Assembly: GCA_048937405.1 (NCBI GenBank)
Contig: JBHLNF010000022.1
Span: forward strand, 1 to 35,380
Length of the DNA stretch: 35,380 bases
From: Promethearchaeota archaeon
Lineage (GTDB): Archaea > Asgardarchaeota > Lokiarchaeia > Sigyniarchaeales > SOKP01
Direction: 5' to 3'
Shown here: positions 1 to 35,380 of the stretch, piece by piece
Numbering within the stretch: the stretch's first letter is position 1
How the letters are laid out: the number at the start of each line of letters is the position of its first letter
The notes under the pieces: model-generated
Seen by the model: the letters and a program-made list of their open reading frames with translations, nothing else
Database searches by the model: none
What the model was told of the DNA's origin: nothing
Made by a program: the position numbers and the translations under genes

Positions 1-94
1 CAAGAGATTTATAAATTGTGAAAGTTAATACAGGTCCAGGAGATAATGCTCCAGTAAGAGCTACTAAGAAAGAAATTGTGAGTATTTCAATCAT
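1..94 (-). CDS. LysE-family translocator, N-terminal part (runs off the window start)
   Basis: Manual translation from ATG at 94: MIEILTISFLVALTGALSPGPVLTFTIYKSL. A hydrophobic helix followed by SPGP is the LysE/RhtB signature. Not in the ORF track. Confidence 0.8.
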   Translation of the reverse strand, partial: MIEILTISFLVALTGALSPGPVLTFTIYKSL

Positions 95-144
95 TTTTGA
101 ATGAATTCTATTTAAGAAAAAATTGAAAATTAAAAGTTACAAAA

Positions 145-615
145 TCATCCTAAAAGCCGATTTATAACATATAAAACTATGATAACTATTAGAATAATAG
201 GGAGAATTATTATTATTGCCCAGATATAAGCTTTAAAGAATCCTCTTGTGAAAGATTTTACACCCTCATTCCATTCTTTTTCAGTTTTTTCCTGCCAACT
301 ATTTATATCTTGTTGAATTTTTGCTTTACGAGCTTCCCATTGTTCTTTTGTTTCTAACTTACGTTGTTCCATTTCTGTATTCCAAGTCTTGATTTTATTA
401 TCCCAATCTTGTTTTATTTTACTGAAGAATCCATCAACTTTTTCTCTATTTTCTTCCCATAATTCTTCATTTTTTTTAGCTTGCTTTTCTAAAGAAGAAG
501 TAAAATTATTAAATCCGTCTTTTGCGTTATTAATGAAATTTTTCCAGCCTTTTAAAAGAAGATTTTGATTTTGTTTTTCATTTTCAGAATCTTTTAAATT
601 ATTTTCTTCACTCAT
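145..615 (-). CDS. Hypothetical tail-anchored protein: amphipathic/coiled-coil Trp-rich body plus one C-terminal TM helix
   Basis: 156 aa; charged helical body with spaced W/F residues; C-terminal AYIWAIIIILPIILIVIIVLYVI. Confidence 0.75.
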   Translation of the reverse strand: MSEENNLKDSENEKQNQNLLLKGWKNFINNAKDGFNNFTSSLEKQAKKNEELWEENREKVDGFFSKIKQDWDNKIKTWNTEMEQRKLETKEQWEARKAKIQQDINSWQEKTEKEWNEGVKSFTRGFFKAYIWAIIIILPIILIVIIVLYVINRLLG

Positions 616-730
616 ATTTTATTCTTAATCCATTTTAATATTTAAATTCAGTAAGTAAATAACGTTACAATCTTTAATTACTTATTGATAAATAGATTTT
701 AGTAAATATTAAACAATATTTAATTTTATC

Positions 731-2107
731 ATGAAATTTAATTATATTGAAAAAACACCATTATATGCCGCTTTATCAGAGATTGGGAAAAGAATTTTTC
801 TACCTGATGGTATATTCTATTGGTCTGGAAGAGCAAAGAAGGAGGCAGAAATCATTGGAACAATCGGATCAGCTTATGCTTATGAAAAGGATTTTATTAA
901 AGGAGGGAGTTCTGAATGGCTCCCTTGTTATATCAAAGAAATTAAGGATTTTTCTAATTTTACTGTGAATCAATTAGTTCCATATTCATCCATCGGTGGT
1001 CGTCTTGAAACAAGAGAGATTTGGAAAGAATGGATTATCAAAAAATCATTTTATAACGAACAAGAGAGTTCATTATTAGCTAGATTAAAAAAATATATTA
1101 CTACTCCAGTTATAACTGGGGGTGTTTCAAATGGAATTTTCCAATCCTGTTCTATGTTTTTAAATCCAAACGATTATATTATCATGCCAAATAAGAGATG
1201 GGGTAATTATGATAATATAATTTGCAAATTGGTGGGGGCAAGATCTCAGTCTTTTGAATTTTTTAAAGGAAATGAGATGAACATTGAAGCACTGAGAATT
1301 GCTATAGAAACTGTTGCTAAAATTCAAGAGAAGATTGTCATACTTTTGAATTTTCCAAATAATCCAACGGGATATATACCTACAAAAGAAGAAGCATCTA
1401 GCTTAGTTCAAATGTTAAAAGAAAGCCAAATAACTCACAAGAAACCAATAATAGTTTTGGTTGATGATGCTTATGAACCATATGTTTATGATGATAATGC
1501 TTTAGACCGATCCATATTCTATAATTTACATCAATTAGATGAAAATGTAATTCCGATAAAGTTAGATGGTATTACTAAAGATCTCCTAATTTATGGGGGT
1601 CGTGTAGGATTTATTACAATTGGATTAAAACCCTCTTGGGTAAGAGATGATACAGAATTAGATGGTTTAAAGGAAGAAATACATAATAAATTGGAAGGAT
1701 TTATCAGAGCAAATATATCAAATTGTAATAGTTTTTACCAAGTTCTTGTTCATAAATTATTTGAAGAGAATGGATTTGATCAAGTCATAAAATCAAGGGA
1801 AGAAGTGAATAAATTACTTAAATTTAGATATAAAGCTATTAATTCGGAGCTTAGAAAAATAAATAATCCTAATATCTCAATTGATCCCAATTCTGGAGGA
1901 TTCTTTTTATTTATAAATTTAGATCCAAGCAAAATTAAAGCAATAGATTTCGCAGATCACCTATTGAAGGAATATAAGGTGGGAGTTATACCTATTCAAA
2001 AGGTAGATGAGAATATTAACGGAGTGAGGATAGCCTATTGTTCTATAGAGATTAAGAAAATCCCTGAACTAGTAAAAAGAATTGATTCAGCTCTTAAAGA
2101 TTTTTAA
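731..2107 (+). CDS. PLP-dependent aminotransferase class I/II (aspartate-aminotransferase-like)
   Basis: NFPNNPTGY, DDAY, DGITK (PLP lysine), GGRVGF, GGFF and RIAY motifs. Confidence 0.9.
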   Translation: MKFNYIEKTPLYAALSEIGKRIFLPDGIFYWSGRAKKEAEIIGTIGSAYAYEKDFIKGGSSEWLPCYIKEIKDFSNFTVNQLVPYSSIGGRLETREIWKEWIIKKSFYNEQESSLLARLKKYITTPVITGGVSNGIFQSCSMFLNPNDYIIMPNKRWGNYDNIICKLVGARSQSFEFFKGNEMNIEALRIAIETVAKIQEKIVILLNFPNNPTGYIPTKEEASSLVQMLKESQITHKKPIIVLVDDAYEPYVYDDNALDRSIFYNLHQLDENVIPIKLDGITKDLLIYGGRVGFITIGLKPSWVRDDTELDGLKEEIHNKLEGFIRANISNCNSFYQVLVHKLFEENGFDQVIKSREEVNKLLKFRYKAINSELRKINNPNISIDPNSGGFFLFINLDPSKIKAIDFADHLLKEYKVGVIPIQKVDENINGVRIAYCSIEIKKIPELVKRIDSALKDF

Positions 2108-2209
2108 AGTGTATCTAAAGATAAATACATATATATTATCTTAATTTATTATTCAGTTAAAAAAAGAATTTTATAAAAATTAGAATTCAATTTAACTAAA
2201 AAAAATTGG

Positions 2210-3226
2210 TTGATGGAATTGAAACTATATCTAATTGACCAAGGAAATTTAAAAGAAATCAATAAATTAATATTTTCAAGTGGAGATGTATATCTCCTAG
2301 ATGACGAAAAGACTATTTATGTGTGGATAGGAAACAAATGTTCTGTAGATGAAAAAACCGCTGGTGCTGCCCAAGCGAGGACACTCGATCAGCAACGTGG
2401 TGGCGCTGCTAAAATAATTACAGTTGATCAAGGCCAAGAATCCAAAGAATTTTTGAAAGTTATTAACCCAATGGGTGCTATGAAAGTAGTAGAAAAGAAT
2501 TATGCTAAGACATTACTTAAAGATGTAACTACAGGTGATTTTGCTCAATTTCATGAATGGAAAAATATTCTTTACCGTGTTTCATCTGAAGAATTTGAGG
2601 ATATCAATGCTATGAAAATGATTCAAGTTCCGTTTAAAAAGGAAACACTTGATTCGGAAGATTGCTTTGTCGCTGATTTAGGAAATAAGGTTTATATTTG
2701 GCAAGGAAATGCATGTAGTGTAACTGAAAAAGTTAAAGCCGGTCAATGGGCACGTAATATTGATGCCGAAAGGGCAGGTCTGCAACAAGAAACAATTTTC
2801 GAGGAGGGAGATGACGCAGAATTTATTTCTGCTTTAGAAAGAGGTGTAGATTACAAAGAATCCGATGCTGTCCAATTAAAAGCGGAATCTGTGTTGGAAG
2901 GAGAAGATGAAGATGATAGAATTGCGAAAGCTATCCAACCAGAATTTAAATCAGAGGTTAAAGAAGTTACTCCTGCAGAAGTCAAAGAGGATATTTCTGA
3001 AGTAAAAGCTTCAGGAGCAGCTCCAGGAATACCTGGAAAAACAGATAGTTCAATTTTAACTGTGGATCATATAGAAGGACGTAGAAAATGTCCTGAGTGT
3101 GGTAATGATAATCCTCTTATGATTCATGAAAGTGTTGATAAAGGAAATATTATTCTCGACTATCCACGTATGTACGGAAAAAAATTTCGATGCGGAGAAT
3201 GTGGTGTAGAGTGGCGCGAGAAGTAA
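2210..3226 (+). CDS. Two-domain gelsolin-family protein with acidic linker and C-terminal Zn-ribbon (eukaryotic signature protein)
   Basis: Two gelsolin repeats (FSSGDVYLLD..IYVWIG..CSVDEK..QGQESKEF; LDSEDCFVAD..VYIWQG..CSVTEK..EEGDDAEF). Tail carries CPECG...CGECG. The start may be the ATG at 2213. Confidence 0.9.
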   Translation: MMELKLYLIDQGNLKEINKLIFSSGDVYLLDDEKTIYVWIGNKCSVDEKTAGAAQARTLDQQRGGAAKIITVDQGQESKEFLKVINPMGAMKVVEKNYAKTLLKDVTTGDFAQFHEWKNILYRVSSEEFEDINAMKMIQVPFKKETLDSEDCFVADLGNKVYIWQGNACSVTEKVKAGQWARNIDAERAGLQQETIFEEGDDAEFISALERGVDYKESDAVQLKAESVLEGEDEDDRIAKAIQPEFKSEVKEVTPAEVKEDISEVKASGAAPGIPGKTDSSILTVDHIEGRRKCPECGNDNPLMIHESVDKGNIILDYPRMYGKKFRCGECGVEWREK

Positions 3227-3302
3227 TCCTATAATTAAATTTTATTTATTTTATTCTCTTTTTTAATAATTGCAAATAAAGATTTAGTATTGAATGTTAT
3301 TC

Positions 3303-4328
3303 TTATGGTTTTTGCATATCTCTACGCATTAATTTAATTTTTTTCTTCAATTCTATTATTTCGTTATCTTTTTCTTCGAGTTTTATTTTAGAGTCTAGTA
3401 ATTCTCTCATTTCTACCTTTAAAGTCTTAATTTCCTCTACTCTATCATCAAGCATACTTCGCATATTTGCTAATTCTAATTCAAATTTACCTGTGAGATT
3501 TCCTGATTTTTTATGTGCTTCTTCTAATTTTTCTTCTAAATGTCCTACTAGTTCTTGAATATTTATATTTTTTTGTTTCAATTCTTCAATTTCTACGACT
3601 AACGCTTTATTTCGTTCTGATTTTTTCTCTAAATCTTTTTTTACTAAATTAAATGTCTCAAATTGTTGTTGAAGGTCATGTATTTTTTGATTAGCGGCTT
3701 TTAAATCATTTTCAAGACTAAAAATTACTTTCTCTTTTTCAGTTATTATCTCATCTTTTTTCTCTAAGAGAACTTCAACCTTTTCGAATTTAGATTTTTG
3801 AATTGAATCATTTTCTAAATAGTTGATTTGTTCCTTTAATTCTTTGATCATGACTTCTTTTTCATTTAAACTATTGATTAATTCTTGATTTTCAATTTGG
3901 TTATTTTTGATTTGTTCAATTTCAGTGTTCAAACTTTTAATTTTTTCAACTTGATCATTAATTATTTTATTTAGTTTAGCTGTATCTTCATTCAAACGAG
4001 AATTTAGACTTTCAATTTCTTTATTTTTATTCTCGATTGCATCATATAAATTTTGAACTGCTTGGGTGTGGAGTTCCTCGTTTTCAGCTTTTTGAGAAAA
4101 TTCTTGAATCTTTTCTTCTAATCTTTGAACTTTTTCGTCTTTTTTATGTATTTCTCCAATTAATCGATTATTTTCTTCAATAAAGAATTTAATTTGTTCC
4201 TTGAGATTATTTTCAGTTTCTAAAGTCTCCCCCTCTTCTTCTTTTTCTTCTACCCATCCAAGCGTAGAAAGAGCATCTACTATTGATTGATCATTATTTT
4301 GTTCATGATCTTCACGTTCATTAGACAT
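3303..4328 (-). CDS. Long coiled-coil protein of unknown function
   Basis: 341 aa of nearly continuous heptad-like E/K/L/I-rich sequence with no catalytic motif. Confidence 0.8.
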   Translation of the reverse strand: MSNEREDHEQNNDQSIVDALSTLGWVEEKEEEGETLETENNLKEQIKFFIEENNRLIGEIHKKDEKVQRLEEKIQEFSQKAENEELHTQAVQNLYDAIENKNKEIESLNSRLNEDTAKLNKIINDQVEKIKSLNTEIEQIKNNQIENQELINSLNEKEVMIKELKEQINYLENDSIQKSKFEKVEVLLEKKDEIITEKEKVIFSLENDLKAANQKIHDLQQQFETFNLVKKDLEKKSERNKALVVEIEELKQKNINIQELVGHLEEKLEEAHKKSGNLTGKFELELANMRSMLDDRVEEIKTLKVEMRELLDSKIKLEEKDNEIIELKKKIKLMRRDMQKP

Positions 4329-4363
4329 ATGATTAAAAACACCATTTAATTTATTAAATCTTA

Positions 4364-4855
4364 TTATTTTTCAAATTGTACTTCATTATTAAAAATATAA
4401 TGTTTATCTAAGAAAAATTTTGTTAGATACCCAATAGATAGTGCTATGATAATGCTTATTTCTAGAGATGTATTGAGGAAATTTGTTAATAAAAATTGAA
4501 TTCCAATATTTTCAATTGTGGTTATTATAGCGAAACCGAAATATTTCATAAATTCGGTGGAGGTTTCTTTAATTCCAGTCCCAGTTTTTTTGAACACAAT
4601 ATATTTATCCAAGAAGAACTTGATGATATAAGTAACCCCTACAGCCACAATAGAACCAATTAGTTCTGACATATCAAATGGGTCAGCTGAACAATATAGT
4701 ACTTCGAAAAATTTAATTGTACCATAATTTTGACAAACGAAAGGAGCAACAATTAATTCATTTAATTTTTGAATTAAATAATTCAGTCCAATCATTACTC
4801 CAGCAAAGACAAAATATAGTGTCATTTGTCTTTTTGTGTCATTTTCTTCAACCAT
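4364..4855 (-). CDS. GtrA-like membrane protein
   Basis: Four hydrophobic helices; repeated KFFLDKY/HYIF motif and EFMKYFGF typical of the GtrA family. Confidence 0.75.
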   Translation of the reverse strand: MVEENDTKRQMTLYFVFAGVMIGLNYLIQKLNELIVAPFVCQNYGTIKFFEVLYCSADPFDMSELIGSIVAVGVTYIIKFFLDKYIVFKKTGTGIKETSTEFMKYFGFAIITTIENIGIQFLLTNFLNTSLEISIIIALSIGYLTKFFLDKHYIFNNEVQFEK

Positions 4856-4868
4856 ACCTTACTTCATC

Positions 4869-5162
4869 TTATATATTATTTAATTTTTCTCCACAGTGAT
4901 AGCAAAATTTCGCAATTATTTTTGCAATTTTTCCTTCACATTTAGGACAAGTCTTTTCATTTGAATTTTTTAAATTCTGGAAGAGTGAATTTTGTTGAGA
5001 TTTTTTTTCATAGTTAATTTTATTTTGATAACTTTGTCTAAATGAAAAGGGTAAAAAGCAGATTATGGGGATAAAAAAAAGGAAATCAATCATTAAATAC
5101 AAAATTAGAAAAAAGATTGATAGACTTAGAAAAACAAGGTTTAGTACTAAAGCTCGCTTCAT
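4869..5162 (-). CDS. Membrane-anchored Zn-ribbon protein
   Basis: N-terminal hydrophobic segments; C-terminal CPKC...FCYHCG. Confidence 0.75.
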   Translation of the reverse strand: MKRALVLNLVFLSLSIFFLILYLMIDFLFFIPIICFLPFSFRQSYQNKINYEKKSQQNSLFQNLKNSNEKTCPKCEGKIAKIIAKFCYHCGEKLNNI

Positions 5163-5209
5163 TTTTATCTCAATTCAATTTAAAATTACAACTATTTGGT
5201 TCAATTCTT

Positions 5210-5821
5210 TTATTCTTCTAATCTTTCTTTCCAAGAATCTTTTCTGGGTAATATATCTGTTTTGTTTTGTTCTTTTTGAGATTGAGTATTTAAAGAAAAT
5301 CGGAATGGTTTTTCTGAACTTTGAGTAGTTGATATCAATCCAATTAATTCTCTTAAATTATTTTGTGATGTCGTTCCTTTTCCTGTAACTTTTTTGTATA
5401 TTCTCTTTACAGCAAATATCCCTAAAGAAAATGTAATTGAGAAAATAATATAAATAGCTACCCAACCATTACCAAAAATAAGAAAGGGAAAAGGTAATAT
5501 ACCAGAAGCATAATCAGAATATATAATACTCAAAACTATAAAAATACCTATAAAAATTATACATCTGATACACATAGGTATAATTTGTTTCTTCATTACC
5601 TGTTTCATAAATATTATTGATTCTTGTTGGGTTTTTAGCATTAATTGATAATCCCCTAAAAGTTGAGCGTTTCTCATACGTTCTTGAATGTTTAATGCCT
5701 TCTTCCTCATTTCACTTATAAATTTATTTCTTAATCCTAAAATGTAATTAAGAATCATGCCAAAAATGATCATACCAATAGTTATAAACAGAATTTGAAT
5801 TACAACAGCTGTAGTTGACAT
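5210..5821 (-). CDS. EMC3/TMCO1 (DUF106, Oxa1-superfamily) membrane insertase-like protein
   Basis: TM1, then a cytosolic coiled coil (EMRKKALNIQERMRNAQLLGD...QQE..MKQVMK..PM), TM2, and TM3 with GWVAIYI. Confidence 0.7.
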   Translation of the reverse strand: MSTTAVVIQILFITIGMIIFGMILNYILGLRNKFISEMRKKALNIQERMRNAQLLGDYQLMLKTQQESIIFMKQVMKKQIIPMCIRCIIFIGIFIVLSIIYSDYASGILPFPFLIFGNGWVAIYIIFSITFSLGIFAVKRIYKKVTGKGTTSQNNLRELIGLISTTQSSEKPFRFSLNTQSQKEQNKTDILPRKDSWKERLEE

Positions 5822-5936
5822 TATGCTATCACTATATTAGGAAAAATATATTTAAAATTAAATTTTATGAATTGTATACTATTCATAGGTATAGGATTAT
5901 AAGATATAAAAATACAGAGATTAGAACCCTCTTTTT

Positions 5937-6968
5937 CTATCTTAAACATCCATCTATATATCCTCTAATATATTTTGCATAAAGAGTTTTCCAACGAGTT
6001 GGTATTGATGATGCTATTGCACATCCTAGACGGCATTTATTGCAGAAATGATAATTATCATGCATCTTCATTATGTCTTTGACCTCTAAAGAATTATAGA
6101 TTGTTGATACAGGATATTCTAAAGCATTGAATCTTTTAATAGGATGTATTTTACATGGATAACTAATAAATCCATCATGACTTATAAATAAATAGGCTTC
6201 AGCTACATGGCAACGCAATGTTTTTTGATGATAATACGGATATCCACCAAACCCTTTCTGAGTTACCTCAATGCTAATAGGATCTGTCAGAATATTACGA
6301 TATTTTTTTTTTAAAATTCGAATTTGGTTTGCCCATTCAGAAATATCAGGCATTATTTCTTTAATATTATTGATTTGGTAACTCTTATTCGAGAAATCTC
6401 GGATTATATCTTCACATGGATATATCTCAAGTGAAGAACCCAATTTTTCAGCTAATTGGCAAATATCCTCTAATAGATGGATATTATTTTTCATAACAAC
6501 AGTACTAATGATGGTTTTGATATCGTATTTATTTGCTAAATGGATAGATTCGATTACTTTATCAAAAGCTTTTATACCTCGCATTTTATTGTGCAATTCT
6601 GCAGTAGGGTAATCTAAGGAGATTAAAATATAATCTAATCCTTCGATTTTATGCTCTTTAAACAATTTAGGTAATAAGTATCCATTTGTTGCAATTCCAT
6701 TCAATAGCCCATGTTTTACTCCCGTATATCTGATTAATTCAGGAAGATCATTTCTTAAGGTTGGTTCACCACCAGTAAAAGAGAGTGCAAGTATACCTAA
6801 ATTCACAATCTCATCAATTAGATACTTTATTTGTGTGGTGTTCAAATCTGTTCCTATTATTGTTTCAGGTAAAGAATGAATCGAACAGAAAGAACATTTA
6901 CCATTACAGCGTAATGTCAATTCAATCTGAGCAGAATATGGAATTTTATGTTCTGTAAAATTGTTCAA
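5937..6968 (-). CDS. Radical SAM protein with C-terminal Cys-rich (SPASM/twitch-like) domain
   Basis: CNGKCSFC (CxxxCxxC), FTGGEP, TNG, ISLD; C-terminal C..YPC..CNKCRLGC. Start uncertain; the frame is open up to 7022. Confidence 0.9.
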   Translation of the reverse strand: MNNFTEHKIPYSAQIELTLRCNGKCSFCSIHSLPETIIGTDLNTTQIKYLIDEIVNLGILALSFTGGEPTLRNDLPELIRYTGVKHGLLNGIATNGYLLPKLFKEHKIEGLDYILISLDYPTAELHNKMRGIKAFDKVIESIHLANKYDIKTIISTVVMKNNIHLLEDICQLAEKLGSSLEIYPCEDIIRDFSNKSYQINNIKEIMPDISEWANQIRILKKKYRNILTDPISIEVTQKGFGGYPYYHQKTLRCHVAEAYLFISHDGFISYPCKIHPIKRFNALEYPVSTIYNSLEVKDIMKMHDNYHFCNKCRLGCAIASSIPTRWKTLYAKYIRGYIDGCLR

Positions 6969-7269
6969 AATGAAGTTTTTAATATACTGGATATATTTTT
7001 TTGTTCTTCTTTTAGGAATTTTCTATTACACCAAAAATGCCATATTAAGTATCTAATTAAGATTTTAAATTATAATATAGTTAAAAATCTAACTAAGAAG
7101 AATAATAAACTGATTCTTATTAAAAAGCTTTTTTTTAAGAAAGTAAAAAAAAGAAATATAGCAGTATAATTAGTGACTTGCTGAGTTAAAAGTAATAAAA
7201 TAGGTAAATTTCATAATTAGAAGCCTAAATCCATAGAAGCGCATCAATATAATATCTTAAATTTAAGAC

Positions 7270-7284
7270 TTTTTTCTTTATAAA
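7270..7284 (+). promoter_or_regulatory. T6C-TATA motif copy (TTTTTTCTTTATAAA) upstream of the 7335 ORF
   Basis: TATA-like TTTATAAA preceded by TTTTTTC; same pattern at 9691-9709(-), 11454-11482, 14487-14501 and 18030-18057. Confidence 0.45.
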
Positions 7285-7334
7285 GAAGTGAAGCAAATTG
7301 TATTTGAAGATGCAATAAAAATTATTAAATATAG

Positions 7335-7688
7335 TTGAAGATAATGTCAAAGAGGGATTATTACCACTATCAAGAAAAAAAAACTTCGACAACGATAATA
7401 TTAATATTTGGATTAGTAGTTTTCATTTTTCTGTTTTTTCCATTTTTTGGTGGAGAATTAAAATATCATCTAGGAGCAATGTTTACAAAAATAATTGATA
7501 TTATAGGTACAATTAGCCTTACTATTGGTAGTGTTTTCTTAATTATTGGGGTTATTGGAATTTTCGCACAAAGTGGCAAATGGATAAGAAATATAATTGT
7601 AGGAATAGCTTTGTTATGGGTTGGTTGTTGGTGTTCTGGAAATATAATAAATATATTTGGGATTTTTACTATTAAAGGTCCTAATTAA
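7335..7688 (+). CDS. Small membrane protein with about 3 TM helices
   Basis: 117 aa, strongly hydrophobic with Gly-rich helices; the start may be the ATG at 7344. Confidence 0.7.
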   Translation: MKIMSKRDYYHYQEKKTSTTIILIFGLVVFIFLFFPFFGGELKYHLGAMFTKIIDIIGTISLTIGSVFLIIGVIGIFAQSGKWIRNIIVGIALLWVGCWCSGNIINIFGIFTIKGPN

Positions 7689-7878
7689 AACTAAAGATTT
7701 ATCTTATATTTATAGAATTCAAAATAATTTAATTCTACATGGAAACTGAAGACTATTAAAAGAGCTGTTATAAGAGAATAAATTGAATTACTATATATTT
7801 CAATATCTAAGATTAAAAAAAAATAAAAATATTAATTCACTTTCTTATCACTTATTTAGAATTGAAAATAGTATCAGC

Positions 7879-8592
7879 CTATATTATTTTTAATCCACAA
7901 CTTTCTAATTTATATTGAAAATCCCAATGATATTTATTAAATGATATTTCCATCTTTTTTTTATTGCTATTGAATATATTATGTAAACTTATATCTATTT
8001 TCTCAATTCTATCATATAGACTATACAAAAAAGGACGAATTCTATCAGATTTGGGACTATATGTAACTTCATGTATTAGAATTAACTGGATATCCTCCCG
8101 TTTACAAAATAAAATGAAGGGAAGCAATTGTTTATCATAAAACGTATTGAGTAAGTTGTATACATCAGTATTATGTTGTAAAGAATATCTTAAGTGATGA
8201 GAAATATTGTCAACAACGATATATCTCAATGAAGGAGGAAGTACCGTGGAAGGTTTCATAATAGTATGAATAATCTTTTTTTGTTCCTCTAAGGAAAGAA
8301 TCAATTTATTTCCAGGACTTAAATAGATATTATTCTTAATATAATCTAATTTTTCAGGAGTATTAGTAAAAAGCTGTGATAATCTCTTCTTTGGAAATAT
8401 TTCACTTGCTTGAATCCATATACAAGATTCGATATTATTTTGACAATAAGTCAAAAGATTTCCCACTAAATAAAGACTTAAAGTTGTTTTACCAGTTCCA
8501 GATTTTCCTGAAATTGAAATTATATTATTATACGATATGAGTTTTTTTATTTTAGTAATAAAATCAATATCTTGAACTATTTCACTCTTCAT
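7879..8592 (-). CDS. RecA/RadA-superfamily ATPase (RadB/Rad51-paralog-like, no N-terminal HhH domain)
   Basis: Walker A GKSGTGKT; WIQASEIFPKKRL resembles RadA YIDTExxFxxxR; Walker B YIVVDNIS; LILIHEV. Confidence 0.8.
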   Translation of the reverse strand: MKSEIVQDIDFITKIKKLISYNNIISISGKSGTGKTTLSLYLVGNLLTYCQNNIESCIWIQASEIFPKKRLSQLFTNTPEKLDYIKNNIYLSPGNKLILSLEEQKKIIHTIMKPSTVLPPSLRYIVVDNISHHLRYSLQHNTDVYNLLNTFYDKQLLPFILFCKREDIQLILIHEVTYSPKSDRIRPFLYSLYDRIEKIDISLHNIFNSNKKKMEISFNKYHWDFQYKLESCGLKII

Positions 8593-8923
8593 CTAATAGC
8601 TCTAAAACTTCATTTTTTATCTTTTCTATATAGTCTTTTTTATCCTGATTATTATATTTTGGTATGTTGAGATCTTGATCATTGTGACTATTGAGTAATT
8701 GCTGAACCATCATTAAAGTAATAAGATCATTAATTCTACTATCTTGTTGTGAATGGTTTCCAGTAAGAAATCCTAATACTCCTCTTGATGAGCTTAAAGA
8801 TCGAGATCTAAATAAAAGATATACTCCTATAAAAAGTACAATACAAATAATTGCATATACCGGATTTTGTTGAAAAAAAATAAAAAATCCAATTATCAAA
8901 ATAATATAACATAATCCTTTCAT
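8582..8923 (-). CDS. Small membrane protein (2 TM plus cytosolic helical tail)
   Basis: Hydrophobic N-terminus; overlaps the RadA-like start and lies 5 nt from the peptidase, forming an operon. Confidence 0.7.
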   Translation of the reverse strand: MKGLCYIILIIGFFIFFQQNPVYAIICIVLFIGVYLLFRSRSLSSSRGVLGFLTGNHSQQDSRINDLITLMMVQQLLNSHNDQDLNIPKYNNQDKKDYIEKIKNEVLELLDEE

Positions 8924-8928
8924 TGATT

Positions 8929-9669
8929 TTATAACCTCTTTATTGGTTTTTGTGGTTTATAATGCTTATGGTTTAATGGCCGCATCTTTACTTTAGAGGG
9001 ATTACAATAATTTCGCGTACTTAAGTGTGTAATTAACCTTTTTGATGCAATTAGACTATACTTTAGAATAAGGTAAATCCCTGCAATTGTAAGATAATAA
9101 AACACATCAAGAATGAATTTTAAATGTGTAAGGATTAGAATAACCCATAAAATACATATTGATATTGAAACAAGAAGAACTTGATAGAATGAATGGCTAG
9201 GATTCTCTCTAAAAGCAGAAGTAATATATTGTAAATCTCCTGCTGATGGTGCAGCAGTCGTAAACAAAGATATAATGATAAATATTGCAATAATTCTAAA
9301 AATTATATGAATCAATGTATTAAGAACGACTCCATATAAGAAAAAAAAAATAAACCATGTACTAAAGACCAAAGGAGCTAGCCCAGTCAATAAAGCTTGC
9401 ATAAAAGTAGGAGTTCTACTTGGTTTCACATTACCATGTGGTTGTTCGAATCCAAATCTTTCATTGCGCCATTTAATTTTAATTTGTTCAGGTTTTATCC
9501 CCACCAAAAGACACATAACATAATGACTCATTTCATGAAAACAAACTCCAATAAAAAATAATCTAGATGTAATAGATCTGAGAAGTCCTGCCTTATTACT
9601 TGATAAGAAATAAGATAACATTAGAGATATGAATAAAACACCAAGAAATACAAATGGTTCTTCAATCAT
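8929..9669 (-). CDS. Membrane zinc metalloprotease, M50/site-2-protease-like
   Basis: HEMSH (HExxH, 9523-9537) inside a TM region; LAP and APSAGD motifs; about 6 TM helices. Confidence 0.75.
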   Translation of the reverse strand: MIEEPFVFLGVLFISLMLSYFLSSNKAGLLRSITSRLFFIGVCFHEMSHYVMCLLVGIKPEQIKIKWRNERFGFEQPHGNVKPSRTPTFMQALLTGLAPLVFSTWFIFFFLYGVVLNTLIHIIFRIIAIFIIISLFTTAAPSAGDLQYITSAFRENPSHSFYQVLLVSISICILWVILILTHLKFILDVFYYLTIAGIYLILKYSLIASKRLITHLSTRNYCNPSKVKMRPLNHKHYKPQKPIKRL

Positions 9670-9690
9670 TAAACATAATTATTATCTTTT

Positions 9691-9709
9691 AATTTAAAGG
9701 AAAAAAAAA
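9691..9709 (-). promoter_or_regulatory. T-tract-CC-TTTAAATT promoter motif for the peptidase/membrane/RadA-like operon
   Basis: Minus strand reads TTTTTTTTTCCTTTAAATT, ending about 22 nt before the ATG at 9669 (leaderless spacing). Confidence 0.55.
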
Positions 9710-9967
9710 TAGTGATAGAAAATCCTTTTACTTTAAAAATATCTATAAAATAATTCTATTATATTAGATTTTTGATTCTATATTTTGGAACAAAAATCGA
9801 TGTCGATAGCTGTATTCGATAAGGTAATGTAGTAATAAGTTATTGGTTTTATTGTTCTATTTCTATAATAGAATTTGAGTCCTGAGATTTTAAATTATTT
9901 TGCTGGATGTATTAAAGCTCAACATCGTTTTTAGGGATGCTTGGACAAAAGTGTCGATCACTATAAT

Positions 9968-9983
9968 GAAAAAAGTATATAAA
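9968..9983 (+). promoter_or_regulatory. Canonical BRE-TATA candidate upstream of the TFB paralog
   Basis: Purine-rich GAAAAAAG immediately followed by TATATAAA. Confidence 0.45.
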
Positions 9984-10106
9984 ATTTGAAAAACTCACAT
10001 TTGAATTTCATCGCTAGAGTGCTTCTCCTCATAATCTAGTAATTTGAAGAAAAGGTTTAAAAGCGAAACTCCTACCTTATATTTTTTAGGTTAATTAAAA
10101 AGAATA

Positions 10107-11360
10107 GTGATCAGAACATTGGCAACTTATAAATCTTTTAATGAAAATAGTTTATCTTCAACAGATTCCACTTTAAAGTGTGATATTTGTGGTTCTCATA
10201 ATATTATTGAGACAAGAGAGGGCTATGTATGCCATGATTGTGGGATTGAATTGAAAATTCAAAAACTACAATATGATAAACCGTATAATGAAGACTTAAT
10301 CCAATATGCAAAGGGTTTAGGTCGAACTCAGATAGGTACAAGACGAGAAAGGGTATCTTCCCCCCGTTCTATCAGATTACAAAGGTTGAATAAATATAAC
10401 TCAATAGTCACATCAAAGAAAAGTATACTTGAATCAGCTCGATCTGAGATCAATAGATTATTTGGTGCTCTAAATTTATCAGAATACATTGACATTAAGG
10501 AAATGGTTCTTGAGAAGTTTAAGAGAGTACATTCTGAAATAAGAACAGGATCAAAATATAGAAACATAGAAAAATTAGTTTCAATATTAATATATATTTG
10601 CCTTAAGCTTAGAAATGTCTCTATTAATCTAAATAAGTTAATTGATTCTGCGAAAATAACAAGAAAGGAATTTAATGACTTTATCTTACAATTAAGAAGA
10701 TATTTACCTGAATATGATGGACGTAATAGACAATCATATATCCTTCAAAGAATTTCTGAAGTCATGCAATGTTTTGATTTAGGAATGCCTTTATATTTTC
10801 TTTCAAAGAAAATACTCTATCGACTCTGGCAGGTTATTAAAAACACAACTGATGATGTCATCGCAGGATTAGTAAGTTCTATCGCTGTATTATGTACTTG
10901 CAAAGAAAAGGTTAGTATTAGTTCGATATGCAATCGTTTGGGTATCAGGATGAGTACAATCCAAGCACAAGTGAAGAAAAATCTCTTCGATCGGTTTAAA
11001 GTTAAAGGATTTACAACCTTAGTGAAATCATCTAAAGTATTGATTATCATTATGGAAAAACTGGATATACTTAAACCTCAAGAGTCGGAATTAGAAGAAA
11101 ATCAGAAATGTACTCCTTCAGAGGGGAATGTAGAGTTAGTTCTGGGAAATGCTAAGGAAATTTTTAATGTTCATAATAAGAAAGATTATTATTATTTTGC
11201 CATAAGAGAAAATAATACAGTTCCTCTGGGTATTTCAATAAAAATTAATAAGAGCCCTTTAAGTTATATAGATCAGAAACAAACAGAGATTTATCATAAA
11301 CCTTTAATGGAGTTTATAATTCATCAATATTACAGAGAAAAAGATCCTCCAAGTTTCTAA
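10107..11360 (+). CDS. Divergent TFB/TFIIB-family transcription initiation factor paralog with C-terminal extension
   Basis: N-terminal Zn ribbon CDICGS..IIETREGYVCHDCG; TQIG..RE..RLQRLN linker; two cyclin-like helical repeats; HTH-like ISSICNRLGIRMSTIQ. Confidence 0.8.
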   Translation: MIRTLATYKSFNENSLSSTDSTLKCDICGSHNIIETREGYVCHDCGIELKIQKLQYDKPYNEDLIQYAKGLGRTQIGTRRERVSSPRSIRLQRLNKYNSIVTSKKSILESARSEINRLFGALNLSEYIDIKEMVLEKFKRVHSEIRTGSKYRNIEKLVSILIYICLKLRNVSINLNKLIDSAKITRKEFNDFILQLRRYLPEYDGRNRQSYILQRISEVMQCFDLGMPLYFLSKKILYRLWQVIKNTTDDVIAGLVSSIAVLCTCKEKVSISSICNRLGIRMSTIQAQVKKNLFDRFKVKGFTTLVKSSKVLIIIMEKLDILKPQESELEENQKCTPSEGNVELVLGNAKEIFNVHNKKDYYYFAIRENNTVPLGISIKINKSPLSYIDQKQTEIYHKPLMEFIIHQYYREKDPPSF

Positions 11361-11453
11361 TCTTTACTTGAAATATAATTTTTAGTTTTCAATTTTTATT
11401 TTTTTTTGTTCTTTCTCTTTTATAATTTCGTGTTGTATTTATTCCTTATTTTC

Positions 11454-11482
11454 AGATTTCAATTTTTTCTTTTAAATACTCT
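11454..11482 (+). promoter_or_regulatory. Conserved upstream motif AGATTTCAATTTTTTCTTTTAAATACTCT
   Basis: 26/29 identical to 18030-18057; contains TATA-like TTTAAATA. Confidence 0.65.
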
Positions 11483-11525
11483 TGTAATAATTGTAGATAA
11501 CACTTTTTATATTTGTGAGAAATGA

Positions 11526-14486
11526 ATGAAAGGAAAAAAAGATAAGATATTTTGTTTAATTTTACTATTAATATCTCTAAACGTGATTATTTCATTAAGT
11601 AATGAAAACCCTTCTAAGGCTAGGAAAAATTTTACTTATGGAAAAGGTTCAAGTAATACTGAGGATCTTTACATATCAATAGGAAGTAATAGTGATATTA
11701 TAGAATCTGTCTTTGACGCTAAAATCCAAGATTATGATAATAACGGCTATTATACTCAGATATATGAACCTTCTTTACAGGCTACTTACTATGGATTGTA
11801 TACTCTCAATGCTATTGGAAAACTTTACACTATTAATAAGACAACTGTAATAAACTATATTTTAACTCACTATGATTCATATTCACATCGGTTTATGGAC
11901 TCACTATCAGATAGATATCTTCACACAGACAGTTCTCGAGATTGGAATTATCCTTTTAGTAGTACATTGGAAACTACTTGTTATGCCACTCTTTCCTTGG
12001 AATTACTTGATTCTTTAAGTTTTATAGATACTCAAGATATTGTTGATTATATCTGGAGTTGTTATAATACTGATACCAGTGGATTTATTGGACAACCATA
12101 TGACTCATCACTTCCATCTTTATTTAAAATTTCTACAATGGATAACACATTCTTTGCAGTATTTACTTTAGATATGCTAATTGATGATTGGTTAATGTAC
12201 ATATCTCAAAAGAATGAGATAATCCAATTTGTTAATGATTTGCAAGTGAGTGGTAATTCATGGCAAACTGGGGGATTTTTTAATGATTATTATACAAATT
12301 TTGATTCGCTTCTACCTTTTTGGGAACCTAATTTATTAAGTTCATTTTATAGTATTAAAACACTAGAAATATTTGGAATGGAAGATATTATCAATATACC
12401 TAATTTTCATAAATTTCTCAATAACTCATACGATTCATTTCTAAACTACTTTCATATTAGTCCATTTGAAGTTTCAGAAAATCAGTGTAATATCGTTGGA
12501 ACTGCTCTAGGATTAGAGCTTTCTGATATTACAGATTTCACTGATTTTGATCGAGCAGATGTAATAAACTTTATTCTTTCAAACCGAAATTCATTTGGAT
12601 GTTGGGATCAATCTACAACAATTACTCATCATGAATTAATTGATACTTTTCAAATTATTCGTTCTTTACAAAATTCTGGAGTTATTTCCCAATTAACATT
12701 AACAGAAAAAAATCAGATTGGAAATGCTACTGACTTATTTGTTCAGGAAAATGGATATTCTCTAATTTCCGAAGATTATACCTCAATGAATCTTGTTAAC
12801 ACAATAATTCGTTCTTTTGAGTTATATGGAAGATTGGCAGATATTGATATTGAAGGTTTATATTCTAATATAAAGAATTCATACACAGAAAATTATCAGG
12901 AAGTCTTTACTAACTCCTTTATTGCATATTTAGAAAAAGTTGAAGATTTAGCAGGACTACGTTCTTCTCCAATAGAATTCTATTCTAACAAAAGTATAAT
13001 TCATTCTCATAAAACTACATATCATGCTTTAGATTCATTGAAAAGAATTTATAAATTAGACGATTTTCTAAATGATATTGATAAAGATGAATTAATCTCT
13101 GATATTGTAGCTACTCAATTTTTAAATGAATCTTATTATGAAACTTACGGAGCCTTTTCTCTATACTGGCCATATAACTCTTATTATTCATCATCGTTCA
13201 TAAATTCAAATATTCTTTTTGAACATTCATATTATGCAATTAAATGCTTAGAGTTAATTTCGTATGAATTAGGCTTAGGAAATATGTCTAGTTTAGGTGT
13301 TAATACACTTGCATTATATAATTATATCGAAAGAAATACTGTTGAGAGCCCAACGGTGCTCTATGTTGACCCTTTATATACCAACAATGTTGAAACAATT
13401 TTGGAATATACCTACTACATGATATACTTATTAAAAACTCTTAATATGTACAATAAGAATAATCAAAAAATAATAACGTACGTTGAAGCAAATTTAAACT
13501 ATAGTAATATTAAAAATATCTATTTTAGTTATAAAATTTCAGAAATACTAAATATCGATATTGAATTCGATAGACAATCTACTCAGCAACTAGTACAAGA
13601 TATTTATTCTGAACAATATAATGAATTTTACTGTACTCCAAATAAGAAAGTAAAAAGTCATGAAAATTTTTATTATATTTGTTATTTGGCTCGTAATAGT
13701 GAAATTGGAATTACAGCTACTTATTCTTCTATCATTGATTTAGGAAGTTATAACCATATTGAAGTTTCATTAGATAATATGATATTACAAGATTTTGGTA
13801 CTTATCTTACCTTTAAATTTGATTGTAATCAATTAGGTACTTATTTATTCTCAGAACAACCAGATGGAACTCATATAGCAGATATTCTAATACCATATGA
13901 TTCTTTATGTTATCCTCTTATTGATGGATATTTACGGGCTTATGAAGGGGCTCTGGTAAAAGCCGAACAATATATTTCCTTTGAAACTAACTACACACTC
14001 GAGCACGATCTTACTATTCAGGATGATGAAAAATCATTAAATATCATATTGAACGCTTCTATTTTGAGTAATGGAATATACTATCCCTTAAATTCTCCAA
14101 ATGCATTTTGTGAAATCTACTTAAATGATTCTTTTGTAAGTTTATTGATATTTTCTCATCAAAATTTTACTCACTATAATTTATTTACTTTAAATTATGA
14201 TTATATAAACGATACAAAATATGTTTTTCAAATATTTCTAGAGGATGGAATATCAAACTCTACTCAGTTTATCGAAGAAACCATATTTAATACTACTAAT
14301 CCTAGAGATCCAAAAGATTCCGATCCAGATAACCCCTCTGATGATCCTCCAAATCCAGATATTAAAGAAAAATATGAGAGAGAAATTCAAATTGCTATAC
14401 TACTTGCTATAATTTTTCTTACAACTCCAGGAATTGTTGTTTTTTCATCTCGAAAATTAAAAAAAATTCATAATTTCAAGACCTAA
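11526..14486 (+). CDS. Large secreted, membrane-anchored protein with prenyltransferase/squalene-cyclase-like alpha/alpha repeats
   Basis: N-terminal signal/TM; recurring S/T-L-x-x-T-Y/F-Y-A..L..L repeats with GF/GGF turns; beta-rich C-terminal region; Pro/Asp linker; C-terminal TM plus basic tail. Confidence 0.7.
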   Translation: MKGKKDKIFCLILLLISLNVIISLSNENPSKARKNFTYGKGSSNTEDLYISIGSNSDIIESVFDAKIQDYDNNGYYTQIYEPSLQATYYGLYTLNAIGKLYTINKTTVINYILTHYDSYSHRFMDSLSDRYLHTDSSRDWNYPFSSTLETTCYATLSLELLDSLSFIDTQDIVDYIWSCYNTDTSGFIGQPYDSSLPSLFKISTMDNTFFAVFTLDMLIDDWLMYISQKNEIIQFVNDLQVSGNSWQTGGFFNDYYTNFDSLLPFWEPNLLSSFYSIKTLEIFGMEDIINIPNFHKFLNNSYDSFLNYFHISPFEVSENQCNIVGTALGLELSDITDFTDFDRADVINFILSNRNSFGCWDQSTTITHHELIDTFQIIRSLQNSGVISQLTLTEKNQIGNATDLFVQENGYSLISEDYTSMNLVNTIIRSFELYGRLADIDIEGLYSNIKNSYTENYQEVFTNSFIAYLEKVEDLAGLRSSPIEFYSNKSIIHSHKTTYHALDSLKRIYKLDDFLNDIDKDELISDIVATQFLNESYYETYGAFSLYWPYNSYYSSSFINSNILFEHSYYAIKCLELISYELGLGNMSSLGVNTLALYNYIERNTVESPTVLYVDPLYTNNVETILEYTYYMIYLLKTLNMYNKNNQKIITYVEANLNYSNIKNIYFSYKISEILNIDIEFDRQSTQQLVQDIYSEQYNEFYCTPNKKVKSHENFYYICYLARNSEIGITATYSSIIDLGSYNHIEVSLDNMILQDFGTYLTFKFDCNQLGTYLFSEQPDGTHIADILIPYDSLCYPLIDGYLRAYEGALVKAEQYISFETNYTLEHDLTIQDDEKSLNIILNASILSNGIYYPLNSPNAFCEIYLNDSFVSLLIFSHQNFTHYNLFTLNYDYINDTKYVFQIFLEDGISNSTQFIEETIFNTTNPRDPKDSDPDNPSDDPPNPDIKEKYEREIQIAILLAIIFLTTPGIVVFSSRKLKKIHNFKT

Positions 14487-14536
14487 TTTTTTCTTTAAAT
14501 TTTTTCTTTTTATTCTTGTAAAAAATCTATCTTCTA

Positions 14537-15139
14537 ATGATATTATCTTCAGATTTAACAAAGTTTAATAATACAAATAGAGAGCAATTTCATAAATTTC
14601 TTCAGATATTTGATCAAATAATAGATATTTTAAAAGGATTTGAAGATAACTATGAAAAAAAACTAAATTTCACTAAATTGGTTAAGATTATAAATATTCC
14701 AGATATCTATACTGATAAAATAATTTCTTTAATTTTAAAAAGTCAGCAAATTTTCCATAACATATTTCTGGAATATAATTTGGAGAAAAAAAAAGAAAAT
14801 TCAATACTCTATCTAATTGCTGAAAAAAAAATACCAGATATAATCATATTTACTTCGTTTGAGATAAGTCATTATAATGATATAATTTACACATTTAAGT
14901 ACATTAATCGGGGAAAAGGATTTGATATTTCGAAGAATGGTACAGAATTTCTGTATAATCTCAAATTATTAAATTCAAAGCATCCCTTTCTATTTGAGAT
15001 AAAAGATAACGGGTTAATTTATCCTTCTCGTTTTGGTATGGAGTTAGGGGATTTGATTATATCTTATAATAAGGGAAATAAAAAGATAACCCACTTATTT
15101 ATTGAAAATCACAGAATACTGGTGAAAGATGATGAGTGA
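14537..15139 (+). CDS. Hypothetical protein (possibly winged-helix), overlapping the helicase start
   Basis: 200-aa ORF overlapping the next start by 11 nt; IYPSRFGMELG resembles a wHTH wing. Confidence 0.65.
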   Translation: MILSSDLTKFNNTNREQFHKFLQIFDQIIDILKGFEDNYEKKLNFTKLVKIINIPDIYTDKIISLILKSQQIFHNIFLEYNLEKKKENSILYLIAEKKIPDIIIFTSFEISHYNDIIYTFKYINRGKGFDISKNGTEFLYNLKLLNSKHPFLFEIKDNGLIYPSRFGMELGDLIISYNKGNKKITHLFIENHRILVKDDE

Positions 15140-17279
15140 TATAAAAGAAGATAAAAATCGTAATGAACAAGTACTAAATTATCAGGGTCTTGAAATAAGG
15201 AAATATCAGATAAAAATAGCTGAATCCTGTAAAGATAGAAATTCCTTAGTAGTATTACCTACTGGACTTGGAAAAACAATCATCGCAGTGCTTGTTACTA
15301 ATAAAATACTTCAAACCGTGCCCTCTAATAGTAAAATAATTATACTTGCTCCTACACGTCCTTTAATAAATCAACACTATGAGACATTTTTGCATTTTTT
15401 ACATATTTCTGACAATAAATTTGCAGTATTGACTGGTAAAACTCTTCCCGCTAATAGAATTAATATATTTAATAAAGGACAAATCTTATTTTTCACACCT
15501 CAAACCTTAAGAAATGATCTTGTGAATAAAAGATATACTTTGAAAGAGGTAGCATTAATCATTCTTGATGAAGCGCATCATTCTTCAGGAGATTATCCTT
15601 ATACTATGATTGCTGATGAATATGTCCTTAGTAACCAGGATGGGATTATTTTAGCACTTACAGCATCACCAGGTGCATCAAAAAAAAAGATCAATAAATT
15701 ATGCGAAAACTTACATATTCCTATTAAGAATATCCATATACGGACGAGAAGAGATGAGGACGTAAAAGATCATCTTAATAAAATAAACATTTATAAAATA
15801 GGTGTAGATTTGAATATTTTTATGGAAGATATCTATAAAATTATTACTTATATTTTAGAAGAAAGACTCCATTATCTTTCACATTTAAATTTTCTAGAAG
15901 CAAAAGGGGAGAACCTTCATGAAAAAATTATTCGCAAAGATTTAATTAAATTAAATGGAGAATTAGTAGAACTATTAAAAAGCAATGGTGATAAGACCGG
16001 AATTTATAGTGCTATATCTATTAATGCTCAAGCACTTATTCTATATCATATGCTTGAGTTGGTAGAACAACAAGGATTAGATAGTCTTTTAGATTATCTT
16101 ATTAAGTTATATAAAGACTCTAAAAAAAAAAATAGCTCTAAGGCTACACGCGTTTTAACATCAGATCATAAATTGTATAATATCTATTTAGAATTAAAAA
16201 AAAAAGCAGAATATTCCCCTGAATCTCTTATTCATCCAAAATATCCAATATTAAAAAAAATTCTCATTGAGGAATTAGACAAAAAGCCCCATTCACGCAT
16301 TCTGGTATTTACAAAACTTCGAAATTCTGTAAATAGTATTGTGAAAAAATTAGAAAAAACAATTGGTATAAAACCAGTAAGATTTGTAGGTCAAACAACA
16401 AAATCGTCAAATGATAAAGGTCTATCCCAAAAAAGGCAAATTGAAATATTAAATTTATTTAAACAAGGTTATTACAATGTTCTAGTAGCTACGAATGTGG
16501 GTGAAGAAGGATTGGATATCGCTGAATGTGATCTTGTGGTATTTTATGATGTCGTTGCTTCAGAAATCCGATATATCCAACGTAAAGGACGAACAGCTCG
16601 ACACCGTGAGGGAAAGGTGATTATTCTCTATAGTAAAAAGACACAAGATGAAATTTATCTTAGAATTGTTTTAAACAAACTTAAAAGAATGAATTCCAAC
16701 CTGAAAGAACCCAAACAATTAAATAACTCGCATGAGAAAAAGTATAGACTAAAAGATAAGGATTTAGTTGAAACATTAACCAAAGAAAATCCACAGGAGA
16801 AAAAAATAGATAACAAAAAAAATCTTCAAAATAAAATATCAAGAAACCAGCAGCAATCAAAACTCACGTCATATATGCAAAATAACACTAATAAGGAGAG
16901 TTTAATTAAACTCAGTAAATATTTCCCAATGAATTTTGGTTTAAGAAAAAAACTCCATAAAGATAATTTGAATTTTGATATTGTTGAGTCTAATCTTCAT
17001 GTTCTTATTAATAACAAAGTACTGATTCAGATTTACAAACCCACGATTATCCAAAATGTCCCATTTTTAAAAGAGGTTGAAAAATTTAAGCAAATCTCTT
17101 CATTGTTAATTATTATATTCGATTTTACGGATTATAAAGAAAAAGTTGAAGGAGAAAAGAGGATCTATAAGAGACAACTTCAAGAATTAGGATTTTCTCA
17201 TAATTTTCAAGTAATAGTAATAGATAATGAGGAGGAAATTTATTTCATAATAAAAAATATCTTAGAAGCATCAAAATAG
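15129..17279 (+). CDS. hef: Hef/FANCM-family (ERCC4-like) SF2 helicase with degenerate C-terminal nuclease-like domain
   Basis: RKYQ, LPTGLGKT, LAPTRPLINQH, TPQ, DEAHH, LTASPG, RFVGQ, GLSQKRQ, GEEGLDI, QRKGRTAR. Confidence 0.9.
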   Translation: MMSDIKEDKNRNEQVLNYQGLEIRKYQIKIAESCKDRNSLVVLPTGLGKTIIAVLVTNKILQTVPSNSKIIILAPTRPLINQHYETFLHFLHISDNKFAVLTGKTLPANRINIFNKGQILFFTPQTLRNDLVNKRYTLKEVALIILDEAHHSSGDYPYTMIADEYVLSNQDGIILALTASPGASKKKINKLCENLHIPIKNIHIRTRRDEDVKDHLNKINIYKIGVDLNIFMEDIYKIITYILEERLHYLSHLNFLEAKGENLHEKIIRKDLIKLNGELVELLKSNGDKTGIYSAISINAQALILYHMLELVEQQGLDSLLDYLIKLYKDSKKKNSSKATRVLTSDHKLYNIYLELKKKAEYSPESLIHPKYPILKKILIEELDKKPHSRILVFTKLRNSVNSIVKKLEKTIGIKPVRFVGQTTKSSNDKGLSQKRQIEILNLFKQGYYNVLVATNVGEEGLDIAECDLVVFYDVVASEIRYIQRKGRTARHREGKVIILYSKKTQDEIYLRIVLNKLKRMNSNLKEPKQLNNSHEKKYRLKDKDLVETLTKENPQEKKIDNKKNLQNKISRNQQQSKLTSYMQNNTNKESLIKLSKYFPMNFGLRKKLHKDNLNFDIVESNLHVLINNKVLIQIYKPTIIQNVPFLKEVEKFKQISSLLIIIFDFTDYKEKVEGEKRIYKRQLQELGFSHNFQVIVIDNEEEIYFIIKNILEASK

Positions 17280-17289
17280 GAATAAGGAA

Positions 17290-17832
17290 TTGAAAATTAT
17301 GAAAGATGTAAGATGGAAAAGAGATAAAACACCTTATATTGTATTTGCATGTTCAAAATGCAAGCAATTTATGTATGCAAAACAAACTCAAAAGTCAAAA
17401 AAATGTTTACGATGTGGTTTAACCCATAAGATACCGAATTTATTAAGTAGCAAAGACATCATACATGGAATGACTAACGCAGTTGAAAGAGTAAAAGAAA
17501 AACAACATGAATTAGCAATACAAGAAACAGGATCCGCTCCAGAATTTAGTTCTTTTGGTGATTTTAAAATTCAGAAACGAAAGGAGCCGATAAATAAAGA
17601 AATGATATTAATGGATAGTGAAAGTGAATACATTAGGAAATTCAATAAAATGCTAATGAATATGGAAGAAATCTATACTAAAGTTCCTTATTACGTATTC
17701 GAGATTTTTGCTGAAAATTATGCTATTCCAGAATCAGAGTTAAATTTCTTAATTCATCTATTTCAGAAAAAAGGAGTTTTGATAAAAAAAGGAATGCATT
17801 ATTTTATTAATCTGTACAAAGATCAATTCTAA
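17290..17832 (+). CDS. DUF1922-like Zn-ribbon protein with C-terminal winged-helix-like domain
   Basis: YIVFACSKCKQFMYAK...KKCLRCG; C-terminal LIHLFQKKGVLI. Confidence 0.65.
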   Translation: MKIMKDVRWKRDKTPYIVFACSKCKQFMYAKQTQKSKKCLRCGLTHKIPNLLSSKDIIHGMTNAVERVKEKQHELAIQETGSAPEFSSFGDFKIQKRKEPINKEMILMDSESEYIRKFNKMLMNMEEIYTKVPYYVFEIFAENYAIPESELNFLIHLFQKKGVLIKKGMHYFINLYKDQF

Positions 17833-18029
17833 AGATTCTTACTCTTTCATTTTGTTCCAAAATCATACAAAATGTTAATTCTTAAAATATTTTTCATTTA
17901 TAAGTAAAAAGCGAATTCTTTCAGCATTATATGTGTTTGTTCCTTAAAGGAAAAATAGTTAAAGTTGGAAGTTTTTGATTTAATGTAATCAGATTTCAGG
18001 GTATTCTTATGTTATTTTTTTCTATATAT

Positions 18030-18057
18030 AGATTTGATTTTTTTCTTTAAATACTCT
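18030..18057 (+). promoter_or_regulatory. Conserved upstream motif AGATTTGATTTTTTTCTTTAAATACTCT
   Basis: Near-identical to 11454-11482; TATA-like TTTAAATA at 18046-18053, about 27 nt before the ATG at 18081. Confidence 0.65.
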
Positions 18058-18071
18058 AAAATTACTATATT

Positions 18072-19973
18072 ATGATATATATGACGGAACAAAATTTAGT
18101 ACCAAAAAAAGTTGAGGTAAATCCTTCTGTTGAAGCGGAAAATATATCCCACTTTATAGATAATTTTGAGGAATCAAGCACTCGTTTGTCTCCCAGTATC
18201 AAACGCGAAGATCTTTCAATTGTAAAAGGAGTTGGTCCATTGGTTGCACAAGCATTATACGAAGGAGGTATTGAACGTGTTATTGAACTTGCAAAGTCGA
18301 AACCAGAAGATCTAATGTCATTAAAAGGAATTGGGCTCTCGAAAGCTCAAAAGTTAATTGAAAATGCAAAGAATCAACTTAAGAATAAGACATTGAATGG
18401 ATTTTCTATGAAAACTGATTCTCATCTTAAAATAGAAAATACTTCTTTAGGTGATTCCCTTCAAGATATTAATGGAGAAGAAGGTATTTCAAACTACAAA
18501 ATTCGAAATTTTGAAAATGATGAGGATATTGAAGTCAATGCAAATTTCGAAGATATAAAGAAAGATTATTCTACTTTTGAAGCAAATGATATTAGCAACC
18601 AAGTTATTCAACCTGAATCAAATGTACAAGAGGAAAGTATTGATAACCTTGAACTATCTATAAAGGATATTAAATTACCAATTCATGACTTTATTTCATT
18701 TACAAATGAAACTGAAGTTAAATTTGAAAAAGAAAAGGAAAATTTAACTAGAATTGAACCACTTTTAGGAAAAGAAGGAATTATTTTAGAAAAATTTAAC
18801 CAACTTGAAGATAAATTACGACATCAATTAACAGAATATGGTTTTCATATTATTGAAAAAACTGTTGAGTTACGTGAATTAACTTCTGGGATTGATATTA
18901 TAGCAGCTAAATTTGTTTCTAATTGGAGTTCTCAAAAAAAAATTAGTAATCCTAATGATTTAGTTTTAATTATTCCAATAAAAATATCCCCTCTTGAGGG
19001 ATCTTTGATTGTCTCTAAAGAAAGAATAGAATATGGTGCTCTTGATAAAGATAGTGATTTTTATGTTAAAAGATTACCAATGTTATATGTAGAAACATTA
19101 GAAATGACTGAAAAAGCTATTCGAAACAATATATCCAAAAACGGGGCACTATTAAAAATTTTAAATCAAATCTTAGGATATCCATTATCTCTCAAAAGAA
19201 CCACAACAAGAAAAAATCTCTACTTTTATTCTGGAAATAATCAATGTGAAATTATTATTGAACCAATAATACTTTCCCAAAATATGGTGGGATTTACCGA
19301 AAAATTACTTCCATTTGCTTATCATAGAAATACAAATATTCATGTTTTGCAACTAGACAAGCTTTCTATGTTCTTGAGATATATTGAAAAAAAAAATTTA
19401 CTACTTGAATCCTCCACTAGTAAGAAAAGCTTACGGGAACTTCATTATAAAGCGGAAAGTAAATTGTTTAAACATTTAAAATTTATCAGCCCTTTTATAA
19501 TTTTAACATTAACTTATTTTATCATATTTTTATTTCAAGCATATTCATTTTTAGTGGTAATGAATAAGATAGCACTCGGATTAGCGATCCTTATGGGAAT
19601 TCTTCTCGGATATTTCATGCTAGAGTACTTTAAAAATATTTTAGAAATACAACAGGAGTTCTCTATACCTTATTATAAAAGAGATTTGCATTTAGACAAT
19701 ACCAGTCTTAAATTAATTAATGAAGATTTTTCTCCAATTCTTATGGAACAATTCTCTTATGAATGTTTGGGAAAAAATTCTGGATTTAAAATTATTGAAA
19801 AAGTAGAAAACCAAAATACTCAAAATTTTCTTCAAGAAAAGTCTTTTCAGAAAAAAATTAAACAAACAGATTTGTTTGAAGAAGAAGTTAATAGCCAGAT
19901 CTCAGAAAATCCGGGTAGATCTGAGGAGAGAAATGAATTAAAACAGAAATATAGTTCATTTTTGGAGGACTAA
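18072..19973 (+). CDS. Membrane protein with N-terminal tandem helix-hairpin-helix DNA-binding domain
   Basis: VKGVGP...LKGIGLSKAQKLI (RadA-N-terminus-like HhH pair); acidic linker; globular domain containing GIDIIAAK; two TM helices near the C-terminus. Confidence 0.75.
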   Translation: MIYMTEQNLVPKKVEVNPSVEAENISHFIDNFEESSTRLSPSIKREDLSIVKGVGPLVAQALYEGGIERVIELAKSKPEDLMSLKGIGLSKAQKLIENAKNQLKNKTLNGFSMKTDSHLKIENTSLGDSLQDINGEEGISNYKIRNFENDEDIEVNANFEDIKKDYSTFEANDISNQVIQPESNVQEESIDNLELSIKDIKLPIHDFISFTNETEVKFEKEKENLTRIEPLLGKEGIILEKFNQLEDKLRHQLTEYGFHIIEKTVELRELTSGIDIIAAKFVSNWSSQKKISNPNDLVLIIPIKISPLEGSLIVSKERIEYGALDKDSDFYVKRLPMLYVETLEMTEKAIRNNISKNGALLKILNQILGYPLSLKRTTTRKNLYFYSGNNQCEIIIEPIILSQNMVGFTEKLLPFAYHRNTNIHVLQLDKLSMFLRYIEKKNLLLESSTSKKSLRELHYKAESKLFKHLKFISPFIILTLTYFIIFLFQAYSFLVVMNKIALGLAILMGILLGYFMLEYFKNILEIQQEFSIPYYKRDLHLDNTSLKLINEDFSPILMEQFSYECLGKNSGFKIIEKVENQNTQNFLQEKSFQKKIKQTDLFEEEVNSQISENPGRSEERNELKQKYSSFLED

Positions 19974-19974
19974 T

Positions 19975-20652
19975 ATGCATATTGATAAGTTATTTAAAAA
20001 TTTATTTTTTTTAGGATTAATTTTATTATTTCTCTCATGTTTTGTTGAGTGGTATTCATTTAAAATCATAACTTCAAACGGTGAAATAATTGTAAACTGG
20101 AATTATGATTTGTTTTATGGGTGGACTTCACCTTTATCAGATTCCTTTAATGGTTTATATTATCCTGGTGAACCAGTATTCCCACTTATTATTAATATTA
20201 TATTAGTACTGTTAATTTTCTTTTCGGGATATATTGTTTTTTTTAACAATCTTGAAAAAATTACTCCACAAACTAATAAAATGTTATTTGGATATGGGAT
20301 AATGGCTTTACCTATACTATTAATTTATTACATCTGGATATTTCCGTGGGATCTGAAAGATCTCTATTATCCTATGATGATTGTAAATAATTTAGAGACA
20401 GGTCTTACATCAGTATATACTATTGGATTGGGTAATATTTTAGCTATTATCTCATTTCCCCTGATATTCGCATATTCTTTTTTCTATTTTTTAACATCAT
20501 ATAAATTTGAAAAAAAGGAAACAACCCCTGATTCTATTGTACAGACTATAATTAATAATTCTCAAAATGAACTTGATTTGGACAGACTTATTGCAGAAGA
20601 ACAAGTTAAGAAAATGAAGAATACTAACCAAAGTAAGAATACTTACAATTAA
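19975..20652 (+). CDS. Four-TM membrane protein
   Basis: TM1 followed by EWY and a beta-rich loop, three more TMs, cytosolic tail LDLDRLIAEE; 1-nt gap to the upstream gene. Confidence 0.75.
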   Translation: MHIDKLFKNLFFLGLILLFLSCFVEWYSFKIITSNGEIIVNWNYDLFYGWTSPLSDSFNGLYYPGEPVFPLIINIILVLLIFFSGYIVFFNNLEKITPQTNKMLFGYGIMALPILLIYYIWIFPWDLKDLYYPMMIVNNLETGLTSVYTIGLGNILAIISFPLIFAYSFFYFLTSYKFEKKETTPDSIVQTIINNSQNELDLDRLIAEEQVKKMKNTNQSKNTYN

Positions 20653-20666
20653 AAGGGGGTAAATTT

Positions 20667-21530
20667 ATGAACTTTGAAAATCAAGACTTAAAGTTGAAAA
20701 CGCTTATACAGGTGTGTAAAGAAACAGGGAACTTAAAAAAAATGGCTATAGTCTGCTTTGAACTAATAAGTAGAAAGTTGGACGAAATAGGAGTTAAACT
20801 AGGTGTAAGAAAAAGACTAGATTCTGGAGAAACTCTTGTTGAATATATGGAATTGATAAATCAAATTTTTCTTGATAATTTAGGAATTTCAATATTTCAG
20901 GATAATATTATTGAGAAAATAAGTGAATGTGAACCATTATTCTTAAAAAATCGAGGAAATATTCCTTTTTCTAGTATTAGAACCATATTTAAAGTTTTTT
21001 ATGAATTACGGAAATTAGATGTTCCAAACCTTCATAGAGAGTTCGATGATTATGATATAATGACTATATCTCCATATAGGTTAAGATCTTTTTTTTCCTC
21101 TAATTCAAGAGATAGACACAACAATAGTACAAGTGTATTAGAGCCGATGATATTACAAAAAATAAAGGAAAAACAACTTTCTCTTCAAAAACAATCTCAA
21201 AATAGTTTTAATAGATATTCCTTAGAAACTGCTATCTCATTAAAAAATGTTGAAAATTCAATACGTTTGAAGAGAAAACAAAAAAAAATTAAGTTTGAAG
21301 GGAAGCTTAAGGATAGTATCAGATATCAACAATCTGTTGAAAATGTGGTAGGTTATTTCATTATTGGAGTTGTTATTTTACTTTTTATACTTGGAATATC
21401 CATACTCCTCAAACTGATGATTTATCCGAATATAATAAGTACATTAAGTTATTGGTCGATGATATTAATCGGAGGGGGCGCATTACTTCTTTTTATATAT
21501 ATTCAATATTTTATAAGGAGGATATATTAA
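20667..21530 (+). CDS. Hypothetical protein with two C-terminal TM helices
   Basis: RBS GGGGGT upstream; soluble helical N-terminus; TM hairpin at the C-terminus. Confidence 0.75.
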   Translation: MNFENQDLKLKTLIQVCKETGNLKKMAIVCFELISRKLDEIGVKLGVRKRLDSGETLVEYMELINQIFLDNLGISIFQDNIIEKISECEPLFLKNRGNIPFSSIRTIFKVFYELRKLDVPNLHREFDDYDIMTISPYRLRSFFSSNSRDRHNNSTSVLEPMILQKIKEKQLSLQKQSQNSFNRYSLETAISLKNVENSIRLKRKQKKIKFEGKLKDSIRYQQSVENVVGYFIIGVVILLFILGISILLKLMIYPNIISTLSYWSMILIGGGALLLFIYIQYFIRRIY

Positions 21531-21532
21531 CT

Positions 21533-24500
21533 ATGGTCCAATCGTATATACCTAAAGATTTCAGTAAAAAAAATAATAACAAGAAATCTTTTGAAAAATG
21601 GGGAGAACAGTCTGAGGGAAAAAAAGATTACTTGAATCTCTGGAGGGTAAATCCTTCATTTAGAGATATTAATAGAGTAAGATCATTAACCAAAGCTCTC
21701 TCATTACTGGTATTAACGTTTATATTTATAATATCTGTATATAAAACAACTTATAATTTAATTACTTCCCTATTTTCGGGTATTATATTTCTCATTATAT
21801 TTATTTTGATTTTTAATAAGGAGTTTTTTTCCTTGAATTTACTATTTTCTAGGTTATTTCGAAGAATGAGAATTTTTGATCCTTTTGAACCTTATATATT
21901 CTGGTTTAATAATGGTGATAAACATACTCTTTTTGTCCATAATAAGAACGATCTTGTTACTTTTGCTATGCAGATTTATAGTATTGAAATGATCCCTGAA
22001 AATGTAAATCCCAATGTTGGAGGTTTTATTAGATCATTAAGTATCAAAGATATTAGACTCTCATATTCATATCAAGTAGTGCAAAAACCAATAATCAATC
22101 TTTTTGATAATAATATCAATACACAGGAGACTTATAATTCTTCAACATCAACGATAGGAAAAATCTATTTTTCTGTTTTTGGTAGTATTTCTGGTATTTT
22201 AACGAGTAAAAGAATTGACAAACTCAATCATTTCATAAATTTATATTCAAGTTATCTAAAAAGTAATCTGGTCACTAATTTCCACCATTTTAAATCCAAA
22301 CTATTATCAGGCGATGATTTACTCAACGGAGTTCGGGTAATGTTTATAGGAGTTGATTCTCAAGAAAATAAAAATATGAGTGCAAAATCATTAAAAAATA
22401 GCATTAAGAAAATTTATCTTAAGTTTTCTTTCGTCATATTCTTACTCATCCATACTGGATGGTTTTTTTCAGAGATTATAGTTTTAGATTTAACTTATAT
22501 ACTGCTTATTGATTTATCATTAATCTTTTTACTTATATTTACATGGTGGCGTTCAATTTTATTTGAAATTTCAAAGAGGTCTTTAAGGACAGATACAGAA
22601 ATGGATTTTTTGCATCCCTTTAAAAAAGTCAAATTTTACACATTGAGAAAATTTCCTCACAGTATTTTTATGCACGTTGATAATCGACTTTTAATAGGTA
22701 TAAAGATAATCAATTTAAAGTATATTTATAATAATACTTATCATAGGTTTGATCCGAGATTCGATCATAGACTTGATCGCTTTATTGAAGCACTTAATTA
22801 TCATAAAATCCATTTTACTTATACCTTGAAAAATGAACCTCTTTGTTATTATACTTTTGATAGGTATGGTCTTAAATCAGTATATGATAAAGTAAAAAGA
22901 AATTTATTATTTCACCCTAATTATAGGATTCAAGATGCATTAGGTGAAGAACAATGGTTATCATATAGAAAAGGTATGTGGTACAGTTTTTTAACGATTT
23001 CTATAAATAGGTATAAATTAACAGAGTCTTTTGAGATTGCTATACTTGAAAAATTGGAACATGAACTTGAATCTCACTCTATAACTTTAAAAGGAGCTTT
23101 TCAAAGCAATTTTCATAATTATAAAGTAGAGGATTTAGAATTAAATCGATTAATCTCAGGTTATCTTTTTTCTGTATTCAAGCATAATAATTTTAGAATA
23201 GATGGCTCGCATCTTTCGTATCTTATGCTTCAAGGGGCGACTTTAATACCATTTAGTACTCCAGTACAGATTCTAAGAAGAACAACAGAATCAGAATTAC
23301 CTGTTGAGTTTAATACTCCGACTTATCTAAAGAATTTTATCACAATAGGATATACATTAAACACTGAAGTGTTTGAAAAACAAGTACCTGTTGGATTTCT
23401 ATATGATCAAATAAAGAATTTACTTATAGTTAATGGTATTTACCAGAGTAGAGAATTAACTTCAATGAAAATTGTGTCAGAATTAATACCGCTTGGGAAG
23501 CCTTCCCTCATTTTTGATTTTTCTGGTCAATGGAGGAAACTTCTCTCCTTATTTAAAGGATCTCCTTATATCAAAGACATTTCTCATTTTCGTTTAGGAA
23601 CTGCTTTTACTATAAATCCATTAAATTCGGACATCCCTTATGATACAAATAATACCGATTATCTTGAATATATGCTTGACGCTTTTGCACTAGCATTCAA
23701 GAAAGATCCAAGAACGATTGATATACTCCGAGATATTATAAGTAAAAATCCAGAAATAGATTTATCATCAATGCAATTGGAAGCAAAATCCCAAAATAAT
23801 TGGCAGAAGACATCTTTGAGTTTCTCGATTGAAACATTATTTGCAGATCTAACTCCTCAAGATAAAACCTATTTTCAAGATTTGTATGGACCTAATAAAA
23901 TCCTTGTAAATGATTTTATTAATGATGAAAAAACAATTATCATTGATCTTTCCATTTTAAAAGATTTAAATAAGAAATTATTTTTTGCATTTTTAATCTT
24001 ATCAAAGATTATTCATTATATAAAATATGAAAAGGATTATCATCCAAAGGTTATTGTATTACCTTTCATTGACTTATTTTTCGATTCTAGATTTTTAGAC
24101 ACTCGTATGAATTATGGGAAAATTAATTCGTTTCTAGGGCCTCTTGTAACAAAAGATTTCGGACTTCTCTTTACAGCAAATCAAGTACATTATCTTCATC
24201 CTAATATCTTCACATATTTTAGTAATATCATTTCATTCAGAGCTACTGATAATAACGATGTTGCATTATTAAAAAGTCTATTAAGTCTGTATGAAACACC
24301 TGGAACTGGTGAATACTCCAAAAGTCGTCATAAAACATATAAATTGGAGTATTTAAGAGCTCTTAAAAATAATAACATCTTAATAAAGAGAGAGGATATT
24401 TACCAAACATTTCCTGCGTTAATAGATTGGAAAAAAGTTAAGAATTCTGAACCTTATACTTATGACCAAGTAATTGAATTTATGGAGGAACAAGGCTATA

Positions 24501-25378
24501 ATTTACGTTCTACAGAACAAATGATTATAAATGGAGCAATGACAACGATCTTTGAGAAAGATTTAGGGTCACACATTTTCTATATTGAGGAAATTATTAA
24601 TTTTATGAAATCTATAAAATCTGTTGAGAGAGTAGGTAACTTATATAAGGATAAAATTAAGAAAGAATTATTAAAGTGGATTTATCCAAAGCTTTTAAAA
24701 AAGACAAGTAATAAGGGATATATGAAAAAAATTAGAGACGATCTTTTGAACAAACTTTTAAAACATGATTATTTAGTAGAGGATCATCCTAAAAGAGCAA
24801 GTGGTTCAGAATCACTGGCAACCTCTTATAAAGTAGGGGATCAATATGAAAAAGCCTTAAACGATTACTTTAAAATCAAAGGAAAAAATTCAAAAATTAC
24901 AGTTGAAAAAGTGAGTGAAGATTTAACAGAGGATGTAAGCAAAGAAAAGGAAAAAGAAACTTTTACTAATCAGCCACGAAAGTATATAATACGACAAGAA
25001 GATGTATATGAAGCATTAGCACGTGAATTCAGTGATTTTACCTATGAAATGAGTAAGTTATACAAATTCATGAGGAATACTAACTATTCTAGTGCCTTAA
25101 AGATTGAACAGAATATTATAAAGAAATTTCTCTTTAATGTATTTCGTCATTATTATAATATTGATCGTGCAGTAATACCCTCAGAGGTGTTATCATTTTT
25201 TGAAACAATGGAAAATACAGAAAATTTTCCATTTACTGTGCAAAAATTAAAGGATTACTTAACAACGTATCAAGAAATTAACTTAGATATTAATGATCCC
25301 GAGAAATTAGCACATAAATTATACAATTCCATTCACCATTTCTTTATTAAAATTCAAAATTATATTTATCAGGAGTAA
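21533..25378 (+). CDS. Large membrane-anchored VirB4/HerA(FtsK)-like protein with degenerate Walker motifs
   Basis: Start reassigned to ATG 21533 (RBS AAGGAGGA at 21515-21522, 2 nt after the previous stop). HerA/VirB4-like motifs: NLLIVNG, LIFDFSGQW, FTINPL, TIIIDLS, FTANQ, IISFR. Confidence 0.65.
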   Translation: MVQSYIPKDFSKKNNNKKSFEKWGEQSEGKKDYLNLWRVNPSFRDINRVRSLTKALSLLVLTFIFIISVYKTTYNLITSLFSGIIFLIIFILIFNKEFFSLNLLFSRLFRRMRIFDPFEPYIFWFNNGDKHTLFVHNKNDLVTFAMQIYSIEMIPENVNPNVGGFIRSLSIKDIRLSYSYQVVQKPIINLFDNNINTQETYNSSTSTIGKIYFSVFGSISGILTSKRIDKLNHFINLYSSYLKSNLVTNFHHFKSKLLSGDDLLNGVRVMFIGVDSQENKNMSAKSLKNSIKKIYLKFSFVIFLLIHTGWFFSEIIVLDLTYILLIDLSLIFLLIFTWWRSILFEISKRSLRTDTEMDFLHPFKKVKFYTLRKFPHSIFMHVDNRLLIGIKIINLKYIYNNTYHRFDPRFDHRLDRFIEALNYHKIHFTYTLKNEPLCYYTFDRYGLKSVYDKVKRNLLFHPNYRIQDALGEEQWLSYRKGMWYSFLTISINRYKLTESFEIAILEKLEHELESHSITLKGAFQSNFHNYKVEDLELNRLISGYLFSVFKHNNFRIDGSHLSYLMLQGATLIPFSTPVQILRRTTESELPVEFNTPTYLKNFITIGYTLNTEVFEKQVPVGFLYDQIKNLLIVNGIYQSRELTSMKIVSELIPLGKPSLIFDFSGQWRKLLSLFKGSPYIKDISHFRLGTAFTINPLNSDIPYDTNNTDYLEYMLDAFALAFKKDPRTIDILRDIISKNPEIDLSSMQLEAKSQNNWQKTSLSFSIETLFADLTPQDKTYFQDLYGPNKILVNDFINDEKTIIIDLSILKDLNKKLFFAFLILSKIIHYIKYEKDYHPKVIVLPFIDLFFDSRFLDTRMNYGKINSFLGPLVTKDFGLLFTANQVHYLHPNIFTYFSNIISFRATDNNDVALLKSLLSLYETPGTGEYSKSRHKTYKLEYLRALKNNNILIKREDIYQTFPALIDWKKVKNSEPYTYDQVIEFMEEQGYNLRSTEQMIINGAMTTIFEKDLGSHIFYIEEIINFMKSIKSVERVGNLYKDKIKKELLKWIYPKLLKKTSNKGYMKKIRDDLLNKLLKHDYLVEDHPKRASGSESLATSYKVGDQYEKALNDYFKIKGKNSKITVEKVSEDLTEDVSKEKEKETFTNQPRKYIIRQEDVYEALAREFSDFTYEMSKLYKFMRNTNYSSALKIEQNIIKKFLFNVFRHYYNIDRAVIPSEVLSFFETMENTENFPFTVQKLKDYLTTYQEINLDINDPEKLAHKLYNSIHHFFIKIQNYIYQE

Positions 25379-25752
25379 TGTTCAAATTGAATGGGAAACT
25401 TACAAGAGAGGAAAATCTCAGAAAAATAGTGGAAAAAAGAATTTTTGATAAGCATCAATTAGTTGAGTTAAAAAAGTTAACTCAAAAAGTAAGTACTGGT
25501 GAAATATCGGCAAGAAAACTACGAGAAACCATCTTAGAATTTAGAGAAGACATTTTAGAAAAGGTATTAGATATATTTGAATTCTATGCACACCAAACAA
25601 CTACTCAAAATCAATTATCGGAATATGCTTCAAGTAATAATCCTGAAATTACAGTAGATCTTCAAGAAAAAAATGGATTATTAAACGAAGTTGCATCAAG
25701 GATCGATAAAATTTACAGGAAATTGAAAGAAAAGTTAGAGATATCCAGATAA
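25378..25752 (+). CDS. Hypothetical helical protein, last gene of the operon
   Basis: TAATG stop/start overlap with the upstream gene; followed by a T-tract. Confidence 0.7.
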   Translation: MFKLNGKLTREENLRKIVEKRIFDKHQLVELKKLTQKVSTGEISARKLRETILEFREDILEKVLDIFEFYAHQTTTQNQLSEYASSNNPEITVDLQEKNGLLNEVASRIDKIYRKLKEKLEISR

Positions 25753-25754
25753 TC

Positions 25755-25763
25755 CTTTTTTTT
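25755..25763 (+). terminator. Oligo-T terminator candidate
   Basis: CTTTTTTTT directly after the stop at 25752. Confidence 0.4.
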
Positions 25764-25919
25764 CTCAGATTTTAATAAAAGTAGCTTTAAAATTTGAGAG
25801 TTAAATAATCACTAATTACAATTTCTTAGAAAAAATTTATTCAGAAGTAAAATAATTTCTACAAAATTAAATTTTCATGTAATAGTAGAAAAAAAAATTA
25901 TTTTTTTATTTTCAATACA

Positions 25920-26294
25920 CTAAAATTCATACCCACATTTTTTTCACTGTTATTGAGATAATCAATAACATTTGCAAACATATTTTTTAGCGTATATTTT
26001 TACACCACCCATCTGATGCAAAACTTGGTTTCTATCTTCGTGTGTTGCAAAAGTAGTTCCTCCGCATTCAGGACAAACTCTTCTACCTTCAACGGGTGGT
26101 TTTTCTTCCATTCTTGCTTCTTCTTCTTGTTTATCAACAATCACGGATGGTTTAACAGTAGTAGCTGGGGTGGGTGATGAGGATGACATTGCTGGAGCCG
26201 AACTCATAGAAGGAGTTTCAGTTTTCAATAATGTATCCAATTTGCCATTGATATCTTCAAGTAATTTCAATACTTTTTGTTCAAATTCTGACAA
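25920..26294 (-). CDS. Small Zn-ribbon protein interrupted by a 30-nt intron; predicted spliced CDS joins 26294..25972 and 25941..25920, 114 aa ending YVCKKCGYEF
   Basis: TTG start with AGGAG RBS; coiled-coil N-terminus, S/P/T linker, EGRRVCPECG. The second CxxC is complete only after removing 25942-25971. Confidence 0.85.
25942..25971 (-). other. Putative bulge-helix-bulge (BHB) mRNA intron, 30 nt
   Basis: mRNA: UAUGU-UUGC-AA^A-UGUUAUUGA-uuauc-UCAAUAACA-GUGA-AA^A-AAAUGU. It has a 9-bp inner stem, a 4-bp central helix (UUGC/GUGA) and two 3-nt bulges. Confidence 0.8.
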
Positions 26295-26505
26295 AAAAAT
26301 CTCTCCTAAATTATAATTTTTTAAAATATTATATTTTGAAATTGTTTTTAAAAATCTAATCTAAGTTTGATTTTATATATTTTAGTAAAAAGAATGAATA
26401 AAAAAAATCACTTTATTTCAAAATTAGGAAATCCTTCAAATATTAACCTATTTATTCACTAAATCTATTTATTTTATAGCTAGAAAATTTAATAATCTAA
26501 AACTT

Positions 26506-26901
26506 TTATGATTCAATCATGTCTCTACTTGAAATTATATTTATTTCAAGTCCTAATAAGTTTTTAATTAGAATATCACCCATTTTTATTGGAGCTTGAG
26601 TTTTAGTTTCTGCTATTAGTTTCAAAGTTTCTCCTAATTTTTCTTTCGGTATTGGTTTATCTGATCTAACAGGTATTAATGGTAAAAAACCTTTTTCAAC
26701 TCGCATTGTAGTCGTAAGGATTCTTTTTGGGGCTATGAACTCTTCCCTTGCATATTCTTCCCCTCTTTTACAGGAGTGACCTTCTATGATTAATTCTCCA
26801 TTAATATTTTTAACATGAACAAGACATCCTGTTGGACAAACTATACATCTTATTTCTTTTGATCCTTCAGGTAGTTTATTTTCATTATTATTATTTGACA
26901 T
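26506..26901 (-). CDS. DUF1667-family CxxC protein (third gene of the G3PDH-type operon)
   Basis: CIVCPTGC, GHSCKRG..YA..E...PKRILTTT, PVRSDKPIPK, APIKMGD. Confidence 0.85.
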   Translation of the reverse strand: MSNNNNENKLPEGSKEIRCIVCPTGCLVHVKNINGELIIEGHSCKRGEEYAREEFIAPKRILTTTMRVEKGFLPLIPVRSDKPIPKEKLGETLKLIAETKTQAPIKMGDILIKNLLGLEINIISSRDMIES

Positions 26902-26923
26902 TTCTAATCACCTCTTGTTGCAA

Positions 26924-28222
26924 TCAATTCTTTTCGATTAATACTTCTGGTCGAGGAATTACTTCAACTTCCAAACTTGTACAATTGGGGTCGATTTGTA
27001 ATTCGCTTAAATTTAACTTCAATTCAATCATTTCACTGGGTATAACATGTTTTCTCTTTTTATTATACAAAATTTTATTATTCTCATCTTTTATTTGAAT
27101 TAAAATTCTTCTATCTGGTCTTTTTACTCGAAAGGTGAAAATTATGTCATTCGATAAATCGGTTTTATTTATTACATCAGGCTTTATATAATTAACATTT
27201 TCTCCTACTCTACATTTAATATATAATTTTCTCTCCCTTTCTTTACTGTATCTTTCTTTAACATATTCAATGGCATTTAAACCAGCTCTTTTTGCTTCGG
27301 CAGTTACTAAATCTACTAGATCATGAACTTGTAATACATTTCCACAGGCAAATACTCCATCAATGGTAGTTTCTAAATTATTATCCACAATAGGTCCACC
27401 CATTTCCGAAATTTCAGCACCCGCCTCTCGTGTTAACTCGTTTTCTGGTATTAAACCAACAGATAATAAGAGGGTATCACATTCGATAAATTTTTCAGAA
27501 CCTATGATTTGGTCAAAGTTATGATCTACCTTGCTAATTGTTACTCCTTGAATTCGTTGCCGTCCATGTATCTTTGTAACTGTATAACTAGTTATCAATG
27601 GAATTCCATAATCCTCAAGACACTGGACTTGATTTCTTATTAATCCACTCACATAAGGTTGAATTTCTACAACAGCTTTAACCTCACACCCCTCCCATGT
27701 TAGACGACGTGCCATGATCATACCAATATCTCCACTTCCTAAAATAACAAAAGTTCTACCTGGTAAATATCCTTCAATATTAACAAATCTTTGGGCTTGA
27801 CCCGCAGTAAAGATACCAGATGGTCGAAATCCAGGGATATTTATTGCACCTCTTGTTCTTTCTCGACATCCCATAGCGAGGATAATTGCTTTAGCTTTAA
27901 TTTCTATTAGCCCTTCTTTATTATTTATTGCGTATATTATTTTATTTGGTGTAAATTCAATTACCATAGTATCTAACTTATATGGAATATTTAAGTCTCG
28001 AGCTTCGTTTATAAATCTTTGAATATATTCAGGACCAGTTAATTCTTCTCCAAATTCATGAAGCCCAAATCCATTATGAATACACTGGAGTGTTATTCCA
28101 CCTAATTCTTTATCTCTCTCTATTATTAAAACATCCAAATCTGCTTTTTTAACAACAATAGCTGCTGCTAATCCTGCCGATCCACCCCCTATTACAACAA
28201 CATCCACTTCATACTTTTTCAT
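26924..28222 (-). CDS. FAD/NAD(P)-dependent pyridine nucleotide-disulfide oxidoreductase
   Basis: GGGSAGLAAA, LGGITLQCIHNGFG, LTGPEY, AMGCRER, GSGDIG, GVFACGNVLQVHDLVD. Confidence 0.9.
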   Translation of the reverse strand: MKKYEVDVVVIGGGSAGLAAAIVVKKADLDVLIIERDKELGGITLQCIHNGFGLHEFGEELTGPEYIQRFINEARDLNIPYKLDTMVIEFTPNKIIYAINNKEGLIEIKAKAIILAMGCRERTRGAINIPGFRPSGIFTAGQAQRFVNIEGYLPGRTFVILGSGDIGMIMARRLTWEGCEVKAVVEIQPYVSGLIRNQVQCLEDYGIPLITSYTVTKIHGRQRIQGVTISKVDHNFDQIIGSEKFIECDTLLLSVGLIPENELTREAGAEISEMGGPIVDNNLETTIDGVFACGNVLQVHDLVDLVTAEAKRAGLNAIEYVKERYSKERERKLYIKCRVGENVNYIKPDVINKTDLSNDIIFTFRVKRPDRRILIQIKDENNKILYNKKRKHVIPSEMIELKLNLSELQIDPNCTSLEVEVIPRPEVLIEKN

Positions 28223-28227
28223 TTTCC

Positions 28228-29691
28228 CTAAGCATCCTCCCTTTTTTGATTTAATAGAAAATCCTTAGTTTTTCCAGTTAAGATGTAAGTATCTTCTCCC
28301 CTCTTAGTAATTTCCTCATATGGTTTCTTTAGTTCCCTTGTCAAGATTTCAATAACCCTAGGGCGACAGAATCCACCTTGACATCTACCCATTCCAGGTC
28401 TACAGCGAAATTTAACTCCATCAACTGTCCTAGCTCCAACTGGAGTATTAATAGCATCTATAATTTCTTTTTCAGGAATTGTTTCACATCGACATATAAT
28501 TCTACCCCATGTTGGATCTTGTTGTATTCTTTTGTCAAGTTGTTCTTTTGAAAAATCCTTAAATCTTTCTGGTTTAGGGCGAATCGGGTTATATTCGTCT
28601 TTAATTTTTAAATTAACTCCTAATAGTTCAAGAAATTCAACTATTTTTTCTGCAATAGCAAAGGTTGCGCTTAATCCCGGTGATAAAATCCCGGCAACAT
28701 TAATAAATCCATAAACATCAGTATTATCTATGATAAAATCATATTCCTCTGGGACTGCTCTTAATCCAGCAAAATTTCTTATCGAGCTTCTGATAGGGAT
28801 ACTAGGAACTAAATTCATGGCACCTTCCAAGATTTCTTTCAATCCCGCAGTAGTGGTTGATATATCTTCAAGATCAGTTATATTTTGAGCATTTGGACCA
28901 ACAAAAGTGTTACCGTGTAATGTAGGGCAAACTAAAATCCCTTTTGATATTTTTGTGGGCATTGGGAATAATATCTTATTTAGCTGAATAGCATTTCGAT
29001 CAAAAAGTATATATTCACCCTTCCTTGGTGTTATGCTAAAATAATCCAAACCCAGCATTCTAGAGATTTGAGCGGCATATAACCCTGCTGCATTAATAAC
29101 ATTTCGACTCTTAAATTCTCCTGAAAGTGATCGCACGGTAAAAATATTTTCTTGATGAGTAATTTTGATAACTTTATGATTTCTGAAAAATTTTACTCCA
29201 TTCATAGCGGCATTTTCTGCTAAGGCAAAGGTTAGTTCATAAGGACTAGCAAGACCACCTGTAGGTGCATGTAACACACCAACAGCATCATCGGTTAGTC
29301 TTGGTTCCATTTGTTTTATCTTTTTTTTATCTAAAATTACCTCTAATCCAGGAATGCCATCCTCAGTCCCCTTTTTTTTTTCTTCTTCCAATTGTTTAAT
29401 CTGATTATCCTCTAAAGCTACAACAAACGAACCAATTCTTTTAAAAGGGAAATTTAGTTCTTCTGCTGCTTGAGTATACATTTTATTTCCCTCAATAGCT
29501 AGATATCGTTTTTTATATTCTCTGGGAGAAGCGTAACCTGCGTGAATAACACCAGAATTAGCTTTAGTAGTTCCAGAAGCAATCTCTGCTTCCTTTTCTA
29601 ATAAACAGACATCCAAGTCATATTTTGAAAGTGTACGAGCTATGCAACAACCTGTAACGCCCCCTCCAATGATTGTAACATCGTAAATCAA
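28228..29691 (-). CDS. FAD-dependent glycerol-3-phosphate dehydrogenase/LhgO-like oxidoreductase with C-terminal BFD-like [2Fe-2S] domain
   Basis: IIGGGVTG, TTKANSGVIHAG, PRKGEY, FAGLR, GILSPGL; ICRCE...GMGRCQGGFC; GGTG RBS. Confidence 0.85.
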   Translation of the reverse strand: MIYDVTIIGGGVTGCCIARTLSKYDLDVCLLEKEAEIASGTTKANSGVIHAGYASPREYKKRYLAIEGNKMYTQAAEELNFPFKRIGSFVVALEDNQIKQLEEEKKKGTEDGIPGLEVILDKKKIKQMEPRLTDDAVGVLHAPTGGLASPYELTFALAENAAMNGVKFFRNHKVIKITHQENIFTVRSLSGEFKSRNVINAAGLYAAQISRMLGLDYFSITPRKGEYILFDRNAIQLNKILFPMPTKISKGILVCPTLHGNTFVGPNAQNITDLEDISTTTAGLKEILEGAMNLVPSIPIRSSIRNFAGLRAVPEEYDFIIDNTDVYGFINVAGILSPGLSATFAIAEKIVEFLELLGVNLKIKDEYNPIRPKPERFKDFSKEQLDKRIQQDPTWGRIICRCETIPEKEIIDAINTPVGARTVDGVKFRCRPGMGRCQGGFCRPRVIEILTRELKKPYEEITKRGEDTYILTGKTKDFLLNQKREDA

Positions 29692-29828
29692 TTATACTTC
29701 ACCAACCTATATAATCTTTTCATTGAAAACTATAGTTATAAATATTTAAATCTAATACTAAACAAAATAAATATTTTTTAAATTTAGTGAAAAGAAATTG
29801 GATATTCTGTTAATTTCATAATTAATCA

Positions 29829-30155
29829 TTATAAAACATAAATGAAGAGTATCCAGAAAATATTAAAAATGAGTGCCAATAATATCAAAATTTTTGTAAC
29901 TGGGTTGAATAATGAATTTTTTATTGAATGACTCATCTTTGATTTTAATTCACTTTCTACTAGGTTATCAACTAAGTTAGAATTATGCATTGTTTCTTTT
30001 TTCATATGGATTGATCCTAAGAAACGTGGGTTTGATAAATTTTTGATAATATATTCTAAATTATTCGATGCTAGTAAGGGTGTTTTATGAATTAATGGAA
30101 GTTCTTCAATATTATCATTATTATCTAATTTCTTCTTTTCAATTGGTTCCATCAA
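29829..30155 (-). CDS. Small tail-anchored membrane protein
   Basis: 108 aa with a single hydrophobic helix at the extreme C-terminus. Confidence 0.65.
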   Translation of the reverse strand: MMEPIEKKKLDNNDNIEELPLIHKTPLLASNNLEYIIKNLSNPRFLGSIHMKKETMHNSNLVDNLVESELKSKMSHSIKNSLFNPVTKILILLALIFNIFWILFIYVL

Positions 30156-30303
30156 TTTTTCCTTTTATATTTGGTAAATTTCTTTTTCATTATTATAGAA
30201 ACAACTCAATCTTAAATTTTTTACGATTATAAATCTAAAATAGTAACATTTTGAAGTATGCTAAAGAAAACGTATTTTTAAAGTTAAATGATTTCTGCAC
30301 ATT

Positions 30304-30693
30304 TTAAGCAGATTCTACCAATGAATCAATAATTTTTTCTTCAAAATTCTCAAATATATTAATATTATTATCCCATTTCTCTATAATTTCTTCAGGATAT
30401 ATTTCAAAGAATTTTTTTGATATTTTTTTTAATTCATTTATAATCTTTTTAGGTTTGACTCTACTGGATGAATTTGTGACGAAAACGAAATGATTTCTCT
30501 TCTCAATTGTGAAACGAATACTACTCAATTCAAAATTTGAAATTCCCCCTTGAGAAAGAGTTTCTGCAAATTTATTTAATGCTGTCATTAAACCACCAAA
30601 CATTTGTGGTTCTATGGAGGGGTCAATAACTCGGCTAAATACTGCTAGACCATGTTCATGCAAAATCCATAAATCCCTTAAAACCTTCCCCAT
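30304..30693 (-). CDS. Longin-like domain protein (Asgard eukaryotic signature protein)
   Basis: LWILHEHGLAVFSR; PQMFGGLMTALNKFA; beta-strands; LKKISKKFFEIY...FENF. Size and pattern match sedlin/AP-sigma-type longins. Confidence 0.7.
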   Translation of the reverse strand: MGKVLRDLWILHEHGLAVFSRVIDPSIEPQMFGGLMTALNKFAETLSQGGISNFELSSIRFTIEKRNHFVFVTNSSSRVKPKKIINELKKISKKFFEIYPEEIIEKWDNNINIFENFEEKIIDSLVESA

Positions 30694-30852
30694 ATTAACT
30701 TGCTCTTTAAATTATGAAATTTTTGTCTATAAAATAATAGATTACACTTATTTAAATTTTGATAAAAAAAACATATTTGTTTTCATAAGAATAAAATATA
30801 TCTAAAAACGTTTAACTAATTATTATAAAACCTCAACTCTAATTTTTGGAAT

Positions 30853-32598
30853 ATGGATATCAAATATAATAAAATTTCGCAAGCTCTATTAAAGAAATTA
30901 AAAAGTATTGTTGGAGAAAATTTTTTTTTTACTGATTTTGAAATTAGATGGACTTATGCTTTTGGAGGTTCAATTTTTAATAGGGATTGGATTCCAGATT
31001 TGATATTAATTCCACAAAATACCAAACAAATTGCTGAAATATTAAAATTGTCAAATGAAAATAAAATTCCAGTCACACCTAGAGGGAGTGGAACAAGTTT
31101 ATCCTCTGGCTCATTAAGTCCATATGGAGGGATAATATTAGATTTAAGTCAGATGAACAAAATATTACAAATAAATATTGAAAATAATTATGTTGAAGTT
31201 GAGCCAGGAGTAGTTTGTGATGAACTAAATGAAACACTAAAACCATTTGGATACTTTTTTCCTCCAGATCCTGGTTCAAGTTCCGTTGCCACTATAGGGG
31301 GAATGGTCGCGAGTAATGCAGGGGGAATTCAGGCCTTCAAATATGGGGTTACGAAAAATTATGTCATGTATTTGGACGTTGTATTACCAAATGGGACAAT
31401 TGTTAATTTAGGGTCAAACGTTTTAAAATCCGTATCTTCTTATAATATAAAAGACTTATTTATCGGTTCTGAAGGTACTCTAGGTGTTATTACTAAAATC
31501 GGATTAAGAATTAGACCTTTACCAATGACAAGAAAATTAGGAGCATTCATTTTTGACAATACTGATGATCTGAAAGATGCTGTTATAGAATTAAGAAGAA
31601 GTGGAGTTGTTCCTAACTTATTAGAATTCATGGATAAAGTGGTTTTAAAAGCTGTGACGAAATATTTGGGTGGAGAGTTTTTAGATTTTCCAAATGGTTA
31701 TATATTATTAGCAGAAGTTGATGGAAATTCTGAAAGGGAAGTAGAGGATGAATTTGCGAAGATGTTTGATATTATTGTCCAAAAAAAACCTATATTCCAG
31801 AAAGTAGCTATGAATCTTGAGGAAAGAGAAAGGTTAATCCTTGCAAGGAAAGCCAACCTCCCAGCTCTTTCGAGAATTCGCCCAAATACATCTGTTGAAG
31901 ATTGTACAATTCATATTACTCATTTTTCTAATGTAATAAAAAAAATTGAAGAAATCCCTAAAAAAGTTAATGCTAAAAATTTGTTAGTCGCTATTATTTG
32001 TCATATGGAAGGAAATTTGCATCCAACCTTTTTATTCAATGAAAATGATGAACAGGATGTTAAGGATTTTGAAAACGCAGTAGATTATTTATATAAAGAA
32101 ATTATAATACCAGTAGGAGGAACTATAACTGGTGAGCATGGAATTGGTAAAGTTAAAACTCCTTATCTAAAATTGGAGCACGATGCTAATTTAATTGATT
32201 TAATGGCGCAAATTAAAAAGTTATTTGATCCAAATATGATTTTGAATCCTGGAATTGGAAAAGGAGATACACGTATATTAAATTCAAAAAAAATAAATCG
32301 TACTTTAGAAACACAAAAAGATAAAATATTAGAATTAAAATGTATGAGATGTGGATTTTGTATCTCATGTCCTTCTAGAATTGAATATCAATTAGAGACG
32401 TATAGTCCAAGGGGACGTTTAAGTTTGTTAAATGGGTTAGTATATGGAGATTTAAAATTAAACGATTTAATCATTAAGGTTTTACATACATGTACTTTAT
32501 GTGGGCTCTGTCAAATTAAATGTCCTGCTGGAGTGAATACAACTGAGATTTTTGAAAAAGCACGAGAAATAATTCATAGAAATACAAAAATATCATGA
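30853..32598 (+). CDS. FAD-linked D-lactate/glycolate dehydrogenase (GlcD-type) fused to a C-terminal 2x[4Fe-4S] module
   Basis: PRGSGTSL, FPPDPGS, TIGGMVASNAGG, KYG, GSEGTLG, GNLH, GEHGIG, DPNMILNPG; CMRCGFCISCP, SPRGR, CTLCGLCQIKCP. Confidence 0.88.
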   Translation: MDIKYNKISQALLKKLKSIVGENFFFTDFEIRWTYAFGGSIFNRDWIPDLILIPQNTKQIAEILKLSNENKIPVTPRGSGTSLSSGSLSPYGGIILDLSQMNKILQINIENNYVEVEPGVVCDELNETLKPFGYFFPPDPGSSSVATIGGMVASNAGGIQAFKYGVTKNYVMYLDVVLPNGTIVNLGSNVLKSVSSYNIKDLFIGSEGTLGVITKIGLRIRPLPMTRKLGAFIFDNTDDLKDAVIELRRSGVVPNLLEFMDKVVLKAVTKYLGGEFLDFPNGYILLAEVDGNSEREVEDEFAKMFDIIVQKKPIFQKVAMNLEERERLILARKANLPALSRIRPNTSVEDCTIHITHFSNVIKKIEEIPKKVNAKNLLVAIICHMEGNLHPTFLFNENDEQDVKDFENAVDYLYKEIIIPVGGTITGEHGIGKVKTPYLKLEHDANLIDLMAQIKKLFDPNMILNPGIGKGDTRILNSKKINRTLETQKDKILELKCMRCGFCISCPSRIEYQLETYSPRGRLSLLNGLVYGDLKLNDLIIKVLHTCTLCGLCQIKCPAGVNTTEIFEKAREIIHRNTKIS

Positions 32599-33890
32599 AA
32601 TTAGATTATGGAAAAGTAGATCTTGATATAACTCTTGATTCAAAATGGAATGTAACTATCTTTAGATCTACAGAACAAAAACCTATTGAGAATCCTATTG
32701 AAAAGATAAGGGAATCAATTAATCATCCAATAGGTAAAATATCTCTTAAAGAAATTATCAAAAAAAAAGATAGTATAAAATCAGTGTGCATTATAGCAAG
32801 TGATGCAACACGACCAGTTCCTTCGCATTTAATTTTAGAAGTACTGATAACGGAATTAAATGTCTATGGAATTAGTGATGATCTAATAACGATACTAATT
32901 GCTACAGGATTACATCGTGTTTCTCGTGAAGAAGAACTGAATCGTATCTTAGGTCCTAATCTAATAAATAAAATTAATGTCATTGATCATGTAGCTGTTG
33001 ATGATAACTCTTTAATCAATCTAGGATCAACAAAAGATAATCATCCACTTCTGATAAACAAACTATATTATGAAGCAGATTTGAAGATTTTAACCGGATA
33101 TGTGGAACCTCATTTCTTTTTTGGTTTTTCTGGAGGTCGTAAATCTATAGTTCCCGGAATAGCGGGAGCAGATATTATTCAATATAGTCATTCTGCAAAA
33201 AATATCGCCTCTCCCTTTGCTCGTTTTGGAATCTATAAAGAAAACCCACTGCATAAAAATTCAATCAAACTGTCTGAAAAAGTTGGAGTCGATTTCATTG
33301 TAAATGTCTGTTTAAATGAAAAACATGAAATTGTTCAAGTAGCTTCGGGCGATTTTAAGAAAGCTCATGAAAAACTTGTAAATTATCAAATAGAACATAT
33401 TTTTAGGGAAATAAATAATCCTTATGATATTGTAATATGTGGAAATGGGGGATATCCGCTTGATCTTAATTTATATCAAGCTGTAAAGAGTATGGCAATC
33501 GGAGAGATAGCAGTAAAAAAGGGGGGTACCATTATTTCTGTGAATGAATGTGTTGATGGAGTAGGGATTGGACAAGATGATTTCAAAAATTTGATTTTTT
33601 CTGGTATTAAACCTGATGAATTATATAAAAAAATTCTAGATAAGGAAATTACTCTCCCAGATCAATGGGAAATTCAGATTCTTACCAGAATTCTCATGAA
33701 AGCGGATATCTATGTTGTTTCAAGCTTAAATAAAAACGAAATTGGAAATATTGGTTTAAAATATGCTAAGACTGTTGAGGATGCTATTAGTAAGTGTTTA
33801 AAAAAATATGGCTCAAATGCTTCTATACTAATACTACCAAATGGACCACAAGTGATTCCTTTATTAAAAGATACTCTAAATATTTCTTAA
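32595..33890 (+). CDS. larA: Nickel-pincer-dependent lactate racemase family protein
   Basis: SDATRP, ATGLHR, EPHFFFGFSGGRKS..PG, DLNLYQAVK, DQW; ATGA overlap with the dehydrogenase. Confidence 0.88.
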   Translation: MKLDYGKVDLDITLDSKWNVTIFRSTEQKPIENPIEKIRESINHPIGKISLKEIIKKKDSIKSVCIIASDATRPVPSHLILEVLITELNVYGISDDLITILIATGLHRVSREEELNRILGPNLINKINVIDHVAVDDNSLINLGSTKDNHPLLINKLYYEADLKILTGYVEPHFFFGFSGGRKSIVPGIAGADIIQYSHSAKNIASPFARFGIYKENPLHKNSIKLSEKVGVDFIVNVCLNEKHEIVQVASGDFKKAHEKLVNYQIEHIFREINNPYDIVICGNGGYPLDLNLYQAVKSMAIGEIAVKKGGTIISVNECVDGVGIGQDDFKNLIFSGIKPDELYKKILDKEITLPDQWEIQILTRILMKADIYVVSSLNKNEIGNIGLKYAKTVEDAISKCLKKYGSNASILILPNGPQVIPLLKDTLNIS

Positions 33891-33899
33891 TTAGACAAT

Positions 33900-33927
33900 T
33901 AAAACGAGTAAAATTATACTCATTTTA
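33900..33927 (-). mobile_element. Hairpin just downstream of tnpB (right-end/omegaRNA hairpin or terminator)
   Basis: Minus strand TAAAATGAGTA-taattt-TACTCGTTTTA forms an 11-bp stem with one G-U pair. Confidence 0.55.
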
Positions 33928-33929
33928 TT

Positions 33930-35159
33930 TCAAATAATCATATCAACAATGTTTTGTTGTATTATTTGTGGTATTAGTCCGAATACCTCTATCCCATCCA
34001 CCAAAATGGCATTTGGGAATGCTTTTTTCATGATATTATATGCTCCATTCACATCAGCATTGATTATAATCCCTTTGGAGGTTTTAAACAATCCTCTTGA
34101 AATTCTTTTTCCTGCATAAGTTATATGTTTTCCAATTGGTTCATTATCCAAGAAAGAACATTTAGAAGTATGACTTTCATTAATAGCTAGAACATGGATT
34201 CCTTTCAATTTCGCTTTATATTCGAGTTGTTTTACTAATTTCAGGAAAGGGATCTGGACAAATTTCTGATTATTTCTTTTTCCTAAGTTGATCTTCTGTT
34301 TCCAACCATGAGTGTATCCAATTATTATTGTTCCAATGTTTTTTTGAACACAATATTCAATTATATTTTTAGAAATTCGATGAAATAATGTAGTAAGTTT
34401 ATTGTTTCGAGTTAAATGGAGTTTTTGAATCCTTTTTGTATCGGTGAAATTACCTTTCTTATTTTCTATACTTCTATAATATGCTAATTGCTTGTTATAA
34501 TATTGATTTATAGATTTTATCATCCCACCTTTAATAATAAATGGTTTGCACCCATTATTATTTACTGCAGTTATGAGATTAGTCAATCCTAAATCAATGC
34601 TTAATATGTGATTTTTATCTAATCTTAAATCCTTCACTTCTTTTTCATATACAAGTTCAATTTTATACTTTATTCCTAAAGGGACTATCCTCACTTCTTT
34701 TAATCTTTTGGTGATTCTTGTTTTAATAGGGTTAATATTTACTCTTTTAGGAAAATGTAGATATCCATTCTTAATTTTGCATTGTTGATTGGTAAAAATT
34801 GCGATAGATTCTCCATTTTTCTTCTTATATCGTGGAATTTTGGGTCTCTTTTTAAATTTTCTGAAATTTCTTTTATACTCTTCTAATCCTCTAAAATAAG
34901 ACTTCCAATTTCGAGTTATATATCTGAGAATTTGTTGTGATGTTTGGGAAGGAAGTTTTTGGTATGCCTGCTTGTTTTTAAGAATAAAATCTAAATCATA
35001 ATATGATAAGAGAGTATTGAGATTAAAGAAATGTTGTCTCACATACCAATTGGTTAAATTGTAGAGATTCTTTGCTAAATGACATAAGTGTGATACTTCT
35101 GATGAATAGTTTATTTGGATAACTTCAGTTAGTTTCACGTTGATAGTATTACAAAACAC
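33930..35159 (-). CDS. tnpB: TnpB RNA-guided endonuclease (IS200/IS605 family; no tnpA seen in the window)
   Basis: AKNLYN, LPSQTSQQ, RuvC-I SIDLGLTN, QLEYKA, NESHTSKCS, RuvC-III NADVNGAYNI. The start may be GTG 35138 (MKLTEVIQI). Confidence 0.92.
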   Translation of the reverse strand: MFCNTINVKLTEVIQINYSSEVSHLCHLAKNLYNLTNWYVRQHFFNLNTLLSYYDLDFILKNKQAYQKLPSQTSQQILRYITRNWKSYFRGLEEYKRNFRKFKKRPKIPRYKKKNGESIAIFTNQQCKIKNGYLHFPKRVNINPIKTRITKRLKEVRIVPLGIKYKIELVYEKEVKDLRLDKNHILSIDLGLTNLITAVNNNGCKPFIIKGGMIKSINQYYNKQLAYYRSIENKKGNFTDTKRIQKLHLTRNNKLTTLFHRISKNIIEYCVQKNIGTIIIGYTHGWKQKINLGKRNNQKFVQIPFLKLVKQLEYKAKLKGIHVLAINESHTSKCSFLDNEPIGKHITYAGKRISRGLFKTSKGIIINADVNGAYNIMKKAFPNAILVDGIEVFGLIPQIIQQNIVDMII

Positions 35160-35380
35160 TCCTATTTAATAAGACACAGTGTTCATAATAACTAATCTTT
35201 CCAATAATAATATCAAATGAGTATAAAAGATATAGTTTTTATAAAAAATACTCACTATATAAAAAACCTGTATTTCTATTAAAATGAAGTATATAAAAAT
35301 TTCATATATAAAATCGATAGAAAACTGAGAGAGATTCTTCCATCAGGTTATAAATATTAATTTCTTGTTTTTTACGCTTC

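Follow-up and report, generated by a model that had tools for sequence, protein, structure and literature searches.

A C-terminal zinc module shared by a two-domain gelsolin and a small gene with a predicted mRNA intron in a Promethearchaeota genome

The stretch of DNA analyzed here (hereafter the window) comprises 35,380 nucleotides of a contig assigned to a Promethearchaeota archaeon. On its forward strand, at 2210..3226 (+), lies a gene of 338 codons counted from a TTG at 2210, for which the ATG at 2213 is the likelier start, encoding a two-domain gelsolin followed by a linker and a C-terminal Zn domain. The gelsolin repeats were detected in two stretches by the Pfam family PF00626 (Gelsolin) with an E value of 1e-27, and the product matched chain G of PDB 7WHG, entitled 'Lokiarchaeota gelsolin (2DGel)', over its full length with an E value of 9e-177. 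By its two gelsolin repeats and its orthology to a characterized 2DGel, the protein belongs with the Asgard two-domain gelsolins (2DGel) and, judging from sequence comparison, is the orthologue of the crystallized Loki2DGel (PDB 7WHG). The acidic low-complexity linker that joins gelsolin domain 2 to the Zn domain was placed at approximately 2843..3070 (+) from the sequence and from the alignment with 7WHG, where it aligns with the 69-residue 'Link' of Loki2DGel. The Zn domain occupies 3071..3223 (+) and is predicted to fold as one C4 zinc ribbon bearing a long beta-hairpin, on the basis of a profile match with an E value of 1e-26 and an AlphaFold2 model with a pLDDT of 89. Its nearest paralogue is a stand-alone Zn protein encoded on contig C5 of the genome, to which it is 70% identical.

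Two other genes were noted beside the gelsolin gene. A 341-residue coiled-coil protein without a Zn domain is encoded at 3303-4328 (-), convergent to the gelsolin gene and 76 bases from its stop, and a membrane protein resembling EMC3/TMCO1 (PF01956, 30.5 bits for a cut-off of 27.1) is encoded at 5210-5821 (-). PF01956 is known chiefly from ER insertases of eukaryotes and from YidC-like proteins of archaea.

The C-terminal extension of Loki2DGel has been described before and its two parts were named 'Link' and 'Zn' (Akil et al. 2022, Commun Biol 5:890, PMC9433394). According to that work, the Zn domain is always C-terminal; gelsolins carry it, as do unrelated multidomain proteins, and it also exists as a mini-protein by itself, but outside Loki it was not consistently detected (PMC9433394). 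A profile of 78 domains matched residues 283-332 of 7WHG chain G with an E value of 7e-18, and this was the sole solved chain convincingly matched. Searches of Pfam and NCBIfam with the Zn domain gave no family at its cut-off and returned only generic ribbons below threshold; in the ESM Atlas solely the protein's own Promethearchaeota cluster was matched.

A second copy of the module is encoded on the reverse strand of the window, in a small gene whose reading frame is interrupted. The unspliced minus-strand ORF starting at 26294 reaches a stop after 110 codons; read on in frame, ten codons including three stops lead to a short second coding segment. The gene can be divided into a first exon (25972..26294 (-)), which codes for an N-terminal helix, a disordered Ser/Pro/Thr linker and, from about 26090, the first knuckle and the hairpin of the Zn domain; a predicted 30-base BHB intron (25942..25971 (-)) containing the three in-frame stops; and a second exon (25920..25941 (-)), delimited by the reading frame and the spliced product, which begins with the final base of a Lys codon and continues through six codons, encoding the second CxxC and the terminal Glu-Phe, to the stop. 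Removal of 25971-25942 yields a 114-residue product with the tail of the intronless orthologues, and only after this 30-base removal is the second CxxC pair present. Read from the sequence, the Zn domain of the small gene could only be completed if the 30-base intron left the mRNA. In the structural model of an intronless orthologue, residues 3-24 form a confident helix, residues 27-50 are disordered and residues 70-114 make up the ribbon. The 114-residue protein would be the smallest carrier to combine an N-terminal helix, a linker and the Zn domain, with its gene split after the region of the third Cys codon.

Just upstream of the intron-split gene, and convergent to it, are two ORFs of the forward strand. 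One, of 1308 codons (21452-25378 (+)), has predicted membrane segments near the N-terminus and no Pfam match at an E value of 1e-4; the other, of 124 codons (25378-25752 (+)), has no Pfam match, and its start overlaps the stop of the former.

The interruption can be folded into a BHB motif composed of an AAA bulge, a 9-bp hairpin, a 4-bp central helix (UUGC/GUGA) and a second AAA bulge. The central helix pairs the end of exon 1 with the end of the intron, and the 9-bp intron hairpin lies between the two AAA bulges. The geometry is canonical, with cuts after the second base of each bulge, and was also seen in the minimum free energy fold; the outer exon helix is weak, amounting to 1 bp in a strict scan. 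Genes for two EndA paralogues (PF01974) and one RtcB (PF01139), all scoring over cut-off, are encoded in the genome. Asgard EndA has been reported to be of the broad-specificity alpha-beta type (PMC5829648), and Asgard tRNA genes to be heavily intron-laden (bioRxiv 10.64898/2026.10.13.758758). Excision of the intron from the mRNA, which would restore the second zinc knuckle, would require the tRNA splicing endonuclease, with its two subunits, and RtcB as the ligase; we infer this splicing step from structure, covariation and comparison. Allowing up to 3 mismatches, the 23-base core of the hairpin has a single occurrence in the genome, and therefore the insert is no multi-copy MITE at that stringency.

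The original prediction held that the gelsolin tail and the tail of the spliced product were paralogous. Both tails were found as it gave them, the one directly at the end of the gelsolin and the other after removal of the 30 bases, and their paralogy was borne out by a profile, by pairwise BLASTP and by signature residues, which agree. The profile was built from eight tails of this genome, leaving out the second gene, and was run against the six-frame ORFs of the 4.47-Mb assembly. It retrieved 10 ORFs at E values of 1e-7 or better; the next matches were generic zinc ribbons at 1.4e-3 or worse. The spliced 114-residue product scored 54.6 bits with this profile over model positions 2-48, its match ending at the last residue; exon 1 alone scored 38.2 bits, with a match ending at model position 42. 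In BLASTP, the gelsolin tail and an intronless orthologue of the 114-residue protein were 38% identical with an E value of 2e-10. Across the 78-domain alignment, an Asp, one Tyr and all four Cys were invariant, and conservation was at least 90% for the Pro that follows the first Cys, for the Lys-Lys pair and for the Glu before the terminal aromatic residue. Among 150 carriers, three of the four Cys of the two Cys-X-X-Cys pairs were invariant and the fourth nearly so.

The motif that had been read off the two tails proved to be the signature of the family, its residues other than Cys (Asp, Tyr, Lys-Lys and Glu) being invariant or nearly so in the 78 domains. Weak sub-threshold matches to many zinc-ribbon families of Pfam could be taken to mean that the resemblance of the tails is merely a generic C4 zinc-ribbon pattern. 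The profile results refute this reading, to which hardly any probability can be given: non-Cys residues are invariant, the scores of family members are clearly separated from those of generic ribbons, and the pairwise E value is 2e-10. Within the family two subtypes were recognized, one with Gly-Lys-Lys and a Glu-Trp-Arg end and the other with Ala-Lys-Lys and a Glu-Phe end; the 114-residue protein belongs to the subtype ending in Glu-Phe or Glu-Tyr and the gelsolin tail to the other.

Because exon 2 supplies the second CxxC knuckle together with the C-terminal Glu-aromatic end of the family, the paralogy lends support to the splice prediction, as had been proposed. It amounts to a clean and independent test of an mRNA intron: the family predicts the six codons that should follow, and BHB excision would deliver them.

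The same gene was compared among relatives. It was uninterrupted in 12 of 18 congeners (G001-G004, G008-G013, G017 and G018), in which the insert was precisely absent. A 30-base insert at the same site as in the window (site B) was present in three congeners (G006, a closed 3.34-Mb chromosome, G014 and G016) and in three metagenome contigs from separate samples. Over six distinct sequences, 93.6% of the cells of the site B structure were paired, with 3 compensatory pairs; in a control in which the partners were slid by 1 to 3 columns, 33 to 76% were paired with 0 to 1 compensatory pairs, the comparison covering these six sequences only. The codon before the insert is AAU in most carriers, including G006, G014 and G016, and becomes AAA after excision, that is, the Lys of most intronless orthologues. 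Three other congeners (G007, G005 and G015; loci L016, L021 and L027) and three MAG contigs (L046, L047 and L048) carry an insert of 29 or 30 bases at a second position (site A), four codons upstream and following Tyr-Ala-Lys. The site A hairpins are almost wholly different in sequence and all of them pair; their central helix is compensated, as in UGCU/AGCA versus UGCU/GGCA, with one mismatch in the in-frame register of G005 and G015. As this second site is occupied in the same 114-codon gene of congeners, the position of the intron is polymorphic within one genus. That congeners differ in which of two positions of so small a gene is occupied suggests that Asgard protein genes have gained or moved introns recently.

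An alternative to splicing would be that the ribosome skips the 30-base insert by programmed translational bypass, with take-off from one Lys codon and landing on a matching one. The insert of the window has features that would suit such an event, namely AAA on both sides, a stable hairpin right after the take-off codon and a length that is a multiple of three. This is nevertheless improbable, because the upstream codon is AAU in G006, G014 and G016, so that take-off and landing codons do not match, and because 29-base inserts exist at site A, which shift the frame. In addition, the 4-bp helix between exon 1 and the 3' end of the intron covaries as a BHB requires, and the enzymes for BHB splicing are encoded.

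The annotated product of the second gene ends at 110 residues, and such shortened calls occur in the database, as would be expected of a decaying pseudogene or an assembly artefact in which the six-codon match is a remnant. The comparison among relatives makes this very unlikely. Four genomes share the same insert, among them one closed chromosome of 3.34 Mb, and so do three metagenome samples unrelated to one another; exon 2 stays open at the length of the orthologues and varies mostly synonymously; and hairpin pairing is kept through compensatory changes. In all 12 carriers of either site the tail left after excision has 22 codons, exactly the orthologue length. Variable columns downstream of the insert fall at 9 third, 1 first and 0 second codon positions for site A, and for site B 5 are at third positions as against 3 others. 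Excision of a BHB intron is the preferred reading of the interruption.

Interrupted members of the family were also observed elsewhere. On contig C7 of the same genome (L008:640-824 (-), corresponding to about 281140-281323), a small lone Zn gene is split by a 29-base insert that fits a BHB, with the helix CAGU/GCUG and the bulges AUA and AAG; its excision would give a product of about 56 residues bearing the family signature. In another genus, in the orthologue of a C28-type coiled-coil carrier (L049:897-1080 (+), contig C18 of G086), the first CPxCG knuckle is interrupted by a 30-base in-frame insert that includes a TAG and forms a hairpin; a strict scan of it gave no canonical in-frame BHB solution.

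The distribution of the module was surveyed at increasing phylogenetic distance. Its ten members in this genome are the gelsolin, six proteins with coiled-coil or helical N-termini, a 282-codon protein of unknown fold and a pair of small proteins that stand alone, and in all members the Zn module stands at the extreme C-terminus. About ten conserved carriers per genome, mostly coiled-coil proteins, were counted in the genus, and each of the 31 genomes examined across the order (31/31) gave 4 to 12 matches, with ORF lengths that recur between genomes. A search of 1.84 billion cluster representatives returned 524 matches, 283 of them at an E value of 1e-10 or better. Of these 524, 150 were listed, and almost without exception among them the match reached the C-terminus or stopped within a few residues of it. 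Pfam matches on these 150 carriers were to coiled-coil families almost throughout; their names in the source databases are the usual misnomers of coiled-coil proteins, and the named sources are all Promethearchaeota MAGs, with no protein of L. ossiferum among the named matches. These counts, the terminal position and the structural model agree with the proposal of a recurrent C-terminal module joined by disordered linkers to the gelsolin and to coiled-coil proteins.

In a survey of the phylum, 76 of 151 genomes had matches. Sampled genomes of the Loki order held 5 to 11 copies and each of 14 further Asgard families exactly one; no match was obtained in families f9, f14, f16, f19, f22 and f24, among others. 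Five of the single copies were inspected (L041-L045, from G067, G055, G036, G031 and G041) and each proved to be an ORF of 50 to 68 codons that bears the complete signature. No conserved neighbours were found around these five stand-alone homologues, which are adjoined by genes for UbiA, BshC-like, phosphoesterase, VTT, GNAT, PGM, CBS and MFS proteins. Since single copies elsewhere in the phylum stand against many fused copies in the Loki order, the module most likely originated as a lone Asgard mini-protein that was multiplied and fused in the Loki lineage. The putative ancestor would have been a stand-alone mini-protein of about 50 to 65 residues, expanded in the Loki order to some ten genes per genome. 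In that order the module always occupies the C-terminal tip of its carrier and is preceded by a disordered linker, whether the carrier is the gelsolin, one of some six coiled-coil proteins or the protein of unknown fold, and lone mini-proteins occur besides. The census suggests that the expansion of a docking-type tag, starting from one Asgard mini-protein, was confined to the Loki order.

One carrier of the genome has a distinctive architecture. The protein encoded at L004:455-1363 (+) (contig C7, 114754-115662) consists of a long proline-rich N-terminus, a Gln/Leu-rich coiled coil and then the Zn domain; its polyproline stretch could be a candidate ligand of profilin.

The fold of the module was modelled with AlphaFold2 on a 78-row alignment (pLDDT 89), which gave two knuckles and a long hairpin with strands at 25-36 and 41-48. 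The module of about 48 residues would be a single C4 zinc ribbon in which the residues specific to the family (Asp-Lys, Tyr and Lys-Lys) sit on the long beta-hairpin, and the hairpin Tyr is the one invariant in the 78 domains. The best Foldseek matches were TFIIS domain III, Rpb9/TFS, RNA polymerase I A12.2 and RNase P Rpp21, all with E values of 0.18 or worse and TM scores of about 0.5, and the cut-off of the TFIIS zinc ribbon family PF01096 was not reached (12 to 19 bits for a cut-off of 21). Because all fold matches are weak, the model is best described as a classic zinc ribbon of the TFIIS/Rpb9 type without a closer solved relative.

These matches are also the starting point of the main rival account of function, according to which the Zn domain is an RNA- or DNA-binding ribbon that would tether its carriers to RNA, to RNA polymerase or to ribosomes. 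In favour of this, the domain has a basic character, its Arg-Arg and Lys-Lys are conserved, and its ancestral form is a single-copy mini-protein, like many zinc ribbons of archaeal ribosomes and transcription. However, the fold matches (E 0.18 or worse) reflect a generic ribbon and no curated family was reached; furthermore, the acidic hairpin tip of TFIIS is missing, and there is no ribosomal or transcription gene context. A role in nucleic acid binding is accordingly regarded as unlikely.

The preferred reading is that the module serves as a portable docking tag, because it is always terminal, is carried behind flexible linkers by unrelated proteins, has a conserved hairpin surface and also exists alone. 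Taken on its own, this functional reading is evenly balanced. Such a tag would use the conserved face of the hairpin to bring different carriers to one common ligand, for which the lone copies may be competitors. The more specific suggestion that the tag targets its carriers to the cytoskeleton found no support in any test, and the isolated Zn domain of Loki2DGel did not co-sediment with F-actin in vitro (PMC9433394). The description of the carriers as cytoskeleton-related likewise held for the gelsolin only and was supported by no test for the others. As a whole, a lineage-specific Zn module, putatively acting as a docking tag, with a small carrier whose gene is split by a BHB intron, is the best explanation of the data, to which we assign a probability of roughly 0.8.

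A bolder proposal can be put forward, tentatively and as rather doubtful. Through the Zn tag, the gelsolin might be tethered together with some six coiled-coil proteins to one receptor, forming a Loki-specific scaffold network around the actin system in which lone Zn proteins compete, and the 48-codon unit might at the same time be a preferred landing place of mobile introns of the tRNA type. The latter idea is based on three BHB-compatible sites, two in the 114-codon gene among congeners and one in the gene on contig C7, and on a fourth interruption, not clearly of this kind, from another genus. In practical terms, the module of about 50 residues is a defined bait for the partner that would anchor gelsolin and coiled-coil proteins in the closest cultured relatives of eukaryotes.

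The module and the intron can each be set beside known systems. Coiled-coil proteins of eukaryotes bear C-terminal targeting domains, such as the FYVE domain of EEA1 and the GRIP domain of golgins. The likeness is one of analogy: in both cases otherwise unrelated carriers have a long coiled coil followed by a small module at the C-terminus. The Loki module is related to these domains neither in sequence nor in fold. With the zinc ribbons of TFIIS domain III and Rpb9-TFS (PDB 1TFI and 1QYP), the predicted fold shares a three-stranded antiparallel sheet, two CxxC knuckles and one long hairpin. Unlike them, it lacks the acidic catalytic tip of the hairpin, has no significant sequence relation to them, and is found on cytoplasmic carriers rather than on transcription factors.

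The closest counterpart of the intron is the BHB intron in the cbf5 pre-mRNA of Crenarchaeota (Yokobori et al. 2009, PMC2738675). Both are short, lie in protein-coding genes and are present in some lineages and precisely absent from others, and in both the presumed cutting enzyme is the tRNA splicing endonuclease. The Asgard intron differs in phylum and in host gene, in its length of 29 to 30 bases and in occupying two alternative sites of a 114-codon gene, and its splicing is deduced here from sequence.

Finally, the Zn domains of Loki2DGel and MKD1-2DGel have the same two CxxC pairs, strict C-terminal position and conserved hairpin Tyr, and the Loki2DGel Zn family is likewise present on unrelated proteins and alone. 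The gelsolin of the window aligns with Loki2DGel from end to end, Zn domain included, and no difference was found between them. The module is thus already published and the paralogy itself adds little. What goes beyond that report (PMC9433394) is the census of about ten carriers per genome, the two subtypes, the single-copy relatives outside the Loki order and the intron-split members; the 114-residue protein, its gene split by an intron, newly joins a module family that was already known.

Follow-up and report, generated by a model that had tools for sequence, protein, structure and literature searches.

In archaea and eukaryotes, the choice of genes for transcription is thought to be made mainly by regulators that act on one general TFB or TFIIB, and clear cases of a TFB paralog reading a different core-promoter sequence are, to our knowledge, scarce. 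The TFBs of Halobacterium are paralogs with their own gene sets. TFB3 of the Sulfolobales, a co-activator, is a truncated TFB without the cyclin core. The DNA-damage regulon of the Sulfolobales consists of TFB3, Orc1-2 and an A(N)TTTC element (PMC5817253, PMC6061795, PMC6101591). The element (e.g., ATTTTC), located at -44 to -39 just 5′ of the BRE, is bound by Orc1-2 and governs genes induced by UV and DNA damage, among them tfb3, ups, and ced (PMC5817253, PMC6061795). In Sulfolobus acidocaldarius, the TATA and BRE sequences of TFB2 targets are reported to be similar to those of TFB1 targets, with a difference in spacing (bioRxiv 10.64898/2026.09.06.749720).

Here we describe a T-tract promoter motif in a 35,380-nt stretch of Lokiarchaeia DNA (the window). 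The reading that we prefer, with a probability of roughly 55%, is that a recombination and repair island conserved in one family of Lokiarchaeia uses the motif as its core promoter, and that a divergent TFB encoded in the island reads it. As in the Sulfolobales regulon, genes for DNA repair and exchange are linked with a paralog of the TFB family, and immediately upstream of the core promoter there is a short T-rich element that is not palindromic and has C as its last base. Unlike the motif described here, the Sulfolobales element is 6 nt further upstream, is bound by Orc1-2 and leaves a normal BRE intact; no A(N)TTTC at -44 to -39 with an intact BRE was found at our sites, where the T-tract and its C abut the TATA box and leave no room for a separate BRE. 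Moreover, the element stands in place of the BRE, and the TFB-like protein, unlike TFB3, retains the two cyclin repeats, its reading helix being rewritten. As with S. acidocaldarius TFB2 and the Halobacterium TFBs, there are several TFBs per genome, each proposed for a subset of promoters; in contrast to TFB2, the BRE position holds quite different sequence, with a corresponding change in the reading helix. A dedicated initiation factor encoded beside its targets, a shared core-promoter box and a factor gene under a different promoter also recall bacterial alternative (e.g., ECF) sigma factors, although the proteins and machinery are unrelated and the likeness is one of analogy. The HhH and large membrane proteins of the island are loosely reminiscent of the Sulfolobales Ced importer. 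At slightly less than even odds, the locus would represent a sigma-factor-like pair in archaea, with the reading helix of a full-length TFB re-specified to a T-tract-C box and a cis element that may share ancestry with the Sulfolobales damage-response box.

Between positions 7270 and 18057, T5-9 C(C) TTTAWAW precedes five start codons at gaps of 19-60 nt (Table 1). The sites proposed in the first-pass annotation (7270-7284, 9709-9691 on the minus strand, 11454-11482, 14487-14501, and 18030-18057) are all present at these coordinates, and the 26/29 identity claimed for the two long copies holds when 2 substitutions and one 1-nt gap are counted (long copy 2 alone spans 18030-18057 on the plus strand). 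Orthologs keep the T-tract, the C and the TATA box of the long repeat but not its AGATTT part. Judged from sequence, the promoter consists of TTTAWAWA joined at its 5′ end to a run of 5-10 T's, in most cases with one or two C's, at the very place of the usual TFB contact with the BRE. Over 196 collected sites, T makes up 71-100% at positions -7 to -2, and C approximately 57% at position -1. A purine-rich BRE directly 5′ of TATA is absent at these sites, the T-tract occupying its position, in agreement with the earlier description of T-rich sequence there. A box-to-ATG gap of 22 nt places the TATA center near -26, as in the 246-aa gene starting at 9669 and, with exactly the same gap, in many of its orthologs. 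At several genes the start codon follows the TATA box by approximately 26 nt, and their transcripts are therefore likely leaderless; by the same spacing, the remaining island transcripts would carry short leaders.

Table 1. Promoter elements and genes of the island, with positions in the window.
Feature	Position	Strand	Context
Promoter box, T6-C-TTTATAAA	7270..7284	+	60 nt upstream of ATG 7344, 117-aa membrane protein
Operon behind the 9691..9709 box	9669-7879	-	246 aa, 113 aa, 237-aa RadB/Rad57-like ATPase
Promoter box, T9-CC-TTTAAATT	9691..9709	-	22 nt upstream of ATG 9669, leaderless spacing
Conserved purine-rich BRE and TATA, GAAGAAAAGG-TTTAAAAG	10046..10063	+	Ordinary-type promoter of the TFB-like gene
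Conserved box AAACTCCTACC	10066..10076	+	Between TATA and expected start site of the TFB-like gene
Divergent TFB paralog, 413 aa	10119..11360	+	Zn ribbon, two cyclin repeats (modeled), rewritten BRE-reading helix, ~100-aa extra C-terminal domain
Long copy 1, T6-C-T-TTTAAATA-CTCT	11454..11482	+	43 nt upstream of ATG 11526
Gene behind long copy 1	ATG 11526	+	986-aa prenyltransferase-like membrane protein
Two overlapping boxes, T6-C-TTTAAATT and T6-C-TTTTTATTC	14487..14515	+	Upstream of ATG 14537
Genes behind 14487..14515		+	200 aa; Hef helicase, 15129-17279; DUF1922 protein, 17290-17832
T7-C-TATATATA, then long copy 2, T7-C-TTTAAATA-CTCT	18015..18057	+	TATA center ~31 nt before ATG 18081
Operon behind 18015..18057	18072/18081-25752	+	HhH membrane protein, 225 aa, 287 aa, large protein (no family match in this analysis), 124 aa

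The motif is not a product of chance, and there is good support for regarding it as a conserved promoter class specific to the island. In the window, TTTTTCTTTAWAW occurs 4 times against 0.29 expected, a count reached in 0 of 100 dinucleotide-preserving shuffles. In the whole genome (4.47 Mb), T{5,}C[CT]?TTTA[AT]A[AT] has 68 intergenic copies, five of them in a 10.8-kb part of this window (Poisson 9e-7); random placement among intergenic bases (2000 runs) gave at least 5 copies in 11 kb 4 times. Three islands totaling 40 kb, namely this window (C14), C21:53-76 kb and C7:70-77 kb, hold 19 of the 68, and the C21 cluster has 10 copies in 23 kb, compared with a maximum of 7 in any random placement. 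By mismatch counting across the genome, the 28-29-nt version has a single further near copy (C21:71951-71978, minus strand, 3 mismatches), all other matches having at least 5. Most of the scattered single copies outside the islands are probably chance matches. Equal frequency before unrelated genes would have spoken against the original proposal; the motif is found in about 1% of upstream regions in this genome (0.9-4%), compared with 29/29 and 12/12 orthologous promoters of two island genes, the RadA paralog and the HhH protein (23-42% protein identity among orthologs of the latter).

Genes bearing the motif include the RadB/Rad57-like operon, Hef, the RadA paralog, Hel308-like and FEN1-like genes, and those for HhH membrane proteins; OB-fold proteins are also part of the gene content of the islands. 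The same genes bear it across genera, and it is kept across genomes although the flanking sequence diverges. Most orthologs of the ~245-aa and prenyltransferase-like proteins keep it, often at exactly 22 nt; the box-to-ATG gap is 22-27 nt in 246-aa orthologs at loci L012-L015, L018-L021, L023, L028, L032, L034, L035, L037, L040, and L042. Sites orthologous to long copy 1, downstream of the TFB-like gene, are found in L012-L014, L024, L026, L027, L030, L031, L034, L036, L039, and L042. The 114 kb surrounding the TFB-like genes of 29 genomes contain 50 intergenic matches, and motif clusters adjoin TFB-like genes again in G069 and G043. In-frame stops inside other RadA homologs were set aside as ordinary stop codons. 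In the genome studied here the TFB-like gene occurs exactly twice (C14:10119 and C21:60406), once inside each of the two largest motif clusters; beyond this gene the C14 and C21 clusters have nothing in common except a weak aminotransferase match, located beyond the C14 motif cluster. L013 and L014 each combine the C14 and C21 gene sets in one locus, arranged around a lone TFB-like gene and carrying 6 oriented motifs.

Other distributions argue against the TFB-like protein as reader. The C7 cluster has no member of the 413-aa family and holds a canonical TFB and another divergent TFB. The TFB-like gene was not found in three genomes of the same family (f1) with motif-bearing RadA promoters, G044 (94% complete), G070 (83%), and G049 (90%). 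The sister family f2 likewise yielded no close TFB-like gene; the relatives detected there are weak and differ in the helix. The f2 RadA promoters carry a T-run followed by CGA, GGA or CCA and a TATA box, with a spacer of 3-4 nt (the fused form is seen in one genome, G020), and because they do so without a close TFB-like gene, the T-run element may be older than the TFB-like protein or unconnected with it.

The first-pass annotation had placed a TFB paralog beside the motifs, and fold search and profile comparison agree in identifying a full-length, very divergent TFB homolog, with a start probably at TTG 10119 and not at GTG 10107. The top 30 Foldseek matches to its AF2 model (core pLDDT 75-93) are all TFIIB, TFB or Brf, led by 1d3u_B (TM 0.77) and 1ais_B (TM 0.73). 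Of the compact structures that match the modeled cyclin repeats, this Pyrococcus woesei TBP/TFBc/BRE-TATA complex (PDB 1D3U, 1AIS) is the best (rmsd 3.4-4.0 over approximately 200 residues at 18-19% sequence identity), and the model predicts two cyclin-fold repeats of the TBP/DNA-binding type. Alignment with hhalign to the canonical TFBs of this genome covers residues 23-290 (97.5% probability, E 7e-12) and includes an N-terminal zinc ribbon with invariant C25, C28, C42, and C45; the Pfam Zn_Ribbon_TF match is weak (E 0.0027). Pfam PF00382 (TFIIB) gave no match, and the protein fails the curated TFIIB models, scoring 22.6 bits against a cut-off of 384 for NCBIfam NF001658. It forms a very divergent branch of TFB/TFIIB.

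The BRE-reading helix is changed from GVTEVTLRSRYK to GIRMSTIQxQVK, a form nearly invariant in the family. Canonical VTEVTLRxRYK aligns to RMSTIQxQVK; the P. woesei protein has TEVTxRxRYK here and lacks the ~100 extra C-terminal residues. Among the 39 family-f1 loci that cover the helix, 38 have MSTI(Q/H)xQV, the exception being MSAIQKQV. After the zinc ribbon, the TFB-like protein has QYD.PYNEDLIQYA and the C7 canonical TFB has PGPEWRSF; because the B-reader region is not canonical, competence for initiation is an assumption. The genome encodes approximately 12 canonical TFBs and one TBP, and any of the former might prefer T-rich BREs, which would count against the TFB-like reader. A full-text literature search found no description of the 413-aa TFB family or of T-tract promoters.

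The paralog had been assigned a promoter of a different type, GAAAAAAG-TATATAAA at 9968-9983. The difference in type stands, given the conserved purine-rich BRE and the absence of a T-tract in the promoter at 10046-10063; the cited site is probably wrong, and a contrast with the rest of the genome is not borne out, as leaderless-position TATA boxes show no strong purine BRE in aggregate. Box AAACTCCTACC is kept in most of approximately 40 loci and is a candidate operator. Across the genome, the maximum of TATA-like words relative to start codons is at -32 to -29, and their averaged flanks give a faint signal (A at -3, C at -7), while the regions upstream of 14 tRNAs (ARAGORN) were too few to define a general BRE. 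For these reasons, the normal BRE of this genome is poorly defined. A search for motifs by EM, started from TTTAAATA and run on 2526 upstream regions, was drawn toward strand-composition bias and did not yield a general promoter model that could be used, and a scan for sigma-70 promoters and hairpin terminators, irrelevant for archaea, returned matches at chance level.

Under the preferred reading, an ordinary TFB would transcribe the TFB-like gene from its purine-rich promoter with the operator-like box. The TFB-like protein would then join TBP at the T-tract/TATA promoters, and its helix would read the T-tract. The RadB-like operon, Hef, the RadA paralog, the Hel308-like and FEN1-like genes and those for the HhH and large membrane proteins would be switched on, plausibly in response to DNA damage or in a DNA-exchange state.

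The T-tract and C could instead be the site of a separate activator or repressor, as Orc1-2 is at A(N)TTTC, with the TFB-like protein simply a member of the regulon. The Sulfolobales element also controls damage genes, the TTTTC core and gene class are similar, and the f2 RadA promoters have their T-run without a close TFB-like gene. However, the element is non-palindromic and abuts the TATA box, so that any protein regulating from this site would sit where TFB makes contact. The island proteins tested, many of them without a family match, gave no classical DNA-binding regulator family (a TrmB-like winged-helix protein is, however, encoded in the C7 cluster), and the TFB paralog is the sole gene always beside the motif pair. 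We consider a separate regulator unlikely. Still more doubtful is a factor-independent role, in which rigid or bendable poly(dT) excludes histones or aids or orients TBP, or in which a canonical TFB prefers such a BRE. T-rich 7-mers are indeed the commonest before gene-facing TATA-like words genome-wide (TTTTTTT 38 vs 13, TTTTTTC 16 vs 5), the junction base varies (C, CC, A, G), and the dozen or so canonical TFBs offer candidates. Against this, the motif is strongly clustered in three islands, stays with the same genes across genera and is rare elsewhere (0.9%); if the element served promoter strength in general, ribosomal and other highly expressed genes should carry it, whereas the scattered matches, by annotation of their neighbors, are for the most part weak versions with T5 that lie upstream of unrelated metabolic genes.

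That the T-runs are oligo-T terminators of upstream genes, lying beside AT-rich TATA-like words by accident, is scarcely credible. Oligo-T is enriched downstream of genes (TTTTTTTT, approximately 1146 scaled vs 421 upstream), and the 14487 site begins right after a stop codon. Yet this is the only copy that also follows a stop codon, and the conserved copies do not occupy the position of a terminator, on the sense strand after a 3′ end. The 9709-9691 and 7270 sites are in divergent regions, 18 of the 19 island copies face gene starts, orthologous sites hold a fixed 22-nt gap to the downstream ATG, and the C and TATA box are conserved jointly with the T-run. The initial view that the copies are not simply terminators is upheld by this conservation in divergent intergenic regions and by TATA boxes at leaderless spacing from the ATG.

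A defined box, a factor with a rewritten helix and a gene set are all three conserved across an Asgard family, and promoter choice by a basal factor is therefore directly testable with a few recombinant proteins. The locus also gives a first handle on possible regulation of recombination and repair in Asgard archaea, and T6C-TATA provides a simple sequence signature for annotating the regulon in new genomes. Among the scattered single copies in this genome, those before an O6-methylguanine methyltransferase-like gene and topoisomerase IA are exceptions to the general run of metabolic neighbors.

The five copies of the T-tract-C/TATA box that the first-pass annotation had reported in the window are all present where it placed them, and its two long copies are indeed 26/29 identical. 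All five are oriented toward a start codon lying 19-60 nt downstream, and the core TTTTTCTTTAWAW occurs four times in the window against 0.29 copies expected, a count reached in 0 of 100 shuffles. The 28-29-nt version has one more near copy in the genome (G000), at C21:71951 (-) with 3 mismatches, all remaining matches genome-wide having at least 5 mismatches. Two of the sites are accompanied by a second tandem box, and of the 14487/14500 pair it is the second (14500) that is conserved in the corresponding loci of two other MAGs (L013 and L014). Where the gap between box and ATG is exactly 22 nt, the TATA centre falls near -26, where archaeal TATA boxes usually lie relative to the start site. 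Judging by this spacing, mRNAs with the 22-nt gap are probably leaderless, and the remaining mRNAs would carry short leaders with GGAG/GGTG.

The assembly comprises 4.47 Mb at 28-29% GC, and the window, one entire 35.4-kb contig (C14), contains gelsolin, longin-like and EMC3-like genes and encodes proteins with matches in Lokiarchaeia/Promethearchaeota MAGs. A genome scan with the strict pattern T{5,}C[CT]?TTTA[AT]A[AT] returned 154 copies, 68 of them intergenic according to a crude ORF-based gene call (3767 ORFs, 85% coding). Nineteen of these 68 fall in three stretches, on C14, C21 and C7, and 18 of the 19 are oriented toward gene starts. In 2000 random intergenic placements the highest count in 23 kb was 7 (10 observed), and five or more sites in 11 kb arose in 4. 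Among all upstream regions of the genome, only 0.9% contain the strict motif, or 4% when a looser form is allowed. The motif is clustered rather than general. When the 19 cluster sites are aligned, the common parts are only T5-9, C or CC, and TTTAWAWA, with variable flanks; the consensus of 196 distinct sites has T at -7 to -2 (71-100%), C at -1 (57%), a TATA part TTTA(A/T)A(T/A)A, and a purine at +13.

Motif sites, motif clusters, linked genes and promoter elements in G000
Feature	Position	Details
Motif site	C14:7270-7284 (+)	
Motif site	C14:9709-9691 (-)	
Motif site	C14:11454-11482 (+)	long copy
Motif site	C14:14487-14501 (+)	
Motif site	C14:18030-18057 (+)	long copy
Second tandem T-tract-C/TATA-like box	C14:14500-14515	T6-C-TTTTTATTC; two-base overlap with 14487 box end
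Second tandem T-tract-C/TATA-like box	C14:18015-18030	T7-C-TATATATA; starts 23 nt upstream of 18038 box start
Motif cluster	C14:7.3-18.1 kb	5 sites; Poisson 9e-7
Motif cluster	C21:53.2-76.0 kb	10 sites; Poisson 5e-12
Motif cluster	C7:70.4-76.8 kb	4 sites; Poisson 3e-6
C14 motif-linked genes		RadB/Rad57-like ATPase operon; Hef helicase; DUF1922 zinc protein
C14 motif-linked operon		headed by HhH membrane protein; includes large protein without family match
C21 motif-linked genes		RadA paralog; Hel308-like helicase; FEN1-like nuclease; OB-fold protein
Purine-rich stretch (BRE) + TTTAAAAG	C14:10046-10063	conserved in TFB-like gene promoter
Box AAACTCCTWCC	C14:10066-10076	between TATA and expected start site; operator-like position
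GTGATC	directly before start codon of TFB-like gene	conserved

The genes behind the C14 and C21 motifs are recombination and repair genes. An all-against-all BLAST comparison of the island proteins gave one strong gene common to C14 and C21, the 413-aa zinc-ribbon (TFB-like) protein (62% identity), of which tblastn found exactly two copies in the genome, one in each of these two clusters; the sole other C14-C21 match was weak, between aminotransferases, the C14 one lying outside the motif cluster. In L013 and L014, the two gene sets are contiguous and surround a single TFB-like gene, and the G000 version is therefore split and duplicated. The genome encodes three RadA homologs; the island copy (L010 2908-4146 = G000:C21:66239-67477) has, in addition to the usual N-terminal HhH domain, a second one at its C-terminus and shares only 41-42% identity with the other two. 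The C7 cluster (L011 = G000:C7:62001-82000, 4967-15659), with its four sites, has no member of the TFB-like family; its neighbours are a canonical TFB (303 aa) and a second, different divergent TFB-like protein (P0122, 343 aa) with an odd reading helix, and it also holds a TPR protein, a TrmB-like regulator and paralogs of three C21 island genes.

The box recurs in related genomes. The surroundings of the TFB-like gene in 29 genomes, 114 kb in all, contain 50 intergenic motif copies, as a rule one 22 nt before a divergent ~245-aa gene and another just past the TFB-like gene, before a prenyltransferase-like gene. In 29/29 orthologs of the island RadA the motif lies 56-102 nt before the ATG, with C or CC at the junction in 26 and A in three, and it precedes 12/12 orthologs of the HhH protein, which share only 23-42% identity. 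Because the flanking sequence is not alignable, the box itself is under selection. In two genomes (G069 and G043), exact T6C-TTTAWAW copies again accumulate beside TFB-like genes.

Pfam gave a weak zinc-ribbon match to the TFB-like protein and nothing more. The fold predicted from a 33-member alignment has a confident core, its top Foldseek matches are exclusively TFIIB, TFB or Brf (1d3u_B, TM 0.77), and profile-profile comparison with the canonical TFBs of G000 aligned residues 23-290 (97.5% probability, E 7e-12). The TFB-like protein is a genuine TFB, though a highly divergent one. In the profile-profile alignment, GIRMSTIQxQVK falls on the canonical TFB helix GVTEVTLRSRYK, which reads the BRE in the 1D3U complex. 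Of the 39 family-f1 loci covering this region, 38 retain the core MSTI(Q/H)xQV, even where overall identity is as low as 32%. The segment following the zinc ribbon likewise departs from the canonical sequence yet is strongly conserved, and about 100 additional residues follow the second repeat. The most probable start codon of the gene is TTG 10119 (MATYK...) rather than GTG 10107, in agreement with its homologs and an identical 413-aa database protein. Of 41 sampled genomes of taxonomic family f1, 31 have a member of this protein family; none was found at E 1e-20 among 19 genomes of f2-f4. In G022, from the sister family f2, a weak TFB-like relative lies about 12 kb from RadA.

Upstream of the TFB-like gene itself, about 90 nt are conserved in most of about 40 loci (protein identity 32-60%), and this region contains no T-tract. 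The promoter that the first-pass annotation had assigned to the gene (9968-9983) is not the conserved one, which lies at 10046-10063. The best reading of the T-tract promoters is a two-step cascade, in which the private TFB gene would be transcribed by an ordinary TFB and its product, together with TBP (a single gene, C28:264248-264910), would then read the T-tract/TATA promoters. Against this reading stand the many canonical TFBs of G000 (about 12, with two cyclin repeats each), the absence of the family from the C7 cluster, and the RadA loci of the sister family f2 (L077-L083). There the T-run is kept with a 3-4-nt spacer (CGA, GGA, CCA or CGAC) before TATA (e.g., ATTTTCCA-TTTAAATA), without a close TFB-like gene.

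The main rival is that a separate regulator reads the T-tract, as in Sulfolobales, where Orc1-2 binds A(N)TTTC at -44 to -39, an element driving tfb3, ups and ced (PMC5817253, PMC6061795). The likeness in both the TTTTC sequence and the gene class is striking, and the f2 RadA promoters, with T-run, spacer and TATA, recall that damage element; the G000 element differs, however, in occupying the place of the BRE. A factor-independent effect of the T-tract, or T-runs acting as terminators, would fit poorly with the clustering, orientation and conservation of the motif.

Elsewhere in the genome, T8-CC-TTTATAA lies 156 nt upstream of an O6-methylguanine-DNA methyltransferase-like gene (G000:C16:10178-10908, -), and a weak motif copy precedes a topoisomerase IA gene (C26:14109) by 90 nt; either gene may be an outlying member of the regulon.

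What the first reader, a model, noticed from the sequence alone, without database searches (positions are those of the whole stretch)
25920..25990. Candidate 30-nt BHB intron in a protein-coding gene of a probable Asgard archaeon
Seen: the minus-strand frame reads ...GCT AAA AAA TAT GTT TGC AAA TGT TAT TGA TTA TCT CAA TAA CAG TGA AAA AAA TGT GGG TAT GAA TTT TAG. The ORF stops at CKCY*, yet KCGYEF* lies in frame just beyond three stops. The RNA folds as an imperfect outer helix, central helix UUGC:GUGA (2 WC + 2 GU), AAA bulge, perfect 9-bp stem UGUUAUUGA:UCAAUAACA with a 5-nt loop, and a second AAA bulge on the opposite strand. Established: this is the BHB geometry cut by the archaeal tRNA-splicing endonuclease EndA after the second nucleotide of each bulge; mRNA BHB introns are known mainly from crenarchaeal cbf5. 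Applying that rule removes exactly 25971..25942 (30 nt) and gives TGC AAA AAA TGT = CKKC, completing a four-Cys Zn ribbon. Inference: this is a spliced mRNA intron that gene callers would miss.
Basis: partly seen in the sequence, partly recalled or inferred. Interest (0 to 1): 0.95.

Follow-up and report, generated by a model that had tools for sequence, protein, structure and literature searches.

The report
tRNA-type mini-intron in Asgard zinc-ribbon gene
A small zinc-binding protein gene of a Loki-type Asgard archaeon is interrupted near its end by a 30-base insert shaped like an archaeal tRNA intron. Comparison with over 100 related genes indicates the insert is cut out of the mRNA, which papers confirm for only one other archaeal protein gene (cbf5).

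Summary
The minus-strand ORF 26294..25962 stops at ...YAKKYVCKCY*. The 30 nt at 25971..25942 fold as a 4-bp central helix, two AAA bulges and a 9-bp inner stem. Cutting after the second base of each bulge gives ...YAKKYVCKKCGYEF*.

- About 100 intronless orthologs end in CKxCGYE[YF], and all four Cys are invariant.
- 19 other-or-own sequences, including 10 of 48 genomes of the same genus, carry 29-32 nt inserts at this site or 15 nt upstream.
- In every case the same cut rule restores frame and motif, including the frameshifting 29-, 31- and 32-nt inserts.
- Both helices are kept, the inner stem by compensatory changes and the central helix by wobble-compatible ones. The codons after the insert change only synonymously.
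- The genome encodes a catalytic EndA subunit, a non-catalytic EndA paralog and RtcB. Its tRNA genes are heavily interrupted, and its only rpo10 gene needs the same kind of splicing.

No RNA data were available, so splicing itself is inferred. This scan has already noted the same phenomenon on other Asgard DNA and elsewhere in this genome. In the papers I could search it is not reported for Asgard archaea. I class it as a new member of a known kind.

The parts
25972..26294 (-). Exon 1 of the zinc-ribbon gene. It has a TTG start at 26294-26292 and encodes an N-terminal short coiled coil, a P/S/T-rich linker, the first knuckle CPEC and Cys3. It ends with the first two bases (AA) of a Lys codon.
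   Evidence: Orthologs start at the same place with MSEFEQK.
25942..25971 (-). The 30-nt BHB-type intron. It carries in-frame stops TGA, TAA and TGA.
   Evidence: The boundaries equal the insert boundaries seen against intronless orthologs.
25920..25941 (-). Exon 2: the third base of the Lys codon, then KCGYEF and the TAG stop (25922-25920). It supplies the fourth Cys of the zinc ribbon.
   Evidence: The CGYE codons vary only synonymously among 19 intron-bearing genes. Cys and Gly are invariant in 32 aligned homologs.
25974..25977 (-). Central helix H, 5' strand (UUGC, exon).
   Evidence: 97% of cells paired.
25944..25947 (-). Central helix H, 3' strand (GUGA, intron).
   Evidence: A strain variant has GCGA, which still pairs.
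25971..25973 (-). 5' bulge AAA. The predicted cut lies between 25972 and 25971.
   Evidence: Sequence. RNAalifold predicts this 3-nt bulge on its own. The cut rule is stated in PMC2738675.
25941..25943 (-). 3' bulge AAA. The predicted cut lies between 25942 and 25941.
   Evidence: Sequence. This bulge is less well defined, because its first A can pair with U25978.
25948..25970 (-). Inner helix h': a 9-bp stem (25970-25962 with 25956-25948) with a 5-nt loop (25961-25957).
   Evidence: Three pairs show compensatory changes and 90% of cells are paired.
25935..25940 (-). 3' strand of the imperfect outer helix h. It pairs with 25983-25978.
   Evidence: Read from the sequence: 5 of 6 pairs and one G.A mismatch. 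It is not conserved as a helix in relatives. My bracket string mis-registered this helix, so that call does not test it.
25978..25983 (-). 5' strand of the imperfect outer helix h.
   Evidence: As for the 3' strand.

Best explanation
The 30 nt at 25971..25942 are a bulge-helix-bulge intron in the pre-mRNA of a small zinc-ribbon protein. That protein consists of a coiled coil, a linker and a C-terminal four-Cys ribbon.

Proposed mechanism:
1. The exon sequence UUGC pairs with the intron's 3' end GUGA to form the 4-bp central helix.
2. A 9-bp intron hairpin forms the inner helix.
3. The heteromeric splicing endonuclease EndA, made of a catalytic alpha and a structural beta subunit, cuts after the second base of each 3-nt bulge.
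4. RtcB joins the exons and probably circularises the intron.
5. The mature mRNA reads ...YAKKYVC-K-KCGYEF*, which restores the second CxxC knuckle.

Shown here: the structure; the exact match of the insert boundaries to the BHB cut sites in 19 homologous inserts at two sites; selection on exon 2 and on the helices; and the presence of the enzymes.

Inferred: the cutting and joining themselves.
For: 1. Intronless orthologs. About 100 of 120 listed homologs, and all 64 orthologs fetched from the other genera of the family, end in ...YAKKY[VI]CKxCG... with no insert. The four Cys and the Gly are invariant. A paralog in the same genome ends intronless in ...YAKKHVCKKCGYEF.

2. Homologous inserts. 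There are 9 distinct sequences with an insert at this site (30 or 31 nt). There are 10 more with an insert 15 nt upstream, inside YAK|KY (29, 30, 31 or 32 nt). Ten of these come from 48 ortholog-bearing genomes of the same genus.

3. The cut rule works everywhere. Applying 'cut after the second base of each 3-nt bulge' restores frame and motif in all 19, including the frameshifting 29-, 31- and 32-nt inserts.

4. Boundaries agree with structure. Boundaries fixed by comparison alone coincide with the BHB register in 19 of 19, and uniquely so in L040. The central helix has on average 3.79 of 4 pairs at that register, against 3.42 at most for shifted registers.

5. Site-specific complementarity. 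The intron's 3' end is complementary to whichever exon tetramer precedes the site: GUGA, GCGA or GCAA for UUGC/UUGU, and AGCA or GGCA for UGCU.

6. Covariation. The inner stem has compensatory double changes at 3 pairs, and the central helix changes only through G:U-compatible steps. A co-occurring strain variant has three intron substitutions, all of which preserve pairing.

7. Selection on exon 2. Its codons vary synonymously (TGT/TGC, GGG/GGC/GGA, TAT/TAC, GAA/GAG).

8. Machinery.
- The EndA alpha candidate is closest to the Aeropyrum pernix EndA chain 3p1z_B, described in the full report as the catalytic chain. It keeps His in the position aligned to the chain's DHA.
- A second paralog has Asp at the position aligned to His of KEHS.
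- RtcB is present.
- Published work assigns Asgard archaea the broad-specificity (alpha-beta)2 EndA with the L1 loop (PMC5829648).

9. Internal controls.
- The tRNA-Gly(GCC) intron of this genome obeys the same geometry with 4 of 4 central pairs.
- Only 14 tRNA genes are detectable in a 100%-complete 4.47-Mb genome, which fits heavily interrupted tRNA genes (preprint 10.64898/2026.10.13.758758).
- The only rpo10 match carries a 31-nt insert. Removing it by the same rule restores CCKRMIVSHVDLIDELL.

10. Not a repeat. The insert is unique in the genome. It is present in DNA contigs of three samples.
Against: - No RNA evidence. No listed run with RNA covers the junction.
- The outer helix is imperfect in the window and not conserved. 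RNAalifold extends the central helix by U:A into the 3' bulge. The 3' site is therefore a relaxed rather than a strict BHB site.
- A structure-only scanner finds alternative registers in this AT-rich sequence.
- For the L011, L033 and L042 group, the frame-restoring register has only 3 Watson-Crick pairs plus an A.G mismatch. A competing UGCA:UGCA register would frameshift.
- The single-sequence folding z-score is only -2.0.
- It is not known how splicing would outrun coupled translation for an intron 7 codons from the stop.
- The unspliced product of this particular gene (CKCY) still holds a CxC.
Confidence: 0.85

Rival explanations
1. Programmed translational bypassing. The ribosome takes off at the codon before the hairpin and lands about 30 nt downstream, as in phage T4 gene 60 or the mitochondrial 'byp' elements. 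The insert would be skipped during translation rather than removed from the RNA.
For: The insert is a short hairpin with a stop codon soon after the putative take-off site. In the window, AAA codons flank it. An earlier first-reader note on the same gene family in another genome raised this option (e1-5554277).
Against: In 7 of 9 site-A sequences the codon before the insert reads AAU, not AAA. A hop would then give CNQC, whereas about 100 intronless orthologs have only K or R there. For the 29-nt site-B inserts no matching Lys landing codon precedes AAA-UAC. A GCU-to-GCA hop would give YARKY, which is not seen in orthologs. Bypassing does not require the 4-bp exon-intron helix and the 3-nt bulges that are conserved here. 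Bypassing is not known in archaea (own knowledge), while the EndA and RtcB route is encoded.
Confidence: 0.04
2. The insert is not removed. On this view a small palindromic insertion truncated the gene. The gene is then either a decaying pseudogene or works as a three- or four-Cys variant ending in CKCY. The downstream KCGYEF would be a remnant.
For: Gene callers and public records annotate the truncated forms. The window's unspliced end keeps a CxC. There is no RNA evidence for splicing.
Against: The exon 2 codons are conserved with synonymous-only variation in 19 intron-bearing genes. The unspliced C-termini are not conserved, and some lack Cys3 and Cys4 entirely (YAK*). The 29-, 31- and 32-nt inserts would frameshift, yet the downstream frame stays intact. 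The helices are kept: the inner stem by compensatory changes and the central helix by wobble-compatible changes. The insert is not a repeated element in the genome. The essential single-copy rpo10 carries the same kind of insert.
Confidence: 0.05
3. The intron is real but serves as a regulated switch. Splicing efficiency would set the ratio of a full zinc-ribbon protein to a truncated isoform with its own function.
For: The in-frame stop lies inside the stem, so unspliced mRNA yields a defined truncated product. The intron is at the very 3' end of the gene. An earlier first-reader note proposed this reading (e1-5562352).
Against: The truncated ends differ between lineages and between the two sites, so there is no conserved alternative C-terminus. 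Most species of the genus and all other genera have no intron. Intron presence is patchy on the gene tree, as expected for near-neutral elements.
Confidence: 0.06

Closest known systems
BHB intron in the cbf5 (pseudouridine synthase) pre-mRNA of Crenarchaeota (Watanabe 2002; Yoshinari 2006; Yokobori 2009, PMC2738675)
   Same: Both are short introns inside a protein-coding sequence with a BHB-like fold, mostly relaxed. The predicted cuts lie between the second and third bulge residues. A hetero-oligomeric EndA is present. Presence and absence vary among related species.
   Different: The host gene differs (a small Asgard zinc-ribbon protein, not cbf5) and so does the phylum (Asgard). The intron sits 7 codons before the stop. 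Two alternative insertion sites lie 15 nt apart in the same gene. There is no cDNA confirmation here, whereas cbf5 splicing was shown experimentally.
Archaeal tRNA introns (hBHBh' and relaxed HBh' motifs; Marck and Grosjean 2003) and the heavily interrupted tRNA genes of Asgard archaea (preprint 10.64898/2026.10.13.758758)
   Same: The geometry and cut rule are the same, and the intron sizes are similar. The tRNA-Gly(GCC) intron of this genome (31 nt) fits the identical template. The same enzymes are presumed to act.
   Different: The substrate is an mRNA, so no tRNA body positions the motif. The exon half of the motif is constrained by codons.
BHB-dependent processing of a Haloferax volcanii mRNA 5' UTR (Schwarz et al. 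2020, PMC7714728)
   Same: EndA acts on an mRNA outside the tRNA and rRNA context.
   Different: I did not read that paper here. It was only listed, and a scan note cites it as a Haloferax 5' UTR intron. That site lies in an untranslated region. Here the coding sequence is interrupted and the reading frame or C-terminus depends on removal.
Translational bypass elements (phage T4 gene 60; mitochondrial byps)
   Same: Short stop-containing hairpin inserts in coding sequences that leave the protein intact.
   Different: They need matched take-off and landing codons, which most sequences here lack. They do not need a 4-bp helix flanked by two 3-nt bulges.

Membership tests
Archaeal BHB (EndA-type) intron | [quoted passage not shown] | tested here: met
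   Window: UUGC/AAA ... GUGA/AAA. The central helix is paired in 97% of cells across 9 site-A sequences. It has 3.79 of 4 pairs over all 19 at the canonical register. In three site-B sequences the helix has only 3 pairs plus an A.G mismatch.
Archaeal BHB (EndA-type) intron | Flanking helices h' (inner) and h (outer) | tested here: inconclusive
   The inner helix is clearly present: 9 bp in the window, 90% of cells paired, 3 compensatory pairs. The outer helix is imperfect in the window (5 of 6 pairs) and absent or shifted in relatives. The motif is therefore the relaxed HBh' type, which published work says (alpha-beta)2 EndA with the L1 loop can cut (PMC5829648).
Archaeal BHB (EndA-type) intron | Cuts after the second base of each bulge give a functional joined product | tested here: met
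   The joined product equals the intronless ortholog sequence in 19 of 19 cases, including inserts of 29, 31 and 32 nt. The rule is taken from PMC2738675 and checked on this genome's tRNA-Gly intron.
Archaeal BHB (EndA-type) intron | Splicing endonuclease and RNA ligase encoded by the host | tested here: met
   Two PF01974 paralogs were found. One keeps His in the aligned catalytic position and is closest to A. pernix 3p1z_B. The other has Asp in place of the catalytic His. One RtcB was found.
Archaeal BHB (EndA-type) intron | Spliced RNA (exon junction) and excised or circular intron observed | not testable with these tools
   No RNA holder is listed. The one metatranscriptome contig laid on the region does not reach the intron.
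cbf5 intron family (homology) | Located in cbf5, at the codon of the catalytic Asp | tested here: not met
   The host gene is an uncharacterised zinc-ribbon protein with only sub-threshold Pfam hits. This intron works like the cbf5 intron but is not a homolog of it.
Four-Cys zinc ribbon (host protein) | Two CxxC knuckles, both conserved | tested here: met
   C74, C77, C107 and C110 are invariant in 32 homologs. Only the spliced window product has the fourth Cys in register. Pfam hits to Zn_Ribbon_TF and Ribosomal_S27a are below their cut-offs.

The most novel reading that the evidence does not exclude
This intron may be one visible instance of routine EndA/RtcB splicing of mRNAs across the genome of Loki-type Asgard archaea. 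Such introns may be actively gained, lost or moved on short time scales. Two points argue for this:
- Two hot spots 15 nt apart in one gene both split a Lys codon as AA|A.
- Two alleles with about 98% identical 3' flanks carry unrelated introns at different sites.

That would imply an as yet unknown DNA-level insertion or recombination mechanism for BHB introns in the closest archaeal relatives of eukaryotes.
Probability: 0.45. Interest if true: 0.88.

Novelty: new member of a known kind. Interest (0 to 1): 0.72.

Why it matters
**Annotation.** Gene callers and public records list this protein and at least 16 relatives as truncated forms that lack the last zinc ligand or ligands. Asgard proteomes are therefore systematically mis-predicted wherever such introns sit.

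**Biology.** In the papers I could search, confirmed archaeal splicing within a coding sequence rests on a single gene, cbf5 in Crenarchaeota. Here an Asgard archaeon has an EndA/RtcB-type intron in an ordinary protein gene, and its essential rpo10 has one too. This suggests that protein-coding transcripts of the closest archaeal relatives of eukaryotes routinely need enzymatic splicing. That bears on three questions:
- How splicing coexists with coupled transcription and translation.
- The ancestry of TSEN/RtcB-type mRNA processing in eukaryotes.
- How introns spread.

**Evolution.** The patchy distribution and the two nearby sites give a tractable system for studying the gain and loss of BHB introns.

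Tried and rejected
- **RNA evidence.** No RNA holder is listed for the stretch. The single run labelled metatranscriptomic gave one 264-nt contig of a relative, which stops short of the intron. This says nothing about expression or splicing.
- **Genome-wide scan.** I ran a naive scan of G000 for strict BHB candidates (4 of 4 central pairs and at least 5 inner pairs) that merge two open frames. It gave 268 hits, against 259-276 for cut sites shifted by 1-2 nt. There was no enrichment, because operon junctions swamp the signal. The scan is uninformative about how many mRNA introns exist. Three hits inside the window (946-977, 19932-19965, 28547-28583) look like chance.
- **Structure-only prediction.** Predicting the cut register from structure alone is ambiguous in this AT-rich sequence. 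The register had to be fixed by comparison with intronless orthologs.
- **Repeat or mobile element.** A blastn-short search of all 19 introns against G000 found only the window's own copy. One 24-nt match in non-coding DNA of C19 looks like chance.
- **Known RNA families.** Rfam and ARAGORN find nothing in the window.
- **Outer helix.** My first bracket string for the outer helix was mis-registered, so that helix's counts there should be ignored.
- **Considered and rejected.** Stop-codon readthrough would need three stops read through. An assembly artefact is excluded because independent contigs in three samples and many assemblies hold the insert.

Full report
**1. What is in the sequence**

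On the minus strand an ORF runs from a TTG start at 26294 to a TGA at 25964-25962 (110 aa). It ends ...GGVKIYAKKYVCKCY*. In the same frame, after three stops, KKCGYEF and a TAG (25922-25920) follow.

- UUGC (25977-25974) pairs with GUGA (25947-25944).
- Each of these strands is followed on its 3' side by AAA.
- Between them lies a perfect 9-bp hairpin with a 5-nt loop.
- An outer helix (25983-25978 with 25940-25935) has 5 of 6 pairs.

As a single sequence the fold is only modestly unusual (z = -2.0). The window alone would therefore not prove anything.

**2. What the protein should look like**

A search of the protein collection gave 388 relatives, all from Asgard-type assemblies named Promethearchaeota, Lokiarchaeota and the like.
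- Most are about 114 aa and end in ...YAKKY[VI]C[KR]xCG[YWA]E[YFHM].
- The four Cys and the following Gly are invariant in a 32-sequence alignment.
- Seventeen listed records are shorter and stop at CKCY, CNCY, CNCF, CN, CKTN, YAK, YAN, YAKCNL or YAKYFAKV. They stop at or just after two particular places.
- A 271-aa coiled-coil paralog in the same genome carries the same ribbon, uninterrupted, ending in ...YAKKHVCKKCGYEF.

**3. Comparative test**

I searched 134 genomes of the same family and found an ortholog in 112. I fetched the 3' end of every match.
- All orthologs from the other genera are uninterrupted.
- In the window's own genus, 10 of 48 ortholog-bearing genomes have an insert.
- Four have it at the window's site (site A, after TG[CT]AA).
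- Six have it 15 nt upstream (site B, after GC[TA]AA, inside YAK|KY).
- Fetching the DNA behind the truncated database proteins added nine more distinct intron sequences, plus L121 (intron region identical to L012) and one cut-off contig.

In total there are 19 distinct inserts of 29, 30, 31 or 32 nt.

For each one, cutting after the second base of the two 3-nt bulges gives exactly the intronless reading ...YAKKY[VI]CKxCGYE[YFH]*. This includes the seven inserts whose length is not a multiple of three, which leave the downstream codons out of frame if unspliced.

Boundaries defined only by comparison with intronless genes coincide with the BHB register in 19 of 19. In L040 the boundary is unique to the base. 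At that register the central helix has 3.79 of 4 pairs on average. The best shifted register, a slip along the helix axis, reaches 3.42, and unrelated registers reach about 1-2.5.

The 3' end of the intron is complementary to whichever exon tetramer precedes the site: GUGA, GCGA or GCAA at site A, and AGCA or GGCA at site B. A BHB requires exactly this, and an arbitrary hairpin insertion would not provide it.

**4. Selection on structure and on exon 2**

On the site-A alignment the results were as follows:
- The central helix is paired in 97% of cells and changes only through G:U-compatible steps.
- The inner stem is paired in 90% of cells.
- Three inner-stem pairs show compensatory double changes, for example GA:UC to AG:CU.

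RNAalifold, run without my structure, predicts the same central helix, the 3-nt 5' bulge and the inner stem.

A 93%-identical relative (L119) and a co-occurring strain variant in one sample differ from the window at three intron positions. All three changes preserve pairing.

Downstream of the introns, the codons for C, G, Y and E vary almost only synonymously among the 19 genes. This would not be expected if exon 2 were untranslated.

**5. The machinery and internal controls**

The genome encodes two EndA paralogs.
- One (197 aa) is most similar to the catalytic chain of the Aeropyrum pernix heterotetramer. It keeps His in the position aligned to that chain's catalytic His.
- The other (200 aa) has Asp where Methanocaldococcus jannaschii EndA has the catalytic His. 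It is therefore a structural beta-type subunit.
- RtcB is present.

This matches the published assignment of the broad-specificity (alpha-beta)2 EndA with the L1 loop to Asgard archaea (PMC5829648).

ARAGORN finds only 14 tRNA genes, nine of them with introns, in a genome scored 100% complete. That fits the report that most Asgard tRNA genes are interrupted (preprint 10.64898/2026.10.13.758758).

The tRNA-Gly(GCC) intron, whose exon ends are fixed by the cloverleaf, fits the same template: H, then a bulge cut after its second base, then h', H and a second bulge cut after its second base. It has 4 of 4 central pairs.

The only match in the genome breaks after CCKRMIV. A 31-nt insert with the same geometry follows, and its removal restores ...CCKRMIVSHVDLIDELL. 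An essential, single-copy gene thus depends on the same process.

**6. Rivals**

*Translational bypassing* is the most serious alternative for a short stop-containing hairpin.
- It needs matched take-off and landing codons. Seven of nine site-A sequences read AAU before the insert and would give Asn, where orthologs have only Lys or Arg.
- The 29-nt site-B inserts offer no Lys landing codon in the right place.
- It also does not explain the conserved exon-intron helix and bulges.

*A non-removed insertion*, whether a pseudogene or a truncated isoform, is contradicted on three counts:
- Selection acts on exon 2.
- The unspliced ends are not conserved.
- The frameshifting lengths leave an intact downstream frame.

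*A repeated mobile element* is excluded because the sequence is unique in the genome.

*An assembly error* is excluded by contigs from three samples.

**7. Evolution**

On a tree of the exon sequences, intron-bearing and intronless genes are interspersed. Well-supported branches force at least five changes for each site.

One pair is striking. L042 has a site-B intron and L123 has a site-A intron with an unrelated sequence. Yet their 3' exon and 130 nt of 3' flank are about 98% identical, while upstream they are clearly more diverged.

This points to rapid turnover or recombination around the introns. The gene is short, so this is suggestive and not proven.

**8. Weak points**

- No RNA data exist for this stretch.
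- The outer helix is imperfect and the 3' bulge is not sharply defined, so the motif is of the relaxed HBh' type.
- For three site-B sequences the frame-restoring register has a 3-bp central helix, while a competing 4-bp register would frameshift.
- My genome-wide scan was uninformative.

**9. Comparison with what is known**

The mechanism is that of archaeal tRNA introns and of the cbf5 pre-mRNA intron of Crenarchaeota. The 2009 cbf5 paper states that no archaeal pre-mRNA splicing had been confirmed for any gene other than cbf5, although introns in other protein-coding genes had been predicted (PMC2738675).

My searches found no paper that reports BHB introns in Asgard protein-coding genes.

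Earlier notes of this scan describe the same phenomenon in many Asgard genomes and in other parts of this genome. Two of them claim RNA support on other DNA, which I did not check.

I therefore class this as a new member of a known kind. It is well supported by comparison and still awaits RNA confirmation.

Noticed in passing
G000 contig C7:997257-997500 (locus L130:1501-1750): The only rpo10 (RNA polymerase subunit N) match in the genome stops after CCKRMIV. A 31-nt insert with BHB geometry follows (UCGU/AA|A ... GCGU/AU|G). Removing it restores ...MIVSHVDLIDELLKF.
   Followed up: partly
L042 (G015) against L123 (Logan contig): These two alleles of the zinc-ribbon gene have about 98% identical 3' exon and 3' flank. 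They carry unrelated introns at different sites (site B and site A). Upstream of the introns they are more diverged, which suggests recombination or rapid intron turnover.
   Followed up: partly
L098 (G125:C13:4359-5161): The intronless ortholog ends in ...YAKKHICKSCGQES*. A second copy of the tail (YAKKHICKSCGTEA*) follows about 15 codons downstream in the same frame. This is a small tandem duplication of the C-terminal knuckle.
   Followed up: no
G000 whole genome: ARAGORN detects only 14 tRNA genes, nine of them with introns and several at non-canonical positions, in a 4.47-Mb genome scored 100% complete. Most tRNA genes are presumably hidden by multiple or unusual introns.
   Followed up: partly
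L132:376-1188 (G000:C28:527675-528487): A 271-aa long coiled-coil protein carries the same C-terminal zinc-ribbon module as the window's gene (46% identity over 67 aa). About ten further paralogous modules sit at the ends of 200-320-aa open frames in each genome of the genus. Earlier notes say Asgard gelsolins carry this module too, which I did not check.
   Followed up: partly
window 21452-25378 (+) and 25378-25752 (+): A 1308-aa ORF and an overlapping-stop 124-aa ORF converge on the zinc-ribbon gene. Neither has any Pfam match.
   Followed up: no
GCA_048939845.1 (loci L119 and L124): One public assembly holds two different intron-bearing copies of this gene on two contigs, with a 30-nt and a 31-nt site-A intron. 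The assembly is therefore either a mixed bin or has a duplicated gene.
   Followed up: no
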